Shown here: positions 1-64,000 of the stretch, in pieces
How positions within the stretch are numbered: position 1 is the first letter of the stretch
Layout: the number at the start of each line of letters is the position of its first letter
IMG/VR virus record: IMGVR_UViG_3300033070_001288
Span: 4,841 to 68,840 of that record
DNA length: 64,000 nt
DNA from: a virus
Taxonomy: Duplodnaviria; Caudoviricetes
Direction: 5' to 3' (one strand)
Notes under the pieces: generated by a model
Databases searched by the model: none
What the model was told of the DNA's origin: nothing
Seen by the model: only the letters and a program-made list of their open reading frames with translations
Made by a program: the position numbers and the translations under genes

Positions 1-2
1 AA

Positions 3-1961
3 GGCCACAACCTCCAGTGCGCCGACCGCATGATCCGCGTGCAGACGGTGTTCTCACCGGGCATGCAGGAGCAGACGCTCTCGCGCGTGTGGCGCCCCGA
101 CGTTCCCGATAAGGACGGCAACGTCCGGTACCAGCGAGACCACATCTACCTCGACTGGATCGTCTGCGAACCGTCGATTGAGATGGCCAAGATGGCGCGC
201 ATGATCTCGAAGATCATCGAGAACGCCGTCACGAAAGAAGCCGACACCAACAAGAACCTCGCCGACACCGTCGAGCGGAACAAGGAGGTGTTCGGAGCCG
301 CCAAGCGCATTCGCCTCGGCCTCGACTTCTTGCTCAAGAAAGACTTCCAGACCACCGACTCGCTGTACGCCCACTTCGCGGCGTACCAGAAGTACAAGAC
401 GTGGGAGCGCGACGAGCAGGCCGAAGAACTCGCCAAGGTCCGCAGAGACGTTGAGGCTCGCGTCGGCCGCAAGGTGAAGAAGTGGGAGCTGGGTCCGCTG
501 TCGATGCGCCGCATCGGCGTAGACACGCAGCCCACTACGATGACCGCAGACTTCGACCCAGACAACAAGCTGCAGGCTCTCGGGTACCTGCCGTTCGTCG
601 ACGGGTTCACAGGCTTCAACCCGACGAAGCTGCAGCTGGCTCCGCTCACCGTGATCGACCCTGACGAAGACGACGAAGACGCGGGCGACAGCGACGAGGA
701 GGTCGAGGAGAACATCGTGGTGGAGAAGGGTGACCCGGTCATGACCGAGTACGGTCCCGGCTTCGTCACGGCCACCCGTCGCGGTTCGAAGTTTCTGTTC
801 GTGCTCGTGCCCGGATTCTCGACTAAGCCGATCAAGACGCTGCGCTGGTGCTGCACGGCTCCCGTCGACGACGTGTCGAAGCGGGCTCTGCTGCTCATGC
901 TCAAGTCTGCTCCGAAGGGCATGCCCACCGTCAGGTTCGACGACCGCAGCGGCGCGCTGGTACCCGTGGTGAGTTCGATCCCCTCGTCTACCGTCGACAA
1001 CTACATCAAGACGGCGACGAAGGAAGCCGAGAAGCCCGCCGTCAAGGGTCGCGGTCGCGAACCCGAGGCTCCTCCGCCGAAGAAGAACCGCAGCGAAGAG
1101 CTAGACAAGCTCGCGCGCAAACTCGGCGTGACGCCGGGCACGAAGGGAGCCAAGACGAAGGCTCCCGGCATAACGCGCGCACCGGGCGTAAAGAAGACGG
1201 ACCCCTTCGTCGGCAAGAAGCCCGACGCCAAGGTGAGCCGCCAGGCAGAGATCGTGAAGAAGCAGAAGACGGCGTCGCGCCCCATCAACCTCTCCGACGA
1301 GTCGATGGTCACGCGCGCCAAGAAGCGGCTCCTCGAGGAGAAGCGTCTGGCTCGCGAGGCCGAGAAGGACGTGCGCGAGATCGAGGCGGCGATCTTCAAC
1401 GGCGTCGTCTGCATCATGACCGACGACGGCGGCGACAAGGACCCCGTGCTGCTCAAGAACGGCTTCGACCGCATCGGGCGCTCGGTACGCATCCGCGTCA
1501 AGAACCCGAAGGGGTATCGCGCGCTGGTGGACAAGCTCGCCACGAAGTTCTCGATCCCGCCGGTCAACAAGCGGGCGCTCGAAGACTTCTACGACGTGTA
1601 CGCCTCCCAGCGCGCCAACATCGCGTACCTCAAGCCCAAGTACCTGCCGTTCCACGCCAAGTGGCTGCGCGACCAGCGAAAGAAGGCGGTGAACAAGAAC
1701 GAGATTCGTCCGTGGCCGGTGGTCGAAGACGGGCTCGTGTACCTGTACATCTCGCTAGAGACTTGCCCGGCCGCCACGAAGCTGAAGCAGTTCTCGATGC
1801 CCGTCGGCGTCATGAAGCCGGTGGCGGTGCAGGCAGGCCTCGTCGCGATGGTGAAGGGCGTCAATCAGGCGAAGGCGCTCATCGCCAAGCTCGAGGCGCG
1901 CAATATCGAATTTACGAACAAGGTGAAGCTCATCCGCGAGCTGAAGAAGATTCGCGGGTAG
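3..1961 (+). CDS. SNF2/SF2-like helicase, C-terminal part (5'-truncated by window edge)
   Basis: The frame is open upstream of the track ATG at 30 and reads GHNLQCADRMIRVQTVFSPGMQEQTLSRVWRP, matching SNF2 motifs V-VI (GLNLxxAxxVI...WNP...QAxxRxxR). A long acidic then Lys-rich tail follows. Confidence 0.7.
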   Translation, partial: GHNLQCADRMIRVQTVFSPGMQEQTLSRVWRPDVPDKDGNVRYQRDHIYLDWIVCEPSIEMAKMARMISKIIENAVTKEADTNKNLADTVERNKEVFGAAKRIRLGLDFLLKKDFQTTDSLYAHFAAYQKYKTWERDEQAEELAKVRRDVEARVGRKVKKWELGPLSMRRIGVDTQPTTMTADFDPDNKLQALGYLPFVDGFTGFNPTKLQLAPLTVIDPDEDDEDAGDSDEEVEENIVVEKGDPVMTEYGPGFVTATRRGSKFLFVLVPGFSTKPIKTLRWCCTAPVDDVSKRALLLMLKSAPKGMPTVRFDDRSGALVPVVSSIPSSTVDNYIKTATKEAEKPAVKGRGREPEAPPPKKNRSEELDKLARKLGVTPGTKGAKTKAPGITRAPGVKKTDPFVGKKPDAKVSRQAEIVKKQKTASRPINLSDESMVTRAKKRLLEEKRLAREAEKDVREIEAAIFNGVVCIMTDDGGDKDPVLLKNGFDRIGRSVRIRVKNPKGYRALVDKLATKFSIPPVNKRALEDFYDVYASQRANIAYLKPKYLPFHAKWLRDQRKKAVNKNEIRPWPVVEDGLVYLYISLETCPAATKLKQFSMPVGVMKPVAVQAGLVAMVKGVNQAKALIAKLEARNIEFTNKVKLIRELKKIRG

Positions 1962-1967
1962 GCTGCT

Positions 1968-2573
1968 GTGAGCATCGGAGTTAGCATGAACCGCGTCTTC
2001 CCGCGTATGCCCGTCCCGGATGCAAATCAGGTACGCATAGACGACGTTGCGCACGCCCTGTCGAACATCTGCCGGTTCAACGGGCACACGCGTCCGTTCT
2101 TCTCGGTGCTCCACCACAGTCTCGAGGTGTCGGCTCTGTGCCGCGCCCACGCCGAGCGCTTCGGCGTTAACGCGCGGCGCGCGGCTCTGGCCGGTTTGAT
2201 GCACGACGCGCCCGAGTACGTCGTCGGAGACGTCGTGTCTCCCATGAAGCGGCGTCTGGGCAACGCGTTCAGAGACGTGTACAACGAGGCCGAGCGCGTC
2301 GTGTACGCCGCCCTCGACGTAGCAGAAGTCGCGGAGGAGTGCGCCGCCGTAGTCGAGTGGGCCGACCGAGAGATGCTCGTGTCCGACGCGTTTCGCTGGA
2401 GGGCTCGCGGCACGATCACCGACTCCGCCGGCAACTCGTACACGATACCCGAAGACGGATCGCGACCCGAGGGCCTCGTGATCCACTTCCCCGACGCGAA
2501 GCCTCTAGGTCCCGGAGAGGGAACAGACGAGTTCGTGCTGCTGTACAGATCACTCAAGGAGAGCATTCGATGA
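1968..2573 (+). CDS. HD-domain phosphohydrolase (YfbR/YfdR-like 5'-deoxynucleotidase)
   Basis: DDVAHALSNICRFNGH..FSVLHHS...GLMHDAPEYVVGDVVSPMK is the phage YfdR-type HD signature. Confidence 0.9.
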   Translation: MSIGVSMNRVFPRMPVPDANQVRIDDVAHALSNICRFNGHTRPFFSVLHHSLEVSALCRAHAERFGVNARRAALAGLMHDAPEYVVGDVVSPMKRRLGNAFRDVYNEAERVVYAALDVAEVAEECAAVVEWADREMLVSDAFRWRARGTITDSAGNSYTIPEDGSRPEGLVIHFPDAKPLGPGEGTDEFVLLYRSLKESIR

Positions 2574-2812
2574 ACAAGCTCGTAGACCCGATCGCCCTTC
2601 TCCTCGAGAAGGCATCGCTGAGCGCCACCGCGGCCCTGTCCGCCCCCGGCATCAACTCCCGCACGAAGGTCGCCGTACCGTACGAGCTGCCCCTCGTGCC
2701 GCCGGCCGGCTCGAAGCTGGTGCACGTCACGGTGGGCAGTACGTACGGGAGGCCCATCCCCGCGCTGTTCGACCCGGCCACGCGCACCACCTACCCCATA
2801 GCCGCAGACTGA
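2570..2812 (+). CDS. hypothetical protein (80 aa)
   Basis: ATGA overlap with the HD gene stop; AGGAG upstream; MNKLVDPIALL... Confidence 0.7.
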   Translation: MNKLVDPIALLLEKASLSATAALSAPGINSRTKVAVPYELPLVPPAGSKLVHVTVGSTYGRPIPALFDPATRTTYPIAAD

Positions 2813-2845
2813 GTAACGTCGTTCGGCTATTCGAGGAGGGTACGC

Positions 2846-4675
2846 GTGCTTAAAGGAATCAGCAACTACCGCAAGCAGGGCAACCGCTTCGTAGTGAACA
2901 CCAACCGAGGATACGGCGAGACGGCGCGCGTGCGGAACGCCTTCCAGGCGCGCGCCGACGCCAGCGGCGGGGGACTGCCGCCCAACACCGTAACGCGCTC
3001 GTTCGCCAAGCCGACGAGCATGCCCGCTGCCGGCGGTATCATATCCGACAGCCAGTCGGAGCTGATACGTATCGCGCGCGACATGCTCGACAACGACGCG
3101 ATCTCGGGCGCGGTGGCTCAGACGATTTCGGACAGCCTGTTCGGCAACTTCGCTCTGGGCAACATGCCAGACAAGGAGCACCTCAAGCCCTACCTGACGA
3201 GCCTCGACCGCGTCCGCATCAAGACCCTCATGCCCGCTCTGGCCCTGTCGTACCTAGTCGACGGGGCTTACTTGGGTTCGGGCGTGTTCGACGAGGACAA
3301 GAACGTGTTCTCGTCGATGATGAACCAAGACCTGCTGCACGCCACGGTGTACCCTGTGCCGTTCTTCGGCGCTACGCCCGTCGTAGACGTGGCGATCCCG
3401 CCCGACGTGCACCGCGTCATGTCTGGCATACGCGGCGACGCGCGCTTCGCCAAGTACCAAGAGTTTCTGCCGAAAGAGTTCGCGGCGGGCGGGCTCGTCA
3501 AGCTGCAGCCCGAGAACACCTTCTACATCCCGCGCCGCGGTCTCGCGCACAACCCGCTCGGCGTCTCGCTGTTCCGCCGCGTGATGATGATCTACATCCT
3601 AGAGAAGTCGCTCTCGCGCGGCACCCTAGAGATGTCGTATCGCCGCCAGCGCCCCATCCTGCACGTCGTCGCGGGTGACGAGAACTGGGACCCGTCGAAC
3701 GAGGAGATGGCCGAGCTAGCCAACCTGTTCCTCTCGGCCGACCTCGACCCTCTCGGAGCCGTCGTCACGACGCGCGTCGGCGTCAACCCGCAAGAGATCG
3801 GCGGCACCTCCGACATGTGGAAGTGGACCGACAACGTCGACGTGCTCACGAGCATGAAGCTGAAGGGCCTCGGCATGCCCGACGGCCTGCTCGGCGGCGA
3901 CATGTCGCTCGACTCGGTGTCGGCCACGCTCACCGTGTTCATCAAGCAGCTGCGCGCCCTGCGCGACTACCTGACGCGCGCGTTCTTCTACGAGAAGTTC
4001 TTCCCCTACATCGCCATCACGAACAGGCACCGCCGAGACGTTATCGGTGACTTCGAGGCTCGCGGCTCCCGCCGCACCTCCCAGTTCGCTCAGTTCACGT
4101 ACAACGAGCGGTACGTCGAGCACGCCAGCGACAGCGACGTAGACCTAGGCGACTACCTGACGCCGCACGTGATGTGGCACGAGGGCATGCGCCCTGAGGG
4201 CGACAAAGAGTACCTCGACCTGCTAATGTCTCTACTGCAGGCAGGCGTCCCCATCCCGGTCCGCATGATCGCGGCTGCAGGCGGCCAAGACATCGACGAC
4301 CTGATGAACGGCGCGCCCGACGATCTGGCTCAGCGCCAGCGCGTGTCGGAGGTGCTCCAGGCCATGAAGGAGCTGGGAGGCGAGGGAGGCGGCGACGATC
4401 AAGAGTCTTACGCCTCGGTAGCTCAGCACCTGATGCCGATGAAAAAGAAGGCGCTCAAGGACCGCGAGTTCGACGACCACCTGCGTCCGCGCACGAAGAT
4501 CAACGGCCACTCCTACGTCACGACCGCGCGCGAGCGCCGGCGCGTAGACGAGAAGATGAACCGCATCATCGCTCGCGCGCACGCAGATTTGGCACCGCGC
4601 CTCAACGCCACCCGCAAGCGCGTCGTGCCCAAGAAGCCGAGCGGAAAGTTCTTCAATCCCCTAGAGAGAGCGTAA
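2846..4675 (+). CDS. probable portal protein
   Basis: 609 aa, GTG start after GAGGAGG. HNPLGVSLFRRVMMIYILEK and KLKGLGMPDGLLGGD..LDSVSATL..FIKQLRALR segments resemble HK97/SPP1-type portals. Located near the prohead protease. Confidence 0.65.
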   Translation: MLKGISNYRKQGNRFVVNTNRGYGETARVRNAFQARADASGGGLPPNTVTRSFAKPTSMPAAGGIISDSQSELIRIARDMLDNDAISGAVAQTISDSLFGNFALGNMPDKEHLKPYLTSLDRVRIKTLMPALALSYLVDGAYLGSGVFDEDKNVFSSMMNQDLLHATVYPVPFFGATPVVDVAIPPDVHRVMSGIRGDARFAKYQEFLPKEFAAGGLVKLQPENTFYIPRRGLAHNPLGVSLFRRVMMIYILEKSLSRGTLEMSYRRQRPILHVVAGDENWDPSNEEMAELANLFLSADLDPLGAVVTTRVGVNPQEIGGTSDMWKWTDNVDVLTSMKLKGLGMPDGLLGGDMSLDSVSATLTVFIKQLRALRDYLTRAFFYEKFFPYIAITNRHRRDVIGDFEARGSRRTSQFAQFTYNERYVEHASDSDVDLGDYLTPHVMWHEGMRPEGDKEYLDLLMSLLQAGVPIPVRMIAAAGGQDIDDLMNGAPDDLAQRQRVSEVLQAMKELGGEGGGDDQESYASVAQHLMPMKKKALKDREFDDHLRPRTKINGHSYVTTARERRRVDEKMNRIIARAHADLAPRLNATRKRVVPKKPSGKFFNPLERA

Positions 4676-4676
4676 C

Positions 4677-5162
4677 ATGCCCATCAAGAAAGGCGACCTC
4701 GTCCCCAATTTCCCGAACCCCGCGAGGGAGCTGGCGACTTCGTTCCTCGAGGTAGTAGACGTCGCCGCGGCAGACGGCGACTCTATCGTGAAGATGAGGC
4801 AGCGGGTGGAGAAGGTTGCTCCGTCGGTGGAAGGCGGCAACTTCTTGGTACCCGCGTCGATGCTCAGAGACGTCAAGGTCTACCGCCTGATCGACCCGTT
4901 CGCCGACGACGCCGTGCCGGTCGACAGCCTCCGAGAAGACTACGACAGCCTGGGCACGAACCCCCGTGCGTGGGCGCGGGCGATGGCTCAGCAGACGGTA
5001 GAGGGCAGGCTCGACGAAACTACGCTGCTCGGCTGGTGCTCTCGCCTCATCGAGGCTGGAGCAGCGCGCGAGCGTGCTCTGATCCCTCGAATCTCCGCTC
5101 CGCCGAAGAAGCCGCGTCCTCCCTCTGCTCGCCCCCTGCGCACGAGGTCGGTGAAGAAGTGA
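4677..5162 (+). CDS. hypothetical protein
   Basis: Starts 1 nt after the portal stop; phage-like codon usage. Confidence 0.7.
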   Translation: MPIKKGDLVPNFPNPARELATSFLEVVDVAAADGDSIVKMRQRVEKVAPSVEGGNFLVPASMLRDVKVYRLIDPFADDAVPVDSLREDYDSLGTNPRAWARAMAQQTVEGRLDETTLLGWCSRLIEAGAARERALIPRISAPPKKPRPPSARPLRTRSVKK

Positions 5163-5365
5163 GGCTACCGCTCGGCGTTCGAGCGTTCGCGCTCAAGGCT
5201 TTCGGGTACATCGTCGTAGCCGTCACGATCGACGGCGAGGAGCGGCTGTGCACCGTGCTGTACTCGCACCCAGACAGGCTGCCGTTCGTCAACCTGAACC
5301 TGCGCGAGGGCAAGAAGACGATGTTCCTCAACTCTAAATCCGAGTACGCGTACCGATGGATTTGA
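5159..5365 (+). CDS. hypothetical protein (68 aa)
   Basis: GTGA overlap with the previous stop; VRLPLGVRAFALKAFG... Confidence 0.55.
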   Translation: MRLPLGVRAFALKAFGYIVVAVTIDGEERLCTVLYSHPDRLPFVNLNLREGKKTMFLNSKSEYAYRWI

Positions 5366-5604
5366 GCGGATACGACGAGCTAGAGTCTTTCGCCTACATC
5401 TACCAGTCGTTCCTCAATCGCGTAGTGGCCACGGGCCAGCGCCTCACCGACGCCGAGCTGTTCGCCCTAGAGTGCATGGGGTACATGATGTGCTCCGCTC
5501 TGGGCACGGCGGCGGTGATAGAGCTGAAGCGCGGCCGACGCGGCGGCGTGTCTTGCAACATACACACCGGGCCCGTACAGCCCAGCCCAAGCAAGCTACA
5601 CTGA
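5356..5604 (+). CDS. hypothetical protein (82 aa)
   Basis: Overlaps the previous stop and fills the gap before the protease. Confidence 0.55.
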   Translation: MDLSGYDELESFAYIYQSFLNRVVATGQRLTDAELFALECMGYMMCSALGTAAVIELKRGRRGGVSCNIHTGPVQPSPSKLH

Positions 5605-5605
5605 T

Positions 5606-5617
5606 CGCCAATTTGTA
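5606..5617 (+). promoter_or_regulatory. candidate phage late-promoter motif CGCCAATTTGTA
   Basis: Intergenic, 21 nt before the protease ATG. The core CC(A/T)ATTT(A/G) recurs ahead of many structural genes. Confidence 0.55.
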
Positions 5618-5638
5618 CCAACGAGACGAGAGGTCTTC

Positions 5639-6391
5639 ATGAAACTCACCGCCCCACCCGAACTCGGCAACTTCGTAGAGTACTCTGCGGCCGAGTACGC
5701 GACGGCCGAGCCCGCCATCGACCTATTTCAGGCGGTGAAGACGGGCAACCTGCCCGCGGGCATCACCGACAAGCCGAGCGTCGCGCGCTCGATGCTCGAC
5801 GTCGATCGGTGGCTACCGTACGCTGCCGAGGTGTACGGCACGTCGCGAGACATGCGCGACTACATCGTCGTGCCCACCACCATCTTCTTGTCCGAGATTC
5901 CGAACAGCAACATGGCGGCGTTCACGTTCGACGAGCTGTCGTCGTGGAACGCGCAGGCCGGGCGCATCGCGTACCGCACCTGGAAGGCGAAGCCGACCCA
6001 CGAGGAGCACGCCAACCAAGACCCGACGCAGGCGCGCGGCGTCATCTTCGATTCGTCGCTCAAGTCTGTGCCGAACTACGTCGGCAACCTCTACCGCACC
6101 GTGCTGCTGGCGGGGTGGGATCGCAACCGCTTCCCCGAGCTGGCGTCGCGCATCGCCGCAGGGCGGCACGGATACAGCATGGGCTGCTGGGTGTCCGACT
6201 ACCGCTGCTCCGTCTGCGACGCCTCGATGCGCCAGGGCGAGTGCGCCCACATCCACCCCAAGCGCGGCGTCAAGATGGCGGTGGCCGGCAACAAGCTGGT
6301 GTATCGCATCGCTCGCGGAATCACAGGCTTCGAACTCTCGGCAGTGCACCAGCCTGCATTCCGGGCAGCGTGGGCTGAGCCCATAAACTAG
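5639..6391 (+). CDS. prohead/capsid maturation protease (HK97/assemblin-like fold) with Zn-finger insert
   Basis: H in PTHEEHAN, YSMG, CSVC..ECAH and C-terminal GFELSAVHQPAF (cf. ELSxVxxPA of HK97-type proteases). Confidence 0.75.
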   Translation: MKLTAPPELGNFVEYSAAEYATAEPAIDLFQAVKTGNLPAGITDKPSVARSMLDVDRWLPYAAEVYGTSRDMRDYIVVPTTIFLSEIPNSNMAAFTFDELSSWNAQAGRIAYRTWKAKPTHEEHANQDPTQARGVIFDSSLKSVPNYVGNLYRTVLLAGWDRNRFPELASRIAAGRHGYSMGCWVSDYRCSVCDASMRQGECAHIHPKRGVKMAVAGNKLVYRIARGITGFELSAVHQPAFRAAWAEPIN

Positions 6392-7518
6392 GCACGCAGC
6401 TCGGCGCCGGCTTCATTCTTGCGAAGGGCGCGGCGACAGTCTCTGCACGAAGCGTCGTCAGGCAGCTTCGTCTTGAGAACTACGTTGCCGCTCCCGTCTA
6501 GCACTAGCAGCAAAAACTCGAATCCGGCGGTGCGCGTTCCTCTAGCTTTTGCCTTGAGCTGTAGAAAGCGCTTCGAGCGCCGATGCTTGATTCCCGCGGT
6601 GTACGAAGACTTGACTTCGACCACCAACGATCCGTTCACGAAGAAGTCGGGATAGTACTTGTGATTCTTGCCTCCGAAGCGGTAGTCGATGACAGGTGCC
6701 TTCTGAGAAACGCTATCTACTCCGAAGCGCCTGCAGAGGTACTTGGCCGCTCGGTCCTCGTAGCCGAGGCACGAGAACTTCTTGCCTTCGACCACGACGC
6801 TTCGCTTTCGAAAAGCGTTGCTGAGAGCGCGGTAGGCCACATCTGCATTCTGCATCGGGTGGTCCGCACCGTACCTCTCCTTACACGTCTTCTTGTATCG
6901 CTTGAGCTGTCGTCGGTCAGACGCTGCGTACTTTCCCTGACTCCTTCGTTTGGCTCGCGTAGTAAGTACACGTTCGACGATTTCTGGTACGCGCAACGCA
7001 TTGTCAGCTCCATAGCGCTCTATCATCGTTTCGCGCATCTTACGCTTGACTTCTTCCGACTGCGTAGCATACTCTGTTCCGTACCTAGCCCGGTTAGTCT
7101 TGCGCGCCTTGCGCTTTGCCGCTTCGCACTGGAAGGGCGTCTCGACCCCATAGCGCTTGAGATTAGTCTTCTGGCGCTGCGCTATCACCTTGGGGTCTTT
7201 GCCCGAGTGCTCTACGCCGCGCTTGCGAAGAGACGTGGCCCTCTTCTTGGCTTCGGTTCCTACACCGAGGCACGACAGGCCGCAGTAAGTCCGGAATCCC
7301 TGCGAGAACTTGATCAGCGTCGTGATGGGCTTGCTGCACACAGGACAGGGCGGTGGAGCTCCGAAGGCGGCAACGTACATGGCCCCGTGCCAAGTCATGC
7401 CTCGATCTCGCGCGTCGCGCGCTATCGCTTCGGTCCACTTCTCCGACAGCTTGCGCGCCGACCTCTCCGTCTTCTTGCCCAGTAGCAAGAACTTCGCTAC
7501 GAAATCGCTCTTGTTCAT
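6388..7518 (-). CDS. free-standing homing endonuclease: Zn-ribbon, (K/R)YG repeats, C-terminal PD-(D/E)XK (TnsA-like) nuclease
   Basis: CPVC..YCGLSC; repeats RYGVETPFQ/RYGTEYATQ/RYGADNALR/RYGADHPMQ; KYYPDFFVNGSLVVEVKS. Antisense to neighbours, AT-richer, and shares a CTAG stop overlap with the protease gene. Confidence 0.8.
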   Translation of the reverse strand: MNKSDFVAKFLLLGKKTERSARKLSEKWTEAIARDARDRGMTWHGAMYVAAFGAPPPCPVCSKPITTLIKFSQGFRTYCGLSCLGVGTEAKKRATSLRKRGVEHSGKDPKVIAQRQKTNLKRYGVETPFQCEAAKRKARKTNRARYGTEYATQSEEVKRKMRETMIERYGADNALRVPEIVERVLTTRAKRRSQGKYAASDRRQLKRYKKTCKERYGADHPMQNADVAYRALSNAFRKRSVVVEGKKFSCLGYEDRAAKYLCRRFGVDSVSQKAPVIDYRFGGKNHKYYPDFFVNGSLVVEVKSSYTAGIKHRRSKRFLQLKAKARGTRTAGFEFLLLVLDGSGNVVLKTKLPDDASCRDCRRALRKNEAGAELRA

Positions 7519-7555
7519 TGAGGAACCCCATGACTGCCAATAGCTCGAATCCTGT

Positions 7556-7582
7556 AATAAATTGGCGTAGCGCCTATTTGAT
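7556..7582. promoter_or_regulatory. back-to-back pair of candidate late-promoter motifs
   Basis: Minus-strand CGCCAATTTATT (7567-7556) points at the HEG. Plus-strand CGCCTATTTGAT (7571-7582) points at ORF 7636. Confidence 0.5.
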
Positions 7583-7635
7583 ACAGAAAATCCGCGCGGC
7601 CGGGGCAGAGCCTATCTGACGAAGAGGAGCAAGTC

Positions 7636-8277
7636 GTGAGAGACCCAATTCTATCTTCGCTATTCGTAGTCGCCCTCGAAGTGGGCATCTCGTACCTCGC
7701 CGCCATGCGCGGCATCGAGTACGTGAGGCGCCTAGTCTGGCTACAAGTCGTTCTCTGCGTTGCGATAGCCAGTAACGTGATCCCGTCGAATCTGTACGAC
7801 TTCCACCTGACGGGCATATACATGTCGGTGCTGATCGGCCTCGTAGTGGCGGACACCGAGCTGTACATACGCGGCAAGCGAGAGGTGCTCCTCACGAGCG
7901 CGCGCGACTCGATGTCGATCATGCTCAGCTCCGTGTTCCTCCTAGCGCCGGTGCTGTCGGCCAGCTTCGGCAAGAGCACGGCCTTCTTCGTCGGCGCTGC
8001 GCTGTCGATCATCTACGGGTCGCTCTACTCGCTCTACCACTACGCTCAGCCTCACGGTAGAATCTGGCGAGCGACGGTGGCGGTCACGGTAGGCAACTCG
8101 GCCCTCTCGCTAGCCAGCGCCCTCGCCGGCGTGTCTAGCCTGTCTGCGTTCTTCATCGACTACGCGATGCACCTGGGCACCTCGCTGCTCACCCTAGTGT
8201 CGGTGCACATGGCTCTGGAGGCCAGCTTCGTCGGAGAGCGAGTACCCCTGTCAGCTCCCAAGTATACCAGAAAATGA
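7636..8277 (+). CDS. polytopic membrane protein, possibly a divergent VUT/YhhQ (preQ0/preQ1) transporter
   Basis: About 6 hydrophobic segments. VAIASN..DFHLTG..GLVVAD..IRG resembles YhhQ VITSSN..GFHTTWG..FLATD..IFG. Confidence 0.4.
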   Translation: MRDPILSSLFVVALEVGISYLAAMRGIEYVRRLVWLQVVLCVAIASNVIPSNLYDFHLTGIYMSVLIGLVVADTELYIRGKREVLLTSARDSMSIMLSSVFLLAPVLSASFGKSTAFFVGAALSIIYGSLYSLYHYAQPHGRIWRATVAVTVGNSALSLASALAGVSSLSAFFIDYAMHLGTSLLTLVSVHMALEASFVGERVPLSAPKYTRK

Positions 8278-8281
8278 GAAA

Positions 8282-8644
8282 GTGGACAGGGCCGCCGGAA
8301 TGAGCGACTGGAACATACTATTCAGCGACGAGGCTCAGATGGCGGTTGCTGGAGCCCTAGGCGGAGTAGTGAGGTGGCTTACGCTTCGCAGCAACGTAGC
8401 CGACGGCATCGTCTCCATCGTCGTCGGCGCCATCTGCGCCATCTACCTGGGGCCCGTGTCGCTGCCGCTGATCGAGCCCGTGCTCGGCAAGATCGTGCTC
8501 GACGCTAACGCCCGCGCGGGCCTGTCGGGCTTCCTGATCGGCATCGGCGGCATCGGCGTGTCGAGCTTCTTGATGGAGCTGTGGCAGCGTCGCCGCGAGA
8601 TAGTACACGCGCCCGTGATCGGGCCCACGAAGGAGAACGACTGA
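8282..8644 (+). CDS. putative holin
   Basis: Three short hydrophobic segments. AGALGGVVRWL..IVVGAICAIYLGP..GFLIGIGG with basic C-tail WQRRRE, typical of alphaproteobacterial phage holins. True start may be the ATG at 8300. Confidence 0.6.
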   Translation: MDRAAGMSDWNILFSDEAQMAVAGALGGVVRWLTLRSNVADGIVSIVVGAICAIYLGPVSLPLIEPVLGKIVLDANARAGLSGFLIGIGGIGVSSFLMELWQRRREIVHAPVIGPTKEND

Positions 8645-9006
8645 TGGCCGGCATCTTTACCCCTCTAGCCGGCGACGGCGCCTCCAGCCCCTGGCGAACT
8701 CGCGGCTCGTTCGATCCCACGGCTCCCGTCAACGCCGCGGCGGCCAACCTGCCCGTCCAGTCGGACGTGGTAATCGGGCCATATCTCAACGTGGCGCCGG
8801 GCGACGCGTTCATCGTCACGCGCCCGTTCTCCTATGCGGCTCTCAGCAACGGCGCGTTCGACGCCGTGCCTGGAGATCGCGTCGTGTACGTCGGCGGTAC
8901 GATCACGCTCGCGGCGTCGTGGCTGTTCGTGCCCGAGGCATACAAGTACGGTGCGGGTGCGCGTCTGGCGGTGATTTCGCAGCTCGATCCCGCCTTCTTG
9001 ATGTAA
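8644..9006 (+). CDS. hypothetical (possibly virion) protein, 120 aa
   Basis: TGATG coupling to the holin stop. Confidence 0.65.
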   Translation: MAGIFTPLAGDGASSPWRTRGSFDPTAPVNAAAANLPVQSDVVIGPYLNVAPGDAFIVTRPFSYAALSNGAFDAVPGDRVVYVGGTITLAASWLFVPEAYKYGAGARLAVISQLDPAFLM

Positions 9007-9016
9007 ATACCGCACC

Positions 9017-9049
9017 TTGACACGCGGTAGAAGTCCGAGTAAACTCGGA
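9017..9049 (+). promoter_or_regulatory. sigma70-type promoter with overlapping palindrome
   Basis: TTGACA (9017-22), 17 bp, TAAACT (9040-45). Inverted repeat TCCGAGT-AA-ACTCGGA (9034-9049) covers the -10. Confidence 0.75.
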
Positions 9050-9064
9050 GTATTCGATACCACG

Positions 9065-10747
9065 ATGGAGACGGAAGTGACCCCTGTAGAATCATGGCTC
9101 TCGGTACTCGTGGGCCTAGTGCTCGGCTACCGACGCGACGTAGACCGCGCGGCCCTGGCGCAGCACCTGAAGGGTCAGGTCGAGGCCGCCAAGCCCGTCT
9201 TCGCCAAGACGGGCAAGATCGGCACGGCGGTCTTCAACATACTGATCTCCGAACTCGCCAAGGGCTCGGTGTCAGACTCTCGCGGCCTGCCTCGCGGCAA
9301 GTACGCGGCCTACATGGCCGGCATGCGCCGCGACATGCGCAAGAGTCTCGCGTCGTTCTACTCGTCGCCCGACATCAACGAGGCGCAGGTCAAGCTCGCC
9401 AAGGCGGCGGTGGCTCTGCTGGCTCCCGACTCTGCGACGGTCGACTCGAAGGACGCGGCGCTCGACCGCCTCATCACGGTGCTGCCGAATCGTCTCCTCC
9501 GGCAGATGTGCACCCCGGCCGAGTCGCTCAAGAAGTCGGACCAGCAGAAGCACCTCGACGACCTGCGCGCTCTCGTCAAGAGCCAGGTGAAGCGCAACGA
9601 CACGAAGCTCACGAAGGAAGAGCTAGACGCGCTCAAGGTCAAGAAGCGCGACCTCTTCAAGCACTACAACAAGCTGCGCAAGAACGTGAACGAGTCTTGG
9701 AAGGCGTTCGTCCGCGGCTTCTGTCGCGAGCGCGGCGGCACGGCCAAGGTGTCCGAGCTGATCCCGGCGATGAACAAGGCCGGCATCACGGTGCACCCCT
9801 ACACGGGCTACGAGCGCCTGCGCGTCGGTGAGAACGGCTCTCTGTACACCACGACGGGCAGCGAGATTCTGTCGGTGGTGGCTCCCGACTCTCAGATCAA
9901 GTGGAACAAAGACTACGACCCCAAGAAGGACGAGGGGTACGTGTTCCTCTACAAGACGCCGATGATGGCCGACTTCAGGCCGGGCTACACCCGCGCCGGC
10001 ATCCGCAAGCGGAAGCAGTCGACCTACGCCAAGATTCTCAAGGCCATCGAGAGCGTGCCGAAGCAGCGCCCGCGGTGGCTCAAAGACCTCAAGTCTTCCG
10101 ACTCGCATCGCCGCATCCTCGGCACGATGGTCGAGATTCTGTACCAGCACGCCCTGCGCGTTGGCGGCCTCAAGAACCAGACCGACGGCAAGGCCACCTA
10201 CGGCCTCACGACTCTCAAGCTCGACCACGTCCGCACGTTGAGCGGCGGATTCGTGCTCGCCTACCCCGGCAAGAAGGGCGTGATGCAGAAGCACGTCGTG
10301 AAGCCCGACACCCCCGAGAACAAGCTCGTGTGCGCCGTGCTGACGAAGGCGATGCGCGGCAAGAAGAAGGGCGACTTCTTGTGGACCGACGCTCACGGCG
10401 AGCGCATCGGGGCCGGCGAGCTGAACGGCTACCTGCGCCGCATGGGCGTGTCGATCACCGCCCACAAGTTCAGGCACGTTCGTGGCACCGAGCTGATGCA
10501 GAACCTGCTGGCGAACGCGAAGGTTCCGAAGGGCTCCAACCAGGCCGCCGTCGAGAAGCAGGTCAAGGCGCTGGCCGTCAAGGTCGGCTCGCTGCTCGGC
10601 CACGTCTCGGGAGAGAAGGTTACCCCCGCCACCGCGATCAAGTCGTACATTGTCCCCGACGTCATCGCGCGGTTCTTCTCCGAGCGCGGCATGCGCGTGC
10701 CCGCCTGGCTCCCGAAGAGCCGCGCCTCCGAAGCGGGTGACGAGTGA
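9065..10747 (+). CDS. DNA topoisomerase IB with long N-terminal extension
   Basis: Catalytic pentad pattern: ALRVG (Arg), YPGKKG (Lys), AHKFRH (Lys/Arg), LLGH (His), AIKSYI (Tyr). ATG at 9065 is preferred because the track TTG at 9017 is the -35 box. Confidence 0.88.
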   Translation: METEVTPVESWLSVLVGLVLGYRRDVDRAALAQHLKGQVEAAKPVFAKTGKIGTAVFNILISELAKGSVSDSRGLPRGKYAAYMAGMRRDMRKSLASFYSSPDINEAQVKLAKAAVALLAPDSATVDSKDAALDRLITVLPNRLLRQMCTPAESLKKSDQQKHLDDLRALVKSQVKRNDTKLTKEELDALKVKKRDLFKHYNKLRKNVNESWKAFVRGFCRERGGTAKVSELIPAMNKAGITVHPYTGYERLRVGENGSLYTTTGSEILSVVAPDSQIKWNKDYDPKKDEGYVFLYKTPMMADFRPGYTRAGIRKRKQSTYAKILKAIESVPKQRPRWLKDLKSSDSHRRILGTMVEILYQHALRVGGLKNQTDGKATYGLTTLKLDHVRTLSGGFVLAYPGKKGVMQKHVVKPDTPENKLVCAVLTKAMRGKKKGDFLWTDAHGERIGAGELNGYLRRMGVSITAHKFRHVRGTELMQNLLANAKVPKGSNQAAVEKQVKALAVKVGSLLGHVSGEKVTPATAIKSYIVPDVIARFFSERGMRVPAWLPKSRASEAGDE

Positions 10748-11067
10748 GCGCCCCCGTCCTCTGGGGTTTCGATCTCGTCGTCGCTCGCGTAGGCGACGCC
10801 GGCGGCACCCCTGTGGCCGTGTTCCCCGTCGCCTTCGAAGGTGCAGACATCCCGGCCGCGGCTCGCGTTCTGCAGCTGGCGCGTCCCCGCGTGCCCAACC
10901 TCCCGGCGGGTCACGTAGTCTCGGGCATTCGCCCTCACGCGTCGAACCTCCTGCACCTCTTCGGACCCGGCTCGCCCCTCGCGCGCGATGGGTTCGAGGT
11001 ACTCGCGGGTCCCGCCGTGCACGTCGCGGCTGCACGCCACCGAATAGCGGAGCTAGTCGCGCGCTAG
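10744..11067 (+). CDS. hypothetical protein (107 aa)
   Basis: GTGA overlap with the topoisomerase stop. Confidence 0.6.
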   Translation: MSAPVLWGFDLVVARVGDAGGTPVAVFPVAFEGADIPAAARVLQLARPRVPNLPAGHVVSGIRPHASNLLHLFGPGSPLARDGFEVLAGPAVHVAAARHRIAELVAR

Positions 11068-11214
11068 CGGATCACCACTAGAGTAAATCACTATCGACGC
11101 GGGGTCTTGTACCCCGCTCTGCCGTCTCTACAACCTCGGAGCACACCCTGATGCGCGGACCACCCAACTCGCTACGCCGCCCGTACGCCAACACCAGCGA
11201 GGAGAACTAAGAAC

Positions 11215-14200
11215 ATGCGCATCGACCGAGTATACACCACCTCCGTATCCGACCCCTACGACCTCATCGAGTGGACGCGAACCGACAGCGAGATTCGCAA
11301 CCCCGACGGCGGCGTCGTCTTCTCGCTCAGAGACATCGAAGTTCCCAAGGGCTGGAGCAAGGTCGCGGCCGACGTGCTCGCGCAGAAGTACTTCCGCAAG
11401 GCCGGTGTCCCTGCGATTACGCGCCGCGTTCCCGAAGACGGCGTCCCCAACTGGCTGCAGAGGTCGGTTGGAGTTGAGGTCGCGGCGGTAGGCTCCGAGA
11501 CGAGCGCCAAGCAAGTCTTCGACCGCCTCGCTGGCGCCTGGACCTACTGGGGCTGGAAGATGGGCGTGTTCGACCCGTCTGCAGACCAGCTGGCGGGGGT
11601 AGTCGTCGACCCCCGGGCCATCGCGTTCTCCAATGCGCGCGCCTACTTCGACGAGATGCGCTACATGCTCGCCGCTCAGATCGCGGCCCCCAACTCTCCG
11701 CAGTGGTTCAACACCGGCCTGCACTGGGCCTACGGCATCGACGGCCCGTCGCAGGGTCACTACTACTACGACACCGTCGTCGGCGAAGTCGTCGAGTCTA
11801 AGTCGTCCTACGAGCGCCCGCAGCCCCACGCCTGCTTCATCCAGTCGGTGGCCGACGACCTCGTCAACGACGGCGGCATCATGGACCTGTGGACCCGCGA
11901 GGCGCGGCTGTTCAAGTACGGCTCGGGCTGCCTGTCGGGTGACGCAGACGTCGTTACCGCTACGGGTATCGTAAATCTGCGTTCTCTGTGGCGTCGGGCG
12001 AGGAAAGAGGGCCTGACACCGCAAGAATTTGACGGTGCCGGCAGGTATATTGATGTCGCCCACTGGGGCGTTAAGGTTGCTTCGTTGTGCACTCGTACGG
12101 GTTCGTACAGGTTCGCTCCCTTGGATAAGGTATGGTCGTATCGAGTACCGAAGGAAGACAAGGTCTGCGTGACCTTCGATACGGGTGCAAAAGTAACCAC
12201 CAGTGCTTGGCATCCGTTTATGAAGTGGAACGGTGAAGCCATCGTAGAGTGTCGCGCAGACACTCTAGTTCGTGGTGATGCCGTAGCCGGACCGAATACG
12301 TCTTTGCTAGATACGCTACCGAAGAAAAACCACTCCATAGATGTAACGTCTAGATACTTTGGTAGTCGGGAGACGCAGACGATTGCCGTAGATGCAGACG
12401 TTGCCTGGCTTATAGGGTACTTCTTCGGTAACGGCAATCTGGGTAAGACGGGAAAATCTCTTCGGTACGGTACCACCAGATACCGCGTACGTTTTTCCGA
12501 TCACCATCGAGAGCCACTAGACAAGATCGTCGGAATTATCGACTCGCTATTCGGCGAGAAAGGCACCGTCAAAAAATCCAAGCGCGCCGACATGTACGGC
12601 GTAAGTTTTACCGGACGATGGACGACACGCCTGTTTCGAACTCTGTCTCGGGCAGGAAGCAAGACGTATACGATGAAGGTTCCAAACTTCGTCTACTTTC
12701 TGCACGATGACGTATACGCCGCGTTCATCGCGGGCCTAGCCGACTCTGACGGTTCAGTATCAGGGGGTCGAATCCACTACCATACAGCGTCACCGAAGTT
12801 CCTTTCCGCGCTGGCCGGTATCTGCAGTGTTCGCGGACACGGCGGCAGTTCTACTCGGCGCAGCGTATGCCTAGTCAGACGTTCCTATAACGGTCCCCTG
12901 CGGGAAGCTATTGTTGCAAACATGGCAACTCCCCGCCACGTAGAAGCGATGAGAACCCCTAGTCGCAGGCAGTGGACTCTCCCACTAACAGGTGCGATGA
13001 GAGAAGCCATTATAGACCAACAAGAAGACTATCTGCATAACAGTGTAGACGGAGAACTAATTCATACGGGACGCCTCCGCTATGATAGCGTCGTAAACTC
13101 TTGCAAAGTTTCTGCACTCGCTACGCTGCTGCGTCCGAAAGACTCTGCTCTACTTCAGAACGTGGCGTCGGGTGCTGCATTCGTCACCGACGTAGCTTCT
13201 CTAGATTCTGACGTAGACTTCTACGATCTTACCGTAGGGGGAGATAACAATTATCTCGCCGGAGAAAACGGGTTCGTCACTGTCCATAATACCGGCACCA
13301 ACTTCTCGGCCGTTCGCGGCGAGAACGAGAAGCTGTCTGGCGGCGGCAAGTCGTCGGGCCTAATGTCGTTCCTGAAGATCGGCGACGCGTCGGCGGGCGC
13401 CATCAAGTCGGGCGGCACGACTCGCCGCGCTGCCAAGATGGTCGTCCTCGACGTAGACCACCCCGACGTGGTCGAGTTCGTTCAGTGGAAGTCGCGCGAA
13501 GAAGACAAGGTCGCGGCGCTCGTGACGGGTTCGAAGGTCGTCAAGAAGCACGTTCGGTCGATCATGCGCGCCTGCATCAACTGCGAGGGCGAAGGCGACT
13601 CGTGCTTCGACCCGAAGAAGAACCCGGCTCTGCACAAAGAGATTCGCCTGGCGCGACGCGCTTCGGTGCCCGACTCTTATATCCACCGAACCGTCCAGCT
13701 GGCTCGTCAGGGCATCAGCGAAATCGACTTCGACGAGTTCTCCCTCGACTGGGGCTCCGAGGCCTACACGACCGTCTCGGGCCAGAACTCGAACAACTCG
13801 GTCCGCGTGAGCGACGCCTTCATGGAGGCCGTGAACCTCGACACCGAGTGGAAGCTCAAGGCGCGTCTCACCGGCGAGACGATGCGCGTCGTGTCGTCTC
13901 GCGACCTGTGGGACAAGATCGGCTACGCGGCGTGGTCATCCGCAGACCCCGGCGTCCAGTACGACACGACGATCAACGACTGGCACACGTGCTCCGTCGA
14001 CGGTCGCATCAACGCGTCGAATCCGTGCTGCTTCGTAGCAGGCACTTTCGTAGACACGAGCGAAGGCCTCATCGACATCGCAGAGCTTACGCGAATGAAG
14101 CGTAGGGGAGAGACTTTGCCCCTTGCTTTTAGCTACGATTTCGACAAAGGCGGTCCCGTTCTTCGCCAGATAAATAACGCTTGGAAAGCCGGCGTCACAC

Positions 14201-15882
14201 GTAACCTCGTGGAAGTAAGAACAGAAAAAGGTCAACGTATTCGCTGCACCCCCGAGCACGTATGGTACCTGCGAGACGGAACAGAGGTACAAGCCAAAGA
14301 TTTGCAACCAGGTATGAGCCTAAGAAAGATCAAGAGGGGTGCCAATCCTCACCGTTCTGGAAGAATCTCTATCCTGTCGTTTCCCGATTCCCGAAGCGAG
14401 CGCGGTCGTTGCAGCCAAGCTCGATGGATGTGGAAACAAGTATTCGGCGATATACCGGAAGGCTTCGAGGTTCACCATAGAAACGAAGACCCTACCGACG
14501 ACAGAATCAGCAACTTCAAGCTAGTCGAGGGCCGGCGCCATCGCAGGTTCCATGCTCGAGGTCTACGCAATCCTCGAGCAATAGACGTATCCAGCGAGGT
14601 ACTAGTCGAAGTTTTCGACACGATAGCTTCGCAGGATCGCAAAACACACAAGCGGCGCGATGGAGTTTCCCCTGCGATGTGGAACTCTTACATTCGTCGA
14701 AACAACCTTCGCGGAAAGGTGCCTATGGCAGCGTCGCCGACGCTGGGTGGACGTATTCGAGGAATGAAATGGGATGCGTTCGTGTCTCAGATGGAAGAAG
14801 CGCGCTACGACGTAAATGATCGCGTCAAGCGTGTTAAGAATATAGTGCTCGACTCTGCTGTTCCTGTATACGACATAGAAGTCGAAGGAACACATAACTT
14901 CGGCATTCGAGACGATCAGGACGGCAGCAAATCTTCTCTGATCGTATCGAACAGCGAGTACATGTTCCTCGACGACACGGCCTGCAACCTGGCGTCGCTG
15001 AACCTCAAGAAATTCGGCGGCGTCGCCGACTTCGACGTGGATCGCTTCAGGCACGCCGTTCGCCTGTGGACCATCACCCTCGAAATCTCGGTGGAGATGG
15101 CTCAGTTCCCGTCGCGCGAGATCGCTCTGCGCTCGTACAAGTACCGCACGCTCGGCCTCGGCTACGCGAACGTCGGCGGCATGCTCATGTCGAGCGGCGT
15201 GGGATACGACTCGCGCACCGGCCGCGCCACCATCGGGGCCATCACCGCGATCATGACGGGTGAGGCATACGCGACCTCGGCGCGCATGGCGGAGCAGCTC
15301 GGGCCGTTCGTTCGCTACGAGGCCAACAAAGACTCGATGGAGCGAGTGATCCGCAACCACCGAGCGGCGGCTCAGGGCACCTTCTACTCGAAGCTGTCTA
15401 TCGAGCCTCCCAAGCTCGACCACTATGCCTGCTCTCCTGTTCTCGCGAAGGCGGCGCGCGACGTGTGGGACGATGCCATCAATCTCGGCACCGCTCACGG
15501 ATACCGCAACGCACAGGTGTCGTGCATCGCCCCTACGGGATGTACGCTTTCTACTACGCGTATTCGTACCGAAGATGGTATCAAGTCTTACCGTGAAATT
15601 TTAGAAGAGAACGATATAGACTGGAAGGAAATCGAAAAAGGTAACGACCAACGTTGGATTCCACTGAAGCCTTTCTGGCTTCCGTCACAAGATGGGCATC
15701 GAGACTATGCCGATAAAATATGGTACAACGGTATCCAAGAAACCTACGTCGTCACTTTTGAAGACGGAACAGAATTTGAGTGTACTGGCAACCACAAATT
15801 GTTGGTACGCTTGAGCAACAGCGAAACTGCCTGGATCGAGGCTCAATACCTCAATGGGGATGAAGAGGTATTATCTTCATAA
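11215..15882 (+). CDS. nrdJ: class II (AdoCbl-dependent) ribonucleotide reductase, N-terminal fragment with two cis inteins and a terminal split-intein N-half
   Basis: VLAQKYFRKAGVP, APNSPQWFNTGL, PQPHACFIQSV, RRAAKMV, INASNPC/SEYMFLDDTACNLAS, RTLGLGYAN, SCIAPTG; AGGAG RBS. Confidence 0.95.
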   Translation: MRIDRVYTTSVSDPYDLIEWTRTDSEIRNPDGGVVFSLRDIEVPKGWSKVAADVLAQKYFRKAGVPAITRRVPEDGVPNWLQRSVGVEVAAVGSETSAKQVFDRLAGAWTYWGWKMGVFDPSADQLAGVVVDPRAIAFSNARAYFDEMRYMLAAQIAAPNSPQWFNTGLHWAYGIDGPSQGHYYYDTVVGEVVESKSSYERPQPHACFIQSVADDLVNDGGIMDLWTREARLFKYGSGCLSGDADVVTATGIVNLRSLWRRARKEGLTPQEFDGAGRYIDVAHWGVKVASLCTRTGSYRFAPLDKVWSYRVPKEDKVCVTFDTGAKVTTSAWHPFMKWNGEAIVECRADTLVRGDAVAGPNTSLLDTLPKKNHSIDVTSRYFGSRETQTIAVDADVAWLIGYFFGNGNLGKTGKSLRYGTTRYRVRFSDHHREPLDKIVGIIDSLFGEKGTVKKSKRADMYGVSFTGRWTTRLFRTLSRAGSKTYTMKVPNFVYFLHDDVYAAFIAGLADSDGSVSGGRIHYHTASPKFLSALAGICSVRGHGGSSTRRSVCLVRRSYNGPLREAIVANMATPRHVEAMRTPSRRQWTLPLTGAMREAIIDQQEDYLHNSVDGELIHTGRLRYDSVVNSCKVSALATLLRPKDSALLQNVASGAAFVTDVASLDSDVDFYDLTVGGDNNYLAGENGFVTVHNTGTNFSAVRGENEKLSGGGKSSGLMSFLKIGDASAGAIKSGGTTRRAAKMVVLDVDHPDVVEFVQWKSREEDKVAALVTGSKVVKKHVRSIMRACINCEGEGDSCFDPKKNPALHKEIRLARRASVPDSYIHRTVQLARQGISEIDFDEFSLDWGSEAYTTVSGQNSNNSVRVSDAFMEAVNLDTEWKLKARLTGETMRVVSSRDLWDKIGYAAWSSADPGVQYDTTINDWHTCSVDGRINASNPCCFVAGTFVDTSEGLIDIAELTRMKRRGETLPLAFSYDFDKGGPVLRQINNAWKAGVTRNLVEVRTEKGQRIRCTPEHVWYLRDGTEVQAKDLQPGMSLRKIKRGANPHRSGRISILSFPDSRSERGRCSQARWMWKQVFGDIPEGFEVHHRNEDPTDDRISNFKLVEGRRHRRFHARGLRNPRAIDVSSEVLVEVFDTIASQDRKTHKRRDGVSPAMWNSYIRRNNLRGKVPMAASPTLGGRIRGMKWDAFVSQMEEARYDVNDRVKRVKNIVLDSAVPVYDIEVEGTHNFGIRDDQDGSKSSLIVSNSEYMFLDDTACNLASLNLKKFGGVADFDVDRFRHAVRLWTITLEISVEMAQFPSREIALRSYKYRTLGLGYANVGGMLMSSGVGYDSRTGRATIGAITAIMTGEAYATSARMAEQLGPFVRYEANKDSMERVIRNHRAAAQGTFYSKLSIEPPKLDHYACSPVLAKAARDVWDDAINLGTAHGYRNAQVSCIAPTGCTLSTTRIRTEDGIKSYREILEENDIDWKEIEKGNDQRWIPLKPFWLPSQDGHRDYADKIWYNGIQETYVVTFEDGTEFECTGNHKLLVRLSNSETAWIEAQYLNGDEEVLSS
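11929..13290 (+). mobile_element. intein 1 (454 aa, LAGLIDADG endonuclease) at KYGSG|TGTNFS
   Basis: Begins CLSGDADV and ends FYDLTV..VTVHN with Thr+1. LAGLIDADG motifs LIGYFFGNG and FIAGLADSDG; AT-richer than exteins. Confidence 0.93.
14029..14952 (+). mobile_element. intein 2 (308 aa, HNH endonuclease) at NPC|SEY
   Basis: Begins CFVAGTFV; block B CTPEH; HNH motif EVHHRNEDPTDDRISNFKLV..HRRFH; ends VYDIEV..LIVSN with Ser+1. Confidence 0.92.
15541..15879 (+). mobile_element. split intein N-half (113 aa) after IAPTG
   Basis: Starts CTLSTTRIRT and has block B FECTGNHKLLV. Ends at stop 15880-82 without blocks F/G. Confidence 0.9.
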
Positions 15883-15888
15883 GTCTTG

Positions 15889-15940
15889 GGAATAGCTCCT
15901 AGCTACTAACCAATTTTATACGTTAGCTAGGAGCTATTCC
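15889..15940 (+). promoter_or_regulatory. RBS-sequestering hairpin with candidate late promoter in its loop
   Basis: Perfect 17-bp arms GGAATAGCTCCTAGCTA (15889-15905) and TAGCTAGGAGCTATTCC (15924-15940). The right arm holds AGGAG and abuts the ATG at 15941; the loop contains CCAATTTT. Confidence 0.8.
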
Positions 15941-17197
15941 ATGTCCATACCTGTGGTAAACTTTGTAAGAGGGAGAACTCACCTACATCGCTATCTAGAG
16001 AAGCAGTCACTTCCTAAGATAGTACGCGATGTTCGCAAATTAAAGAATGAAGACTGGGAAAAGATATTTAGCAGCAGCTATGATCCAGATGTGCCAGTTA
16101 AGGTATACCGGACGGCTATCTACCTTTGGGCAAAGCGACGATTATCTCCAAAGACGATACTTAGATATTACAGAGGACTGATAAGTCGTAGTCATTTTTC
16201 AACTTCTCAAATAGAAATGTGGCTGGATAGTCCTAATGCGAGTCCTAGGGTACCTGATTTTTATAAGAGAAAATATGGTATTCATTGGAAAGCATACTAT
16301 GATATTGCTAGGAAAAAGAGCAATCCCTACAATTTAGAATCGGTAATGAAACGCTACGGACTCAGCAGACGCGAAGCTGAAATCGAAGTAGGACGCAGAA
16401 AGAAAAATACTTCTGGATCGTTTGCATCATTTCTTCGTCGTGCCGGGGGTGACGTTTCGGAGGCTCGAAGAAGGTTTCGCTCCTTCTGCGAGAAGTCTTC
16501 TCATACTGAAGAAAAATTCCGAAAGAGATACGGTAAAAACTATAAGGCAAAGTGGGAAGAGTACAAGAAGAGCAAGAACAGCTATGACTTGGACAAGTAC
16601 GTAGCTAAGTACGGAGAATCTCTGGGCCGCGAAAAATTGCTCGATAGAATAGATCGTAGCGTCGTGGACTATGCCAAGTTCGTGGAAATGTACGGTGAGC
16701 ATAACGCTGAGCGTGAGTATATTAAGTACTGCTATAGAAAAACCAAAAGCTGGAAACGTAAGTCGGGTAGGTGGGGTGCAACCAAAGAGTCGTTGGAGTT
16801 CTTTAAGCCGCTGCTACTCAAACTCGATAGAAGAAACGTTGAATACCGAATAGGAGTTGAGGGTAACCGAGAGTTTATGCTACTAGATAAAGAATCGGGT
16901 AAGGTTAGGTACTACGATTTTTGTATACCCTCTATCAGAGTAGTAGTCGAGTTCGACGGTTTTACGCATCCTAGTCCTTCGTTGTCTGCAAAAAAACTGG
17001 CTAAATGGCGCTGCCACTTTACTGGAGTTTCTGCAGAAACTCGTCTTGCAGATGACGAGGCTAAGAGGCGCGTAGCGGTTTCTAGAGGTTACCTGTTCTT
17101 CCGTTTTCACGCAGATGAGATCAAAAAAGATAGGCGTCGGTATCAGGCTATGCTGTGGAGTGTAATCAATCCCCTGCTTAAGGAGAAGAGAAAATGA
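15941..17197 (+). CDS. free-standing Vsr-like (PD-(D/E)XK-related) homing endonuclease between the split-intein halves
   Basis: Repeated (K/R)YG units, then [44 protein letters not shown]-rich; ATGA overlap with the intein C-half start. Confidence 0.8.
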
Positions 17198-17301
17198 AAA
17201 TAACGTCCGTACGCAAGTCGGGAAGAAGTATGCCCACTTGGGACATTGAAGTTCGGGACAAGCATTGTTATTGGTTGGAGAACGGCGTATTATCGCATAA
17301 T
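17194..17301 (+). mobile_element. split intein C-half (36 aa)
   Basis: [36 protein letters not shown] is basic, with block F Asp, terminal His-Asn and Thr+1. Confidence 0.92.
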
Positions 17302-18771
17302 ACGATCGGCCTCGTCATGGACTGCGACACGACGGGCATCGAGCCCGACTTCGCTCTCGTCAAGCACAAGAGCCTCGTCGGCGGCGGCTTCTTCAAGATC
17401 ATCAACCAGTCGGTGCCCGACGCCCTTCGCGCTCTGGGCTACGGCCAAGACACGATCGACGGGATCACGCGCTACGTGGTCGGGTCGGGCGAGCTTCCCG
17501 CCGATTTCTGGGCCAAGCTCACGTTCGAGGAGAGGCACGCGCTCGAGGCTTCGATCCCGACGGCGTTCTCGATACGCAGCCTGGGCATCAACTGGGAAGA
17601 GCGCGGGTTCACCCCCAAGCAGATCGACGACGCCGACTCGTACTGCTGCGGCCGCATGACCATCGAGGGCGCACCCGGCCTGCGCGAGGAGCACTACTCC
17701 GTGTTCGACTGCGCCAGCCAGTGCGGCAAGTGGGGCACGCGCGTGCTTTCGGTTAACGCTCACCTCATGATGATGTCGGCGGCTCAGCCGTTCGTCTCGG
17801 GAGCTATCTCGAAGACGATCAACATGTCGAACGACTGCACGGTCGCCGACTGCCTCGACGCCTACCGCCTCGCGTGGGGCCTCGGCCTCAAGTCGGTGGC
17901 GCTCTACCGCGACGGGTCGAAGCTGTCCCAGCCGCTCATGTCGCGCCTCGCTGTCGACGCCGACGAGGCCGAAGACATCGTCGAGCTGAACCCCGCCGCG
18001 CGCACCGAGCGCGTGGTGGAGCGCATCGTCGAGCGCATCGTGGCGCGCGACCGCGAGAAGCTGCCCTCCCGCCGCAAGGGCTACACGCAGAAGGCCGTCG
18101 TCGGCGGCCACAAGGTGTACCTGCGCACGGGCGAGTACGAGGACGGGCGCCTCGGCGAGATATTCGTCGACATGCACAAAGAGGGCGCGACGTTCCGCAG
18201 TCTGATGAACTCGTTCGCAATCGCAGTGTCCATCGGCCTGCAGTTCGGCGTGCCGCTAGAAGAGTTCGTAGACGCGTTCACGTTCACGCGCTTCGAACCC
18301 TCGGGGCTGGTTCAGGACAACGACGCTATCAAGAACGCTACGTCGATCCTCGACTACGTGTTCCGCGAACTGGCGATCTCGTACCTCGACCGCACCGACC
18401 TCGCTCACGTGACTCCCTCGGGCAACGGGACCGAGATGGGCGGCGGAGAGTCGGAGGGTCGCCAGCAGGCTCTCGTCTCTCGCGGCCTCCTCCGATCCGC
18501 CGGACCGCTAGCTCTGGCTGCGGAGCTGGCCAAGTCTCTAGAAGGAGCCAGTGTTCCCGTGCGCATGACTGCTGCAGCGACGGGGCTCGGTTCCGTCGGC
18601 GTAATAGCGACGGTCGGAGCCGTCGACGTCGCAGCTCCCAGCCGCGCCGAGGTGGCTCTCATGAAGGGCTACGTCGGAGAGTCGTGCGAGACGTGCGGCA
18701 ACTTCACCCTCGTCCGCAACGGCACGTGTCTCAAGTGCGACTCGTGCGGAAGCACCACCGGCTGCAGCTGA
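17194..18771 (+). CDS. nrdJ: class II RNR C-terminal fragment preceded by split-intein C-half; includes TSCPD-like domain and terminal Zn ribbon
   Basis: HN|[91 protein letters not shown]. Confidence 0.95.
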
Positions 18772-18775
18772 CGCC

Positions 18776-19036
18776 GTGGAAAGAAGGCTACCGAACGACG
18801 AAGACATGGAGGAGCTGGTGAGCCTGCTCCTCCCGATCTCTTCGGCTCCGCGAAACGGCACGCGCATACTCGTGGGAGACGCTAAGTGCGGACTGGTGTC
18901 CGCGTTCTGGGACGACTGCACCGTGCACCCGCTCACCGGCCGAACGGGGATGTGGATGAGCTCCGACGGTACCTTCGTGTGGAGCGAGGACCAAGAGGGC
19001 GGCCCTAGGTGCTGGAGGCCACTCCGCCTGCATTGA
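18776..19036 (+). CDS. small phage protein (DUF551-like PIxTAPxxG family)
   Basis: LPISSAPRNGTRILV...PRCWRPL pattern. Confidence 0.55.
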   Translation: MERRLPNDEDMEELVSLLLPISSAPRNGTRILVGDAKCGLVSAFWDDCTVHPLTGRTGMWMSSDGTFVWSEDQEGGPRCWRPLRLH

Positions 19037-19056
19037 GGCGTAACTGCGCTACAGAG

Positions 19057-19089
19057 AAGCCCCCGAGGAGCGATCCTCGGGGGCTTTTT
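19057..19089. terminator. bidirectional intrinsic terminator
   Basis: 13-bp stem AAGCCCCCGAGGA / GCGA loop / TCCTCGGGGGCTT plus T-run, between convergent genes. Confidence 0.9.
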
Positions 19090-19122
19090 CGCGTGCGCGG
19101 TACCGCCCAGCGGCGCAGTCTC

Positions 19123-19590
19123 TCAGCGACGAATGCGTATTCGGGCCGGGTCTAGCACCGGCACGTCGAGCGCCAGCTCCGCCGCCGCCCTCACGCCCAT
19201 CCCCGCCGCGCGCTGAAGGCGCGCCAGACCCGCCGCGCTCAGCAGCCCCGCGTGCAGGTCTGCTACGTTCTCTGCACCGTGTCCGTAGTCCCACGTGCCC
19301 GCTTCCTCGGCCGCACGCGCCACGCTCCAGAAGCGAGCTACGCTCGTGCACACAGAGAACTCGGCCGTAGACAGCGGGTCTACGTACCACGCCCCGTAAG
19401 GCCGGTCGCGGCGCAGGCTAGGCGCCGAGTAGTCGCGGTTCACCGCCACGGTCAGGCGCCACAGCCACCGCACCAGCCCCGCCGTCTCTGCGCTGCACTC
19501 TACCTCCCCGTCTATAGTTTTTAAGACGAATCGGCGCACGCGCCGATTCTTTCTCCACTCGCGAAACTGCGCGAATGAACGCCCGATCAT
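19123..19590 (-). CDS. hypothetical protein
   Basis: ATGA-coupled to the upstream minus-strand gene. Confidence 0.6.
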   Translation of the reverse strand: MIGRSFAQFREWRKNRRVRRFVLKTIDGEVECSAETAGLVRWLWRLTVAVNRDYSAPSLRRDRPYGAWYVDPLSTAEFSVCTSVARFWSVARAAEEAGTWDYGHGAENVADLHAGLLSAAGLARLQRAAGMGVRAAAELALDVPVLDPARIRIRR

Positions 19591-20309
19591 CCGACCAGCT
19601 CACGGATGCGGGCGTCGTTCGTCTTGCCGCGAACGTAGCGCTTGTCTGCGTCCGACAGCGTGTCGATGATATTGCGCAGCATCACGACGCGGTCCTCGTC
19701 GGCGAACTCGGGCGCGAACAGCGCCACCACGCTGGCAGACACGCCGGCCGTCTCGACGTTGATGTCGCCGGGCGCGCCGGGCTGCGGCATCGCGTTCGGG
19801 TCAATCATCGCGCGCATCGGGCCGTCGTCCTTGCCCTCGCCCGGCATCGAGCTGCGCAGGCGCCGCTGAGCAGCCGTCATCAGGCGCTCCGTCTCGCGCC
19901 GAGCGTCGGGGCTGTCGAGCAGCTTGTGAGCGGCGTCGGTCGACAGCAGCGTCAGGATGCCCGAGTTGATGTTGCTCATCAGCGTCGGATTCTTGATCAG
20001 CTCCTCCTTCGGGGCGAAGGACGCCAGGTCGATCGGGATGAAGGTGTTCGGAATCTCGATCGTGAACGTGTCGCCCGACTGCGACGACTTGTGCGGGATC
20101 AGGACGTGCGTCACCTTCTTCGTGATCTTCGAGGCGTTCGACACGACGTACACCGAGTTCGAGTTCTCCTCGAGCAGGTCGTGCAGGCGCATCACGCGCT
20201 TGCCCGCGTCGCCGGTGGTCGATGCGCCGGAGCCGTGTCGCAGCGCGACGCCGCCCTGCGCCAGAGATACGCCTACGTCGGCGTTCGAAGTCTTCGTTTC
20301 GGTATTCAT
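19587..20309 (-). CDS. hypothetical protein (240 aa)
   Basis: Start moved to the ATG at 20309 (AGGAG RBS, ATGA overlap); strong phage codon bias. Confidence 0.75.
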   Translation of the reverse strand: MNTETKTSNADVGVSLAQGGVALRHGSGASTTGDAGKRVMRLHDLLEENSNSVYVVSNASKITKKVTHVLIPHKSSQSGDTFTIEIPNTFIPIDLASFAPKEELIKNPTLMSNINSGILTLLSTDAAHKLLDSPDARRETERLMTAAQRRLRSSMPGEGKDDGPMRAMIDPNAMPQPGAPGDINVETAGVSASVVALFAPEFADEDRVVMLRNIIDTLSDADKRYVRGKTNDARIRELVG

Positions 20310-20713
20310 GATCGTCTCCTGAGTTTGGATACTGCTTCTTCGACTAGTGCTCGGCGATCCCTCAGCAGAGCGGCCACGCGGCGCTCCGTTGCTCTGTCGG
20401 TTACCGAGCTGAGCGGAAGCGTGGCGAGCACCGCCGCAGCCTCCGACGTATCTCCTTCGAACTCGTCTCCGGAGAATTCCTCTACGGCCTCTATCAGCCG
20501 TATCCACAGCGCGAGCTTGGCGCGCCCGCGGTCTATCGACTCCTTTACGACCCGCACGTCTTTCCTGCGGAGCCTCGCGACGTCGTGCTCCGTGAGTTCG
20601 GTGGTGCCCGAGTCTACCGCCGCGCACCCGCCCATTGCTCGGCCGCTGCGCATCCAGCAGCTACGCGTGCAGCGAGGGCCGACGTCTTGCTTAGAGAACG
20701 GGCAGTCGGTCAC
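20306..20713 (-). CDS. hypothetical Cys-containing protein
   Basis: CPF..RCTRSCW..GCA N-terminus; coupled to both neighbours. Confidence 0.6.
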   Translation of the reverse strand: MTDCPFSKQDVGPRCTRSCWMRSGRAMGGCAAVDSGTTELTEHDVARLRRKDVRVVKESIDRGRAKLALWIRLIEAVEEFSGDEFEGDTSEAAAVLATLPLSSVTDRATERRVAALLRDRRALVEEAVSKLRRRS

Positions 20714-21303
20714 TTGGCGCCCCCGCGCACCTTCGCCTTCTTGGCCTTCGCTCGGCGAACACGCTTAACCTTGATGGCGTAGGGTGAGTGAACCAGCAGC
20801 ATCTTCTTGACGGCCCGTATCTGCTTCTTGAGGCCGGCTACCGACCTAGAGTCGAACGAGAAGTTTCCTCGGGAGAACGTGGCCAGGCACAGGGCGTCTA
20901 CGGGGTGAGCTGGTATCCCCAGCGACTTGGCGTACTTGTACAGGACCTCCAAGTCGCACAGCTTGGCTATAGCGTTCTTCCACGTGGAGGGCAGCGTCGT
21001 GCGATCTTCGATCTTGAGGTAGTCGTTGATGGTGCTCAGCGCGCCGATCATTAGGTTGACCACCTCAGAAGACTGCGTGCCGAAGCGCCGGGCTGCGAAC
21101 TGCTCCGTCATCACGACGTCGGGCCGTAGGGTTCGCATCAGGATGCGCATCTTCTTTCGGTACCTCGGGCGCATGTAGGCGTCCTTAGCCTTCATCGAAG
21201 AGATAGTCTCCTGCAGCATCTGAGCGTGGCACACTCGGCCCGCGTCGTCGAGCATCACCATGGCGAAGTTGTCTTTGCCGGGGTCGATTCCCAGGTGCTT
21301 CAA
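20710..21303 (-). CDS. ruvC: RuvC-like Holliday junction resolvase
   Basis: LGIDPG (Asp1), VVMTEQF (Glu), PSTWK, HPVDALCLA (terminal Asp): RNase H-fold RuvC/poxvirus A22-like pattern. Confidence 0.75.
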   Translation of the reverse strand: MKHLGIDPGKDNFAMVMLDDAGRVCHAQMLQETISSMKAKDAYMRPRYRKKMRILMRTLRPDVVMTEQFAARRFGTQSSEVVNLMIGALSTINDYLKIEDRTTLPSTWKNAIAKLCDLEVLYKYAKSLGIPAHPVDALCLATFSRGNFSFDSRSVAGLKKQIRAVKKMLLVHSPYAIKVKRVRRAKAKKAKVRGGAK

Positions 21304-21548
21304 CGCTTCTCCTCCGCTACGGCAGCCAGGCGGGCTATCAGGTCGGGCCTGCCCACTAGCTCGGCTAGGCAGTCTACGGCGTCGTAGGAGCTCAGGCCCA
21401 TACTAGACAGCTCTTCTGCCACCTTGACCACCTCATCTACGGCGCGGGCGCTCAGCTCCGGCGCAGTCCGATCTGCGTACAGCTGCACGTCGTTCTTAGC
21501 CACAGCTAACCTCCACAAATGCATCAAAAACTGCGGTTTTGTAGGCAT
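21300..21548 (-). CDS. hypothetical protein
   Basis: Overlaps the resolvase start; its own start is uncertain. Confidence 0.55.
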   Translation of the reverse strand: MPTKPQFLMHLWRLAVAKNDVQLYADRTAPELSARAVDEVVKVAEELSSMGLSSYDAVDCLAELVGRPDLIARLAAVAEEKR

Positions 21549-21619
21549 CGCGGGGCGGCGCTCTGCACCCCTCTACGCGGAGATTTTACTATTCTCGCGT
21601 GTGCTGTCCTCGTCGGGTC

Positions 21620-21629
21620 CCTATTTATA
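21620..21629 (+). promoter_or_regulatory. candidate late-promoter motif CCTATTTATA
   Basis: In the divergent intergenic region, 58 nt before the scaffold ATG. Confidence 0.45.
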
Positions 21630-21686
21630 GTGTACGGAAAGATTCCGAGACACCGCATTCTGCAAACCTCCGACCAGGAGTACCCA

Positions 21687-23918
21687 ATGTCCAAACTCAA
21701 TATCGGCAAGGTGGAGACGCCCGTTCTCTTCGCCGCGCCGCCCAAGGGCTCGGTGGAGCTGGCGCTGTTCTCTACCGCGGACGGTAGCAAGATCGTCAGC
21801 AACGCCGACCGCTCGCCGTTCTCTCCGATCGACGGCTCGCCGACGCAGCTGATGTCGTCCAAGAAGACGATCCTGACCGCGCGTCAGATCGACAACTGCG
21901 TCACGCTGGGCCGCTGCTCCGGCTGCATGGCCAAGCTCGTCGCGTCTGCCTCGATGGCCGACTGCATCGAAGCCGCCGGCGAGAGCATCCACTGCCCCGT
22001 CTGCACCGCGACCCTCGCCCCGCAGATCGACCTCAACGTGCTCACGTCCGCGCTGCGCGACGAGTACGCCGCCACCGCCGACCTCGACGATGACGACGAC
22101 TCTGCCGACGACGCCGATGCGGGCGACGAGGACGACGACGCCGGCGACGACGAAGATTTCGGCGACGATTCGGATGCCGATTCGGACGACGGCGACGAGG
22201 ACGAAGACTTCGGCGACGACGACTTCGACGACGAAGGCGACGACGACGCCGACGACGACTCGGACGAGGAAGGCGAAGGAGACGACGACGAGATCGCGAC
22301 CGCGGCTGCCCAGCTGCGCAAGCGCATCAAGCGCCGCAAGCTCCTGGCCGGCGCCGACATGGACGACTCGGACGACGACGCGGATGCGGACGACGACATG
22401 GACGCCGACTCGGACGACGATGTCGACGCCGCTGCCGCGTCTCTGCGCAAGCGCGTCAACAAGAAGCGCCGCAAGGCCCTCGCGTCGGACATGGACGACG
22501 GGGAAGAGGACGACGCGGGCGTTCCCGACGGTGACGGCGACGAAGACGACGACGTTGCCGCCGAGGCCTCGGTCCGCAAGCGCATGCGCGGCAAGTTCGC
22601 CAAGAAGCGCCGCGCGGCCACCGCGTCCGACGACGTGACCGACGACGACTCTGCCGACGATGCGGACGCGGATGCCGACGGCGACGGCGACGGCGACGGC
22701 TTCACGGACGAGGAGAACGAAGTCGTTGCCTCGCTGGCATCGCTCGTTCGTCACGAGTACGCCAAGCGCGGTCTCGAACTGTCGTCCGATCGCACGGTGG
22801 CCGGTCGCGGCCGTCGCACCGACGCCGTGGACGAAGTTCTCGCCTCGGCGCGTGACCGCCTCCGCAGCCGCGGCGGCGTGGACGGCAACAAGCGCGTCAA
22901 GTCTCAGGTGGCCCTGGCCGCCGACGGTGACGATACGGGCCTCGACGCCGTCGATCTCAACGAGACGACGGAAGGCGACGATCCGCAGACCCCGGGCACC
23001 AACGAAGACCTCGTGGTCTCCGACGGCGACACGCCCGGCACCGAGCAGGCCGGCGCCAAGAAGCGCAAGGTCGTTGCCTCCGACGACGACGCAGACGACG
23101 CCGAGGGCGAAGGCGAAGAGGTCGACAACACCGACGACGGCGACGAAGAAGTTGCCGGCGACTCGACCGTCGACTGGCGCCGCTCCACCCCGGAACTGGT
23201 CGCCAGCACGGCCTCTACCGACGTGCACGTGTTCGTCGCCGGTCGCCCCGTGGGTCGACTGGTGAAGGAACAGGCGTCCGCTGGCGTCGCCGCGCAGTGG
23301 GGTCGCCCGACTCTCGCCGCGGGCTTCGCTCAGGCCGCCGCCGCGGGCCTCATGCCGGAGACGGCGAAGGAGTTCGGCTTCGTGGCCAACCGCTTCGTCG
23401 TTAAGGGCGACGAGGTGTTCCGCCAGACGCTCCGTCGCTCCGCCGACATCAACAGCGTCAACCTGCAGCGCGAAGTCGCTTCGGGCAACAGCCGCTATCG
23501 TCAGTCGGTGCAGACGGCCTTCATCGCTGCGGTGAAGGGCTCCTACTCCGACCTCACCAACCCGGTCCGCGACAGCCTCGTTGCGAGCCTCCACAAGTGC
23601 GGCGTCCATGACGCCCGTACCGTCGTCGACAAGGCCTTCGCCTCGTCTGGCGACGCGCTTGTAGCCGGAATCTTCGCCAAGGCGGACGAACTGGCTTCCA
23701 AGTCCGACGCAGCCCGCAACGAAGCCGCAAGCTTCGTGGCTCAGGCTGCCTATCAGTCTCGCGAGGTAGAACCGGCAGCAGACCTCGCGAGTCGTCTTGC
23801 AGCGGGCAATCGCGTGGCCGTCCCGGCCGTCGCGAGCGCACCCGTGCAGGAGGTGGCCTCGGCTCCTGCGTCCACGACGCAGGAGCGAGTTCGGGCTGCG
23901 CTGCGCAGCATCCGCTAG
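21687..23918 (+). CDS. probable prohead scaffold/core protein (743 aa, Asp-rich, N-terminal Zn finger)
   Basis: AGGAG-ATG at 21687; CSGC..CPVC; Asp-rich tracts alternating with basic blocks; directly upstream of the decoration and capsid genes. Confidence 0.6.
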   Translation: MSKLNIGKVETPVLFAAPPKGSVELALFSTADGSKIVSNADRSPFSPIDGSPTQLMSSKKTILTARQIDNCVTLGRCSGCMAKLVASASMADCIEAAGESIHCPVCTATLAPQIDLNVLTSALRDEYAATADLDDDDDSADDADAGDEDDDAGDDEDFGDDSDADSDDGDEDEDFGDDDFDDEGDDDADDDSDEEGEGDDDEIATAAAQLRKRIKRRKLLAGADMDDSDDDADADDDMDADSDDDVDAAAASLRKRVNKKRRKALASDMDDGEEDDAGVPDGDGDEDDDVAAEASVRKRMRGKFAKKRRAATASDDVTDDDSADDADADADGDGDGDGFTDEENEVVASLASLVRHEYAKRGLELSSDRTVAGRGRRTDAVDEVLASARDRLRSRGGVDGNKRVKSQVALAADGDDTGLDAVDLNETTEGDDPQTPGTNEDLVVSDGDTPGTEQAGAKKRKVVASDDDADDAEGEGEEVDNTDDGDEEVAGDSTVDWRRSTPELVASTASTDVHVFVAGRPVGRLVKEQASAGVAAQWGRPTLAAGFAQAAAAGLMPETAKEFGFVANRFVVKGDEVFRQTLRRSADINSVNLQREVASGNSRYRQSVQTAFIAAVKGSYSDLTNPVRDSLVASLHKCGVHDARTVVDKAFASSGDALVAGIFAKADELASKSDAARNEAASFVAQAAYQSREVEPAADLASRLAAGNRVAVPAVASAPVQEVASAPASTTQERVRAALRSIR

Positions 23919-23976
23919 TAGAACTGGCGGAGGCTAATGTCTAGCTTCCGCCCAGAACCCCTGGAGAAGAAAGCAA

Positions 23977-24708
23977 ATGACGATCAACTGGCAGAAAACC
24001 AACATGGCGTTTTCGCAGGAGCACGACGTGCTCGCTGCGGAAGTGGGCTCGGTGTTTGCGGGCTGCGCGCTCGTGTTCGCCCTCGAAGGCGGCGTCGGCA
24101 AGGTCAAGCGTGCGGGCGGTGCGACCACCGACCGTCTCGCCGGCATCTGCATGGCGCCGATCCGCAACTACTCGATCGGCACGAAGATCGAGCAGATCGT
24201 GGTCCCGGCCTCGCCGTACACCGTCGTCCTGCAGCGCCCGATCTCGGGTTCTTCGGTCGGCGCCTTCAAGAACACGGACGGCTCGCTCGTCGCAGTCTCG
24301 GCCTCGGCCGCGTCCCCGACGAACATCCAGAAGACGACCGACGCGACCACCGGCAACGGCGCCCTCGTGTTCGACTCGTCCTTCGCCGGCCAGACGTTCA
24401 ACGTCGTCTACCCCTACGTTCTCTCGTCCGTCGAAGTGCAGGCCAAGATCGGCAACCCCTATCCGGGCCTGTCTGCGACCGACGTGCTGAACAAGTGCGG
24501 CGTGTTCAAGATCGGCCGCATCGCGACCAACGCGTTCGACCCGCTCGCGAACTGGTACACCGGCACGAACTTCCCGAACGTGAAGGTCATCGCCGGCGGC
24601 CTGTTCACCGACTCGGCCAACGCCGCCACCGGCGTCGTGCCGACGAACGTCACCGTTGTGGAGGTGCCGACTCTCGGTTCTCCGTGGCTGGTGCTCGACA
24701 TCCAGTAA
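23977..24708 (+). CDS. putative head decoration/structural protein
   Basis: Beta-rich Thr/Gly/Val protein between scaffold and capsid, with highly biased codons. Confidence 0.55.
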   Translation: MTINWQKTNMAFSQEHDVLAAEVGSVFAGCALVFALEGGVGKVKRAGGATTDRLAGICMAPIRNYSIGTKIEQIVVPASPYTVVLQRPISGSSVGAFKNTDGSLVAVSASAASPTNIQKTTDATTGNGALVFDSSFAGQTFNVVYPYVLSSVEVQAKIGNPYPGLSATDVLNKCGVFKIGRIATNAFDPLANWYTGTNFPNVKVIAGGLFTDSANAATGVVPTNVTVVEVPTLGSPWLVLDIQ

Positions 24709-24774
24709 CCCGCAACCGCGCGCTAAGGCGCATGTAGCATAGGCGCGGTAGAGCGCCCAGAGAAGGAAATACAG

Positions 24775-25863
24775 ATGCAGATCATGAAGAAATCCGCGGG
24801 CGCTCTGCCGGTTCAGGCCAGCCGCCGCCCCGGCTCCTCGGAGCACTGGTTCGGTCGCAACAACGAACTGAACGCAGGCTCCAACGTCGAGGTGATTCAG
24901 CAGCTCGCCTCGCTGATGTCCGAAGTCGCTTCCGGCAACGTCAAGTTCGTCGACCCGAACAAGGCGGAGACGGCATCGACGACGGTGGCGGAGCGCAACG
25001 CGCTGATGGTCGACGCGTTCTTCGACCGCAGCACCGCGGCGTGGGCCGAGACTGGCGCCGCGATCGGCGCGACCCTCTACGAGACGGCGGAGCGTGAAGG
25101 CTTCATGCGTCGCTTCCTCCAGAAGGGCGAGCTGCAGAACGGGTCGATCCCGCGCTTCCAGGTTCGATTCCCGTCGGCTCAGGCCATCGTGGCTTCGAGC
25201 GCGACGGTCGTCGCTCCGCAGATCGCGCTGCAGAAGTACATCTTCCCGCCGGAATACTACATCATGGGCAACGTTCGCGTCGAAGAGCGCGACATCGCCC
25301 AGGGTGCGGCGGACATCATGGACTCGACCTACAACTACGCGATGGAGCAGGTCAACGTCCAGGAAGACCGGGTGGTCACCGGCATGTTCGACGCCACGGT
25401 CGGCGCCGACAATCCGCTGTTCCTCCTCTCGGGCGGCATGTCGCCGTCGAACCTGGCGGCCGCCCGTACGGCGATCCTCCAGTGGGGTCTGCCCGCGGAG
25501 CAGCTGCTCCTCGCGGCCGACTTCTGGACCGACATCGCGGGCAACGCCGCGGCGTTCGGCAACCTGTTCGACCCGGTCACGCAGTACGAGTTGGTCCAGA
25601 CGGGCTTCCTCGGCACGCTCCTCGGCATGGGCATCACGACCGACGGCTTCCGCGACCCGCAGCAGCGCGTCGTGGCGTCGAACACGATGTACATCCTGAC
25701 GTCGCCGCAGAACCTCGGCGCCTACACGGATCGCGGCCCGGTCAAGGCGACCCCGCAGGACACCTACCCGGACGGCATGCCCGCTCGCGGCTGGTTCTTC
25801 CACGAGCTGATGTCGACCGTGGTCGGCGTCACCCGCGGCGTGGTCAAGGCGATCAGAGTGTAG
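24775..25863 (+). CDS. major capsid protein (HK97 fold, inferred)
   Basis: 362 aa with very biased codons; EREGFMRRFLQ..QEDR..GWFFHE pattern; after scaffold/decoration and followed by a strong terminator. Confidence 0.75.
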   Translation: MQIMKKSAGALPVQASRRPGSSEHWFGRNNELNAGSNVEVIQQLASLMSEVASGNVKFVDPNKAETASTTVAERNALMVDAFFDRSTAAWAETGAAIGATLYETAEREGFMRRFLQKGELQNGSIPRFQVRFPSAQAIVASSATVVAPQIALQKYIFPPEYYIMGNVRVEERDIAQGAADIMDSTYNYAMEQVNVQEDRVVTGMFDATVGADNPLFLLSGGMSPSNLAAARTAILQWGLPAEQLLLAADFWTDIAGNAAAFGNLFDPVTQYELVQTGFLGTLLGMGITTDGFRDPQQRVVASNTMYILTSPQNLGAYTDRGPVKATPQDTYPDGMPARGWFFHELMSTVVGVTRGVVKAIRV

Positions 25864-25875
25864 CTGTCTCACCCA

Positions 25876-25887
25876 CGCCAATTTAGA
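25876..25887 (+). promoter_or_regulatory. candidate late-promoter motif CGCCAATTTAGA
   Basis: Intergenic, between the capsid stop and its terminator. Confidence 0.5.
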
Positions 25888-25891
25888 GACG

Positions 25892-25925
25892 AAGGGGAGG
25901 AGATTTTCTCCTCCCCTTTTCTTCT
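25892..25925 (+). terminator. intrinsic terminator after major capsid gene
   Basis: 12-bp stem AAGGGGAGGAGA / TTT / TCTCCTCCCCTT followed by TTCTTCT. Confidence 0.8.
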
Positions 25926-25936
25926 AGGTTGGTTCC

Positions 25937-27187
25937 ATGCCTGTATTCACCAAGTCTAACAGCGCCGTCGAGAAACGCCTCGTCGCTCAAGGCGACAAGT
26001 TCCGCCTAGCATCTAGTTACCTAGGGGTGCGCAAGCCCCTCGCACTCAAGTGCACGCGATGCGGCACGGTTAGGCTGCACAGCCTGGGCATGAACGCTCT
26101 CAAGTCTCGCCTCAAGTGCACGTGCGAGCACGAGAAAGCCGGAAAGCCCTTCGCCACTAAGAAGCAGTGGCAGGCCAAGATAGACGAGCGCCACGGTAGA
26201 GGCGAGTACCGCCTCCTCAAGCGCCACGGCAACTACGAGTTCGATGCACGCCACGCGTGCGGTATAGTTTCTAGGTTCAAGGTAACTAGCCTCGTTCGTA
26301 GGGGCAAGTACGTGTCGTGCCCCTGCTCGCACAAGAAGCTAGTCCGCCACGATGCCCAGACGTTCGGCGAGCAAGTCTCGAAGCGAGGCTTCGAGTGCCT
26401 GGCGATAGACACGAGCGCTAAGACGGCAACCTACCGTCACTCGTGCGGGTTCGAGTTCGACAAGTCGGGGTCGGCGTTCAAGTACGTAAGACGATGCCCG
26501 TCCTGCGAAGAGCCGATGCAGAACGAAGACGACTTGCAGGCCCGTATAGACGCCAAGTTCGGCGAGAGAGAGTACGTGGTAATCCAGAGGTCTGCTAAGA
26601 TCGTCCGGGGACACCGCTCGGGCAGGATAGAGGTAAGGCACAGGTGCGGACACGCCTACTGGGCAGACATGCGCGCACTCTACCAATTTGGTAGTAGCCG
26701 GTGCCCTGAGTGCTTCGGCAGAGCTTACGGGGCCGCAAAAGAAATAGAGCTAGGAGGCACCACGTTTAGGTGTCAGGGTCACGAGCCGTTCTTGCTAAAG
26801 AAGCTAGTAGTGCTCTACGACCCCTCCGAGATAGTTACGTCGCTAGACAAGAAGCGCCTTCGCATTCAGTACAGATACGGCGGTAAGCGTCTCAACTACT
26901 ACCCAGACTTCTGGATTCCTTCGCGCAACAAGATATTCGAGGTCAAGAGCACGGCTACGCTGGGGCTCGTCCGCGATTCGGACGAGGGCTTCTTCGGCGA
27001 AGACTTGCTGGCGAAGAACCAAGCTAAGGCGCGAGCCTGCATCAAGCGCGGGTACTCTTTCAAGCTAGTAGTCTACGGGAGCAAGGGCAACAGACTGAAG
27101 GTACCCCCGGGCTGGATCAGGATGGACAAGAAGGAACTGGCAGTCGCCATGCAACTGAACAAGATAGCAGCAGGGATACACGAATGA
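25937..27187 (+). CDS. free-standing homing endonuclease with tandem Zn-ribbon units and C-terminal PD-(D/E)XK nuclease
   Basis: CTRCG, HACG, HSCG..CPSC, HRCG..CPEC repeats; NYYPDFWIPSRNKIFEVKS. Confidence 0.8.
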   Translation: MPVFTKSNSAVEKRLVAQGDKFRLASSYLGVRKPLALKCTRCGTVRLHSLGMNALKSRLKCTCEHEKAGKPFATKKQWQAKIDERHGRGEYRLLKRHGNYEFDARHACGIVSRFKVTSLVRRGKYVSCPCSHKKLVRHDAQTFGEQVSKRGFECLAIDTSAKTATYRHSCGFEFDKSGSAFKYVRRCPSCEEPMQNEDDLQARIDAKFGEREYVVIQRSAKIVRGHRSGRIEVRHRCGHAYWADMRALYQFGSSRCPECFGRAYGAAKEIELGGTTFRCQGHEPFLLKKLVVLYDPSEIVTSLDKKRLRIQYRYGGKRLNYYPDFWIPSRNKIFEVKSTATLGLVRDSDEGFFGEDLLAKNQAKARACIKRGYSFKLVVYGSKGNRLKVPPGWIRMDKKELAVAMQLNKIAAGIHE

Positions 27188-27594
27188 GCAACCAAGTAGC
27201 AGACCTGCTCGTCGTCGCCCACCTCGCCTTCGTCAAGGCCGAGGCTAGCAGAGACGCCGACGGCGTAGAGAAGGCGGTAGAGCTTGCCGTGCGCGCCCTC
27301 TCTCACCCCGCAGCCCCCGGATTCTTCGCCGCCCTAGACGCGGCGCACGCCGAGCTAAACGACGTATCGGGCAACGACCCCGACACGCTCGGCAACGACG
27401 ACTCTCCCCTCAACCCGCTGGCTCCCGATCCGACGTTCGACGGCGACGAGGACGGCGACGGCGTACCCGACGAAGACTCGGACGCGGCGGGCCCCGCCGA
27501 CGAGGGCCTGGTGAAGCACGAGGCGTTTGCCGTCACGCGGCGCCCGCTCGTTAGCAGCGCGGTAGCCGCCGTAGCCGCTCGGATGAAGAAGTGA
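27184..27594 (+). CDS. hypothetical acidic protein
   Basis: ATGA overlap with the HEG stop. Confidence 0.65.
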   Translation: MSNQVADLLVVAHLAFVKAEASRDADGVEKAVELAVRALSHPAAPGFFAALDAAHAELNDVSGNDPDTLGNDDSPLNPLAPDPTFDGDEDGDGVPDEDSDAAGPADEGLVKHEAFAVTRRPLVSSAVAAVAARMKK

Positions 27595-28318
27595 CGACTA
27601 CCCAGGCGACCACCGAGGTACCGCGCGTAGTTCGTGCGCCCCTGTTCATCGAGTCGTGGAACGGCGTAATCCAGCGCCTGCAGTCGCTGTACTCGAAGCA
27701 GTCGCAGATAACCGCAGACGACATCGCCATCGTTCCCGTGGCCAACCCGTCGGCTCTGCGCCAGATGCTCCAGAGCCAGGCCAAGCCCCTGCAGCTCCCA
27801 GTGATCGGTGTTACGCCCACCAGCGTAGACCCCAACGAGAACAACCTCAACGCCGCCGTCGCTCGCAAGCACGGCGTGTCTTTCTCGATGGACGAAGACG
27901 AGTCGTTCTGGTACGTGCTCAAGGCGCGCCCCGTCGTACTGACCTTCCAGGTCACGATGGTCACCGACGACGTCGTGACGCTGCTGCGCATGGTCGACCG
28001 CTGGGAGAGCAACGAGACGTGGGGGTTCACCCTCGTCGTCCCCGACACGTCGGTGAAGGCCGTGATCAAAGTCGTACCCGACAAGAGCCTCGCGATACCG
28101 CAGAGCGCCCAGTCGCCCGACGGCTCGAACCAGTCGAACTCACGACCAATTTGAAGGTAGAAACGCTGGCGGGCTTCATCTGGCGCGTGCCTACCATCAG
28201 AGCCATCGAACTCACCGCCAACGTCCCGAAGAGCAGCATCCTCGAGGCAATCGAGGACCCGAGCCGCGGGATAGAGGTGATGACGAAAACGCTCACGCAG
28301 TTCGTGCCCAGCACCTAA
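27591..28318 (+). CDS. putative neck/tail-completion protein, apparently frameshifted near 28133
   Basis: Frame of 27591 is protein-like to ..QSPDGSNQ and stops at 28154. The -1 frame continues VELTTNLKVETLAGFIWRVP to 28318. Lies upstream of the sheath. Confidence 0.5.
28143..28155 (+). promoter_or_regulatory. candidate late-promoter motif CGACCAATTTGAA
   Basis: About 175 nt upstream of the 28331-sheath gene run, same orientation. Confidence 0.4.
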
Positions 28319-28330
28319 CAGAGGCCCCGC

Positions 28331-28663
28331 ATGCCCTCACTAGTTATTCGCAACACGGTAGAGCGCGCGGAGCGCCTCCTTCGCCGCCCCGTCAACAGCT
28401 CCGAAGCGTTCTGGAAGATCGAGGCCCTCGAGGAGATCATCCGCGAGCTTGCCCCCGCCGAGCAGCTCGCTCTGCCGGCGGCGTCGCGCGTAGTCGTATC
28501 GTGCGCGGCAGACCAGAACATCGTTCTAGGCTGGACGCAGGGCTCCACGGTAGTCGAGGTAGCGGTGGACCAGCTGGCGGTAGTTACTTCTGCGCTTACG
28601 GGCGCTTTCATCCGCAACGACTCTACCGACCTCACGTCGATAGTGCGCGTTGTATCTTTCTGA
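28331..28663 (+). CDS. hypothetical protein
   Basis: GAGG RBS; in the tail operon. Confidence 0.65.
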   Translation: MPSLVIRNTVERAERLLRRPVNSSEAFWKIEALEEIIRELAPAEQLALPAASRVVVSCAADQNIVLGWTQGSTVVEVAVDQLAVVTSALTGAFIRNDSTDLTSIVRVVSF

Positions 28664-28675
28664 GGAAGAACGCTG

Positions 28676-28948
28676 ATGATTTTCGTCTCCAACCCGCTCG
28701 ACCGCCCCGTCGTCATCCGCTCCTTCTGCGGAGACTCTGTTCAGATACCGGCCAAGACGCGCGGCGTCCAGGTAGCCGACAAGTTCGGCTGGCAGGTTCC
28801 CGCTGGCCTGCTGGTCGAGGAGGGGGAGAAGGACTCCGTCGATCCTACGGCCATCGTGAAGGGCGAGGAGCAGTCTGGCGAGATGATCCGTCCGCCGGCC
28901 GACCCCGAGGCCGCCAAGGCCCTCGAAGCAAAACTCGGCAACAAGTAA
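28676..28948 (+). CDS. hypothetical protein (pre-sheath)
   Basis: GAGGA RBS; small gene directly before the sheath. Confidence 0.65.
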   Translation: MIFVSNPLDRPVVIRSFCGDSVQIPAKTRGVQVADKFGWQVPAGLLVEEGEKDSVDPTAIVKGEEQSGEMIRPPADPEAAKALEAKLGNK

Positions 28949-28992
28949 TCACCGACCGCGCGGCAGCGCCAGCAAATCAGGAGAGATAAGGC

Positions 28993-31239
28993 ATGACTTT
29001 CCGCGTCAGCCCGGGCGTGTACCCGCGCATCATCGATGACAGCATCCAGCCCAACTACACGAACCCGAGCATCGCGGCCGCCGTCGGCGGCGCACGTCGT
29101 GGTCCGCTGGGTCCCCGCTACATCACGAGCTACAAGACTCGCAAGCTACTATACGGCGCGTCGGACCCCAGCTGGGGTCACTTCGTAGACTGCTGCGACG
29201 CCTACCTCTCGGTCGGCCGCAACCTCTACATGAACCGCGTGGTTGCGAGCGACGCCAAGTACGGCCTCGGCCTCGTCTCGAACAACAAGATTGCGGGCGT
29301 GCCGGCCGGCACGAGCTTCACGACGATACCGTCGGGCTCCGACGTCCCCTTCGACCAGGTCAACCGCACGGTCAAGGACATCGAGTTCGTCGGCACGTTC
29401 GTGGCCGGCACCTCCATCGCTTACAGCGTCAACGGAACTTCGGGTACCGTGGCTTTCGCCACGAACCACGAGCAGACGATGACGAACTTGCGGCAGGCGC
29501 TTCAGTCTGCCCTCGACGGCTTGTCGCCGGGCGGCTTCGTGTGGCTCATCCCGCTCGGTTCGCAGCACCAGCAGATTCGCGTCGTTTCGCCGCAGGCCAT
29601 CACGCTCTCGCTCACTGCGACTACTTCGGGCTCGGGCGCTCCTACAGCTGCTGTCCGTGACGCCGACTGGCTGTGCTTCGTCACCTCTCAGAACCCGGGC
29701 AAGTGGTCCGCCAACGATTCGTCGTCCAAGACTCCGGGCGTCGCCGTGGGCATCACGAACGTGGACGTCGGCATCCCCGAGCGCAAGACGATGTCGTTCT
29801 CGCAGGCCCTCGTCACTGGCAACACGTTCGCCATGACGGTGAACGGGCACAATATCAGCGTCGCCTTCGCTACCGACAACAACACCACGCTCAACGCAAT
29901 CGCGGCGGCCTACGTGTCGGCGATGGGCGGCGGCAGCGCGTCGGTGGTAGCCTCGGGATCGGGCGGCAGCGGCAATCGCCAGATCGTGTTCGTGGCACCC
30001 GACGCCGCGACCGCGCTGTCCTTCTCCGCCATCAGCATCACGGGCGGCGTCTCGCAGGCTCTCGTTACCTACACGACTACGCTGAACGCCACGACCTCCA
30101 CCGGTGGCTTCAACTTCGTCGTGTACGAGAACGCCAACTTCGTGCAGCCGGACGAGCTGTTCTCCTGCACCTACAACGACGGCACCGACGGCCTCGGCAA
30201 CCCGACGGGCCTCGGCTACGTTATCAACGACGGCCCGCGCAAGTCTCCTCGCGTGCGCGTTACGGTCAACCCGTTCTTCTCTGGCAAGGTCTACGGCTCC
30301 ACGAGCCCGACCAACTCCAACCTCGATCGCTACCTCGGTGGCGGCCTCGACGGCTCGCTGCCCTCGACGCAGCAGGTCGTTGCGGGTTGGGACGACTTTG
30401 CCAACCCGGAGAAGATCACGGTCCGCATCCTCATCAACTGTGGATACGCGACTCCCGAGGTGCACCAGAAGATGGTGAACCTGGCCACGTCGCGCATGGA
30501 CTGCATCGCCATCCTCGACACGCCCTCTGACCAGCAGGACCCGCAGGATGCGGTGAACTACCGCAACAACGTGATGAACATCGACTCGATGTGGGGTGCG
30601 CTCTATACCCCCGACGTGCTCATCTACGACCAGGTCATGGGTGCTCGGCGCTACGTTCCGCCGAGCGGCCTCGTCGCGGCGCAGTACGCGTACACCGATC
30701 AGGTGGCACGCGAGTGGTTCGCTCCGGCGGGTCTCACGCGCGGTCTCATCAGCCAGGCTCTCGACCTCCGCGTCATCTACGACGAGGGCGACCGCGACCT
30801 GCTGTCGTCGGCTCAGGTCAACGCCATCCGCAAGTTCGGTCCGGCGTTCCCGATCTGGGGCGAGTATACGCTGCAGCAGCAGATGTCTGCTCTGCAGAGC
30901 GTGCCCGTCGTTCGACTGATGATCAAGGTCATCACCGAAGCCGCCAACGTGGTCGCCTACTCGGTGTTCGAGCCGAACAACCCGTTCACCTGGCACCGTA
31001 TTCGCACCCGAGTGAACGCGGTGCTCGACCCGATCGTGCAGGAAGACGGCATCACCGACAAGTACGTGCAGTGCGACGAGACGAACAACACGCCGGACGT
31101 GATCGACCAGCGCGTCTGCAAGGTCGCTATGTGGATCAAGCCCACGCTGTCGATCTTGTACCTCCAGCTAGACGCGATCGTGACTCGCCAGAGTGCAACG
31201 TTCTCCGTCGAAATGGTCGCCGCCAAGAACGCCTACTAA
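28993..31239 (+). CDS. contractile tail sheath protein
   Basis: SPGVYPRIID, SRMDCIAILD, VPPSG, WFAPAGLTRG, VNAIR, IWGEYTL, VFEPNN, CDETNNTPDVID. Confidence 0.95.
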   Translation: MTFRVSPGVYPRIIDDSIQPNYTNPSIAAAVGGARRGPLGPRYITSYKTRKLLYGASDPSWGHFVDCCDAYLSVGRNLYMNRVVASDAKYGLGLVSNNKIAGVPAGTSFTTIPSGSDVPFDQVNRTVKDIEFVGTFVAGTSIAYSVNGTSGTVAFATNHEQTMTNLRQALQSALDGLSPGGFVWLIPLGSQHQQIRVVSPQAITLSLTATTSGSGAPTAAVRDADWLCFVTSQNPGKWSANDSSSKTPGVAVGITNVDVGIPERKTMSFSQALVTGNTFAMTVNGHNISVAFATDNNTTLNAIAAAYVSAMGGGSASVVASGSGGSGNRQIVFVAPDAATALSFSAISITGGVSQALVTYTTTLNATTSTGGFNFVVYENANFVQPDELFSCTYNDGTDGLGNPTGLGYVINDGPRKSPRVRVTVNPFFSGKVYGSTSPTNSNLDRYLGGGLDGSLPSTQQVVAGWDDFANPEKITVRILINCGYATPEVHQKMVNLATSRMDCIAILDTPSDQQDPQDAVNYRNNVMNIDSMWGALYTPDVLIYDQVMGARRYVPPSGLVAAQYAYTDQVAREWFAPAGLTRGLISQALDLRVIYDEGDRDLLSSAQVNAIRKFGPAFPIWGEYTLQQQMSALQSVPVVRLMIKVITEAANVVAYSVFEPNNPFTWHRIRTRVNAVLDPIVQEDGITDKYVQCDETNNTPDVIDQRVCKVAMWIKPTLSILYLQLDAIVTRQSATFSVEMVAAKNAY

Positions 31240-31247
31240 TGCGCGCA

Positions 31248-31290
31248 CGACCAATTTGTCTCCGTAGAAATCTTTTCTACGGAGACAAGC
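31248..31290 (+). promoter_or_regulatory. candidate late promoter overlapping a 15-bp RBS-sequestering hairpin
   Basis: CGACCAATTTGT. Arms TTGTCTCCGTAGAAA (31256-70) and TTTCTACGGAGACAA (31274-88); GGAG lies in the right arm, ATG at 31291. Confidence 0.7.
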
Positions 31291-32199
31291 ATGAGCAAGA
31301 TAGAAATGCGCTGGGGCGTCGAAGGAATAAAATACGGATTCGTTTACAAGTGGCGAGATTCTGGTAAAAAACGCTACTACATCGGGTCTCACTGGGGAAA
31401 GTTTAACGACGGATACGTATGCAGCTCACCTAGCATGCGCGATGCACGCAGACGTCGTCCTCAAGATTTCACCCGCCGCATCCTGGCCGTAGTTACGACT
31501 AACCGACTAGACTTACTCGCCAGAGAGCAGGCGGCGCTCGACAAGATACCTCGTAGCCATTTTGGTACTAGAGCCTACAACGTAAGTACGAAGGTGCATA
31601 AGCCTTGGTGGGCTAAGGGCTCTAGGCTCAAGAGCAAGACGGTCGTCAAGCTAAAGGCTTCTTGGCAGAATGCAGACCGCAGAGAAGAAGCGTCGCGCGC
31701 AGCCAAGCAGCGCAAATACTCTGCAGAGACTCGGGACAAGATGTCGCGATCTGCAAAGAAGAAGTGGCGAGACGAAGAAGTCCGCGCTACCTACGAGGCT
31801 TCTATGAAGGGGCGGAAGCCCTGGAACGCGGGAACTAGCGGCGTAGTCGTAGCGTGGAACAAGGGCACTGATCAACCAGCCCTGACAAAGAAGCATCGCG
31901 CAAAGATTTCTGCCTCACTAGCAGGTAGGCCGCGGTCTGACGAAGCTCGACGTGCTGTAAGCGCCGGTGCCGTAGAGCGGTGGAAGTCTGCAGAGTACCG
32001 CGCCAAGATTTCTGCTTCGCGTGCGGTCGCACGAGCGCGCGGTGAGTGCAAGGTAACACCGAAGCAAGCCGTTCGCATCCGCAGGATGTACGCTTCGGGG
32101 AGATACACGCTAGGCGACCTGTCTGGCAAGTTCGATGTAAGCCGATCTTACGTGCACGGGGTGATACACGATCCTCGGTGGGACGCGGCAATAGGGTAG
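31291..32199 (+). CDS. GIY-YIG homing endonuclease (Seg-like) with NUMOD3-like repeats and C-terminal HTH
   Basis: GFVYKW..YYIGSH..YVCSS..REQ..YN; KGRKPWNAG/AWNKG; KISASLAGRPRS. Confidence 0.88.
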   Translation: MSKIEMRWGVEGIKYGFVYKWRDSGKKRYYIGSHWGKFNDGYVCSSPSMRDARRRRPQDFTRRILAVVTTNRLDLLAREQAALDKIPRSHFGTRAYNVSTKVHKPWWAKGSRLKSKTVVKLKASWQNADRREEASRAAKQRKYSAETRDKMSRSAKKKWRDEEVRATYEASMKGRKPWNAGTSGVVVAWNKGTDQPALTKKHRAKISASLAGRPRSDEARRAVSAGAVERWKSAEYRAKISASRAVARARGECKVTPKQAVRIRRMYASGRYTLGDLSGKFDVSRSYVHGVIHDPRWDAAIG

Positions 32200-32225
32200 A
32201 AACAGGCAACTACACGGAGATAGAG

Positions 32226-32747
32226 ATGCCCGCAGCCAGCTTTTCGCAGATAGACGCGTTGGCCGACGCGCTCGCCACCGACCGCTTCGAGATTCTGCTC
32301 GACCCCCAGGCCATTCAGGGTGCGAACTCGGTCTTGGCCCTGCGCTGTCAGCAGATCGTCGTTCCCGAAGAAATGATCGAGCCGATGCTCCTTCAGATTC
32401 ACGGGATGGAGTTCTCGTACCGCGGTCGCCGCACGTACGACAAGGCAATCGGCGCCTCGTTCGTCGAGTTCACAGACGCGGCGGCGGGCCAGAGCCTGCG
32501 CACGTGGATGCAGAATATCGTCGGCGGCGAGAGCCACAATGGTCAGTCGAAGCGTCAGTACGCCGTACAGGGGACGCTGAACATCTTCGACCAGTCGGGC
32601 GACGTTGCTCTTGCATACCGCCTCGATAACTGCTGGCCCCAGCAGATACCGCAGATTCAGCTCGACGGCACGAACGCCGCGCAGTTCGTCATGCAGACGA
32701 CCTTCACGTTCGACCGCCTGAGCCAGAACGGGGTTACAATAATGTAG
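32226..32747 (+). CDS. tail tube protein (T4 gp19-like)
   Basis: DRFEILL, YRGRRTY..FVEF, LNIFDQSG..YRLDNCWPQQI..LDG..TFTFD; GGAG RBS. Confidence 0.8.
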   Translation: MPAASFSQIDALADALATDRFEILLDPQAIQGANSVLALRCQQIVVPEEMIEPMLLQIHGMEFSYRGRRTYDKAIGASFVEFTDAAAGQSLRTWMQNIVGGESHNGQSKRQYAVQGTLNIFDQSGDVALAYRLDNCWPQQIPQIQLDGTNAAQFVMQTTFTFDRLSQNGVTIM

Positions 32748-32791
32748 CAGAAGTAGCGGTCGTAAAGGTTACGTACTGAGGAGTACTGACC

Positions 32792-33022
32792 GTGGCCGCT
32801 AGTAAGAATCCAGGGTTCTCTCAAGAGTACGTCCGCGCTCGACTTCACTACAATAAGAAGACGGGCGTATTCATCTGGAAGTTCTGCAGAGCTGCGTAGC
32901 GAGGTTGCTTACGCCTATTTATTCTATCCCTGTCAGCATCTTCGTTACGTCGCAGAAAATCCTCCCACCGTCTAGCAAAGCGGAGGCGCGACTATTGCCC
33001 GCAGTTAAGTTCTCTCACATGA
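32792..33022 (+). pseudogene. relic of an HNH(-AP2)-type homing endonuclease
   Basis: GAGGAG-GTG start; SQEYVRARLHYNKKTGVFIWK is a typical HNH_3/AP2 N-terminus. TAG at 32897-99; the same frame continues to ..HRLA.. and a TGA overlapping the next ATG. Confidence 0.55.
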
Positions 33023-33516
33023 ACCAGGACAAGCTAACGCCGGCTCCGGCGTGGCGGTTCTGGGTCACCTTCCCCGACATACCCGGTTCGTCTGTGTCCG
33101 GCGAGACTCTAGGTTTCCTAGTCTCGCGGGTTACTGCTGCGAGCAAGGCAATCGAGATCGAGCCTGTACCCTTCAACGCGGGCACGAGGAACTTTCCCAC
33201 GGGCTGGTCAACCGACGTCCTCACCCTCACGTTCTTCGAGAACATATCCTACGACGTTGCCGTAGCTTTCCGTTCGTGGATCGACAAGGTGATAGACGAC
33301 GACGGCAACTTCGAGCTGCCGGCTAACTACAAGAAGGAGATGAAGCTGGAGGCGCTGGGGTACGACGGCAAGACGCTAGTCACGTACAAGTGGAAAGACT
33401 GCATGCCTCAGAGGCAAGACGGGTACGACTGGGACGGCTCGGCGACGAACCACATCAGCCCTACCCTCATAGTTCACGTGGACACGGCGGTGAAGCCGAC
33501 GTCCGGATCAGCTTAG
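33019..33516 (+). CDS. second tube-like protein (gp19/gp54-like tube initiator)
   Basis: WRFWVTFP, FPTGWSTDVLTLTFFEN, FRSWIDKV, YKWKDCMP. ATG 33019 preferred over TTG 32905. Confidence 0.7.
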   Translation: MNQDKLTPAPAWRFWVTFPDIPGSSVSGETLGFLVSRVTAASKAIEIEPVPFNAGTRNFPTGWSTDVLTLTFFENISYDVAVAFRSWIDKVIDDDGNFELPANYKKEMKLEALGYDGKTLVTYKWKDCMPQRQDGYDWDGSATNHISPTLIVHVDTAVKPTSGSA

Positions 33517-33536
33517 CAGCAAGTGGAGAGTAGCAG

Positions 33537-34649
33537 ATGAGCATGAACAAAGGAATTCGACCGGGTATTCCCGCGGGGGCTCGACCCTCGCGTAGCGGAG
33601 GCCCCAGCCCGTTTGTGGCTGAGCAGATCGAGAAGCGCAAGGCGGCGACCCAGGCGCAGGAGCCCGAGCCCGAAGTGACGCTGACGAAGCGCGTTGATCC
33701 CATGCCCGACGTGACGGCGCAGGCTGCGGCTCTGGCCAATCCGAAGGCACTCGAAGAGACGGCGCCCGACGCACAAGACGTGGCGGCTAGCTCCGAGTTC
33801 GAGCGCGTCGACCTCCCCTCGTCCTACGCGTTCTACGAGTGGTCGGAGCTGTCTCTGCGTCCGCTCGACGTATTCGACCAGGCCAAGCTGGCGCGAGCCG
33901 TGAGGCATCGCAACTGGACGCTGCTCATCGACGTGATGCAGGCTACGTGCAACCGCGACGTGCGCTCGCTGGCAGTTTCCGACTTCTACGCGCTCTGCAT
34001 CTGGCACAAGCACTCGTCGTACCTCGCGGGGCGCTCGCGCATCAGCTACGTGTCGATGTACGGCAACCGCATCAACGGCGCCAACCCGTCGGCGATCAAG
34101 ATCAAAGACAAGAAGCTGGAGAAGACGCGCGCCGACTACCTCGAAGCCGTGAGCCACGGGTTCTCTATCTCGACGATGCGAGACCTCGAGACTATCAACG
34201 CCAACGAATTGGACGAGGACCTGCTGTTCCTGTTCGAGAAGGCGCAGTACGTCAGCCTCGAAGGACTAGACGCTCGCATCGCCGAGCTGTCTAAGGCCGG
34301 AGATCGCTGCGCTTCGATAACCGCTCGCATCGAAGAACTCGCGCGGCGCCAGAAGGCAGAGGGTCTGTCCCAAGTGTTCGAGGCGACCGAGGCGTTCGAG
34401 AACGACTTTGCGGCGTTCGGCATCGAAGAGGTCGCGGTGGTCAAGGACACGAAGTTCGAGGCCAAGGCGGCGCTCGACTACCTGAACACCGTCATAGACG
34501 CGAGTGACAGCGATGCCCCTCGTTACGAAGAGTTCGTGGCGGAGCGTGACCGCATCTCGGAAGCCATCAAGGCCGGCGTCGCGGTCGAGGCCAAGGTCGA
34601 GGAGGTGCCACTGACGTTTGATCAGTGGACGATGTTTCCCCATACTTGA
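33537..34649 (+). CDS. tail assembly chaperone / baseplate hub protein (T4 gp26/gp51-like)
   Basis: VDLPS..Y....LRPLDV.DQ..L...DVRSLAVSDFYAL pattern; lies between tube and tape-measure-like genes. Confidence 0.55.
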   Translation: MSMNKGIRPGIPAGARPSRSGGPSPFVAEQIEKRKAATQAQEPEPEVTLTKRVDPMPDVTAQAAALANPKALEETAPDAQDVAASSEFERVDLPSSYAFYEWSELSLRPLDVFDQAKLARAVRHRNWTLLIDVMQATCNRDVRSLAVSDFYALCIWHKHSSYLAGRSRISYVSMYGNRINGANPSAIKIKDKKLEKTRADYLEAVSHGFSISTMRDLETINANELDEDLLFLFEKAQYVSLEGLDARIAELSKAGDRCASITARIEELARRQKAEGLSQVFEATEAFENDFAAFGIEEVAVVKDTKFEAKAALDYLNTVIDASDSDAPRYEEFVAERDRISEAIKAGVAVEAKVEEVPLTFDQWTMFPHT

Positions 34650-34821
34650 TCTGGAGCAGCAGCTGTACCGCATGTACAACTTGGGAATGCACACGAGCTT
34701 GCCGCAGGCAGACGTACCGTTCGCGTGGGTTCTCAAGTGGTCGAGGCTCCTAGAAGAAGACTTGACCGAGCAGCGGCTCCGGAACATGGTAGCCGCTACC
34801 GGCGGTAGAAAGAAGAGGTAA
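34618..34821 (+). CDS. small post-chaperone ORF (GT-like extension), possibly reached by a +1 frameshift
   Basis: ILDLEQQLYRMYNLG..WSRLLEEDL; no well-placed RBS/start; overlaps the TTTCCCC at the end of the previous gene. Confidence 0.5.
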   Translation: MISGRCFPILDLEQQLYRMYNLGMHTSLPQADVPFAWVLKWSRLLEEDLTEQRLRNMVAATGGRKKR

Positions 34822-34825
34822 CTGC

Positions 34826-37207
34826 GTGATATCTGTTACAGGCGCGTCGAAGTACCTAGAGCACTCCGACGCCGATCCCATGGCAGCAACTCTGGTGGTA
34901 CCCGACAAGCAGGTCGGTGCCGTCATGGTCGTGGGCACGGTAACGACGCGCCTGAACAGGCTGGTACGCGCCATCGAGAAGGTGGAGCGCGAGAACACGC
35001 GCAGGATTCGCAGCGACGCCATGCGCCGTCGCCACGACGAGCGCAGAGCGCGCGCCACCCACGCGAGGCGTGAGGCGCAGGAGCAGCACGAGACGCGGCG
35101 CAGCGCAAGTCGCGGTCGCAGCAGCTCCGTCTTCTCTCCCCGCGCGTCTGCGGGCAAGGCCGGTGGCGCTGGCGGTGGCGGCATCCTTACGTCTATAGGC
35201 GGAGGCGTCGCGGGCGGAGCACTGGCTAGGTTCGGTGGCAAGGCGCTTCCGTTCCTCGGCAAGGCGGCGGGCAAGGCCGCTGCTCCTCTAGCAGCCATAC
35301 TGGGAGGCTACGGCGTCTACTCGTCTGTGAAGAATACGGGCAAAGCCGACATACTAGACGCGATCACCGGTGGTGCGGGAGCTGGCGCCATCGGCGGTGC
35401 TGCCTTCGCCGGCGTGGGCGCAATCCCGGGTGCCGTCATCGGTGGACTGCTCGGCGGCGCAGGCGCGATCATATACAACTCGCGCGAGTCTATAGGCGCA
35501 GCTTACCGCTCTGCCAAGGAGACGGTTACTTCTGCTGCATCAGACGCCGCAGACTACGCCAAGGACAAGTGGAGCTCCGTAACAACCAAGCTGGGCAACA
35601 CGGTAGACTACGCGAAGGAGAAGCTGAACGATGCCTGGGAGAGTGTCAAGGCTACCGCCGGACAGTACCGCGACCAGGTAACCGAGTGGCTCGGCAACCA
35701 GGGCAAGACGCTGCACGAGTGGTTCGACAGCGTAACGGCGGGCCTGCGCAGCGCCGTATCTCTTCAGAGTCTTCGCGCCATGGCTTCCGAGTGGCTAGAG
35801 AGCCTCAAGAGCTGGTTCCGAAACAAGCTGATGGGCGGTTCGGGCGGTGGCGGCGATCCCGCTACGCGAGGAAACGACACTACTAGCCCTACGCCAGGCT
35901 CTTACGGTGGCGGGCCCCCCAACCCGTCTAGCATGTACGCGCCCGGAAGCGGTGGGTACGCAGGCGGCTCCATAGCTACGGGCGGCAAAGCCAACTGGGG
36001 AGCCGAGGGCGGCGTGGCTCGGGGTTTTCAACCGACAACCACGGTAAAGGGCGGAGAGTTCGGATACGCTCCTCAAGGCAGCCAGGGCAAGTTCAGCGCC
36101 GACGGCATTGCAGGCGGCTCTTCGGATATAGGCAATATCGGTCGTAACGGATTTGGACTAGGAGGTCCGCAGGCAGGCGGCGCGAGTCCCATGTCGCGGC
36201 CCGACGCTACGGTTCCCCGACTGGGCGGATCGAGTTCGGGGATGCCCCAGTTCTGGCAGTACGGCGCACGCGTTGCCGCACCCGAGGGGGCTATGGGTAG
36301 TCCGGGTTCGGGAATCGTCTCTGCAACCAACACGGGAGAACGTGCCTACAAGAACCAGGGTTCTCTAGTACTGCGAGACCCCAAGACCGGGGCAGTGCTC
36401 GGATCGTATCCCTACGTTACCGGCGGTGGCGGTAAGGGATCGCTTCCCGAGGGCGAGTACAATATCGGCGACATGATGAGGGGCGGTAGCCTCGGAGATC
36501 GCTGGCGGCTGACGCAGAAGGGTCAGCCCGACGATACGGCGCGAGACCCGGGCATACCCGGAGTAACGGGCGGCAGCCAGCGAAGCGCTTTTCGCATACA
36601 TCAGGCGCACGGGTCGGGGACCCTAGGCTGCATAGGCATCCTGGGCGGCAACGAGGTGTACCAAGACTTCAAGAACAAGCTGATGTACGTTATCGGCGCC
36701 AACGGAGGAAAGGCTTCTCTGCGCATCGGTTCACCAGAAGCGCAGCGCGTTATGCAGAACATGACGCCTGTGCCTCCCGGAGCTTCCCGTCAGACTATCG
36801 AGGGTGTCAAGGATAAGGAACAGCAGGCAACGTCTACGGCCGACCCCGCAGGCTCTACCAAGGCTCCGGGAGCCACCGACCCTGGCTCAGCTACCAGCGC
36901 GACTACTTCTACGACACCCACGACCGACGCGAAGAAGCCTGCTTGGCAGCAGGGCGACTCGAAAGACTACAGCGGGTTCGGCGCGCCTAGGGGCATAAGC
37001 CAGTCGGACAAGGAGCCCGAGGTATCGGCGTCTTCTGTCAAGGAGAAGGAACCCGCCAGCGAAGCTCCCGCAGAGCGCGAGGATACGCCAGACGCATCTG
37101 CGCCCACCGCGTCGGGCATCAAGGGCAAGCGCGTTAGCATAGACGACATACCGACGGTGCACCCCAACGTGCACCTCGCGATGGTCGGAGCGAGTGACAA
37201 AGCGTGA
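34826..37207 (+). CDS. tape-measure-like/hub protein with Tlde1 (DUF2778)-like L,D-peptidase domain
   Basis: Gly/Ala-rich hydrophobic helices and W-spaced repeats, then GSLPEGEYNI..RSAFRIH..GTLGCIGI. Confidence 0.6.
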   Translation: MISVTGASKYLEHSDADPMAATLVVPDKQVGAVMVVGTVTTRLNRLVRAIEKVERENTRRIRSDAMRRRHDERRARATHARREAQEQHETRRSASRGRSSSVFSPRASAGKAGGAGGGGILTSIGGGVAGGALARFGGKALPFLGKAAGKAAAPLAAILGGYGVYSSVKNTGKADILDAITGGAGAGAIGGAAFAGVGAIPGAVIGGLLGGAGAIIYNSRESIGAAYRSAKETVTSAASDAADYAKDKWSSVTTKLGNTVDYAKEKLNDAWESVKATAGQYRDQVTEWLGNQGKTLHEWFDSVTAGLRSAVSLQSLRAMASEWLESLKSWFRNKLMGGSGGGGDPATRGNDTTSPTPGSYGGGPPNPSSMYAPGSGGYAGGSIATGGKANWGAEGGVARGFQPTTTVKGGEFGYAPQGSQGKFSADGIAGGSSDIGNIGRNGFGLGGPQAGGASPMSRPDATVPRLGGSSSGMPQFWQYGARVAAPEGAMGSPGSGIVSATNTGERAYKNQGSLVLRDPKTGAVLGSYPYVTGGGGKGSLPEGEYNIGDMMRGGSLGDRWRLTQKGQPDDTARDPGIPGVTGGSQRSAFRIHQAHGSGTLGCIGILGGNEVYQDFKNKLMYVIGANGGKASLRIGSPEAQRVMQNMTPVPPGASRQTIEGVKDKEQQATSTADPAGSTKAPGATDPGSATSATTSTTPTTDAKKPAWQQGDSKDYSGFGAPRGISQSDKEPEVSASSVKEKEPASEAPAEREDTPDASAPTASGIKGKRVSIDDIPTVHPNVHLAMVGASDKA

Positions 37208-39132
37208 AGAGCAGCGTTACAGACTTCTTCAAGAACACTCTATCTGGCGGCGACGACGCTCGCGCGACAGAGTTTATCGTGCTGGGAGTATCTAAGCGGT
37301 CTACGCTGGGTACGGCGCGACGCACGGTAGACAAGCTGTTCGACCGCCTAGAGAAGTCGGTACTCAAGGCTATAGCCATACCCGCGACGGCCCTTCCTAC
37401 CCCGTCTTACGTTCCTCCGGCACCTCCAGTCAAGTCTTCGGCAGTTCCCGAACCTCGGAGAGCAAGAGGCGGAGGTATGGGAGCCTCTACAGAGGGAGCC
37501 CTGATAGGTTTCGCTCTGGGCGCGGCTTACATGATGCTCCCCAAGTTGGTAGAGGGCGCGTCGGAGGCTGCCAACAGCGTAGTCTCTGCGGCTAAGGATA
37601 AGGCGGGAGAGCTGTTCTCTGCTGCTATAGAGGGTACGCGTAAGGGCCTGACGACCGCAGCTACCTGGATTTCGGAGAGCGCGTCGTCTGTAGCCAAGAC
37701 TGCACGCGAGGGCGCAACCTACGTCGTCGAGAGCGTCAAGTCGGGACTGTCTACGGTAGCCGACGTCGCTAGCAAGTACGCAGACGATGTTTCTGCGCGA
37801 GCGGTTAACCTGTATGACAGCATCAAGAGTTCTGCGGTAGCCCTCGTGAAGACGGCCACGGCTGTTCCTGCAGGTCTGATTCTGCGTTCGCGCGAGGCCG
37901 TGTACTCGCTATGGGAGGGGACTAAGCAGACTGTTCGCAGCTGGCTGTGGGGCATACTCAACGTATTCAATAATTCGGGCCCGCTAGACGGCAGTAGTGG
38001 TAGCGGTAGCGGAAGTGGCGGCGCTAACGGAGGCGGAAGCGGAAACGCCAGCGGAGGCGGGTCTAGAATCGACAGCGGCGGAGGAACTGGCGCAGCCGGC
38101 CGAGCAACTTCTTTTCAGGAAGGCCCTAACGCATCGGGCTGGGACGCTCCCAAGTCTTCTGTGTCGTATCAGTCTTCTCTAGCCGCCACTTCGGGACCGG
38201 GGGCCTGGCGCGGCACGGCAAATTCCAACGTGAACGGCTCGGCGCCTTCTTTCGCGCCCACCGATCAGGTAGACCGCGCGCGAGAGCGCATGGCGTATCT
38301 GATGCAGAAGGGGTACGACGCCAAGACGGCAGGGGCAATCGTAGGCAACGCCTGGCACGAGAGTGCTGGTCTCAATCCGAAGATCAAAGGCGATAACGGA
38401 AATTCGATGGGCGAGTTTCAGTTCAACAACAAGGGAGAGCAGCCCGCCCTAAGAAAGTTCGCAGCGGCTAGGGGTCTCGACGTAAACGACTGGAGGACCC
38501 AGTACGACTTCGTGCATGAACAGCTGCAGGGGCCGTACAGGAAGACTCTGAACAGGATGCAGAGCGCTCAGAGCATCGATGAAGCCACGGTAGCATTTAG
38601 CCGTGGGTACGAGCGACCCCTAGAGTCCGCGGCGTATAACGACCGTCGCATAAAGTGGGCTAAGGTCTCTGCGGGGCTCGTGAACACCGCGCCGCCTCCG
38701 CCAGATTCTAAGACTGCTCCCGGCGGGCCAGCCTCCTCCATAGTCTCTGGTTCGGGTGTCGTGGCGCCAGACGCTATAGGTGCACGCAGGAAAGCGTCAT
38801 TCGGAGACGGCATCGTATCCGATTCGCAGGCCAAGAGGCGGCTTCCCGCAATGTACTCGGGATCGGGCGTACAGGCCCCCGACTCTATAGGTGCGGGAAA
38901 GAAGGGAGACTTCGGCACCGGCATCTCTGACGGGGAGAAAGACGTAAGTCCCGCCAAGCGTTTCGAGACTCGTCCAGACACTCCTACGAAGGAAGGCGGA
39001 GGCGATACTAGCCAGCGCGACGACTCGGGCGAGCAGCAGGATACCGCGATGGACAAGAAGAGGCGTCGAGCCATCATGATGAACAACGACGCGGGGACGT
39101 ACATGATATCCCACCAAGACGCGATGGCGTAG
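37204..39132 (+). CDS. tape-measure-like protein with phage tail lysozyme (Phage_lysozyme2-like) domain
   Basis: AGAIVGNAWHES..GNSMGEFQF..WRTQYDFVHEQL..AFSRGYERP..RRIKWA. Confidence 0.8.
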   Translation: MKSSVTDFFKNTLSGGDDARATEFIVLGVSKRSTLGTARRTVDKLFDRLEKSVLKAIAIPATALPTPSYVPPAPPVKSSAVPEPRRARGGGMGASTEGALIGFALGAAYMMLPKLVEGASEAANSVVSAAKDKAGELFSAAIEGTRKGLTTAATWISESASSVAKTAREGATYVVESVKSGLSTVADVASKYADDVSARAVNLYDSIKSSAVALVKTATAVPAGLILRSREAVYSLWEGTKQTVRSWLWGILNVFNNSGPLDGSSGSGSGSGGANGGGSGNASGGGSRIDSGGGTGAAGRATSFQEGPNASGWDAPKSSVSYQSSLAATSGPGAWRGTANSNVNGSAPSFAPTDQVDRARERMAYLMQKGYDAKTAGAIVGNAWHESAGLNPKIKGDNGNSMGEFQFNNKGEQPALRKFAAARGLDVNDWRTQYDFVHEQLQGPYRKTLNRMQSAQSIDEATVAFSRGYERPLESAAYNDRRIKWAKVSAGLVNTAPPPPDSKTAPGGPASSIVSGSGVVAPDAIGARRKASFGDGIVSDSQAKRRLPAMYSGSGVQAPDSIGAGKKGDFGTGISDGEKDVSPAKRFETRPDTPTKEGGGDTSQRDDSGEQQDTAMDKKRRRAIMMNNDAGTYMISHQDAMA

Positions 39133-39141
39133 GAGGCCTAG

Positions 39142-40038
39142 TTGCCCTCGATCACCAAGAACCCGAATTATACGCGAGGAGAGCACCCGCTTGCCGAGTT
39201 TGGCTCTATAGTCGGAAAAGAGATTCTAGCAGGTGTCTATAAAATATTCTCTCCTAAGGGTTGCTACATAGGATCGACGATAAATCTTCCGCGCAGGCTG
39301 CGGACCCACAACTTCGTTCTTCGCCGCGGGACTCACCACTCTCCTATGCTTCAGAGTGCGTACGATAAGTATGGTGAATTACAGGTAGAGATATTGTTCT
39401 CAGTGTCTCCACGTGTATGCACGAGAGAGTCTCTGCTCAGGAGGGAGCAGAAGTTTCTAGATAGCATTTGCCCCAGGTACAACTGCTCTCTTGAGGCTAA
39501 ATCTCCGGCTAGAGATCCTCGCGTAGGCAACAAGATAAGTAAGGCAAACAAGGGTCGCATAGTTTCGAAAGAAACGCGACAAAAGATATCTGCGGCTAAG
39601 ATGGGTCACACTACGTCTCCGGCAGCTCGAAAGAAGATGAGAGATGCTAAGCTAGGCGTTGCTCTTACAGAAGAGCACAAGCGCGCTTTAAGCGACTCTC
39701 TTCGAGGGAGAAAAGTAAGCAGAGCAACACGAGAGAAAATGAGTCGCAGTCGCATCGGAATAAAATTCTCCTCGGAGACTCGGAAGAAGATAGCTGATTC
39801 CAAGCGAGGAATAAAGACGGGACGTCGCGATCTAGATACACGGTTGCACATGCTCGTCTCCACTTTGGGCGTAAGTGAGAAATTTCTGGCCAGTCAGATA
39901 CGAAAGATACGAAGTAGCCTAGACGTGATGTCTGCTAGAGAAACTTCCGAAGTTTTGGGAATACCTTACAAGAGAGTCTTGCGAGTGTCTCGCAACCACG
40001 AGACGTACTGCTATCTAGAAGGGAAATACCGTGGGTAG
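39142..40038 (+). CDS. GIY-YIG homing endonuclease with NUMOD3 repeats
   Basis: GVYKI..CYIGST..RRLRTH..REQKFLD..YN; repeated xSxETRxKIS units; AGGAGG RBS and TTG start. Confidence 0.9.
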   Translation: MPSITKNPNYTRGEHPLAEFGSIVGKEILAGVYKIFSPKGCYIGSTINLPRRLRTHNFVLRRGTHHSPMLQSAYDKYGELQVEILFSVSPRVCTRESLLRREQKFLDSICPRYNCSLEAKSPARDPRVGNKISKANKGRIVSKETRQKISAAKMGHTTSPAARKKMRDAKLGVALTEEHKRALSDSLRGRKVSRATREKMSRSRIGIKFSSETRKKIADSKRGIKTGRRDLDTRLHMLVSTLGVSEKFLASQIRKIRSSLDVMSARETSEVLGIPYKRVLRVSRNHETYCYLEGKYRG

Positions 40039-40867
40039 CATCACAAAAAACCCGAATTATATAACGCTCATAACGCGCGGCGACGGCCAGCAGATTCAGG
40101 CGAACGCGAGCTCCAAGCTCGGAATCCGCATCGACAACCGCTGGGTCAACATCATGGAGGCCCTCGGCTTCTCCGGCGACGGCGGCACGGAGCTAGGGCG
40201 TATGGCTGCTGCTGCGTTTAACAGCTTCCAGATATTCACGGGCAACAACTTCTTGCCCGAGATAGCCACGTCGCACGTGTGGCGCGGCTCCAACGGCATC
40301 GAGCTGCAACTTAACCTGAGGTTCGACGCGTGGGACGACGCGAGCAAAGACGTAATGCTCCCCGTGCAGCGCCTGATATCGTGGTTCATGCCTACGCGAA
40401 GCGGTATCGGCGGAGCGCTCGGCAACACTATCGTCAACGGTATCAACTCAGGTATTCGCCAGCTAGGCGGGCAGAACGCTCCGCAGATGTCGGGCCAGTT
40501 CTTCTTGAATCCTCCCGGACCTACTCCCTACGACTACATCACGGGAAATACCTCGAAGCTGTTCATGGTCACCCTCGGCAACGTCGTGATTATAGACGAC
40601 TTGATACCCACCACGCTAGAGTGCGAGTTCGAGGAGCGATTCACGAAGTAGGGCATGCCCGTCGCCGCTAACGTCACGGCAGGGTTCATGAGCTACACCG
40701 TTCCCACGGCTGACAAGGTGCTCGGTTGGTTCAACACCCAGCTGGTTACTATATCTCCCAACGCCACGACTAGCCTAGCTCAGGCGCTGGAGAGTGCGGC
40801 GACCAGTCTGGCGAACAGCCTAGGCGCGGCAGGTTCCGGCCTTAACACCGGCGGCGGCGGAAACTAA
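40031..40867 (+). CDS. baseplate/tail-tube junction protein (gp48/gpU-like), interrupted by an in-frame TAG at 40649-40651
   Basis: ..ECEFEERFTK*GMPVAANVTAGF.. continues in frame to 40867; one-domain-like logic spans the stop. Confidence 0.5.
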
Positions 40868-40879
40868 GGAGTAAGTGCG

Positions 40880-41281
40880 TTGAGCATCAGTCCCTCTCCA
40901 GTCGGGTTCTCCCCGCGATACGACATGCAGTCGCTGATGCCCGCGATAGACGTGACGTCGGGTACCGACCAGCTCGTGCGTCCCGGAAAGCGCACCCTCA
41001 TGATCGACGCGCTCGACCAGAAGCTGGTAGACGCGCTGGAGAGCATCAGCTCCTTCAACGAAGTCGTGTGGGCAGGCGTCAAGCTCACCACGCTCTGCTT
41101 TCAGGCGCACGGCACGCCCAACACGAAGTTCTTGGTACTGGCCTTCAACGGCCTGGGGTCCGAGACTGAGCTGCGTCCGGGCATGGTGCTTCGCATACCT
41201 ACGAAGCCTGGCCTCGACGAGGTAATGAAGCGGGCCTACGCCGTCAAGACTAACGGCATCGGCTCCACGGTAATGATCTGA
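40880..41281 (+). CDS. baseplate wedge protein (gp53/LysM-like)
   Basis: LCFQAHGTP..VLAFNGL..ELRPGMVLRIP. Confidence 0.6.
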   Translation: MSISPSPVGFSPRYDMQSLMPAIDVTSGTDQLVRPGKRTLMIDALDQKLVDALESISSFNEVVWAGVKLTTLCFQAHGTPNTKFLVLAFNGLGSETELRPGMVLRIPTKPGLDEVMKRAYAVKTNGIGSTVMI

Positions 41282-41291
41282 GGAGCACTCG

Positions 41292-41426
41292 ATGCTAGAA
41301 ACTGCAGTACACGCCCTCTTCATAATCCTCGCCACCCTAGGTGTCGTCGCGGGCATCGTGGTGGTCGCTGCGGCGGCGGTGTTAATCTATATCGCTATGT
41401 CGTGGATGGACTCGGGTTCTCACTGA
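41292..41426 (+). CDS. small single-TM peptide (44 aa), not in ORF track
   Basis: AGGAG RBS; MLETAVHALFIILATLGVVAGIVVVAAAAVLIYIAMSWMDSGSH; TGATG-coupled to the next HEG. Confidence 0.6.
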   Translation: MLETAVHALFIILATLGVVAGIVVVAAAAVLIYIAMSWMDSGSH

Positions 41427-42250
41427 TGGCGTTCAAGACTAAAGACCTAGCAGAATTTAGCACGATAGGCGTGTATGTAATAAAGTCGCCTGCTTCTTGG
41501 AACTGTTACGTGGGATCTTCTAAATCTTGTCAGTCCCGGATAGCTAGGCACTTCTATATGCTCAGAAGCGGTACCCACCCTAACCACATACTTACTAGGG
41601 CGTATCGTAAATACGGTGAATCACTAGAAGCATACGTGGTGGAAGAGCTGAGCTTACGCAAGTGGCGTAGAGATCCTTCGATGCTGACAGATATAGAAGA
41701 CGAATGGATAGAACTTTTACCCAGTGTCTACAATATTTCTAAGTCGGCCCATTCGCCGTCTGCGGACCATCGTATTCGCGCAAAGATAAGCAGAGCACTC
41801 GCTGGAAGAAAGATGTCAAAGGCTAGGCTCAAGGTCCATATCGAGGCAATGAGAAGGCCCGACGTTAACGATAAGCGCCGCAAGAAGATGAAGAATCGGC
41901 CGCTATCGGACCGTGCGAAGAAGCAGCATAGGGCTATGGTTGACAGTGATTGGTGGAGGAAAAGAGTTAGCGCGGGACGTAGAAAGAATATGAAAGAAGT
42001 ATCTAGCGAAACGTGTGCTAAGATATCGGCATCTCTGACGGGTCGCCGCCTGTCAGACTCTCACCGGGAAAACATCAGTGTGGGACATACAGGGCTGGTC
42101 AAGTTGACCAACGCGCAAGTTCGCCTAATAAGGCGACAGCACGACCCTCGTTGCGCTACGCAGAGCTACCGCAATCTAGGCGACAAATTCGGAGTGTCGT
42201 GGTTGACAGTTTTTAAGGTCGTTAAGAATGTTGGAGCTTACGCATCATGA
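41426..42250 (+). CDS. GIY-YIG homing endonuclease with NUMOD3-like repeats and C-terminal HTH
   Basis: GVYVI..CYVGSS..RIARH..EDEWIE..YN; KISASLTGRRLSDSHR; terminal LTNAQVRLIR..LGDKFGVS. Confidence 0.88.
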   Translation: MAFKTKDLAEFSTIGVYVIKSPASWNCYVGSSKSCQSRIARHFYMLRSGTHPNHILTRAYRKYGESLEAYVVEELSLRKWRRDPSMLTDIEDEWIELLPSVYNISKSAHSPSADHRIRAKISRALAGRKMSKARLKVHIEAMRRPDVNDKRRKKMKNRPLSDRAKKQHRAMVDSDWWRKRVSAGRRKNMKEVSSETCAKISASLTGRRLSDSHRENISVGHTGLVKLTNAQVRLIRRQHDPRCATQSYRNLGDKFGVSWLTVFKVVKNVGAYAS

Positions 42251-43392
42251 GCTTCCGAACCAAAGACCTTGCAGAGTTCGGCCTCAAGGTAAACGGCGTC
42301 GACATGATGATCGGTGCCGACATGCTCAAGGACGTGTCGGTGATACAGAACGTGCACTCGCCCGTTCCGACCGTTACCATGACCTTCCTAGACAACAAGC
42401 GCGCGGCTCAGAGCGCGGGAGTGTTCGTAGACGGCGCCAAGCTGGAGGTCACGATAGGCGACGGTAAGAAAGACCCGTCCGTCTACAAGATGCGCCAGTG
42501 GTCGCTCGAAGACGCTGCGGCCAACACGGCAGGCGACGTCTGCACCATATCGGGCACCGCCGATCTGATACCCTGGTTCCGCAAGGTGGTCGACAAGGCG
42601 TACAAGGGAACGTCTACCGAAGTCGCTCAGAAGCTGGCGAAGGACAACGGCGTCGAGAAGGTAGACGCCGAGTCGTCGAACGACAAGATGGTGCACCTGC
42701 CCGACGGGTCTACGGTGAGCCAGTTCCTGCGGCGCATCATAGACCACTCCTGGGTGGCCGAGGGAGCTTCTCTGTTCGCCGCCATGACGTACAGCGGCAA
42801 CGACGTCATGCTCCGCATAAAGGACATCATGAAGCAGAGCGACGGCGCGAGCAAGAGGCTGGTGTCGGCGGGGCTGGCGAAGCCCGACGATCTCACGGTC
42901 TGGGACTACCGCATCAGCTCGCACACGGGTTTCCTCAACGCGCTCACCAACTACGGACACAAGGCAGTTCAAGAGAAGCTGGGGTCGAGCGCCCCCGACA
43001 TCTTCACGTCGATGGCGATCAACAAGCTGGCGTCGTCGCTGGGTATCAACGCCGACGTAGCGAAGGCCGTCAACCTGGTTCGCACGCTGTACCACCCGCC
43101 AGACGTCGGCAACACCCACAAGGACTGGGTTAAGGCGGCGCACCACAACGTCAAGAGCCGCGCGGCATTCTCCGCGGTAGTGTCGGTCATGACCGACGTA
43201 CTCACCGAGTACAAGCTGCTCGACACGGCCGAAGCTGAGCTGGCACGATCCAACGGCGAACCCGACGCCGCCTTCTCGGGAAAGTACAAGGTCACCGCGA
43301 TAGCTCGGCACATATCTAAGGGGTCGTACCGCGAGAAGCTGATCCTGACGGGTCAGGGAACCAACGCCGACCTCTTTAAGCAGGGGACGTAG
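42247..43392 (+). CDS. baseplate hub protein (gp27/gpD-like)
   Basis: 381 aa, immediately before a gp5-like gene; SEVA.KLA..NG..VDA..SND..HLP, QFLRRI pattern. Confidence 0.6.
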   Translation: MSFRTKDLAEFGLKVNGVDMMIGADMLKDVSVIQNVHSPVPTVTMTFLDNKRAAQSAGVFVDGAKLEVTIGDGKKDPSVYKMRQWSLEDAAANTAGDVCTISGTADLIPWFRKVVDKAYKGTSTEVAQKLAKDNGVEKVDAESSNDKMVHLPDGSTVSQFLRRIIDHSWVAEGASLFAAMTYSGNDVMLRIKDIMKQSDGASKRLVSAGLAKPDDLTVWDYRISSHTGFLNALTNYGHKAVQEKLGSSAPDIFTSMAINKLASSLGINADVAKAVNLVRTLYHPPDVGNTHKDWVKAAHHNVKSRAAFSAVVSVMTDVLTEYKLLDTAEAELARSNGEPDAAFSGKYKVTAIARHISKGSYREKLILTGQGTNADLFKQGT

Positions 43393-43393
43393 C

Positions 43394-43480
43394 ATGAGAC
43401 GAGTTCGAGTAGACGTAGCGGCTCTGCTGCGCGGAGTTCCCGCCGCAGACCTTCCCTGGATCACGGTAGTGAGGAAGTAG
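43394..43480 (+). pseudogene. 28-aa mini-ORF resembling a gp5 OB-fold fragment
   Basis: RVRVDVAALLRGVPAADLPW versus RIKVRIHDLHDNVKDEDLPW in the next gene. Confidence 0.4.
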
Positions 43481-43484
43481 GAGC

Positions 43485-44684
43485 ATGTTCACCAACCTGT
43501 TCCGCGACATGGACAACCACAAGGGTATCGGCAAGCGTCGGTTCCAGGGTTGGGTCGTGAACAACGACGACTCGAAGGACGAGGACAAGAACAAGCGCCA
43601 GCTGCAGCGCATCAAGGTTCGCATTCACGACCTCCACGACAACGTCAAGGACGAAGACTTGCCGTGGTTGCTACCCGGCAACCTCCCCTCGTATTCGGGC
43701 GGAGCCAACGTGGGCGACCACGGTCCCGTTCCTCCCAACGGGTCTAAGGTATGGGTCGAGTTCGAGGGCGACACGCAGTATCACGGCGTGTACACCGGCG
43801 CCGTGCAGGCAAAGACGAACAAGATATCCGACTTCACCGGCAAGGGCAAGTACGCCAAGAGCTACCCGGCCGCTGCTGGCGGTGTAGACCAGTCGGGCTC
43901 CCTCACCGCGAAGGACCACGTCAAGGACACGTCCGAAGAGACGCACGTCGCGGGTACCACTACGCAGACGGACGGCAAGGGCAACGTGATGAGCGTCGTC
44001 AACGGTGACGCCGAGCGCAAGGACAACCCGAAGGCAGAGAAGCAGTTCCCCAAGGGGTTCAGCACGGTGATCTTCGGCAACCTGAACATACACGTTCAGG
44101 GCGACATAAACGCTAGCTGCTCGGGCAAGGCCAACGTGACGGCCGGCGCAGACGCCAACGTTTCTGCCAAGCAGAAGGTGAACGTGATCGCGGGCGCCGA
44201 CGTTACCGTCAACTCGAAGGGCAAGACCGACGTCGTCGCCCAGGGCGAGGTGCACGTGTCGTCGCAGGACACGGTAAACGTGAGCGCCAAGAAGAAGATC
44301 GCCCTAGACGCGCCCTCCATCACGAGCAGCGTCGTGATCGTCGTCTCCGCTGGAAAGAAGCCGGGAACTCCGGGTGAGCCCGGCAAGGTAATCAAGGCCG
44401 ACCCGCCGAAACCGCGCACGCGCCCCGACCTGCAGGCCAAGGACACGCAGAAGACGAACCAGACGCAAGACGGTAAGATGACCGACGCTCAGCGCGAGGA
44501 AGCCGAGCGCGACCCGACCACCACGAAGGCCGCGCTGGCGGCGATAGACGATGTAGCCAAGAACGACTTGATGGCGCAGGCTCAGGCCGAGCTGATGAAC
44601 GACCCCGGAAAAGACTCGGTGACTAAGAAGGTTAAGCTAGCCGGCGCAGACACCGACTACGAGTACACGGTCAGGAGAGCTTGA
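43485..44684 (+). CDS. baseplate central spike (T4 gp5/P2 gpV-like; OB-fold plus beta-helix, no lysozyme domain)
   Basis: GWVVNNDD..QRIKVRI..LPW..VPPNGSKVWVEFEG, followed by 8-residue V/N/A beta-repeats. Confidence 0.85.
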   Translation: MFTNLFRDMDNHKGIGKRRFQGWVVNNDDSKDEDKNKRQLQRIKVRIHDLHDNVKDEDLPWLLPGNLPSYSGGANVGDHGPVPPNGSKVWVEFEGDTQYHGVYTGAVQAKTNKISDFTGKGKYAKSYPAAAGGVDQSGSLTAKDHVKDTSEETHVAGTTTQTDGKGNVMSVVNGDAERKDNPKAEKQFPKGFSTVIFGNLNIHVQGDINASCSGKANVTAGADANVSAKQKVNVIAGADVTVNSKGKTDVVAQGEVHVSSQDTVNVSAKKKIALDAPSITSSVVIVVSAGKKPGTPGEPGKVIKADPPKPRTRPDLQAKDTQKTNQTQDGKMTDAQREEAERDPTTTKAALAAIDDVAKNDLMAQAQAELMNDPGKDSVTKKVKLAGADTDYEYTVRRA

Positions 44685-45091
44685 TGATAGTTTCCCCCGA
44701 ACTCGCGGCATCCATATATCGGCTGTCAGACATCTCCGTAGCGTACGGAATATCGTCGCAGCAGCCGCTGTCGTTCGACGAGGAGGTCGTCGCGGGTGAG
44801 GTGTACAACGTGCTGTCTACCCGCATAGGCGACGAGCCGTGGGACGCGCTGTACGGATCGAACATCCCGCTGTACGCCTTCGCCCTCTTCACGCCCGCCG
44901 TCGAGCAGAAGGCACTAACCGACGTGTTCCGTGCGCTGAAGACCAACGTACCTCAAGTTACGATGTCTATGGCAGACTCGCAGCTTCTCGTGTCCCCCGA
45001 CTCTCGCGTGCTAGGCATCTCCGTCGGCATCAAGTTTCAGGACAAGCTATTCACGGTCAACCTCGACCTCACGGGAGCATACTCCGGATGA
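44681..45091 (+). CDS. baseplate wedge gp25/gpW-like
   Basis: VYNVLSTRIGDEPWDALYGSNI..FALF..ALKTNVPQV. Confidence 0.8.
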   Translation: MMIVSPELAASIYRLSDISVAYGISSQQPLSFDEEVVAGEVYNVLSTRIGDEPWDALYGSNIPLYAFALFTPAVEQKALTDVFRALKTNVPQVTMSMADSQLLVSPDSRVLGISVGIKFQDKLFTVNLDLTGAYSG

Positions 45092-46563
45092 CGAACCTAC
45101 CGCCGCCCCTCCTCTCCCCCGTAGAGGTAGACTTCTACTCGATACAGGAGGCACTCGCCGCCGACCTGGTGTCCCTCGACTCTTGGCGCAACTTCGCCAA
45201 GGCGGGAACGGGGCAGACGCTGATTCGGTGGCTCGCCACGATAGCCTCCGACGGCAAGGGCGCCAACGCCCGAACGCTGCAGGAGCTGTTCACCGACACG
45301 GCTCGCTCGCCCTCCGCCATCTTTCGCATCATGCGCATGCTCGGGGCGCATATCATACGTGCGCGCTCGGGCACGGCCAACGTGTCGCTGCAGCGCACCG
45401 ATGCCTCGGCATCCAGCCTAGTCATACCCGCGTACACGCAGTGGAACGTGGGCGGCCAAGACTTCTTCAATCGCACGGTCATCGTTCTGCCGGGAACGGG
45501 CGCCGCCGTCGATACTGTGCTGTATCGCGGTAAGCTCACCTACGAATCTTATACCAGCCTGGGCGCGGGGTTCCAGAAGTTCTCGGTGGGGTCGGCCTCT
45601 CTGTGGAACGTGTGCGACGACGACATCTTCGTCACCGACTCCCTCGGCGCCGTGTGGCGACCGATACGCACGGGCCTGTGGCGAGAGCCGGGCACGGCCA
45701 AGACGTTCTACGAGAACACGCTGCCTGACGGCCGCGTAGAGATAAAGTTCGGCGACGGAACCTACGGCGGAATCCTTCCGGCTGGCGGGTTCACCGTTAC
45801 GTACCCCGTCCTCGATACTGCCAGCAACACCCAAGCCTCTCCCGAGGCAGGCTCTCAGGCTCTGCCCACGGGTCTACCTGTCGTCGGTACCCTGACGAGT
45901 TCTGCGTCTGCCAATCTCGACCCTCCGCCGCCTGCCTTCTACAAGTTCATGGGCCCAGGCGCGGTAGCGAACTTCGAGCGCGCCGTCACGCGCGACGATC
46001 ACCGCGCCATAGCGCTGCGCTATCCCGGCGTCGTGGACGCGACGTTCTTGGGGCAGGCGGAGGTTAACCCCTCCGACATTCGGCAAATGAACATCATCCA
46101 CGCCGTTCTCCTGACCAGCACGCCGTGGACTTCGACCGACTGGTTCAGGTTCAAGACGTTCATGGAGCGCGACCGCACCATCGCGTCTACTACGATCGTG
46201 CGACGCGACGCGAAGCCCGTAGACATAACGATCCCCATCAAGATCGAGGCGTTCCCCACGGCCGACTTGCCTTCGCTGGAGGACATCGTCAAGAGTACCG
46301 TGCGCGACTTCTTCGCTCAGAAGGCCGGGTCTCTCGGCGCCAGCTACTACCCCTCCGACCTCATCGTAGCGATCAAAGAGCAGTCTACGTACCAGCAGGC
46401 ACCTAACGAGTCGGGCGACCTCATCGACACGATATCTGTCCCGATGGACCCGGTGCTGCTGCCGCCGACGGCGTACTTCAACCTAGTCGACGTGACTGTG
46501 GCCGTGTCGTACAGCCTGCGAACTGCGTCAGCAGCGTCGCTCTCGCAGACGCTAGGAGTCTGA
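45088..46563 (+). CDS. baseplate wedge gp6/gpJ-like
   Basis: LFTDTARS..MLG; EIKFGDGTYG; RAVTRDDH..YPGV; ATGA overlap gives the start at 45088. Confidence 0.85.
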   Translation: MTNLPPPLLSPVEVDFYSIQEALAADLVSLDSWRNFAKAGTGQTLIRWLATIASDGKGANARTLQELFTDTARSPSAIFRIMRMLGAHIIRARSGTANVSLQRTDASASSLVIPAYTQWNVGGQDFFNRTVIVLPGTGAAVDTVLYRGKLTYESYTSLGAGFQKFSVGSASLWNVCDDDIFVTDSLGAVWRPIRTGLWREPGTAKTFYENTLPDGRVEIKFGDGTYGGILPAGGFTVTYPVLDTASNTQASPEAGSQALPTGLPVVGTLTSSASANLDPPPPAFYKFMGPGAVANFERAVTRDDHRAIALRYPGVVDATFLGQAEVNPSDIRQMNIIHAVLLTSTPWTSTDWFRFKTFMERDRTIASTTIVRRDAKPVDITIPIKIEAFPTADLPSLEDIVKSTVRDFFAQKAGSLGASYYPSDLIVAIKEQSTYQQAPNESGDLIDTISVPMDPVLLPPTAYFNLVDVTVAVSYSLRTASAASLSQTLGV

Positions 46564-46564
46564 A

Positions 46565-48643
46565 GTGATAGACTATGTAGACCCCGACAACCCGTTTGCG
46601 TCTCCGTCGCCTACGCGAGACTTCTACCCTGACGTGCTGCTAGAGGGACTAGCGCCGCACGACGACTTCGTGATGAAGACGAAGCCGGGCGTTCCTCCGG
46701 GGTTCGACCTTACCGCTCTCATGTCCGAGTCGATGCGAGCGCGCCCCGTGTGGAACGACATGGCACGCGTAGCGAGCCGCGTACTCTACGACTACGTGGA
46801 GAAGACGCGCATAGCGATGCAGCTGGGGCGTGACCCCGAGTCGCTGTCTCGCGTCCTCAAGATCGTCGCGCTCAAGATGCTCGGCATCGACTGGCGTTCA
46901 GACAAGCTGACAGACGCAGACTACGACCGAGTTCTCGAAGCGGTAACTCTCTACCAGCAGAACCACGGACCCCAAGACTTCGTGGCGTTCATGGGCTACG
47001 CGCTGGGCGTCCCCCTGGAGATGATGAAGCTGTGGACGAAAGACTACGCGCACCTCACGCTGGGTCCCAGCTGGGGCGAGGGCGTCGTCTACGGAAAGCC
47101 CGGCGGGTCTGGTATGGACAAGGAGGGTCCGTGGTACCCGACGTCTCACGTTGCGATCCTGTACGAGGAGTTCGCTGCGAACGCCGACAAGGTAGACATA
47201 CCCGCGCTTACCGACCTGTTCTACCGCATGGCACCTATCCACCTGGTGCTAGAGTTCATCGCGTCGCAGGTGACGCTGCGCCTGACGCTGTTCGTCTCGA
47301 CCAAGTTCTTCGAGGGTAGCGAGGACACTATAATCGCTCGCTCCGACCCGCGTATTCCCCTGTACTTGACGGAGGCGCACTACGAGCGAAGCGTCGACAC
47401 TATCCTCACAGAACCACCGCACCCCAATCGCGAGGTTCCCCTACCCGTCGTCGTGGCCGGGCAGGACGTAGGTACAGATCGCGTGGCTACGCGCAAGCCC
47501 GGCGTATTCTGGTCGACAGGCGAAGACCTCGCGACTAGCGGCGTGCTGCTGTCTACCTCAGGTGTCGAGGCGCCGTCGAAGACGGGCTCCGGCGCCGTGA
47601 TGAAGGGAGTAGACTCTCCCGCGTTCACCGACTTTGCAGGCAACTCGGGGCTGCTCGTGAACGCCGCCCGCCGCAGCTCCATCGTTAACGGAGGGAACCC
47701 CGGGCTTGCCGGGTGGAGTCGCGGAGCGAACTTCGTGCCTGGGACCACCAGCCTGGTGGCGGGACTAGTCTGCGTAGACGTTACAGTTACCAACCAGGCT
47801 CCCGTAGAGACTGTAGGTCTAGAGTCGGGTAGCCACGCTCTGCGCTGGACTCTGCGCCGCGTTTCCGGGGCGGCGTGCTGCGCCGTCGTTCGCGGCTCCA
47901 GCACGTTCGTGTTCAACCTGGCGACGGGCGCGGTGGTGCAGGGCAACGCGTCGTGCGCCGTCGAGGACCTGGGCGGCGGGTGGTACTCTCTCCGCGCACT
48001 AACCGCAGGAGACCAGATCAAGTTCTACCCGGCGTGGGGAGCAGATGCCGCGGGCTCTGGCAGCGCGGCAGGATCGTACCTGTGGTACTCTGCGCAAGCC
48101 GAGAAGGACCAGCTGTACCCCACCGTCTCGTTCAAGTCTGGTGCCGTACGCCCCAGCCTGCTTCAGCCCAACGCGATCACGCTGGGCAACCCGCAGCAGT
48201 TTGCCTACGACTACGGCTTCCTTCTGATAGACGCCGTTCCCTGGTACCCTGAGTGGCAGGCGGCTAAGCAGTCGCTGCTAAGCGGGGTGGCCAACCTCGG
48301 AGACACGCTGTCCCTCAACGTTGACACCGACGGGCGCATACTCTACGCGGCGAAGGTGGGAGCTACGACGTACACGGCGAAGACTGCGGCCGCCGTATCC
48401 GCGGGCTCACCCGCTAAGGTGGCACTGTCGTGGAACAGGCATACAGACACGATACGGCTATACTTCGCGGGAGCGTATGCAGACGTCGCGTCTCGGCTCC
48501 CGTCCAATTTGTACCAGGCAGCGGCGATGCACCCCCTAGGGATGCCCGCAACGTCTACCTGGGTTGTGAGGAAGCTGTGCCTAACGGGGACTTCAGACCC
48601 CGCGGTAGTATCCCACGCACTCCTCTCGGCGCTAACTAGCTAG
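46565..48643 (+). CDS. baseplate gp7/gpI-like protein with C-terminal lectin-like extension
   Basis: N-terminal LKMLG..YQQNHGP..ALG..LWTKDY..APIHLV, then a beta-rich concanavalin-like region. Confidence 0.55.
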   Translation: MIDYVDPDNPFASPSPTRDFYPDVLLEGLAPHDDFVMKTKPGVPPGFDLTALMSESMRARPVWNDMARVASRVLYDYVEKTRIAMQLGRDPESLSRVLKIVALKMLGIDWRSDKLTDADYDRVLEAVTLYQQNHGPQDFVAFMGYALGVPLEMMKLWTKDYAHLTLGPSWGEGVVYGKPGGSGMDKEGPWYPTSHVAILYEEFAANADKVDIPALTDLFYRMAPIHLVLEFIASQVTLRLTLFVSTKFFEGSEDTIIARSDPRIPLYLTEAHYERSVDTILTEPPHPNREVPLPVVVAGQDVGTDRVATRKPGVFWSTGEDLATSGVLLSTSGVEAPSKTGSGAVMKGVDSPAFTDFAGNSGLLVNAARRSSIVNGGNPGLAGWSRGANFVPGTTSLVAGLVCVDVTVTNQAPVETVGLESGSHALRWTLRRVSGAACCAVVRGSSTFVFNLATGAVVQGNASCAVEDLGGGWYSLRALTAGDQIKFYPAWGADAAGSGSAAGSYLWYSAQAEKDQLYPTVSFKSGAVRPSLLQPNAITLGNPQQFAYDYGFLLIDAVPWYPEWQAAKQSLLSGVANLGDTLSLNVDTDGRILYAAKVGATTYTAKTAAAVSAGSPAKVALSWNRHTDTIRLYFAGAYADVASRLPSNLYQAAAMHPLGMPATSTWVVRKLCLTGTSDPAVVSHALLSALTS
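48501..48513 (+). promoter_or_regulatory. candidate late-promoter motif CGTCCAATTTGTA
   Basis: About 140 nt before the fibre gene run; shares CCAATTTGTA with 5608. Confidence 0.45.
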
Positions 48644-48651
48644 GAATCCGC

Positions 48652-49377
48652 ATGACTGCCCAGGTAGCAACACTCACGAAGCTCGGCACTTCGCTGATCA
48701 TGCAAGCGATAGTGAACGCGACGCCCTTCTCGATAACGTCTGTCCGTGTCATTTCCAGCGTGCTCTCGTGCACGGGAGACGAGACTGCGGCAGACTTCGC
48801 CTCGCCCGTCTATACGCGCTCGAACCCCAGCTGCGCTCCGATGAACAGTAACGTGCTTCGCTGCATGCTCGACATGGACGCGTCGGTAGGCACGTTCGAC
48901 ATTGGCACGGTCGGCCTGTTCTCGGGGTCGAACCTCATCGCTCTGGCGGCGTTTCCCGGCGCTGGCCAGAAGATCGCCAGCAACCTCCCAACTTCGCTCG
49001 GCAACCTGCGAACGCTGCTCGTAGACGTTCAGTTCGCGCTAGTCGCTACGGCCATCGCGTCTGCTGGCCTGTACCCGCAGCCGGCCATACAGAACTTCCC
49101 CAGCCCTGGAGCCACGCAGGCCGTCGATCTCACGATGGGCGACGTCAAGCTCACCGTCGGCGCTAACCTTACGATAAACGCCTCGGCGGTAGGCACGCGT
49201 CGCGTCTCGATGATCTTCGTGAAGAGTGGAACTTCGGTGGTGGTCACGTTCGGCACCAATATCAAGTCGCAGGGCACCCTGACGCTGTCGGGTGCCGCAG
49301 GTACGGCCTACGTCGTAGAGTTCGCCTGCGACGGAGTCAATGCATACGAAGTAGCGCGCTCGCCCGCGGGCATGTAA
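48652..49377 (+). CDS. tail collar/fibre attachment protein
   Basis: LTKLG..AI..PFSIT..; VGTFDIGTVGLF..LIALA tail-collar-fibre pattern. Confidence 0.6.
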   Translation: MTAQVATLTKLGTSLIMQAIVNATPFSITSVRVISSVLSCTGDETAADFASPVYTRSNPSCAPMNSNVLRCMLDMDASVGTFDIGTVGLFSGSNLIALAAFPGAGQKIASNLPTSLGNLRTLLVDVQFALVATAIASAGLYPQPAIQNFPSPGATQAVDLTMGDVKLTVGANLTINASAVGTRRVSMIFVKSGTSVVVTFGTNIKSQGTLTLSGAAGTAYVVEFACDGVNAYEVARSPAGM

Positions 49378-49394
49378 ATCAGGAGAAGTAGAAC

Positions 49395-51431
49395 ATGAGC
49401 TATGAAACTTCGGGCGTAGTGCTCAAGGCGGGTATCTCCGCCGCAATTCAGGCCGGCTCGACTGGCCCGCTGATGGACGTGGCGGGGTTCCGTATCGGCA
49501 GCTCCTCCGCTGCGGAGGGAGCGGTTGCTCTAGAGACGGATACCGACGTCGACAACTTCGTCTACGCCGGCGACACGTCGATGCTCACGTACAACCAGAT
49601 CGACGAGGACACGCTAGTCTGGATCATCGCGCTGCCGCGATCGGTCGGCGACTTTCAGGTCGGCAACATCTGCATCACGCTGGCGGGCGGCGCCAACCTC
49701 TGCAAGGCGGTCCTTCCTGGACAGTCTCCCAAGTATCGCGACAACCCGCCGCAGGTCGTTGGCAACTACAAGGTGTACAACATCGTCATGCACCTGGCGA
49801 ACGCCGCCGGTGCCATCAACCTGTCCGTCCTCGAGGCGAACAACGCCTCGCTTCCCGAGGTGCCGACCGAACTCGACCTCCCTGCGCCTAACAGCACGCC
49901 GTACAACGCGTACCTAGTCCGTAACCACACGCACATTGGTCAGCCCTGTATCGCCGTTCGCGTCGTCAACGCGTGGACGTTCTCGGCCCACTACGACGCG
50001 CCCAACGCAGGTCGCGGTATCGTAGCCGTCTCTCCTACGATGTTCATGTCGGCAGACGCGTACGGCTCCAAGGCCGCGCTCGCACAGGGCGCCGTCGGTT
50101 GGAACAAGACGCCGAAGCAGTTCACGGCAGCCGACGGAGCTTCGCTCACTGAGGTACCCGTGGGCGTCCGCATATCGTCCTACCAGGTCGTCACGCTCGG
50201 CATGATATCCGGCGCGTCTGCCGGCGTCAGCGGAACTCTGACTCCGGGCACACCTTACTACGCAGGCACTGGAGCGAGCACGGGCAAGCTCGTAACGGCC
50301 GTCAACGGTCCGGTGCTGGCTGTGGCCGTGAGCGCCACAGACCTGTACGTCGATACCACTTCGCTGTGGCGCAACTCCATCGCCAGCACCATAATCACCA
50401 CGAACTTCATCGAGGCCAACTCGCTGTTCATCGACGTGACGGGCGACGTACTCGACGTAGACCTCAAGCCGGGTTCCGTCGTGTACGCGCGGATGGTAGG
50501 TCTGAATCGCACGTGGTCTCGTTCCGACCCGCTCGACGACGCGAACCCCATCAAGCTCGCGGTGGGCGTGCTGAACAACGACAAGACGCGCGCCATCCTC
50601 GCGGGCCTCGTCAAGATCACGGCATCCAGCAACGACCTGCCCGGAGCGCTGACCGTGGGTCAGGTACTGGCGTGCGATGGTGGCGCCGATCGCGGAAAGC
50701 TGAAGACGCAGGACCACACCGACTCGTACATCATAGGTACGGCTGTGGCGGCGGACACGATCAACGTTCGCTTTAATCCGATCGCCAATGTCGCGCAGCA
50801 CCTTCTCGGTGCGCGACACGATATCGTGACTACGCCCTACGGCGTTAAGCAGATGATCGACGCCGCCGTAGCCGGCATTCACATCCCCGGCGTGGTCTAC
50901 CCCATGGCGTACGACTCTGTCAACAACCGCTACTATATCTATAATGCGGATCAGGTGAACCTCGGCGTAGGACGAGCCGCTACCGACCTCGAAGTGACGA
51001 ATATGGCGGTTGCCCTAGGTAGCAACACGCCATACCCTTGGATTACTCCGCAGCAGATACCTATAATCCTAGGCCTGATCCCTCCTCCCGATCCCTGGGG
51101 AACAGGAATAGGAGCTATAGTAACGGCCGGTCTGCTGCTGTATTCATCTACCGGCGATAACGTAGTCGGTAAGACGGTACCAGCCTCGGGTCTGACTAGC
51201 GGTACCAGCGTATTCAGCGGCGTGGTATATAATATGGTGATCGGCCCCTGTTCTCCTCCAGGATCACTGCTAATCGTGGGTGGAGGCGGTCCCAGTGCTC
51301 AGTCTGCATGGAGCGACGTTCGCCGTTCGTCTTTTGCGGGGGTATGGACGGTAGTTAACCAAATCGCACACTATACTGACGGAGGTTCTGGTAACTTGAC
51401 AGAGACCATAGTTCTCAAGCGTACCGCGTGA
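49395..51431 (+). CDS. tail fibre protein
   Basis: N-terminal collar domain paralogous to the previous gene (VGDFQVGNICI), followed by fibre segments. Confidence 0.7.
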   Translation: MSYETSGVVLKAGISAAIQAGSTGPLMDVAGFRIGSSSAAEGAVALETDTDVDNFVYAGDTSMLTYNQIDEDTLVWIIALPRSVGDFQVGNICITLAGGANLCKAVLPGQSPKYRDNPPQVVGNYKVYNIVMHLANAAGAINLSVLEANNASLPEVPTELDLPAPNSTPYNAYLVRNHTHIGQPCIAVRVVNAWTFSAHYDAPNAGRGIVAVSPTMFMSADAYGSKAALAQGAVGWNKTPKQFTAADGASLTEVPVGVRISSYQVVTLGMISGASAGVSGTLTPGTPYYAGTGASTGKLVTAVNGPVLAVAVSATDLYVDTTSLWRNSIASTIITTNFIEANSLFIDVTGDVLDVDLKPGSVVYARMVGLNRTWSRSDPLDDANPIKLAVGVLNNDKTRAILAGLVKITASSNDLPGALTVGQVLACDGGADRGKLKTQDHTDSYIIGTAVAADTINVRFNPIANVAQHLLGARHDIVTTPYGVKQMIDAAVAGIHIPGVVYPMAYDSVNNRYYIYNADQVNLGVGRAATDLEVTNMAVALGSNTPYPWITPQQIPIILGLIPPPDPWGTGIGAIVTAGLLLYSSTGDNVVGKTVPASGLTSGTSVFSGVVYNMVIGPCSPPGSLLIVGGGGPSAQSAWSDVRRSSFAGVWTVVNQIAHYTDGGSGNLTETIVLKRTA

Positions 51432-51449
51432 TACAGAAGGAGAAAAGAT

Positions 51450-51677
51450 ATGCAGATAACTCTAGTAGACGATCCTAAAGCCGCATTCTCTCGGGAAGAT
51501 ATGCGATGCATAGACTGTGATGTTTTGATCGACGGCCAATCCCACAGGTACACCGCCCGAGCCGACGACGTGGAGCCTCAAGGTAGAGCATTGTATGCAA
51601 CGTTGATGCTCACGCCCGACAAGATCACGCCCTACGCTCCGCCGAAGGTGGCGGAGCCTGCCGACACCGAAAAGTAG
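51450..51677 (+). CDS. tail fibre assembly chaperone
   Basis: IDCDV...YTARADDVEPQGRALY motif directly after the fibre gene. Confidence 0.65.
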   Translation: MQITLVDDPKAAFSREDMRCIDCDVLIDGQSHRYTARADDVEPQGRALYATLMLTPDKITPYAPPKVAEPADTEK

Positions 51678-51686
51678 GAGACCCTG

Positions 51687-52529
51687 ATGTCCTTTCTCGA
51701 TGTACTCAGGTCGATATTCTCTAGCGCCCCGGCTCTGACCAAGCAGGCGGAAGCGAAGGCTGCAGAGACGCCTTCTCCGTCGGTGGTGGTCGTGCCCGCG
51801 CCCAAGCCCTCCGCTGTTCCGGCCCCCGTCGTCAAGACCCCCTCGCCGACGCAGTACGACCCGCTGACTCCCGCTCAGCGCAAGACGGCGCAGGCCATCA
51901 TTCAGGTGTTCGAGACTGGTCGCTACAGCCCCGGGAGCTACGGCGCCGTCTCCAACGCCGCAGGAGACGCTGGCGGCCTGTCCTACGGTTCGCACCAAGT
52001 GTCGCTCACGTCGGGCAACCTGTACCTGCTCCTGCGCAACTACTACGACGCGGGAGGTTCCCAGGCGGCGAAGCTGAGGCCCTACCTTACGCGCATCGCC
52101 AACAAGGAGCGCGCGGTCGGCGCGTCTGCTCAGCTGCAGGCTATACTGCGCGATGCCGGCGCCGACCCGATCATGAAGCGCTGCCAAGACGAGTACTTCG
52201 ACGCGAACTTCTGGCGGCCGTCGGCGCGAGACGCTCAGGCTCGAAAGTTCGTCACGCCGCTGGCCTACGCCCTGTCGTTCGACGGGCATATCCAGGGCGG
52301 GTGGGGCAAGATCGCGCCGCGTGTCTCGACCAAGCTGGCCGAGAAGGACTGGTGTCGAGAATACGTCAGGCAGCGCCGCGCCTGGCTGCTAGCTGGCCAT
52401 GGTATAGTGCCGAAGACGGTGTACCGCATGGACACGTTCTCGGATCTGATCAAGAAGGGCAACTGGAACCTCGATCTCCCCCTCGCGGCCCACGGCGTTA
52501 CGATCACGGCGAAGATGCTGGAGGCGTAG
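51687..52529 (+). CDS. lysozyme-like (chitosanase-like) peptidoglycan hydrolase, probable endolysin
   Basis: IIQVFETG..GDAGGLSYGSHQ..QDEYFDANFW..SFDGHIQGG..TVYRMDTF; Pro/Ala-rich N-terminal linker. Confidence 0.7.
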   Translation: MSFLDVLRSIFSSAPALTKQAEAKAAETPSPSVVVVPAPKPSAVPAPVVKTPSPTQYDPLTPAQRKTAQAIIQVFETGRYSPGSYGAVSNAAGDAGGLSYGSHQVSLTSGNLYLLLRNYYDAGGSQAAKLRPYLTRIANKERAVGASAQLQAILRDAGADPIMKRCQDEYFDANFWRPSARDAQARKFVTPLAYALSFDGHIQGGWGKIAPRVSTKLAEKDWCREYVRQRRAWLLAGHGIVPKTVYRMDTFSDLIKKGNWNLDLPLAAHGVTITAKMLEA

Positions 52530-52925
52530 ATGCAGTCTCTGGTATTCAACTCGGTACCTACCTGCGCGGACCACCCTGTACGCCTCGTCGTATGGCGCGG
52601 TCCGCAAGAAGACTACGCGGTCGGCCAGTCTGACGCCGACCGCCCCGCAGGTTACCGCCCCGTAGACTTGACGGGGTGCGCTCTCGCACTCTACGTCTAC
52701 AAGGGCACGACTCTGGTGGCAACGCTGAGGAGCGACGGGACGTCTCCCCAGGTGGCGATCATGCCCGGCACGCAGGGGAAGATAGTCGTTACGTTCAAGG
52801 CGGTGAACTTCACCACCGCCGCGACGGGTACTTACGACCACGCGATGAAGTGCGTCTTCCCTGGCGGCAGATCAGATACTCTGTGGATAGGTCCCCTGAA
52901 CTTGATAGCCGTGCCCACGGTCTGA
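52530..52925 (+). CDS. BppU-like fibre adaptor domain protein
   Basis: PVDLTG......GKIVVTF...GTYDH....G..DTLWIG pattern. Confidence 0.5.
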   Translation: MQSLVFNSVPTCADHPVRLVVWRGPQEDYAVGQSDADRPAGYRPVDLTGCALALYVYKGTTLVATLRSDGTSPQVAIMPGTQGKIVVTFKAVNFTTAATGTYDHAMKCVFPGGRSDTLWIGPLNLIAVPTV

Positions 52926-52932
52926 GAGCTAC

Positions 52933-55900
52933 ATGAGCGATACTAGAACCCAGTCGGTAGAAGACTACCTAGCGTCTATAGGTGTCGATAACTCCAACTC
53001 GACAGTTGGAAAAGTTGTCGAACTGGTCGTATCCGACCCTCTGCCATCGACGTCTGCTGAAGAAGACGCGGTAGCATCCACATCTCTGCCCGAAAATTTC
53101 ACCAAGCCCGAGGCGTCGCCTCAGAAGATCGACGACTACCTTAATATAGAATACGGTCTTAGTGATAGCGTCGGTTCTTCTAATACGTCTCTACAAGACG
53201 CAATAAACGCACTCGATTCTACGCAGCAACAGCAGCAGCAGCAGCTAAACACGCTCGAAACAGAGACGCAGGCGCAGATCCAGTCGATCAACAATGGCTT
53301 GAACGACGAGATCGCCGCGCGCGAGCAGGCGATCTTGCTTGAGCAGCAGGCGCGCGACGACCTTTCAACGTCGGTCACGCAATCGCTGGCGCAGGCGAGC
53401 GCCGACATTGCCGCTGCGCACGCCGCCGCAGATCAGGCCGCGCAAGACGCCGCCAATGCGCTGACGACCGCGCAAGCCGAAATCGCGCAGTCGAGCGCAG
53501 ATGCGGCTGCCGCGCTCGCTACCGCGAAAACCGATCTACAGTCTGCGATCAACGCCACGGCGGGCGACTTGCAGACCGCGATCAACGCGGTGCAGGCGTC
53601 GTCGGACGGCGTCTTGGCGCAACTGAACACCGAGACGACGGCGCGGCAGAGCGCGGACGCTGCGGAGGTCACTGCCCGGCAGACGGCCATCGCTGGCGTT
53701 CAATCTGACATTGGCACGGTCGCGGCGGCGCTGACGACGGAAAGCCAGACGCGGGCGACTAACGACACGGCCGAGACGACCGCGAGGCAAGCTGCCATCG
53801 CAACCGTGCAGGGCAATGTCGATACGGTTTCGGCCGGCCTCGCTAATGAGATCACCTCCCGCGCCAATGCCGACACCGCAGAAACGAACGCGCGCCAGAC
53901 GCAAGTTTCCCAAGTCCAGAACAACGTCGATACGGTCGCGGCTGGCCTTCTAAGCGAATCCTCGACGCGGGCGAGCGCCGATGCAGCGGAAACGTCGGCT
54001 CGCCAGTCGGACGTTTCGAGTCTGCAGGGTCAGATCAACACCACGACGGCGGCGATCACCGCAGAAGCGAATACGCGGGCAACGAACGACACCGCCGAGA
54101 CGAACGCCAGAACGGCGGCCGTTTCGAGCCTGCAAGGCCAGATCAACTCGACCAACGCCGCGCTAACGACCGAGTCCTCGACGCGGGCGACCAACGACGC
54201 CGCTGAGACGTCGGCCCGACAGGCGGCGATTTCGTCGGTGCAGAATGACGTCGCCGCCGCCAATGCGGCGATCACCGCCGAGGCGAACACAAGGGCAAGC
54301 GCGGATAGCGCCGAAACCTCCGCGCGCCAGAGTGCGATTTCGAGCCTGCAAGGCGCGCTCAATACGACCAACGCGGCGCTGGCGGCGGAAGCCACGACGC
54401 GGGCGACGAACGATTCCGCCGAGACCTCGCAGCGGCAGGCGGCGGTCGCCAGTCTGCAAGGCGCGATCAGCGACGCGAACGCGGCGATTGTTTCCGAGGC
54501 GAATACCCGCGCGACGAATGACTCGGCCGAAACCACGGCCCGTCAGGCGGCGGTGTCGTCGTTGCAGGGGCAAATCAACACGACGACCGCCGCGCTCACC
54601 AGCGAGGCGAGCACGAGAGCAAGCGCTGACGCCGCCGAAACATCGGCCCGCACGAGCGCTGTTTCGAGCCTGCAAGGCCAGATCGACAGCGCCAATGCCG
54701 CAATCGCGGGCGAGCAATCGACCCGCGCATCGGCAATCTCGGCGGAAGCGACCGCGCGCCTGACGCTCTCGACGACGCTTTCGGCGCAGGCCAACCAAAA
54801 GCGCACATTCAGGACGGCGACGGAGCCGACATTCGCGGAACTGTTCCCGCCGAATGTGCAGGCTTGCGCGGTCGCCAATCTGAAGCCGAGCGACGGGACA
54901 ACGGGCATCGGCACTTGGACTAACACGGCGCGCACGCTCGCCGATTTCGGCCTCTGGTATGGTGGAACGTGGAACCTGTTAGGCGAGGCGTCAGTCGCCG
55001 TCAGACTTCAAGGCGCATGGACTGGCGCCTATGAGTGCTTCGACCTTAACGATCTCGGCCAATGCCGCGATATTGTTCCCGGTCAACGCTACGAGTTCTC
55101 GGTCTATACCGGCGCGCATCGTTGCCGCGTTTACGCACTCATTTTGTGGTGCGATGCGAGCGACAACTATATCATGTCGTCCGATAGCACGGGCTTTAAC
55201 GGGCTTTATGGCTTGGGAGGCGTCAACGACAGCGAAAAAAATGGCGGCAACTCGCTATCCGATTGGAAGCGCCTTGGCGTCATAGCGCAGGCCCCGGCTG
55301 GCGCAACTGTCGCCCGTCTGGTTGTCCGCGCCGATAATCAGGGCGCGTCCGCCGTCGGCCAGTCCGATCCGTATGTATTCGCCTGCCGTCCCTATTTCGG
55401 CTTGGCGCGCAACGACCAGACCACGTTCACCGACTGGCAACCATTCCAGCCGGCGACATGGATCAAGACGTCCGAAAACAACAAGCCTTATGCGTGGTCG
55501 GGCATTTGGGGCGCGCATTGGGTCGCCGCCGCCGATACGCGGATCGACTCGAACACGACTAACATCTCGCAGCTGTTCTCGTCCACCAACGGCATCGCCG
55601 CCATGTGGGGCGTCCAGATCGACACCAACGGCAAGGTGATAGGTCGTGTCCAGCTCAACGGTTCGGGCGGAACGTCGTCCTTCGACGTTCTGGCGACGTC
55701 GTTCACCGTCTCGATGCCGGGCTATAGCAGCCCGATTTTCGAGGTCGGGAACGTCGGCGGGACACCGAAGATCACGATGCGCGCCGATGTGATTCAGGAT
55801 AATTCCGTCACCGACGGCAAGGTGGCGAACGTCAATCTAAATGCGCCGACGTTCGCCTCGGGCTCGACGTCGGCCAGCGTTACGGTTGCGCTTCGCGGCG

Positions 55901-56199
55901 GGCAGGCCGTGGCGATTATAGCCAAGGTCGCAGGGTTTAAGCTGACGCAGCAGGAAAGTATTTCGGCCGTCCTGAAACAAGGCTCGACAACCCTTGCGTC
56001 GGAATCGCCGACGGTTAGCTCGCTCGACATCATGGCGGCGGGCGGCACGTATCTGGTCGCCCCCGTCGTGCTTCTCGCGAGCTATACGCCGCCGAGCGAT
56101 GGCAACTACACTTTTTCGATCAACGCAGTCAGTGGGTCGGGCGGATGGAGCGTCTATCATCCGGCCACCGCGATCTACGTCGATCGCCCCTACAAGTGA
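52933..56199 (+). CDS. long fibre / host-specificity (J-like C-terminus) protein
   Basis: Coiled-coil repeats, a putative carbohydrate-binding module, and AMWGVQIDTNGKVIG..SSFDVLA (DUF1983/J-like). Confidence 0.7.
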   Translation: MSDTRTQSVEDYLASIGVDNSNSTVGKVVELVVSDPLPSTSAEEDAVASTSLPENFTKPEASPQKIDDYLNIEYGLSDSVGSSNTSLQDAINALDSTQQQQQQQLNTLETETQAQIQSINNGLNDEIAAREQAILLEQQARDDLSTSVTQSLAQASADIAAAHAAADQAAQDAANALTTAQAEIAQSSADAAAALATAKTDLQSAINATAGDLQTAINAVQASSDGVLAQLNTETTARQSADAAEVTARQTAIAGVQSDIGTVAAALTTESQTRATNDTAETTARQAAIATVQGNVDTVSAGLANEITSRANADTAETNARQTQVSQVQNNVDTVAAGLLSESSTRASADAAETSARQSDVSSLQGQINTTTAAITAEANTRATNDTAETNARTAAVSSLQGQINSTNAALTTESSTRATNDAAETSARQAAISSVQNDVAAANAAITAEANTRASADSAETSARQSAISSLQGALNTTNAALAAEATTRATNDSAETSQRQAAVASLQGAISDANAAIVSEANTRATNDSAETTARQAAVSSLQGQINTTTAALTSEASTRASADAAETSARTSAVSSLQGQIDSANAAIAGEQSTRASAISAEATARLTLSTTLSAQANQKRTFRTATEPTFAELFPPNVQACAVANLKPSDGTTGIGTWTNTARTLADFGLWYGGTWNLLGEASVAVRLQGAWTGAYECFDLNDLGQCRDIVPGQRYEFSVYTGAHRCRVYALILWCDASDNYIMSSDSTGFNGLYGLGGVNDSEKNGGNSLSDWKRLGVIAQAPAGATVARLVVRADNQGASAVGQSDPYVFACRPYFGLARNDQTTFTDWQPFQPATWIKTSENNKPYAWSGIWGAHWVAAADTRIDSNTTNISQLFSSTNGIAAMWGVQIDTNGKVIGRVQLNGSGGTSSFDVLATSFTVSMPGYSSPIFEVGNVGGTPKITMRADVIQDNSVTDGKVANVNLNAPTFASGSTSASVTVALRGGQAVAIIAKVAGFKLTQQESISAVLKQGSTTLASESPTVSSLDIMAAGGTYLVAPVVLLASYTPPSDGNYTFSINAVSGSGGWSVYHPATAIYVDRPYK
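53623..54780 (+). repeat. ten full plus one partial 108-bp (36-aa) tandem coding repeats
   Basis: Unit like LTTESQTRATNDTAETTARQAAIATVQGNVDTVSAG; unit 1 starts at 53623 and unit 11 at 54703. Confidence 0.9.
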
Positions 56200-56206
56200 G
56201 GATCGA

Positions 56207-56404
56207 ATGCGCTTCGCAAAGTATGATCCGGACACCGGCGAGATCGTCGGATCAGGAGACGCCGGACCCGAGCACCTCGAGGCTGCTTACGAGCGCGGCG
56301 AGAGCCTAATTCTGCTCAAGACCGAAGACCCCTACGTGTTCGACGGCCTCCGAGTCGATCTAAAAACACTACGAATCGTGAAGGACGAAACAAATGATTC
56401 TTGA
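56207..56404 (+). CDS. small fibre-associated protein (65 aa)
   Basis: GAGG RBS; MRFAKYDPDTGEIVGSG. Confidence 0.65.
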   Translation: MRFAKYDPDTGEIVGSGDAGPEHLEAAYERGESLILLKTEDPYVFDGLRVDLKTLRIVKDETNDS

Positions 56405-56990
56405 AGTTCGACCCGGCTCCGTTCAGTGGGCGACTCCCAGCACAGAGTTCATGATCCATATCGACATTCGCAACGAGGGTGAAACCGACTGGAGACGCTC
56501 GACGATCTCGAAGAACGATCCTTCGCAGGAGTTCGCGGCGCTGTTCGAGCGCGCCATCGCGGAGCCGCCCGAGTTTGGCGCGATTGCCGCCTACGTCGCG
56601 CCGCCCGAACCTGCACCTCCCGGCACCACGCCGCTCGTCTTGCCGCCTGCGCCGACGATACCGCCCGAAGTCGTCTTGCCGCCTGCGCCCGTAGACTGGG
56701 ACGCCGAAGCCACACGATTTATTTCGGCGATATTCACCGTTCGCGGTCAGAACGTGCGCTCGTCTATGAACGTGTGGGCGGTAGCCGTCGCGCTGACGCC
56801 GGAGGCAGACCGTGACTCGTTCGCCGATACCTGCGCTACGATGGTGCCTGCTCTAAACGACTGGGAGGGACTAGTCTTTGCAGAGCGCGACCGCCTCAAG
56901 GCACTTCCCAACTCCGTTCTAACCGACGCTAACTGGCCCGTGCTGCCCGCGGGAGCTCCTCAGTTCATCGAGTGGTGCGCCGAGCCATGA
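56394..56990 (+). CDS. putative fibre assembly protein
   Basis: FGAIAAYVAPP (Tfa-like), Pro-rich linker, C-terminal ANWPVLP. Confidence 0.5.
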   Translation: MILEVRPGSVQWATPSTEFMIHIDIRNEGETDWRRSTISKNDPSQEFAALFERAIAEPPEFGAIAAYVAPPEPAPPGTTPLVLPPAPTIPPEVVLPPAPVDWDAEATRFISAIFTVRGQNVRSSMNVWAVAVALTPEADRDSFADTCATMVPALNDWEGLVFAERDRLKALPNSVLTDANWPVLPAGAPQFIEWCAEP

Positions 56991-57214
56991 AGTACGGATA
57001 CGTAGTGTACGAATCGGAGACTCGCGCAACCTCCCGAGCCGCTGCAGTGGCTACCTCCGGCGACGATGTATGCGTGCCCAGCGACGGCGCGAGCGGCGTA
57101 GCCACTTCGTACATAGTATCCGAGGCCAGCACGCGAGCTACGGCTTTCGACGGAACCCCGTTCTCCGGGATACTGGCGTGCGAGGTGCTAGGGGAGGAAG
57201 AACCGAGTAAATAA
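56987..57214 (+). CDS. hypothetical protein
   Basis: ATGA overlap. Confidence 0.5.
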   Translation: MKYGYVVYESETRATSRAAAVATSGDDVCVPSDGASGVATSYIVSEASTRATAFDGTPFSGILACEVLGEEEPSK

Positions 57215-57242
57215 TACGGGTACGGATAGGGAGAGACTTAAA

Positions 57243-57362
57243 ATGAACGTATCTCAGCTAACTCGCCAGCAGATCGCCTACCGTGCAGTGCTGTGTATGC
57301 GTCTCGTTCCCGTAGTGTTGTTTGCAATCGTAGTGCTACTGGCAGTTCAGGGCACCAACTAG
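57243..57362 (+). CDS. small membrane peptide (39 aa), not in ORF track
   Basis: GGGAG RBS; MNVSQLTRQQIAYRAVLCMRLVPVVLFAIVVLLAVQGTN. Confidence 0.5.
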   Translation: MNVSQLTRQQIAYRAVLCMRLVPVVLFAIVVLLAVQGTN

Positions 57363-57373
57363 GAGAGAGTATC

Positions 57374-57598
57374 ATGAGTATCTTCGTTCTCACTCATAAT
57401 AAGGGCGTACTGAAGATGGTAGGTCCCTTCAAGGCCTACACTTCGGTAGCGTCTATTCAGCAAGCGCAGGTGTGGTGCTCCAAGTGGTTCGCCGAGAACA
57501 TGAAAGACGGCGATATTCCGCAGTGGTGGATCGTCGAGCAAGACCTCGCCGACGGCGCTACCAAGGTTGAGATTCCTCTAGAGGCGCCTACCGCCTGA
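57374..57598 (+). CDS. hypothetical protein (74 aa)
   Basis: AGGAG RBS before the ATG at 57374. Confidence 0.6.
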   Translation: MSIFVLTHNKGVLKMVGPFKAYTSVASIQQAQVWCSKWFAENMKDGDIPQWWIVEQDLADGATKVEIPLEAPTA

Positions 57599-57624
57599 CG
57601 AGCGACTGAACATCAAGCCTACAG

Positions 57625-57660
57625 AGAAGGGCGGGTACCGTGAGGTACCCGCCCTTCTTT
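57625..57660. terminator. bidirectional intrinsic terminator
   Basis: 15-bp stem AGAAGGGCGGGTACC / GTGA / GGTACCCGCCCTTCT plus TT, between convergent blocks. Confidence 0.9.
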
Positions 57661-57683
57661 AGTGCTCATCGAACTACTCGCGC

Positions 57684-57914
57684 TTACTTCTTGCGGCTCT
57701 TGCTCCGGCTTGCCCGCGCCGCCTCCTCTTTCACCTCGGCGATCTTGCTCTCGACCACCTTCTCGACGCGTGCGATGAGGTTCGCCTTGACCTCCTTCGC
57801 GTCTTCGCCGTCCTTCAGGATCAGGCGCTCGCCGTAGTAGACGCGGAAATTCTCGTAGTTGTCTAGCGCCACGAGTCCGCCGACCTCGTACACGACCTCC
57901 TTCAGCTTTGGCAA
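57684..57914 (-). CDS. hypothetical protein (76 aa)
   Basis: AGGAGG-TTG start at 57914; LPKLKEVVYEVGG.. Confidence 0.65.
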   Translation of the reverse strand: MPKLKEVVYEVGGLVALDNYENFRVYYGERLILKDGEDAKEVKANLIARVEKVVESKIAEVKEEAARASRSKSRKK

Positions 57915-58126
57915 GGCGCGCCTCCTGCGGTGATGGCGTCGACTTGCATCGTGCCGTTCTTGCCGAGCTTCGTCGTGAACTCTATCGAGTCTCCCGCCTT
58001 GACCTGCACGCCCGACCGCTCGCAAGCGGAGGCGTGCACGAACACCTCGCGTGCTCCCTCGCACACGATCACGAAGCCGAATCCGCGCTTCGTGTCGAAG
58101 AACTTAACCGTACCCTTCTCAGACAT
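57902..58126 (-). CDS. cold-shock domain protein
   Basis: KGTVKFFDTKRGFGFV (RNP1), EVFVHAS (RNP2). Confidence 0.92.
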   Translation of the reverse strand: MSEKGTVKFFDTKRGFGFVIVCEGAREVFVHASACERSGVQVKAGDSIEFTTKLGKNGTMQVDAITAGGAPCQS

Positions 58127-58538
58127 CGCCCTTCTCCTTCTCGACTTCGAACTTTACTTCGTCGCGCGTAATGATCGCCTTCAGCTGCACGAACTCGATC
58201 TGAGGCGGAACGATCTTCACGAACGCGATCATCCTGTAGGGGTCTGCCACGGGCAGCTTCCAGCAGTACTTCTTCACGACGACTCCTCCGTCGAAGTCTG
58301 CTTCGGTGGGCTCGTAGTAGCTGCACAGTCCGAGGTACCTGTCGCCGTCGCGCGTGCGACGCACGTAGTAGTGCTCTTCCTCGTAGGCGAAGGCCGCAGG
58401 GCCCTTGGGCGCGACACGCGTCTCTAGCGGAGCCTCGAACCTCTCCACCTGCTCGATCACGACGTGGCGAAAGAACATGCACGGATACAGCGCCTCCCAC
58501 GTGCACGCCTCGACTCTTACCTTCGTGTCGCCGATCAC
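58119..58538 (-). CDS. hypothetical protein
   Basis: AGGAG-GTG at 58538, overlapping the exonuclease stop. Confidence 0.6.
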   Translation of the reverse strand: MIGDTKVRVEACTWEALYPCMFFRHVVIEQVERFEAPLETRVAPKGPAAFAYEEEHYYVRRTRDGDRYLGLCSYYEPTEADFDGGVVVKKYCWKLPVADPYRMIAFVKIVPPQIEFVQLKAIITRDEVKFEVEKEKGDV

Positions 58539-59092
58539 GCGATTACTCCTCTGCTCAGCATCTCGATAGCGCGATACGCCTGCCACCGCGCGTCGTGGAG
58601 CGCGTGGTGCTTAACCCGCACCACGCTCGGGTAGCGGTGCGCGACCGACAGCTCGGTCACGTCGGGGTAGAGGGCCTTGAGCGTGCGGAAGCATCGGTGC
58701 TGCCTGAACTCGAAGGGGCACTTCATGCGAGCGTGCCGATAGGCAGACTGCAGGATGACGCAGTCGAAGTCGGCGCCGTTGCCCCACACCTCTGAGACGC
58801 GGTACTCTCGCACGATTTCGGTGAGCTTCGCCAGGGCCTCCTCGATGTGGGTCTTGCCCTCGCGTATCTCCCTGCGGGCATCGTCGCTCTGCCCGAGCCA
58901 CCACCGGAACGTATCGAACGACACGTGGCCGCCGAGGTTCTGGTGCGTCTCGCCGTCTACGCGCAGGTATAGCTCGCTGTAAATCTGACCCTGTCTTGAG
59001 GGGCTCGGCGCGTCGAACACGGCGACCCCTATCGCCGAAATCACCGCGTCGGGTTGGTCTGACGCCGTCTCTAAGTCTACCATCATGTGCAT
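58535..59092 (-). CDS. DEDDh 3'-5' exonuclease (RecE/Rv2179c-like)
   Basis: MVDLET, VWGNGADFD, CFRTL, HHALHDA. Confidence 0.9.
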   Translation of the reverse strand: MHMMVDLETASDQPDAVISAIGVAVFDAPSPSRQGQIYSELYLRVDGETHQNLGGHVSFDTFRWWLGQSDDARREIREGKTHIEEALAKLTEIVREYRVSEVWGNGADFDCVILQSAYRHARMKCPFEFRQHRCFRTLKALYPDVTELSVAHRYPSVVRVKHHALHDARWQAYRAIEMLSRGVIA

Positions 59093-59096
59093 CGAA

Positions 59097-59639
59097 CTAC
59101 TCTCCTTCGTATATGAGAACGTACACTCTGCCGACGCGAACCGTCTCGTATTCGCACCAGGACGGTGGGCGGCGCCGCGTCCACCGCGGGTTGTCGTCGG
59201 TGGGCCACCGCGCGTTGAGGTACTGCCTGTACGCCTGCATCGTCGGGCGCACGTGCGAGAAGTCTAGGCCCAGGCCCGAGTTGCGCGCACAGTTCTCGAA
59301 CGCGGGCCTGCGCAGGCGGTGCGGGACCGCCTTGGCCACGCACCGCCTGAAGTTTTCGTAGTTGTCGCCGAACGACGCGTGCCGCGTGCCGCGCCGGTAT
59401 CGCCACTCGGCGTCGAGTGCCTCGAAGTACTTGATCATCCACAGCAGCGCGCCTTCTCTGCGGAGCCACACGGTTACGGGGTGACCCGCGTGCGTCTTCT
59501 TGTAGCGCACCTTGAAGCCGCGGCGCATCAGCTCTACGCTGATCATCTGCGCCGTCTCGATGTGCATCTTGTTCAGTCGCGCGTCGTCGAGCGCGCGGGC
59601 GCACCTGCGCGGGCTAGTCGATACGGCGAACAGGTTCAC
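59097..59639 (-). CDS. pyrimidine-dimer DNA glycosylase-like protein (Pyr_excise family)
   Basis: VNLFAV..CARALDDARLNKMHIETAQMI..THAGHPVTVW..YRQY..W..RRPPSW. Confidence 0.8.
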   Translation of the reverse strand: MNLFAVSTSPRRCARALDDARLNKMHIETAQMISVELMRRGFKVRYKKTHAGHPVTVWLRREGALLWMIKYFEALDAEWRYRRGTRHASFGDNYENFRRCVAKAVPHRLRRPAFENCARNSGLGLDFSHVRPTMQAYRQYLNARWPTDDNPRWTRRRPPSWCEYETVRVGRVYVLIYEGE

Positions 59640-59688
59640 GCCTTGGTTTCCTCCGTCTCTTCTTGATTTTCTCTGCACAGGTCACGCG

Positions 59689-60030
59689 CTATCTCCTCTT
59701 CGATAGGGCGGCGTTCCAGTCGCTAACGGCATCTTCGACGGTGCCGAAGTTGACCGGGCCCCAGTGGTTGCACTCGACGCAGTAGGGGCGGACGCTGATG
59801 GCGCAGAACTCTACGTCGCCCGACCCGCAGTTGGGGCACAGACGAACGAGGTTCTTCGGGTCTGGCTCGTTGAGCACCTCCGCCACGGCGACCTGGATGG
59901 CCGCACGCTGCTGCGTTTTGTTGGTGTAGCTCGTCGAGCACGACTTCTGAACCGCCCGCGCTATCTCTAGTGCCAGCGCGTCTACGTTCACGGTCCGACT
60001 CGGTAGCGCTACGCTGTGTTCTGCTCTCAT
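59689..60030 (-). CDS. protein with C-terminal Lar-like (restriction alleviation) Zn ribbon
   Basis: CPNCGSGDV..YCVECNHWGP..EDAVSDWN. Confidence 0.5.
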   Translation of the reverse strand: MRAEHSVALPSRTVNVDALALEIARAVQKSCSTSYTNKTQQRAAIQVAVAEVLNEPDPKNLVRLCPNCGSGDVEFCAISVRPYCVECNHWGPVNFGTVEDAVSDWNAALSKRR

Positions 60031-60068
60031 AGAAGTACGCCTCCGTCAGCTGCTAGAGTCTTTACTCG

Positions 60069-60491
60069 CTACATTCGCTTGCAGAAGAAGTCGGCCGTGA
60101 ACAAGTCTTCTCCCACCAGCGGCCCTACGATGCCCGTTTCGTTCAGGGAGGGATCGTGCACGATGCGGTTTCCGCAGCACACTACCGCGTGGTTTGTACC
60201 GTTCGCGCTGGAGCCCACTAGGATGTAGTGGGTGCCGTTAGAGATCGCTCCCAGCTTGTCGAGCGCCTCCTGCACCGTCCCCGTCATCCCGATCGTGAGC
60301 ACGAACAGGCCGTACGGCTCGAGGAAGTCGTTTACGCGACGCGCGACATCGTCGCCGGCTCTACCCTCGTCCCAGAAGTGCGGTACGTCTTCGGGACGAA
60401 GGTCTAGCATGCAGGCGACTGCGGTCCTCCCGCAGTCGCCCCATACGCCGATTTCTGGAATGTGGTACCGCAGCTGCTTGTACGGCGTCAT
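60069..60491 (-). CDS. C39-peptidase-like hypothetical protein
   Basis: GDCGRTAVACML (Cys) and NHAVV..IVHDP (His/Asp); start uncertain. Confidence 0.45.
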   Translation of the reverse strand: MTPYKQLRYHIPEIGVWGDCGRTAVACMLDLRPEDVPHFWDEGRAGDDVARRVNDFLEPYGLFVLTIGMTGTVQEALDKLGAISNGTHYILVGSSANGTNHAVVCCGNRIVHDPSLNETGIVGPLVGEDLFTADFFCKRM

Positions 60492-61024
60492 GCCGCCGGG
60501 TACCCGTTGTACCACACGCCACTATCCCGACGGGGCGCGCGAGCGACGGTGTAGATCGTGTCGATCGGAAACGGCGCCGAGTGCGGTTGGTGCGTGTCGT
60601 CGAGCCAGGTACAGTGCGCGACTCCGTCGAAGACGCGACTTACGATCATGTGGGGACCGCCGCTGCGCAGCGCTACCGTCGCACCTACCTCGATAGGCGT
60701 GTCGCGCAGCTTGATCTTCCGGTAGTCGGTGGCCTGCTCGATTGCGTTGGCGAACCAGCTCATCAGCCAGTCCTCGTCGACTGCGCCGGCTCCGATGCGC
60801 TTCGCCGTACGCGCGAACGCCGCCGCCCACTTGGCGCCGCTGTCGAGGCAGCGGACGTATATGTCGGCCGCGCTCTCTTCGGGCATGCTCGCGTCGGGCA
60901 CGAAGCCCAGTTCTTCGGCGACTTCGCGGGCGAGGAGGTCGGCCTGCTCTGGTGCCAGGCGCTTCGCCAGCACCTCCTCGATTTGTGAGTGGGGTCGCGT
61001 CTTCTTCGATGCAGCGTCGTTCAT
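60488..61024 (-). CDS. hypothetical protein with C-terminal DUF2158/YodC-like domain
   Basis: VGATVALRSGGPHMIV..CTW..FP; AGGAG RBS before the ATG at 61024. Confidence 0.6.
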   Translation of the reverse strand: MNDAASKKTRPHSQIEEVLAKRLAPEQADLLAREVAEELGFVPDASMPEESAADIYVRCLDSGAKWAAAFARTAKRIGAGAVDEDWLMSWFANAIEQATDYRKIKLRDTPIEVGATVALRSGGPHMIVSRVFDGVAHCTWLDDTHQPHSAPFPIDTIYTVARAPRRDSGVWYNGYPAA

Positions 61025-61215
61025 TGCTTCTCTCCTTGATTGAGCCAGGGCCTGCTTCCCGCTACGCACATCGTGAGGTGCGCGCTGTAGACGGTACCCG
61101 AAGGGCAGACGGCCGCCCGCGCCGCCTCCCTCGCGTCTGCGACTCGCAGTACAGTTACTGAGGCGTAGACGAAGAAAGATACTAGAGTGACCGTAATGAT
61201 AACGAGTACCTTCAT
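61021..61215 (-). CDS. small membrane-anchored Cys-pair protein (paralog A)
   Basis: N-terminal TM, then CPSGTVYSAHLTMCVAGSRPW. Confidence 0.7.
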   Translation of the reverse strand: MKVLVIITVTLVSFFVYASVTVLRVADAREAARAAVCPSGTVYSAHLTMCVAGSRPWLNQGEKQ

Positions 61216-61484
61216 CGATTCTCTCCAGCTAAGGCGGCGACTTCGATCTGAAGCAGCTCGCTCTTGATGGTGTTGATGCTAACTTCCATCTGGGTGCGCG
61301 TGAGAGGGTCGAGCGAGTCTTCGGCCAGCAGCGAGTCTACGCGACCGACCAGCTCCGACACGGAGCGCGCCCACTCGTAGGTGAGGCGCTTGTTGCCGTC
61401 TCGCTTCACGAATTCTTTGACCGCCGATACGATCTGATCGACGGCTGCATCTACGGCTTTCTTGTAGCCGGAGTAGTAGCCCAC
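61212..61484 (-). CDS. hypothetical protein (90 aa)
   Basis: GAGGAGG RBS, GTG start. Confidence 0.65.
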   Translation of the reverse strand: MGYYSGYKKAVDAAVDQIVSAVKEFVKRDGNKRLTYEWARSVSELVGRVDSLLAEDSLDPLTRTQMEVSINTIKSELLQIEVAALAGENR

Positions 61485-61494
61485 GCCGACCTCC

Positions 61495-61674
61495 TCAGCT
61501 GGCGCGCAGCGCCGTGAACGACGACGCCGTCGTCCGACCCGCCAGGTAGACGAGGATGAACGCGGCCGCGACGGCGAGGTCGCTTCCGTGGCGATAGAAG
61601 AAGTAGGCCGCCAGCAGCGCCGCTAGGCTCACAAGCAAGTCTACCACGAACAGAATCACGTGAACGATCTTCAT
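61495..61674 (-). CDS. small two-TM protein (59 aa), not in ORF track
   Basis: GAGGAG RBS; MKIVHVILFVVDLLVSLAALLAAYFF..AAFILVYLAG. Confidence 0.65.
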   Translation of the reverse strand: MKIVHVILFVVDLLVSLAALLAAYFFYRHGSDLAVAAAFILVYLAGRTTASSFTALRAS

Positions 61675-61686
61675 CGCAGTCTCTCC

Positions 61687-61854
61687 TCATTTTTCCCAGG
61701 GTCGCGTGCCCACCACGCAGGCGTCGCTTCGTCCTAGATAGACGGTGCCCTCGGGACACTGGCCCTTGTGCACGGCCATCTTGCCGACGCCCAGCGCCGC
61801 GAACGCTAGCAGCACGACTAGCGCCGCGGCCATTAATCCAGTTCCTATGTCCAT
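61687..61854 (-). CDS. small membrane-anchored Cys-pair protein (paralog B, 55 aa), not in ORF track
   Basis: GGAG RBS; TM, then CPEGTVYLGRSDACVVGTRPW. Confidence 0.7.
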   Translation of the reverse strand: MDIGTGLMAAALVVLLAFAALGVGKMAVHKGQCPEGTVYLGRSDACVVGTRPWEK

Positions 61855-61872
61855 GCTAGTTCTCCTTCGAAG

Positions 61873-64000
61873 CTAGGAGTCTTCTAGCTCCCTCATCGTA
61901 GACTTGGTGCGGCTCGACTTGGCAGACGAGCCCTCGCGCCTCTTCTCGGGGGGGGCGTCGAAGATGAGGCCGAGCTTGAGCGCGTTGTCGTAGTTCACGT
62001 TCATCTTCGTGTTCGTGCGCGTGCCCCGAGCCAGCTGCTCCTTGATCTCGGCGCGGCGCACCTCGAACATGATGCTCGCGTTGTGCTTTACTCGCCTCAT
62101 GTAGGCGTCGAGGTCGAGGCCCCAGCCCAGTTCGCTGTTGCCCCACTCGATTCCTGCCGCGATTGCATCGACCTGCATGTCGTGGCGGGGAGCCTTCTTG
62201 AGGGCGGCGAGCGATCCGCCGATCTCGGAGTCCATCTCGAACCCTACCTTGAGGTCGACGCCGAACGTCTTCATCATCCAGCGGTGCACGAGGGTCGTGT
62301 AGCCGTGGAACGCAAGGTACTCTACGAGCGGGATGTTAACGATGTCGCACTCGCACTCGGTCGAGTTGTGACACACGATTCCGTTCGCTACGTATGCTGG
62401 TTCGCCTCCCAAGGCTATGGATAAGTCGTACACAGGCTTCTCACCCGTCTTCTGTATGCGTACTACGGGTGTATATGCGTAAGGTAGTTGCATCAGAGCA
62501 ACGAGGCGCGACCAGGTACTCTCGCTGATGACTTTAAGCTCGCGTAGGAAGTGAGCTCCTTTAGGTGTAGTTAGTGCTCGTGCGTCTATATACTTATCTC
62601 GCATTCTATTAGCGTGTATGGCGCACTTTACGCGCACTCCTTCGTCGTTAAGGTAGTAACCTTTTCCGAGCCGTCTTGAACGAATCACGTCCTGAACGAA
62701 CGACAGGGGCAGCTTTTGGCTAGACCCCCCGTGTTTTATTTCACGGTACTTAGACACGAAGTACGCTCTTGCGGCATCGAAGAAATCTCTGCTCGCCGCG
62801 GTATTTAGCGTTACGTGGTACGCTATACGCTTCTCCCCTCTTTCGTTACAGTAGCCTTTTCCCGCTCCGGATGATTTCCGCCAAGTACGCGCAGCCAAGA
62901 AGCCGTTGTGTATAAACAGCTGCTGCATCTGCAGCGACAGGCTCCTCGAAGTCGTGGCTATCGTTAATCCGTAGCGGCCTACAGTACCGTCGCCTTCTAC
63001 GTATGCAGCCATAAATGCAAGCTGGCTTTCACAGTCTGCACGTAAGATAGACCAAGGTATCTGCTTGTAGTAGGAAGGCGTTTTGCCGCGTAACGTCTTG
63101 CCACCTACAACTCCTATCTGCGCTAGATAATTAAGCACAGACTTACTAGCCAGTACTAGCACGTACTGCTTATTTCCCGTACGTGCAGTCGCGCGTCTAT
63201 TCAACAAGAGCTTAGGCTCCACGCCGAAGACGTGTACGAAGTAGTCGCGTGCTCGCTCTAGCAGAGCATAATTCGTATTGGGTATGCATAGTAGGCGCTC
63301 GCGCAACGTTCCTTCTGATATGAGCAACCCCAAGATAAACGCCAGTTCCGGCGACATGGTGTTGGGAATGCGAACGTCTTTTAGACTTGAAGCTATCCAC
63401 CTCTCTGTACGGGGCCGCGCGTCGGTACACCCGTTGGGTACCCAGGATGGCGGTGCGTACTTGGTAATGCCTAGAGACAGTTTTGCGATATTAGTATTGC
63501 GCCGAAGGGGTATACACAAGAGATCGTTTTTTCGAACTTCGCCCATCTTTATCCAGGTATGATCACCCTCTCGCATAATTAAGATTTCGTGGTTATCTGT
63601 ACCTTCTACGATAGTACCCGCTGCGGTAACCAATCGACGCACGGGTCTTACACCCCTATTTATCCACTTAGAAGTTCTTTCTATTCCGTAGCGACTGTGA
63701 ACATCTATCGTAAGTTGCTTCGTTCTGCCAGACGACAGTTCGTCTATACGATAGAGGCCTCTTGCCGTACTTATCAAAGTATCGCCTACCACGCAGTCGT
63801 GCACCGCGTTGCACTGCAGGTACCCGAGATCGACGCCGCGGCTCTCGTACAGGTTCCAGATGAGGCGGCGCGTGAAGTAGCCGCCCTCGTACCCGACGTT
63901 CGACGACGGGCCCTGCACGATAGAGTTACCCGTAACGTGAACGATTCCTTTTCGTCTACACACGAAAGTTCTGTTATCTACAGTTGGGCAGTATACCATG
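61873..64000 (-). CDS. polA: family A DNA polymerase, C-terminal part with two inteins (5'-truncated)
   Basis: After removing inteins it reads N|SIVQGPSS (cf. NxPIQGxAAD) and AVHD|S (motif C), with C-terminal ..KVGFEMDSEIG. Confidence 0.8.
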   Translation of the reverse strand, partial: MVYCPTVDNRTFVCRRKGIVHVTGNSIVQGPSSNVGYEGGYFTRRLIWNLYESRGVDLGYLQCNAVHDCVVGDTLISTARGLYRIDELSSGRTKQLTIDVHSRYGIERTSKWINRGVRPVRRLVTAAGTIVEGTDNHEILIMREGDHTWIKMGEVRKNDLLCIPLRRNTNIAKLSLGITKYAPPSWVPNGCTDARPRTERWIASSLKDVRIPNTMSPELAFILGLLISEGTLRERLLCIPNTNYALLERARDYFVHVFGVEPKLLLNRRATARTGNKQYVLVLASKSVLNYLAQIGVVGGKTLRGKTPSYYKQIPWSILRADCESQLAFMAAYVEGDGTVGRYGLTIATTSRSLSLQMQQLFIHNGFLAARTWRKSSGAGKGYCNERGEKRIAYHVTLNTAASRDFFDAARAYFVSKYREIKHGGSSQKLPLSFVQDVIRSRRLGKGYYLNDEGVRVKCAIHANRMRDKYIDARALTTPKGAHFLRELKVISESTWSRLVALMQLPYAYTPVVRIQKTGEKPVYDLSIALGGEPAYVANGIVCHNSTECECDIVNIPLVEYLAFHGYTTLVHRWMMKTFGVDLKVGFEMDSEIGGSLAALKKAPRHDMQVDAIAAGIEWGNSELGWGLDLDAYMRRVKHNASIMFEVRRAEIKEQLARGTRTNTKMNVNYDNALKLGLIFDAPPEKRREGSSAKSSRTKSTMRELEDS
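62365..63795 (-). mobile_element. intein (477 aa, LAGLIDADG) in polymerase motif C at VHD|STE
   Basis: Starts CVVGDTLI; GTDNH block B; FILGLLISEG and FMAAYVEGDG; ends VYDLSI..IVCHN with Ser+1. Confidence 0.92.
63925..64000 (-). mobile_element. C-terminal end of a second polymerase intein (continues beyond window)
   Basis: VYCPTVDNRTFVCRRKGIVHVTGN|S: blocks F/G with penultimate Gly. Confidence 0.8.

Follow-up and report, generated by a model that had tools for sequence, protein, structure and literature searches.

Split inteins recovered from phage metagenomes, such as gp41-1, NrdJ-1 and IMPDH-1, are among the fastest tools for protein ligation, and any new sequence-distant split pair is a candidate orthogonal part for that toolbox. 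Fractured genes that combine split inteins with free-standing Vsr-like endonucleases were described by Dassa et al. 2009 (PMC2677866; NrdJ-1/2, NrdA-1..7, gp41-1 and IMPDH-1). The prototype EDxHD homing endonuclease, I-Bth0305I, was described two years later (Taylor et al. 2011, PMC3239194; PDB 3r3p). The locus analyzed here lies in a 64,000-nt stretch of DNA from a large uncultured phage (the window) and has much in common with the 2009 loci. Its source is likewise phage or metagenomic; a DNA-metabolism gene occupies two ORFs; between the intein halves (IntN and IntC) there is a free-standing Vsr-like endonuclease ORF in a frame of its own, with a hairpin in its 5' region; and the intein has Cys1 and the class-1 residues. 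While the fractured-gene architecture has been known since 2009, the RNR insertion site is different. It is IAPTG/T in the phosphate loop (slash, insertion point), versus NPC/S for NrdJ-1/2 and NP/C for NrdA, which bears out the initial annotation's statement that NrdJ-1 sits elsewhere. The +1 residue is Thr here versus Ser there, and this gene also contains two contiguous inteins, of which the HNH one occupies the NrdJ-1 site. Identity with the NrdJ-1 or NrdJ-2 allele is ruled out, since the split intein is at IAPTG/T and NPC/SE is held by the contiguous HNH intein.

The two adjacent ORFs (Table 1) encode products that abut exactly at a conserved RNR site. Aligned to the solved NrdJ structure 7b9p, the N-extein runs to G675 and the C-extein takes over at T676, with neither gap nor overlap, and the uninterrupted homologue of phage BDU-MI-1 reads VIAPTGTIGLLMDC across the junction. 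Removal of intein 1, intein 2, IntN and IntC leaves a mature NrdJ of 1169 aa. The initial annotation had nrdJ stop after an IntN with Cys1 and TGNH, resume with an IntC ending HN/T (here read as SHN/T) beyond an AT-rich ORF, and regain IAPTGTIGL and full length on joining; its coordinates and counts hold, as does its tally of one trans- and two cis-splicing events needed for the mature protein (IntN/IntC plus the two contiguous inteins). Pfam matches in the N-terminal extein region with its inteins were Ribonuc_red_2_N, Ribonuc_red_lgC, Intein_splicing, LAGLIDADG_3 and HNH_3. IntN and IntC share frame 1, and the endonuclease ORF between them uses frame 2. GC content is 43-44% in the endonuclease cassette versus 64-66% in the exteins. 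So low a GC content within a gene of 65% GC suggests that the cassette was acquired horizontally as a single unit. A megablast search of the phage collection with the locus gave no match, and the nearest cultured-phage NrdJ is only 52.7% identical.

Table 1. Features of the fractured nrdJ locus (positions in the window; aa numbering of inteins 1 and 2 follows the N-terminal ORF)
Feature	Position (nt)	Strand	Details
N-terminal nrdJ ORF	11215-15882	+	1555 aa; last 113 aa are IntN
nrdJ N-terminal extein segments, two contiguous inteins inside	11215..15540	+	Pfam, 7b9p alignment
Intein 1, LAGLIDADG	11929-13290	+	aa 239-692; contiguous, at GSG/TG
Intein 2, HNH	14029-14952	+	aa 939-1246; contiguous, at NPC/SE
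IntN	15541..15882	+	113 aa (15541-15879), TAA stop 15880-15882; Cys1 directly after IAPTG
Perfect 17-bp hairpin	15889..15940	+	arms 15889-15905 and 15924-15940
Free-standing (predicted) homing endonuclease gene	15941..17197	+	418 aa, own frame, 43% GC
IntC ribosome-binding site AAGGAG	17180..17185	+	8 nt 5' of IntC ATG, within endonuclease ORF end
IntC	17194..17301	+	36 aa; block F WDIEV..HCY, block G ..VLSHN
C-terminal ORF	17194-18771	+	36-aa IntC first, then TIGLVMDC
nrdJ C-terminal extein from Thr+1	17302..18771	+	RNR barrel end and TSCPD domain (Pfam)

Several features support the reading of this element as a naturally split intein that fractures nrdJ and is predicted from sequence to splice in trans. 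The class-1 residue set is complete (Cys1, TxxH, the block F Asp in WDIEV, SHN and Thr+1) and invariant in homologues. Block B of IntN corresponds to T82-x-x-H85 and contains TGNH; across five homologues C1, T82, N84 and H85 do not vary. IntN carries a net charge of -11 and the first 14 residues of IntC +4, a charge complementarity that we count toward the split-intein reading. Matches to Pfam Intein_splicing fell under the cutoff of 35.8 bits for both IntN (22.1 bits, E 1.4e-4) and IntC (15.1 bits, E 0.021, profile positions 122-155), and a phmmer search of IntN against PDB sequences gave nothing significant, the best solved-intein match having E 0.26. Much clearer is the relationship to a mini-intein, contiguous in this case, that Campylobacter Fletchervirus phages (for example F355 MT863718 and NCTC12673) carry at this site of their RNR. 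IntN and IntC are colinear with that intein, IntN being 42.5% identical to its N part (E 7e-21), and the break between the halves falls at the loop normally occupied by endonuclease domains. IntC shares with it the motif PTWDIEV-x-D-x-H-x-Y-x-LENG-x-x-SHN/T, so that the block F/G region is nearly identical. The Campylobacter phage intein occupies the same loop (AIAPTA/C ... ENGCISHN/TSG) and also has Thr at +1. Unlike the pair described here, it is a single polypeptide with no internal endonuclease gene, and it sits in a class I-like RNR of a low-GC phage. As for Thr+1, which the initial annotation took to be uncommon, the residue is native to the extein, and the Cys1/Thr+1 combination accounts for ∼12% of inteins according to a review (PMC11766414).

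The intein halves might instead hold the NrdJ fragments together non-covalently, with no splicing. For this there is a reported precedent (PMC3045599): in Aeromonas phage Aeh1, NrdA is split by a homing endonuclease gene, a mobile element, and functional RNR is reported to form from the fragments. Moreover, the element interrupts a loop of the active site, and its splicing is a prediction here. But Cys1, TxxH, HN and Thr/Ser+1 are invariant across loci that are only 30-60% identical, and an RNR with a 149-aa HINT domain still in its phosphate-binding loop would probably be catalytically inactive. We consider non-covalent assembly improbable and favor a splicing-competent split intein. The pair (Cys1/Thr+1, distant from solved inteins) is a plausible orthogonal split-intein candidate.

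The ORF between the halves was modeled with AF2 (mean pLDDT 92.5). The first 278 residues are helical, carry repeated (K/R)YG modules and probably serve DNA binding. The nuclease domain, of Vsr/EDxHD type, spans residues ∼279-414 and contains E311, D326, E337, H343 and D372; in a 45-sequence family alignment the first four are invariant and D372 is at least 90% conserved. Foldseek with the whole 418-aa model gave weak matches (best relevant E 0.26), and VIA-align was then clear for the Vsr/EDxHD group: the nuclease domain matched Vsr (1cw0) with Z 10.4 (115 aligned residues, rmsd 3.2), DUF559 (3hrl) with Z 10.4, and I-Bth0305I (3r3p) with Z 9.7 (rmsd 2.6 Å, 97/98 residues). Judged by spacing, D326-H343-D372 (17, 29) resembles Vsr D51-H69-D97 (18, 28; PMC2677866). 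Sequence comparisons were less telling. The Pfam DUF559 match lies under the curated cutoff, the family profile found nothing significant among PDB sequences, and I-Bth0305I itself gave no detectable match. Like I-Bth0305I, the protein combines an N-terminal DNA-binding region with a C-terminal Vsr-fold nuclease and its conserved acidic and His residues; unlike it, the gene lies between split-intein halves rather than in a recA group I intron. The model supports a Vsr-like homing endonuclease, as first suggested, of the EDxHD family and with predicted cleavage activity.

Translation signals surround this gene. The 58-nt spacer between the IntN stop and the endonuclease start contains a hairpin and a ribosome-binding site (RBS): the endonuclease RBS, AGGAG, is inside the 3' arm, which ends at the ATG. 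The RNA fold has a predicted energy of -29.1 kcal/mol (z -7.0), and none of 200 shuffled sequences was as stable. Hairpins covering the RBS are also present in three related loci (L008, L011 and L012). In L008, a compensatory A-T to C-G change occurs, and the loop motif, ACCAATTT, is identical. This motif is found four times on the + strand, versus 0.31 expected. At the other end, the IntC start codon ATG (17194-17196) and the endonuclease stop codon TGA (17195-17197) overlap as ATGA, an arrangement kept in the same three loci.

As the window is part of a viral contig from a metagenome, the split might be an error of assembly or sequencing in what is really a contiguous intein with its endonuclease domain in frame, or the insert might be removed as an RNA intron. 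However, independent assemblies (L008-L012, L017 and L035) show the stop codon, the separate frame and the ATGA overlap again, and the spacer with hairpin and RBS likewise appears in independent samples and diverged loci. The break is shared by near-identical contigs from other samples, by a 70-80% diverged relative and by more distant loci. Because it recurs in independent and diverged loci, assembly error is ruled out. Rfam intron and ribozyme families had no match in 15300-17500. Given the independent loci, the artefact reading is effectively refuted.

Comparison with L008 also speaks to selection. Amino-acid identity is 81% for IntN, 92% for IntC, 68% (gapless) for the endonuclease and 71-73% for the exteins; synonymous sites of the element are saturated, with dN of 0.10-0.28. 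This pattern indicates that IntN, IntC and the endonuclease are under purifying selection. A different fate, decay of nrdJ as a pseudogene broken by a selfish endonuclease, with the intein-like ends as remnants, would have company in Campylobacter phages, where some RNR genes overrun by inteins and homing endonuclease genes are thought to be degenerating (PMC3653736). Here all three ORFs are intact, purifying selection extends to diverged relatives, and the exteins align fully to solved NrdJ; the relatives show no frameshifts and no lost catalytic residues. In L009, a natural 354-nt deletion has taken out the hairpin and the endonuclease start, yet IntN is exactly preserved in frame through its final Ser to a stop codon. 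Decay is thus very improbable.

What is documented here is the architecture of the locus, its homologies and fold, and its conservation under purifying selection. To this we would add, with high confidence, a functional reading: the fractured gene carries a selfish composite (IntN, hairpin, EDxHD endonuclease gene, IntC) in class II nrdJ, between the Gly and Thr of IAPTG/TIGL. The gene would be translated as two polypeptides, the C-half from its own RBS. The acidic IntN and the basic IntC N-terminus would associate into a HINT fold, and class-1 protein trans-splicing (Cys1 thioester, Thr+1 attack, terminal Asn cyclization) would join the exteins; with cis-splicing of the LAGLIDADG and HNH inteins, intact NrdJ would result. 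The hairpin may hold the endonuclease level low by sequestering its RBS, and the endonuclease would probably cut intein-less nrdJ in co-infecting phages, such that repair copies the whole cassette. We infer this homing; no allele of this phage lacking the intein turned up. The locus would then be an extreme case, with a single essential enzyme subject to three independent predicted splicing events and three endonuclease families.

How far does this intein extend? The initial annotation suggested an unreported allele. That stands insofar as topic and peptide-motif searches of the open-access literature turned up no account of the IAPTG/T allele; it does not stand as to uniqueness, for this RNR loop carries homologous inteins in many viral contigs, in RNRs of both class I and class II, and in cultured Campylobacter phages. 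A word-indexed protein search with IntN and IntC returned the window's own proteins and one relative each, and a metagenome contig scan found at least two loci; pattern-based locus searches built from an IntN alignment were much more productive. The element's intein belongs to a widespread virus-borne family, common in metagenomes, and is not an isolated oddity. A contig scan of 185,579 prokaryote species found no IntN relatives; as the scan was pattern-limited, this is weak evidence for virus restriction.

At this loop the family takes several forms. Cultured Campylobacter phages have a contiguous intein; other alleles are split, with an EDxHD or HNH endonuclease gene or with none, and the endonuclease may also be truncated. 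Alleles of such varied form at one site bear on the model in which free-standing endonuclease genes fracture mini-inteins. Tentatively, and judging it slightly short of probable, we propose an undescribed, apparently virus-restricted split-intein lineage at the RNR phosphate-binding loop that moved between class I and II RNRs, exists in contiguous, split-with-endonuclease-gene and split-without forms, and exchanged the nuclease domain of its endonuclease (EDxHD or HNH) but retained the helical DNA-binding module. If so, it would offer a natural series for how inteins become split, and a panel of Cys1/Thr+1 and Cys1/Ser+1 split inteins that may be orthogonal to gp41-1, NrdJ-1, IMPDH-1 and DnaE. 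The split recurs also in diverged RNRs. The endonuclease is matched by 551 representative clusters at E≤1e-3, and each of the three closest relatives lies between RNR halves with the same intein halves.

The nrdJ gene of this phage, which encodes a class II ribonucleotide reductase (RNR), is fractured: the N-terminal half of a split intein (IntN) ends the first ORF, and the C-terminal half (IntC) begins the third. When aligned to the solved NrdJ 7b9p, the first ORF extends through G675 and the third from T676 onward, so the extein junction is seamless. Removal of every intein part gives a computed mature NrdJ of 1169 aa. The initial annotation was correct in each element it described, namely the ORFs, both intein halves, the endonuclease ORF, the junction and the 1169-aa product. 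The closest cultured NrdJ is that of Bradyrhizobium phage BDU-MI-1 (52.7% identity). The window comes from an IMG/VR viral contig of 68.8 kb that CheckV estimates to be 28% complete; the contig thus covers only part of a larger phage genome.

Features of the fractured nrdJ locus (window coordinates; slashes in motifs here and below mark splice junctions)
Feature	Position	Description
nrdJ N-terminal ORF, 1555 aa	11215-15882	Pfam Ribonuc_red_2_N, Ribonuc_red_lgC; class II RNR N-terminal part
LAGLIDADG intein		aa 239-692 of 1555-aa ORF
HNH intein, contiguous	14029-14952	aa 939-1246 of 1555-aa ORF
IntN, 113 aa	15541-15882	directly after IAPTG; Cys first; TGNH inside; ends LSS-TAA
Spacer		58 nt between IntN stop and 418-aa ORF
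Hairpin, perfect, 17 bp	15889-15940	-29.1 kcal/mol, z -7.0; buries AGGAG of endonuclease gene
Endonuclease ORF, 418 aa	15941-17197	frame differs from nrdJ
C-terminal nrdJ ORF	starts 17194	ATG overlaps TGA of 418-aa ORF; first 36 residues (...ENGVLSHN) are IntC, C-extein directly after
ACCAATTT copies	15909, 26682, 28145, 31250	all + strand

GC content is ∼65% in the surroundings versus 43–44% over IntN, the endonuclease gene and IntC. The net charge of IntN is -11 and that of the first 14 residues of IntC is +4, the opposite-charge (electrostatic) pattern of natural split inteins. Cys1, the block B T-x-x-H, the block F Asp, the terminal His-Asn and a hydroxyl residue at +1 are invariant in all homologues compared. 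A match to IntN (42.5% identity, E 7e-21) also occurs in the large RNR subunit of Campylobacter Fletchervirus phages, in which the intein is contiguous (AIAPTA/CVTKE...FNTWDIEVPDVHEYLLENGCISHN/TSG). IntN plus IntC are colinear with this intein, with the break located in a short loop (...EIVSITNNIKIKSI... in Campylobacter phages versus ...EEVLSS-stop and MKITSV... here), the usual location of endonuclease domains in inteins.

An artefactual origin of the split is contradicted by its presence in independent assemblies of the same phage from two further samples (L009 and L010; 99.8–99.9% nt identity), and in a diverged relative, L008, with identical architecture and exteins of 72–75% nt identity. 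Amino-acid identity between the window and L008 is 81% for IntN, 92% for IntC, 68% for the endonuclease (418/418, no gaps) and 71–73% for the exteins. Across the element, synonymous sites are saturated and dN is 0.10–0.28, indicating purifying selection on IntN, IntC and the endonuclease. No Rfam intron matches were found at the locus. On sequence grounds, we regard the element as a real split intein rather than an artefact.

Strain L009 lacks 354 nt (window 15879-16232; L009:4925-4955), with TC microhomology. The deletion covers the hairpin together with the ribosome-binding site and ∼97 codons at the start of the endonuclease gene, yet it rebuilds the last Ser codon and stop, such that IntN still ends LSS-stop. 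This is the picture expected if IntN must keep its function while the endonuclease is dispensable, and L009 looks like a case of an endonuclease caught in decay with the split intein retained. It also indicates that the C-half is independent of endonuclease translation; IntC has its own ribosome-binding site (AAGGAG, 8 nt upstream). Hairpins of different sequence that sequester the ribosome-binding site are also present in L008 and in the more distant loci L011 and L012, and the L008 hairpin carries a compensatory A-T to C-G change. We infer that the hairpin regulates the endonuclease. Its loop motif, ACCAATTT, is common to the window and L008, and the four copies in the window compare with 0.31 expected. 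Two of the four lie at hairpins preceding endonuclease genes, and the motif may be a promoter-like element of the phage.

The AlphaFold model of the endonuclease is confident (pLDDT 92.5). In structural alignment, the C-terminal domain of the model (279-414) matches Vsr (1cw0, Z 10.4), DUF559 (3hrl, Z 10.4) and the catalytic domain of the homing endonuclease I-Bth0305I (3r3p, Z 9.7, 97/98 residues); Pfam gave sub-threshold DUF559 matches only. N-terminal to this domain, residues 1-278 form a helical region with recurring (K/R)YG modules. A full-library HMMER search recovered 551 representative clusters (E<=1e-3), and in a 45-member family alignment E311, D326, E337, G340 and H343 do not vary, and D372 is almost invariant. 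The modelled fold places the protein in the 'Vsr-like' family (PMC2677866), later renamed EDxHD (PMC3239194). Its three closest relatives (46%, 39% and 36% identity) each lie between two RNR fragments. In the two with readable DNA, the first fragment ends with a homologous IntN and the second starts with a homologous IntC, at ..APTG/C and ..SHN/T.

A pattern search based on an alignment of IntN yielded 18 viral loci. IntN identities span 27–81%, and grouping follows extein class largely, not strictly. A pattern-limited search of 185,579 prokaryote genomes found no IntN relatives.

Viral intein alleles at the RNR loop
Insertion site	+1	Form	Loci
class II ..APTG/C...HN/	T	split	L017, L035/36
class I ..PMPTAS/C...SHN/	T (TAQ)	split	L018-20
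class I ..MPSES/C...SHN/	S (SS)	split	L024-30
class I ..MPVA/	S	split	L022/23
class I ..MPCES/	S	split	L031
..IAPNM/C...SHN/	S (SS)	contiguous	L032-34

The gene between the halves is EDxHD in L017, L019 and L022, and HNH-type in L027-31, where the ORFs (e.g. L028:3907-4983) have an HNH-like end motif (HLDH...N) and no EDxHD domain. The helical module of the window endonuclease (residues 138-232) recurs in the L027, L029 and L030 ORFs; it has no match in the L028 ORF and only a marginal one, elsewhere in the protein, in L031. These matches suggest that the nuclease domain has been swapped on a shared DNA-binding scaffold. Split alleles L020 and L024-26 are endonuclease-free, with only ∼100–250 nt between IntN and IntC (L024:3164-3265, L020:2451-2701). 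The intein belongs to a widespread viral family, and this family offers a useful natural series for how inteins become split.

The site is new. Described NrdA split inteins lie at NP/C and NrdJ-1/2 at NPC/S (PMC2677866), different from IAPTG/T here, as the initial annotation had claimed for NrdJ-1. In the window, NPC/SE is instead filled by the contiguous HNH intein, whose terminal motif, VSN, is non-canonical. The loop interrupted by the split intein is the one known to bind the substrate phosphates in RNRs. Thr+1, initially called uncommon, is the loop's native extein residue, and Cys1/Thr+1 accounts for about 12% of inteins (PMC11766414). No description of this allele came up in the open literature, searched by topic and by motif. 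The reading as a split intein in a fractured nrdJ stands, but its rarity was overstated, given 18 related viral loci and a contiguous form in cultured phages. The element is a further member, at a new site, of a known fractured-gene class. It would be expected to trans-splice, cleave DNA and home, and can reasonably be put forward as a candidate new orthogonal split intein.

Three related loci show additional features. The NrdA locus L003 (class I) has a homologous IntN, and its contig stops short of any IntC; the ORF that follows the stop of this IntN resembles a Dam-type DNA methyltransferase, not an endonuclease (L003:4427-4777). In L011, the C-extein appears to enter a further intein seven residues past IntC (TIGLVMD/CFSGKEKF...; L011:1672-2688). 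The fractured RNR of L012 has a second interruption directly after ..ATNP, immediately before the thiyl-radical Cys (L012:2809-3130). This ∼320-nt stretch is non-coding and structured-looking; the reading frame picks up again within it, and the stretch may therefore be a group I intron.

Follow-up and report, generated by a model that had tools for sequence, protein, structure and literature searches.

Hairpins precede the start codon in 15 of the 16 endonuclease 5′ UTRs of the fractured genes described by Dassa et al. (2009), NrdJ loci included, and ten of these hairpin 5′ UTRs include the late-promoter box TATAAATA; the 3′ end of the endonuclease gene overlaps the downstream part of the fractured gene by 6-69 bp (PMC2677866). 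The free-standing endonuclease encoded between the split-intein halves of such genes is of the Vsr-like or GIY-YIG type (PMC2677866). The review by Edgell, Gibb and Belfort sets out the logic of a hairpin over the ribosome-binding site (RBS) combined with a late promoter for I-TevI, with similar arrangements for I-TevII, I-TevIII, segB and mobE (PMC2988022). An earlier note on the DNA analysed here invoked this T4 precedent, in which the hairpin silences I-TevI-type endonucleases on early and middle read-through RNA and a late promoter within the hairpin releases them, and its account agrees with the review (PMC2988022).

The nrdJ locus described here follows this already known design, found at I-TevI, at Aeh1 mobE and in the fractured genes including NrdJ; what is different is the lineage and the candidate promoter word. 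Its order of an N-intein half, a stop codon, a hairpin before the ATG, a Vsr/DUF559-like endonuclease and an overlap with the part bearing the C-intein is that of the fractured genes (PMC2677866). Those genes come from marine and freshwater DNA, mostly of cyanophages and T4-like phages, and use TATAAATA, whereas the present locus belongs to a high-GC jumbo myovirus and carries aCCAATTT; its overlap, ATGA, is also shorter than their 6-69 bp (PMC2677866). Aeh1 mobE (Gibb and Edgell 2007 and 2009, as cited in the two sources) is likewise a free-standing endonuclease gene that splits an RNR gene, with an RBS hairpin, late promoters and a 3′ overlap (PMC2988022, PMC2677866). Unlike the gene here, mobE encodes an HNH enzyme and has TATAAATA promoters; its phage is T4-like, and the nrdA that it splits is of class I and intein-free. 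T4 I-TevI, I-TevII, I-TevIII and segB share with the arrangement proposed below the nesting of a late gene within an early or middle transcription unit, structure over the Shine–Dalgarno sequence (SD), and a late (or middle) promoter that bypasses it (PMC2988022). The T4 genes are, however, intron-encoded or intergenic, of the GIY-YIG or HNH type, with starts that were mapped experimentally, whereas the present case is read from sequence. I-TevI has an added operator resembling its homing site (PMC2988022), and no such resemblance is seen at the hairpin here.

Source of the DNA and its relative

The window, the whole 64,000-nt stretch of DNA that was analysed, corresponds to positions 4841-68840 of IMG/VR record IMGVR_UViG_3300033070_001288, a 68.8-kb contig of an uncultured phage with a completeness of 28% (CheckV). 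Its GC content is ~61% overall and ~62-69% in the native genes adjoining the endonuclease gene. A myovirus-type structural module in the window includes a prohead protease, a capsid protein and a tail sheath. Identity of this capsid protein to its counterparts in the jumbo phages Lu11, PaBG and phiRSL1 (RSL1) is only ~35%, and the phage is therefore not a T4-like phage.

IMG/VR scans with the capsid protein, alone and as an alignment, returned a single relative contig, G001 (168.7 kb, 53% GC), whose major capsid protein (MCP) is 73% identical, while the scan with the protease returned no relatives. Public phage records contain no DNA match to the structural region, and the NrdJ-C part gives short matches only. 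The motif statistics of the lineage are drawn from two genomes, the window phage and G001. Genes were called crudely, from ORF length and GC by codon position, and the 272 gene starts used for comparison are pooled from the phage and G001.

Layout of the fractured nrdJ locus

The class II RNR gene of the window is divided into two parts around an endonuclease ORF, and as judged by its encoded domains this layout is that of a 'fractured gene' as in Dassa et al. 2009 (PMC2677866). The main coding features are the following.

11215..15882, plus strand: NrdJ N-terminal part, 1555 aa, class II RNR, with Pfam domains Ribonuc_red_lgC, Ribonuc_red_2_N, Intein_splicing, HNH_3 and LAGLIDADG_3
15941..17197, plus strand: free-standing homing-endonuclease ORF, 418 aa, in a 42% GC island, with a DUF559/Vsr-like C-terminal domain
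17194..18771, plus strand: NrdJ C-terminal part, beginning with a 36-aa C-intein (17194-17301) that ends in HN and is followed by the extein TIGL

Within the NrdJ N-part, a LAGLIDADG intein and an HNH intein are contiguous, and the part terminates in the N-half of a split intein (15541-15879). Specifically, the N-part extein ends in APTG at 15540 and is followed by Cys; the putative N-intein half comprises the 113 aa after APTG, starts with this Cys and contains TGNH. The insertion point of the split intein thereby falls between APTG and TIG. At the other end of the endonuclease gene, the NrdJ-C start overlaps the endonuclease stop in the ATGA at 17194-17197.

The DUF559 assignment comes from a match of 21.9 bits, against a cut-off of 20.6, obtained when the C-terminal 139 aa (residues 280-418) were scanned alone; the full-length endonuclease has no Pfam match and no PDB sequence match, and its PHROG matches are weak. 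One homologue is known, P0002 from a Logan assembly, which is also 418 aa long, is 68% identical and aligns from residue 1. Scans of IMG/VR and JGI metagenomes with the protein and with the alignment returned no homologues.

A perfect hairpin over the endonuclease Shine–Dalgarno sequence

The spacer between the NrdJ N-part and the endonuclease gene contains a hairpin composed of three elements.

15889..15905, plus strand: left arm of the hairpin, GGAATAGCTCCTAGCTA, in which CTCCT (15896-15900) pairs with the SD
15906..15923, plus strand: 18-nt loop of the hairpin, CTAACCAATTTTATACGT
15924..15940, plus strand: right arm of the hairpin, TAGCTAGGAGCTATTCC, which holds the SD AGGAG (15929-15933)

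The earlier note had described the arms as exact reverse complements and the right arm as carrying AGGAG and abutting the ATG. Both descriptions hold for the sequence itself, and a repeat search returned the same arms, each 17 nt long, 100% complementary and 18 nt apart. The left arm begins 6 nt downstream of the stop codon of the nrdJ N-half, and the right arm stops one base before the endonuclease ATG (15941-15943), placing AGGAG 7 nt upstream of it. Among inverted repeats with arms within 60 nt of each other, this is the longest perfect one of the 64-kb window, against a chance expectation for such repeats of ~5e-4 by our estimate from base composition.

Folded as RNA, the segment 15883-15960 (78 nt) reaches -31.3 kcal/mol, compared with -14.75 +/- 2.6 kcal/mol for dinucleotide shuffles (z -6.3), and none of the 200 shuffles is as good. 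Opening positions -14 to +3 around the endonuclease start costs 21.9 kcal/mol, which ranks first among the 272 gene starts (median 5.7). All pairs of the stem are Watson–Crick, and the free energy is -31.3 kcal/mol on both strands; because the stem folds equally well on either strand, the sequence does not indicate that the sense-strand RNA is the selected form. A reading of the locus as an antisense-RNA cassette is not supported, as the opposite strand lacks CCAATTT in the vicinity of the hairpin and a perfect stem cannot discriminate between strands. No Rfam family matches the hairpin, the only signal being sub-threshold miRNA-like noise on the opposite strand.

A stable stem located 6 nt past a stop codon might be taken for an intrinsic terminator of the nrdJ N-half. 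However, the stem is followed by ATGTCC, neither strand has a T-run, a loop of 18 nt is unusual for a terminator, and scanning gave no terminator signature between 15882 and 15941; termination at this point would also cut off NrdJ-C, which the enzyme needs. The probability of a terminator is negligible, and this reading was rejected for its missing T-run, its loop and the absence of a call by the scan.

Located between cistrons of a long polycistronic RNA, a perfect 17-bp duplex could also act in RNA processing or stability, for example as an RNase III-type site that splits messages or protects an RNA end. Phage T7 has RNase III sites between genes, which counts for such a role, but 17 bp is short for RNase III. 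Moreover, no processing role requires a stem that holds the SD and ends exactly at the start codon, the same SD placement is found in a second stem of the window at 31256-31288, and the lack of an Rfam match speaks against this role as well. We consider a processing element improbable.

The loop motif aCCAATTT as a candidate late promoter element

The loop contains CCAATTTT at 15910-15917, which the earlier note had put forward as a candidate late promoter word. The word is present, and the motif class to which it would belong is supported by enrichment and by orthology, as detailed below.

15909..15916, plus strand: aCCAATTT, candidate late-class promoter element, ending 24 nt upstream of the ATG and 7 nt short of the right arm

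The 8-mer CCAATTTT occurs a single time in the window, and the recurring word is the 7-mer CCAATTT, of which the window has nine copies against 1.55 expected, eight of them on the plus (gene) strand; over the whole contig, nine copies compare with none for the reversed control. On an approximate ORF map, six of the nine are located in short spacers or at a stop codon, oriented toward the gene that follows. For example, the motif ends 24 nt upstream of the ATG of the prohead protease gene. Copies also precede three other endonuclease genes, at 7518 (minus strand), 25937 and 31291, so that all four free-standing endonuclease genes of the window that have their own spacer carry CCAATTT, 24-52 nt before the ATG and in gene orientation. 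Another copy lies at the end of gene 27591-28154. No exact copy stands directly before the major capsid, sheath or scaffold genes.

In G001, nine of the 14 CCAATTT copies fall in windows upstream of genes (p 1.3e-7), which places the word among the five most upstream-enriched 7-mers. The minus strand, to which the mapped structural genes of G001 belong, carries ten of the 14. Genes preceded by the motif in G001 include those for the tail tube, a tail-fibre-like protein and an HNH endonuclease, among others. Synteny between the window and G001 places the motif at four orthologous positions, namely just after the capsid (MCP) gene, before a g28319-like gene upstream of the sheath gene, before the tail tube gene, and before a g48652-like tail gene.

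A logo of 16 sites consists of A-CCAATTT alone, with no -35 element; GCTAC words occur upstream of some copies at inconsistent spacing. At the most closely spaced sites, 24-25 nt separate the motif end from the ATG and include a normal SD, and any start site therefore lies within ~12 nt after the motif. From this geometry we infer a -10-type single-element promoter like the T4 late box. The loop has aCCAATTT in place of the T4-type late box TATAAATA, which is absent from it. Among cultured phages, the nearest are PaBG, Lu11 and RSL1, and in these aCCAATTT is absent or not enriched; it is therefore specific to a narrower lineage. A literature search on the motif word returned nothing relevant. 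By sequence criteria, namely its over-representation, its orientation toward the downstream gene and its conservation, aCCAATTT is a real intergenic motif of this lineage.

Whether the copy in the loop belongs to this class bears on a simpler reading, in which the hairpin is a constitutive translational damper only and the loop CCAATTT is a chance AT-rich match or a decayed copy. The stem and the sequestered SD are the solid part of the locus and promoter activity the inferred part, the 8-mer is unique in the window, AT-rich words are commoner in a 42% GC island, and seven T4 free-standing endonuclease genes lack a promoter of their own (PMC2988022). Against this, the chance of finding CCAATTT on the sense strand of the 58-nt spacer is ~0.005 by our estimate from local composition, and the motif precedes four of four free-standing endonuclease genes with their own spacer. 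Its flanking A and its 24-nt distance to the ATG also agree with the bona fide sites before the protease gene and genes of G001. A damper acting alone is thus a plausible but unlikely account. Sigma-70-like matches within the endonuclease ORF are at chance level (4 versus 2.7 expected).

The repeat could, alternatively, act at the DNA level, either as a protein-binding operator through which the endonuclease represses its own gene or as a border or recombination scar of a mobile cassette. Its perfect arms without G-U pairs, the equal folding of both strands and the bracketing of a promoter-like motif would fit such a role, and I-TevI represses its own late promoter through an operator resembling its homing site (PMC2988022). 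However, the hairpin aligns to the reconstructed intein-less nrdJ junction with a score of 14, which is not significant given that shuffles average 12.6 and 145 of 500 do as well, the other motif copies are not bracketed by repeats, and the exact register of the right arm with the SD and the ATG is left unexplained. A DNA-level role is scarcely probable, and I-TevI-style operator mimicry in particular was rejected, since the hairpin is not similar to the reconstructed junction.

Two ORFs of the window, 27591-28154 and 27656-28318, overlap in different frames, with 164 nt after 28154 that hold no ORF in the first frame; a frameshift, a wrongly called start or an error in the sequence may lie behind this.

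A second motif class upstream of nrdJ

The nrdJ gene itself is preceded by a different motif, tGAGTAAAtaa, which is a candidate for an early or middle class.

11081..11087, plus strand: GAGTAAA motif, -10-like, candidate early/middle-class element, 134 nt upstream of the nrdJ start

Of the 30 GAGTAAA copies in G001, 19 are located upstream of genes (p 1.7e-14), and the word is the strongest upstream one there, preceding the genes for RNA ligase, DNA ligase, SbcD, DNA polymerase, a Dda-like helicase, RtcB and dCTP deaminase. In the window, the topoisomerase gene also has GAGTAAA, inside its TTGACA-17-TAAACT promoter. Replication and nucleotide-metabolism genes are thus separated by motif class from structural genes, with nrdJ assigned to the first class and its nested endonuclease gene to the second. 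This provides two candidate promoter classes for an uncultured lineage, usable for annotating timing classes.

GAGTAAA sites are located at 11081 and 9037 in the window and, in G001, within 1-74 kb on the plus strand, sometimes with TTGACA 17 nt upstream. The replication module of G001 includes a homing-endonuclease-like ORF (41239-42266, plus strand) whose upstream motif is GAGTAAAtaag instead of CCAATTT; the endonuclease genes seem to take on the promoter class of the genes around them.

Proposed release of the endonuclease by late transcription

Together, the hairpin and the two motif classes suggest a switch in which an RNA-level translational lock is released by late transcription from the loop motif, a model that we regard as fairly probable. 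The nrdJ gene would be transcribed as a replication and nucleotide-metabolism gene, early or in the middle of infection, and its transcript would pass the stop codon of the N-half into the endonuclease cassette. On this read-through RNA the 17-bp stem would form and hide AGGAG, so that the nuclease would not be made, while NrdJ-C would still be translated from its own downstream AGGAG. The loop aCCAATTT, a putative single-element promoter of the kind used before structural (late) genes and probably positioned near -10, would direct transcripts that start a few bases past the motif, in the loop or at the right arm, and lack the left arm. On such shortened late RNAs the SD would be open, permitting synthesis of the nuclease late in infection.

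The geometry of the locus accommodates this scheme. The motif ends at 15916 and the right arm begins at 15924; therefore, a transcript started after the motif is without the whole left arm, as the earlier note had predicted for loop-initiated transcripts. RNAs starting at 15918 and 15924 fold weakly, at -10.1 and -9.8 kcal/mol respectively, weaker than their shuffles (z +1.25 and +1.1). The broader proposal of that note, an I-TevI-type logic operating with a different promoter, gains support from the sequestered SD, the absence of a terminator and the presence of two motif classes.

If true, the model carries a textbook form of phage control, in which a selfish nuclease is silenced early and released late from inside a hairpin, beyond T4-like phages to a high-GC jumbo phage with a different promoter word. 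It opens no new question, because the architecture was reported for fractured genes in 2009.

NrdJ-C supply

The last codons of the endonuclease gene contain a separate ribosome-binding site for the downstream part of nrdJ.

17181..17185, plus strand: AGGAG, the SD of NrdJ-C within the last endonuclease codons, 8 nt before the ATG at 17194

The earlier note had argued from the ATGA overlap that the switch may also affect NrdJ-C supply. The overlap is present, but gating of NrdJ-C by the switch is doubtful. Specifically, the NrdJ-C start region is no more structured than shuffles (z +0.46 and +0.56), and the C-terminal LLKEKRK of the endonuclease, which encodes the NrdJ-C SD, is invariant in the 68% homologue. 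With an AGGAG of its own and an unstructured start, independent initiation of NrdJ-C on read-through RNA is therefore the simpler expectation. Polarity over 1.25 kb of untranslated RNA may still affect NrdJ-C.

Other hairpins at endonuclease genes of the lineage

A comparable structure precedes the endonuclease gene at 31291, where a 15-bp perfect stem (31256-31288) has GGAGA in its 3′ arm and a 5′ arm that begins inside the motif. In an RNA starting at 31264, a 7-bp stem remains and GGAGA is free. G001 lacks the insertion (120133-121299), the motif and the tube gene coming straight after the sheath gene, and the endonuclease gene of the window therefore sits between the putative tube promoter and the tube gene.

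This Seg-like endonuclease gene (31291-32199) lies within the window segment 31251-32226, between the aCCAATTT box of the tube gene and the tail-tube gene. The true start of the tube ORF in the window is near 32226, not at the GTG at 32046.

Both phages share a further arrangement downstream of the capsid gene, consisting of the motif, a two-tier hairpin and an HNH endonuclease gene (window 25877-25933; relative, L009 7102-7155). The outer stem is conserved, with the aCCAATTT box pairing with CTAGRTTGG beside the start codon, whereas the inner GC stem is entirely different in sequence between the phages and yet is kept as a stem. These post-capsid hairpins fold slightly better on the sense strand, at -37.7 versus -33.9 kcal/mol in one phage and -33.8 versus -31.2 kcal/mol in the other. 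The inner stem of the window is followed by TTTTCTTCT and is terminator-like, while that of the relative is not.

Two of these endonuclease loci count against the model of a lock released by late transcription. In the post-MCP copy of the window, the motif is upstream of the terminator-like inner stem, an odd location for a promoter, and the endonuclease gene at 7518 (minus strand), one of the four with the motif, has no significant hairpin. The shortness of the motif, its basis in two genomes, its lack of enrichment in the cultured relatives, the missing exact copies directly upstream of the major capsid, sheath and scaffold genes, and the equal folding of both strands of the nrdJ stem weigh against the model as well. 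The starts of the protease, capsid and sheath genes are unstructured.

Taken across the lineage, aCCAATTT could be the single-element late promoter of a previously uncharacterised, non-T4 jumbo lineage, served by a phage factor, with unrelated cassettes having rebuilt the same switch independently; the combination of a hairpin with a nested late promoter would then be a general convergent solution and not a T4 peculiarity. The cassettes concerned are Vsr-like, HNH and Seg-like, and in two cases the promoter box would itself be the 5′ strand of the stem. This lineage-wide reading is quite possible, if somewhat short of probable.

A further structured start is found in G001, where a 346-aa ORF (123830-124870, minus strand) with no counterpart in the window is an insertion that separates the g28664 orthologue from the sheath gene. 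Its GGGAG is covered by a hairpin, with an opening cost of 16.8 kcal/mol, the fifth of the 272 starts, and the ORF may be another mobile gene.

Follow-up and report, generated by a model that had tools for sequence, protein, structure and literature searches.

Layout of the two insertion sites

The window, the whole 64,000-nt stretch of DNA that was analysed, belongs to a large phage. As read from the sequence, it contains two endonuclease genes, HEG1 and HEG2, that lie about 10 codons (about 10 to 12) inside two tail or baseplate genes. All features described below are on the plus strand.

The gene upstream of HEG1 (37204..39132) encodes a tape-measure-like protein with a phage tail lysozyme domain (Pfam PF18013, 8.6e-26) and PHROG tape-measure matches. 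The native ribosome-binding site of the interrupted gene, TAGGAGG (39130..39136), overlaps the stop of this upstream gene and now serves HEG1. It is present with identical sequence and spacing in L003, a relative without either HEG. HEG1 (39142..40038) is a free-standing homing endonuclease ORF of 298 aa with GIY-YIG and NUMOD3 domains. It starts 9 nt past the stop of the lysozyme-domain gene and opens with TTG CCC TCG ATC ACC AAG AAC CCG AAT TAT. This opening is the left copy of site 1 (39142..39171). It consists of the native TTG and codons 2 to 10 (MPSITKNPNY) of a PmgG-like gene, fused in frame to HEG1, and it matches the native start in L003. Relative to L003, the insertion point lies after codon 10 of the PmgG-like gene. 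Four of the five HEG1 alleles contain no further in-frame start ahead of the GIY motif.

The interrupted gene (40031..40867) encodes a PmgG-like protein of the tail/baseplate module, which is 277 to 278 aa long in relatives. It begins with the right copy of site 1 (40031..40060), a replacement GTG followed by codons 2 to 10 (MGSITKNPNY), and the ORF at 40031-40651 opens with GTG GGT AGC ATC ACA AAA AAC CCG AAT TAT. The right copy contains the HEG1 stop. The TAG (40036-40038) falls in codons 2 and 3 of the restart, and the stop/start overlap reads GTGGGTAG. The 3' coding end of HEG1 carries an element-borne motif, GAAGGGA (40018..40024), 6 nt upstream of the restart GTG, that resembles a Shine-Dalgarno sequence and may function as one. 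GAGGAG is found at the same place in the HEG1 b alleles. The two copies share the octapeptide SITKNPNY with synonymous changes only (TCG/AGC, ACC/ACA, and AAG/AAA), and residue 2 is P in the left copy and G in the right. The sequence-only reading had described both openings, the strong AGGAGG ahead of the first, the overlap of the second with the HEG stop, and the synonymous differences, and all of these were confirmed.

In the window, the PmgG-like gene is split by an in-frame TAG (40649-40651) into ORFs at 40031-40651 and 40655-40867. Relatives have GAG at 40649. They also have TGG at 40622-40624, where the window has TGC. The gene in this contig is either broken or mis-sequenced.

HEG2 (41426..42250) encodes a GIY-YIG endonuclease of 274 aa and is a paralogue of HEG1. 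Its first codons are the left copy of site 2 (41426..41458), an ATG and 10 codons (MAFKTKDLAEF) homologous to the start of the hub gene and fused in frame to HEG2. The right copy (42247..42279) is the present hub gene start, MSFRTKDLAEF, which shares letters with the HEG2 stop through its ATG (ATGA). In L003, the native hub gene opens with MSFHTKDTAEF. The second interrupted gene (42247..43392) encodes a baseplate-hub-like protein of 381 aa (tblastn; PHROG 25710). Its tblastn matches include phiRSL1, BcepSauron, and others, and one is annotated "putative baseplate hub." The captured N-termini of both sites belong to their host protein families.

Family and composition of the endonucleases

Both proteins contain a GIY-YIG domain above the Pfam threshold (PF01541, cut-off 22.6 bits), with scores of 25.7 bits for HEG1 and 27.0 bits for HEG2. 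HEG1 also contains NUMOD3 (32.9 bits, cut-off 20.4). HEG2 has no NUMOD3 match of its own, yet it aligns with HEG1 along its whole length (34% identity, E = 9e-27). Residues 15 to 98 of HEG2 align to residues 4 to 82 of I-TevI (PDB, E = 8.5e-8), and residue 15 directly follows the captured tag. A sequence search of the PDB with HEG1 gave no match. The GIY, YIG, Arg, Glu, and Asn motif positions were seen by eye in all HEG alleles. HEG1 has 30 residues ahead of GIY and HEG2 has 14, compared with 0 to 14 in typical homologues.

The composition of the HEGs is foreign to their flanks. GC content is 0.49 in both. GC3 is 0.50 to 0.52 in the HEGs (0.50 in HEG1), compared with 0.65 in the upstream lysozyme-domain gene, 0.78 downstream of HEG1, and 0.83 to 0.84 around HEG2. 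The sequence-only reading had placed such a contrast between the two copies, as a GC3-rich left copy and an AT-rich right copy. That difference is real but small (six of eight codons ending in G or C, against four of eight), and the strong contrast is the one between HEG body and flanking genes. Scans for promoters and terminators stayed at chance level, and no promoter specific to either HEG rose above it.

Relatives and exchange tracts

All relatives were recovered through exact-protein look-ups. Among 50,697 phage records, neither blastn with 38500-43400 nor tblastn with the interrupted gene had a match, and only the hub protein found distant jumbo phages in that set, at about 20 to 25% identity. 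When IMG/VR was scanned with a protein pattern from the interrupted protein, no relative appeared, and the left-junction pattern ATATCCCACCAAGANGCNNTNGCNTAGGAG had 0 matches in viral and metagenome contigs.

The HEG-less relative L003 (88% aa identity) has TAGGAGGCCTAG-TTG CCC TCT ATC ACC AAG AAC directly after the lysozyme-domain gene, and its hub gene is uninterrupted at site 2. A start at this position had been predicted for HEG-less relatives, and it was found in the same version as that now fused to the endonuclease. This demonstrates the ancestry of the left copy from the native start, and the shared upstream context supports the claim that the element entered about 10 codons into the gene and took over its ribosome-binding site and start. 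Four remoter relatives share the HEG-less gene order (seen in L006/L007, L008/L009, and L010), and none of the HEG-less relatives has a 5' end that matches neither copy. The N-terminus M-x-S-[LIV]-[TS]-x-N-x-N-Y is kept across the whole family of the interrupted protein. Because HEG-less relatives begin the gene with those 10 codons and this N-terminus is conserved family-wide, the SITKNPNY repeat is not due to chance.

Orthologues of HEG1 occupy the same site in L001, L004, L005, and L011. A SITKN opening was found only in these four same-site orthologues, and remoter GIY-YIG homologues (37% identity or less) mostly start 0 to 14 residues before GIY. One GIY-YIG homologue with a long N-terminal extension, P0052 (L013), has an N-terminus that is not clearly repeated in the downstream gene. 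The in-frame fusion is kept at five HEG1 loci and four HEG2 loci, and the ORFs are exactly 298 and 274 aa despite 63 to 88% identity. L001, L004, and L011 encode full-length host proteins, in line with the claim that the gene is kept intact, although the window copy has its in-frame TAG. Among the relatives, there are one empty site, two HEG1 alleles, and three HEG2 alleles, and L012 carries an unrelated GIY-YIG gene at the same spot as the HEG alleles.

The backbones of the window, L011, and L004 are about 97% identical, yet they hold two HEG1 alleles and three HEG2 alleles. The window and L011 differ at 1 position over 39025-40128, compared with about 50% divergence upstream and about 3% downstream. 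The 3' end of the lysozyme-domain gene forms the left homology arm, and the two contigs turn identical only from 39025 on. L004 and L001 differ at 2 positions over the equivalent of 41450-42290 in the window, within flanks about 20% diverged. This second tract runs from codon 9 of the site 2 left copy to codon 14 of the hub gene and includes the right copy. The window/L011 tract likewise takes in the right-hand copy. Since the L004/L001 tract reaches hub codon 14, the endonuclease takes its replacement 5' end along when it moves. Both the presence/absence polymorphism and a recent joint exchange of HEG and right copy are thus demonstrated, and a comparison of relatives with and without the inserts, together with the tracts, argues that the cassette moved recently. 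The set of relatives maps the mobile unit to within a few codons.

The L004 exchanges look like replacement of one HEG allele by another, since the start kept by the recipient is of the left-copy type (MAFK). Co-infecting phages could yield them by ordinary recombination, with no endonuclease involved. Concerted evolution of the two copies was considered and rejected. The two copies agree at codon 8 in the window (P/P) and in L001 (A/A), but L005 (V/S) and site 2 of L004 (L/T) break the pattern. The similarity of the copies appears better explained by crossovers at the inner repeat edges, in swaps between HEG-bearing phages, than by gene conversion.

Intron-less cassettes with a replacement gene start

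We consider it very probable that both endonuclease genes are homing cassettes without an intron, each of which rescues the essential gene that it has entered. At the left junction, the ribosome-binding site, start codon, and first codons of the host gene run in frame into the endonuclease ORF. The endonuclease would therefore be translated, and presumably timed, like a late structural gene. At the right end, the cassette has a motif resembling a Shine-Dalgarno sequence, a start codon of its own that shares letters with the HEG stop, and a duplicate of the displaced codons. From there, the host protein would be made again at full length, probably through translational coupling. The endonuclease is expected to cut alleles with no cassette or with a rival cassette. 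Repair by recombination from a co-infecting donor would then copy the HEG and the replacement 5' end as one unit. We infer translation from the captured start, coupling of the restart, the cleavage activity and its target, and immunity of the rebuilt allele; the architecture itself is directly visible.

The sequence-only reading, which is largely supported, had also proposed a rebuilt, recoded 5' end. The second copy is present and travels with the HEG, but the recoding is concentrated in codons 1 to 3. The constant differences between the right copy and the native or left copy are the start codon, codons 2 and 3, and one wobble position only. The left copy of L005 reads TTG GGT AGC, so the right copy may simply be a foreign allele and not a selected recode. 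With so few constant differences, and with this left copy, the case for selected, cleavage-resistant recoding is weak.

The same observations fit a passive scar, which we regard as somewhat unlikely. The element would have entered by illegitimate or microhomology-based recombination, or the neighbouring start would have been copied later, and the right copy would come from a diverged donor, neither selected as a recode nor involved in immunity. The target and self-protection of the endonuclease would lie elsewhere, as in the T4 Seg enzymes, whose cleavage sites can be far from the gene that encodes them. The L005 left copy suggests that Gly-Ser (AGC) could occur naturally as an allele, and distant family members also begin with MGS or MGA. 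In the window, codons 4 to 10 differ between the copies at only 2 synonymous sites, and from about codon 6 onward the right copies of L004 form a mosaic with the resident backbone. Against a scar, GTG GGT AGY is constant in the right copies of all HEG1-bearing loci, across two HEG1 alleles about 63% identical, whereas the surrounding codons vary. Its codons 2 and 3 (GGT AGY) also provide the TAG stop of HEG1 and the stop/start overlap, and the same architecture has arisen at two sites. It is very improbable that the endonucleases are immobile relics, either inactive or domesticated (perhaps for regulation or for rivalry among phages), and that the mosaic reflects general phage recombination. 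Every observed swap does fit recombination between HEG-bearing phages, and neither gene has its own promoter above chance. However, the exact ORF lengths, the motif positions kept in all alleles, the presence/absence polymorphism among close relatives, the several alleles, and the unrelated L012 gene at the same spot all speak against relics, as do exchange tracts that are tightly centred on the HEGs, one of them near-identical within 20% diverged flanks.

An endonuclease inside a self-splicing group I intron or an intein, with the repeat as exon or extein context, is barely credible. Many phage GIY-YIG enzymes are intron encoded, and some homologues are annotated "group I intron endonuclease." However, an Rfam scan of 38800-42600 found no family match at E up to 1 and thus no ribozyme core flanking the ORF, and Pfam found no intein domain in the HEG1 ORF. 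The ORF occupies the insert from edge to edge, and a spliced gene would have no use for the separate restart codon and the complete second set of displaced codons that the host gene has here.

An extension of the homing cassette reading is more doubtful than its core, and we hold it to be unlikely. Both sites would be arenas in which rival alleles with their own replacement 5' ends cut each other and replace each other serially, and HEG1 would perhaps be a former hub-site element with a fossil hub tag. Such allele competition, if true, would explain how 97% identical backbones hold HEG alleles only 63 to 80% identical. The HEG1 N-terminus would then be a stacked record of past insertion sites, with the fossil LAEFG (residues 17 to 21) behind the newer tag. 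The HEG1 linker matches the hub N-terminus at LAEFG in the window and L001 alleles (shuffling p about 0.005), and shuffling gave no signal in the L004 and L005 alleles. The fossil idea is only a lead.

The closest known systems are the mORFs of fungal mitochondria, LAGLIDADG or GIY-YIG endonuclease ORFs that form gene hybrids in Allomyces macrogynus atp6, in Glomus sp. atp6, atp9, cox2, and nad3, in Rhizopus oryzae atp9, and in Mortierella verticillata cox2 (PMC3630166 and references therein). Their diverged duplicate is foreign and often in phase, and it keeps the host protein intact (PMC3630166). Both kinds of element place an endonuclease ORF in a coding region without an intron or intein and bring along a second version of the displaced gene end, by which the host ORF stays complete. 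The mORFs replace the 3' (C-terminal) end of mitochondrial genes, with the inserted copy upstream of the ORF and the native end stranded downstream (PMC3630166). In contrast, the phage cassettes duplicate the 5' end of genes in a structural operon. The native start now belongs to the endonuclease, and the host gene opens at a start that came with the element and shares letters with the HEG stop. Because they do not replace a 3' end, the cassettes are a variant of the mORF kind and not a member of it.

The cassettes also resemble I-TevI and the T4-like Seg proteins (PMC2988022; PDB 1mk0 and 1ln0). They have a GIY-YIG catalytic domain, a separate DNA-binding module of NUMOD3-type repeats, presence/absence polymorphism, and exchange out of step with the backbone. 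Intron-less homing (probable here), co-conversion of flanking markers, and a location at the boundaries of exchanged DNA are also alike. T4 Seg and Mob genes lie between genes or split a gene into two polypeptides (mobE in nrdA and mobA in gene 39/60) (PMC2988022). A duplicated gene start and a fusion with the translation start of a host gene, both present in the phage cassettes, do not feature in the T4 review (PMC2988022). In a search of the phage literature that was not exhaustive, we found no duplicated gene start at a HEG.

The WHO elements of Torulaspora and Lachancea yeasts reportedly also target an essential gene by homing and carry a resistant replacement part of it. They are said to differ from the phage cassettes in being eukaryotic and nuclear, in using another endonuclease family, and in replacing the 3' part of FBA1.

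The two sites illustrate how a free-standing homing endonuclease can enter the reading frame of an essential structural gene in a phage with no need of an intron or intein. The cassette takes the translation signals of the gene and brings a spare gene start, in effect a "cut and rescue" drive that arose in nature. These relatives provide ready substrates for cleavage and homing experiments. For annotation, odd N-terminal extensions on endonuclease ORFs, and GTG or overlapping starts of structural genes just after an endonuclease ORF, may mark such a layout.

Genomic setting and gene order

The window comes from a 68.8-kb IMG/VR viral contig, estimated to be about 28% complete, with a GC content of 61%. 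The endonuclease (HEG) region sits within a myovirus-type tail/baseplate module. It begins with a tape-measure-like gene (34826-37207) and a second tape-measure-like gene with a tail-lysozyme domain (37204-39132). These are followed by the interrupted gene of the 277-aa type (PHROG 1114, "PmgG-like"), a 133-aa gene, a 381-aa hub-like gene, a gp5/V-like spike gene, and genes for gp25-like and gpJ-like wedge proteins. Because of this gene order and weak homology, "baseplate gene" seems a reasonable label, short of proof, for the interrupted protein.

The window's copy of the PmgG-like gene contains TAG for GAG (Glu) at 40649-40651 and TGC for TGG (Trp) at 40622-40624. The in-frame TAG splits it into ORFs of 206 and 70 aa. 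The related loci (L001, L003, L004, and L011) all read through, as does a 278-aa protein that is 99% identical. The break reflects either a defective variant or an error in sequencing or assembly.

Another gene in the window (11215-18771) encodes a class II (B12-dependent) ribonucleotide reductase and carries two inteins, which contain a LAGLIDADG and an HNH domain, respectively. The gene is then split at 15882/17194, and a 418-aa ORF (15941-17197; GC content, 43%) separates the halves. The second half opens with a C-intein-like ...VLSHNT. The layout is that of the "fractured gene" of PMC2677866.

Captured starts at two sites

HEG1 (39142-40038) encodes 298 aa with GIY-YIG (25.7 bits) and NUMOD3 (32.9 bits) domains, both above the cutoff. 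Its 5' end, the left copy, reads TTG CCC TCG ATC ACC AAG AAC CCG AAT TAT and is preceded by TAGGAGG. The interrupted gene restarts at 40031 with the right copy, GTG GGT AGC ATC ACA AAA AAC CCG AAT TAT. The HEG1 stop TAG lies within codons 2-3 of the restarted gene (overlap, GTGGGTAG), and the final HEG1 codons include a Shine-Dalgarno-like GAAGGGA 6 nt ahead of the GTG. The sequence-only reading held that the endonuclease had captured the start of a baseplate gene and supplied a recoded replacement; the starts, ribosome-binding site, and overlap that it described were all read directly in the window. Four of the five HEG1 alleles contain no in-frame ATG, GTG, or TTG between the captured start and the GIY motif, which leaves the captured start as the only plausible one. 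The GC3 of the HEG1 body (0.50) is below that of both the upstream lysozyme-domain gene (0.65) and the interrupted gene (0.78).

About 30 homologues of the interrupted protein were found in metagenomes. All open with M-x-S-[LIV]-[TS]-x-N-x-N-Y, which shows the N-terminus to be the host family's own. L003, a related metagenome locus whose interrupted protein is 88% identical, lacks both endonuclease genes. Its gene starts TTG CCC TCT ATC ACC AAG AAC TCT AAC TAC ATA ACG directly 3' of ...GCTTAGGAGGCCTAG, after the lysozyme-domain gene, and this context and these codons are those fused to HEG1 in the window. This is the start proposed for a relative without the HEG. The same gene order without the HEG occurs in the more distant L006/L007, L008/L009, and L010. 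It follows that the insertion point comes after codon 10 and that the native copy is the left one. HEG1 orthologues occupy the site in L001, L004, L005/L012, and L011; each is exactly 298 aa long and bears the captured tag. GIY-YIG homologues with ≤37% identity mostly start 0 to 14 residues ahead of the GIY motif. Neither a HEG-less 5' end unlike both copies nor the tag on a HEG elsewhere was found among the compared loci and homologues.

The HEG2 case lies about 2 kb away. HEG2 (41426-42250; 274 aa) starts MAFKTKDLAEF and is 34% identical to HEG1 along its entire length. The hub gene starts MSFRTKDLAEF at 42247, its ATG overlapping the HEG2 stop (ATGA). In L003 the hub gene (MSFHTKDTAEF) directly follows the 133-aa gene with an identical ATGA overlap. 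The genes on either side of HEG2 have a GC3 of 0.83-0.84. From residue 15 onward HEG2 aligns with the I-TevI catalytic domain (from I-TevI residue 4); its 11-residue tag, together with 3 further residues, stands in for the usual short N-terminus. An unrelated, untagged GIY-YIG gene (MGCFIYSIVRKG...) begins at the position of the HEG2 left copy in L012 (1401-1839), where the contig stops short of the hub gene. This position is an insertion hot spot. The 133-aa gene and HEG2 are separated by a 44-aa hydrophobic ORF (MLETAVHALFIILATLGVVAGIVVV...; 41292-41427) that ends in a TGA overlapping the HEG2 ATG. L004, L011, and L012 have this ORF; L001 and L003 lack it.

Exchange of cassettes among relatives

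The mosaic was read from sliding identity across an alignment of the loci. In their structural genes, the window, L011, and L004 share about 97% identity. HEG1 is common to the window and L011; that of L004 is only about 63% identical. HEG2 has three alleles: the window's, that of L011 (about 70% identity to the window's), and a third found in both L004 and L001. Over 39025-40128 a single base, at 39157 (K to E in the left copy), separates the window from L011. Upstream of 39025 their lysozyme-domain genes are about 50% diverged, and over 38200-39024, the C-terminal third of that gene, identity is only about 45%. A recombination boundary thus lies some 120 bp upstream of HEG1. The same third in L011 is closer to that of L001 than to the window's, with baseplate genes about 97% identical between window and L011.

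L004 and L001 differ by two bases over the equivalent of 41450-42290, and their flanks differ by about 20%. Because the shared tract runs from left-copy codon 9 to hub-gene codon 14, the moved unit comprised the HEG body, the stop/start overlap, and the complete right copy. The tract covers the whole replacement 5' end, which thus belongs to the mobile cassette, as proposed. The left-copy-type start that L004 retained (MAFK...CTA) matches the window's exactly. Its recipient therefore appears to have been cassette bearing already, and the event seen would be replacement of one allele by another.

Codon 8 agrees between left and right copies in the window (P/P at site 1, L/L at site 2) and L001 (A/A and T/T). 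It is mismatched in L005 (V/S) and at site 2 of L004 (L/T). Crossovers at the repeats' inner edges in swaps between HEG-bearing genomes account for most of this pattern, the origin of A/A excepted. LAEFG in the HEG1 linker (39190-39204; residues 17-21) is identical to hub residues 8-12. It lines up with the HEG2 captured tag in the HEG1/HEG2 BLAST alignment. Shuffling gave p ~0.005 for two of four alleles and no signal in the other two. An earlier capture event at the hub site may have left this motif behind as a fossil.

Proposed working and known systems

The architecture, ancestry, polymorphism, and exchange of the cassettes are shown by the compared loci. The nuclease would be translated from the initiation region of the structural gene. 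The latter would be reinitiated by coupling at the overlapping stop/start, aided by the element-borne Shine-Dalgarno-like motif. The nuclease would cut alleles without the cassette, or rival alleles, and repair would copy the cassette. The rebuilt allele may be immune. The right copy differs constantly from native and left copies in upstream context, start codon (GTG versus TTG/ATG), codons 2-3 (GGT AGY versus CCC TCN), and a single wobble position; its other codons follow the resident backbone. Because codons 2-3 double as the HEG1 TAG stop and the L005 left copy already reads GGT AGC, the "recoding" may reflect a foreign allele plus the overlap requirement rather than a selected resistance change. 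I-TevI cuts 23 to 25 nt upstream of its own insertion site. As a lead, I-TevI-like cutting would hit codons 1-3 and the ribosome-binding region, precisely the part in which the two copies differ. Rfam gave no match, to an intron or anything else, in 38800-42600, and promoter and terminator scans were at chance level.

A T4 review describes free-standing HEGs between genes or splitting a gene into two polypeptides and does not mention duplicated gene starts (PMC2988022). A study of ICP1 nucleases at exchange boundaries does not describe this layout (PMC10448857). No phage report of it was found in the literature searched, where it is apparently undescribed for phages. Among described systems, the closest is the "gene hybrid," or mORF, of mitochondria, in which an intronless LAGLIDADG or GIY-YIG ORF carries a foreign duplicate of a gene's C-terminal end, as in Allomyces atp6 and Glomus atp6, atp9, cox2, and nad3 (PMC3630166). 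The phage cassettes are its mirror image, acting at the 5' end, and here the nuclease additionally takes the host start.
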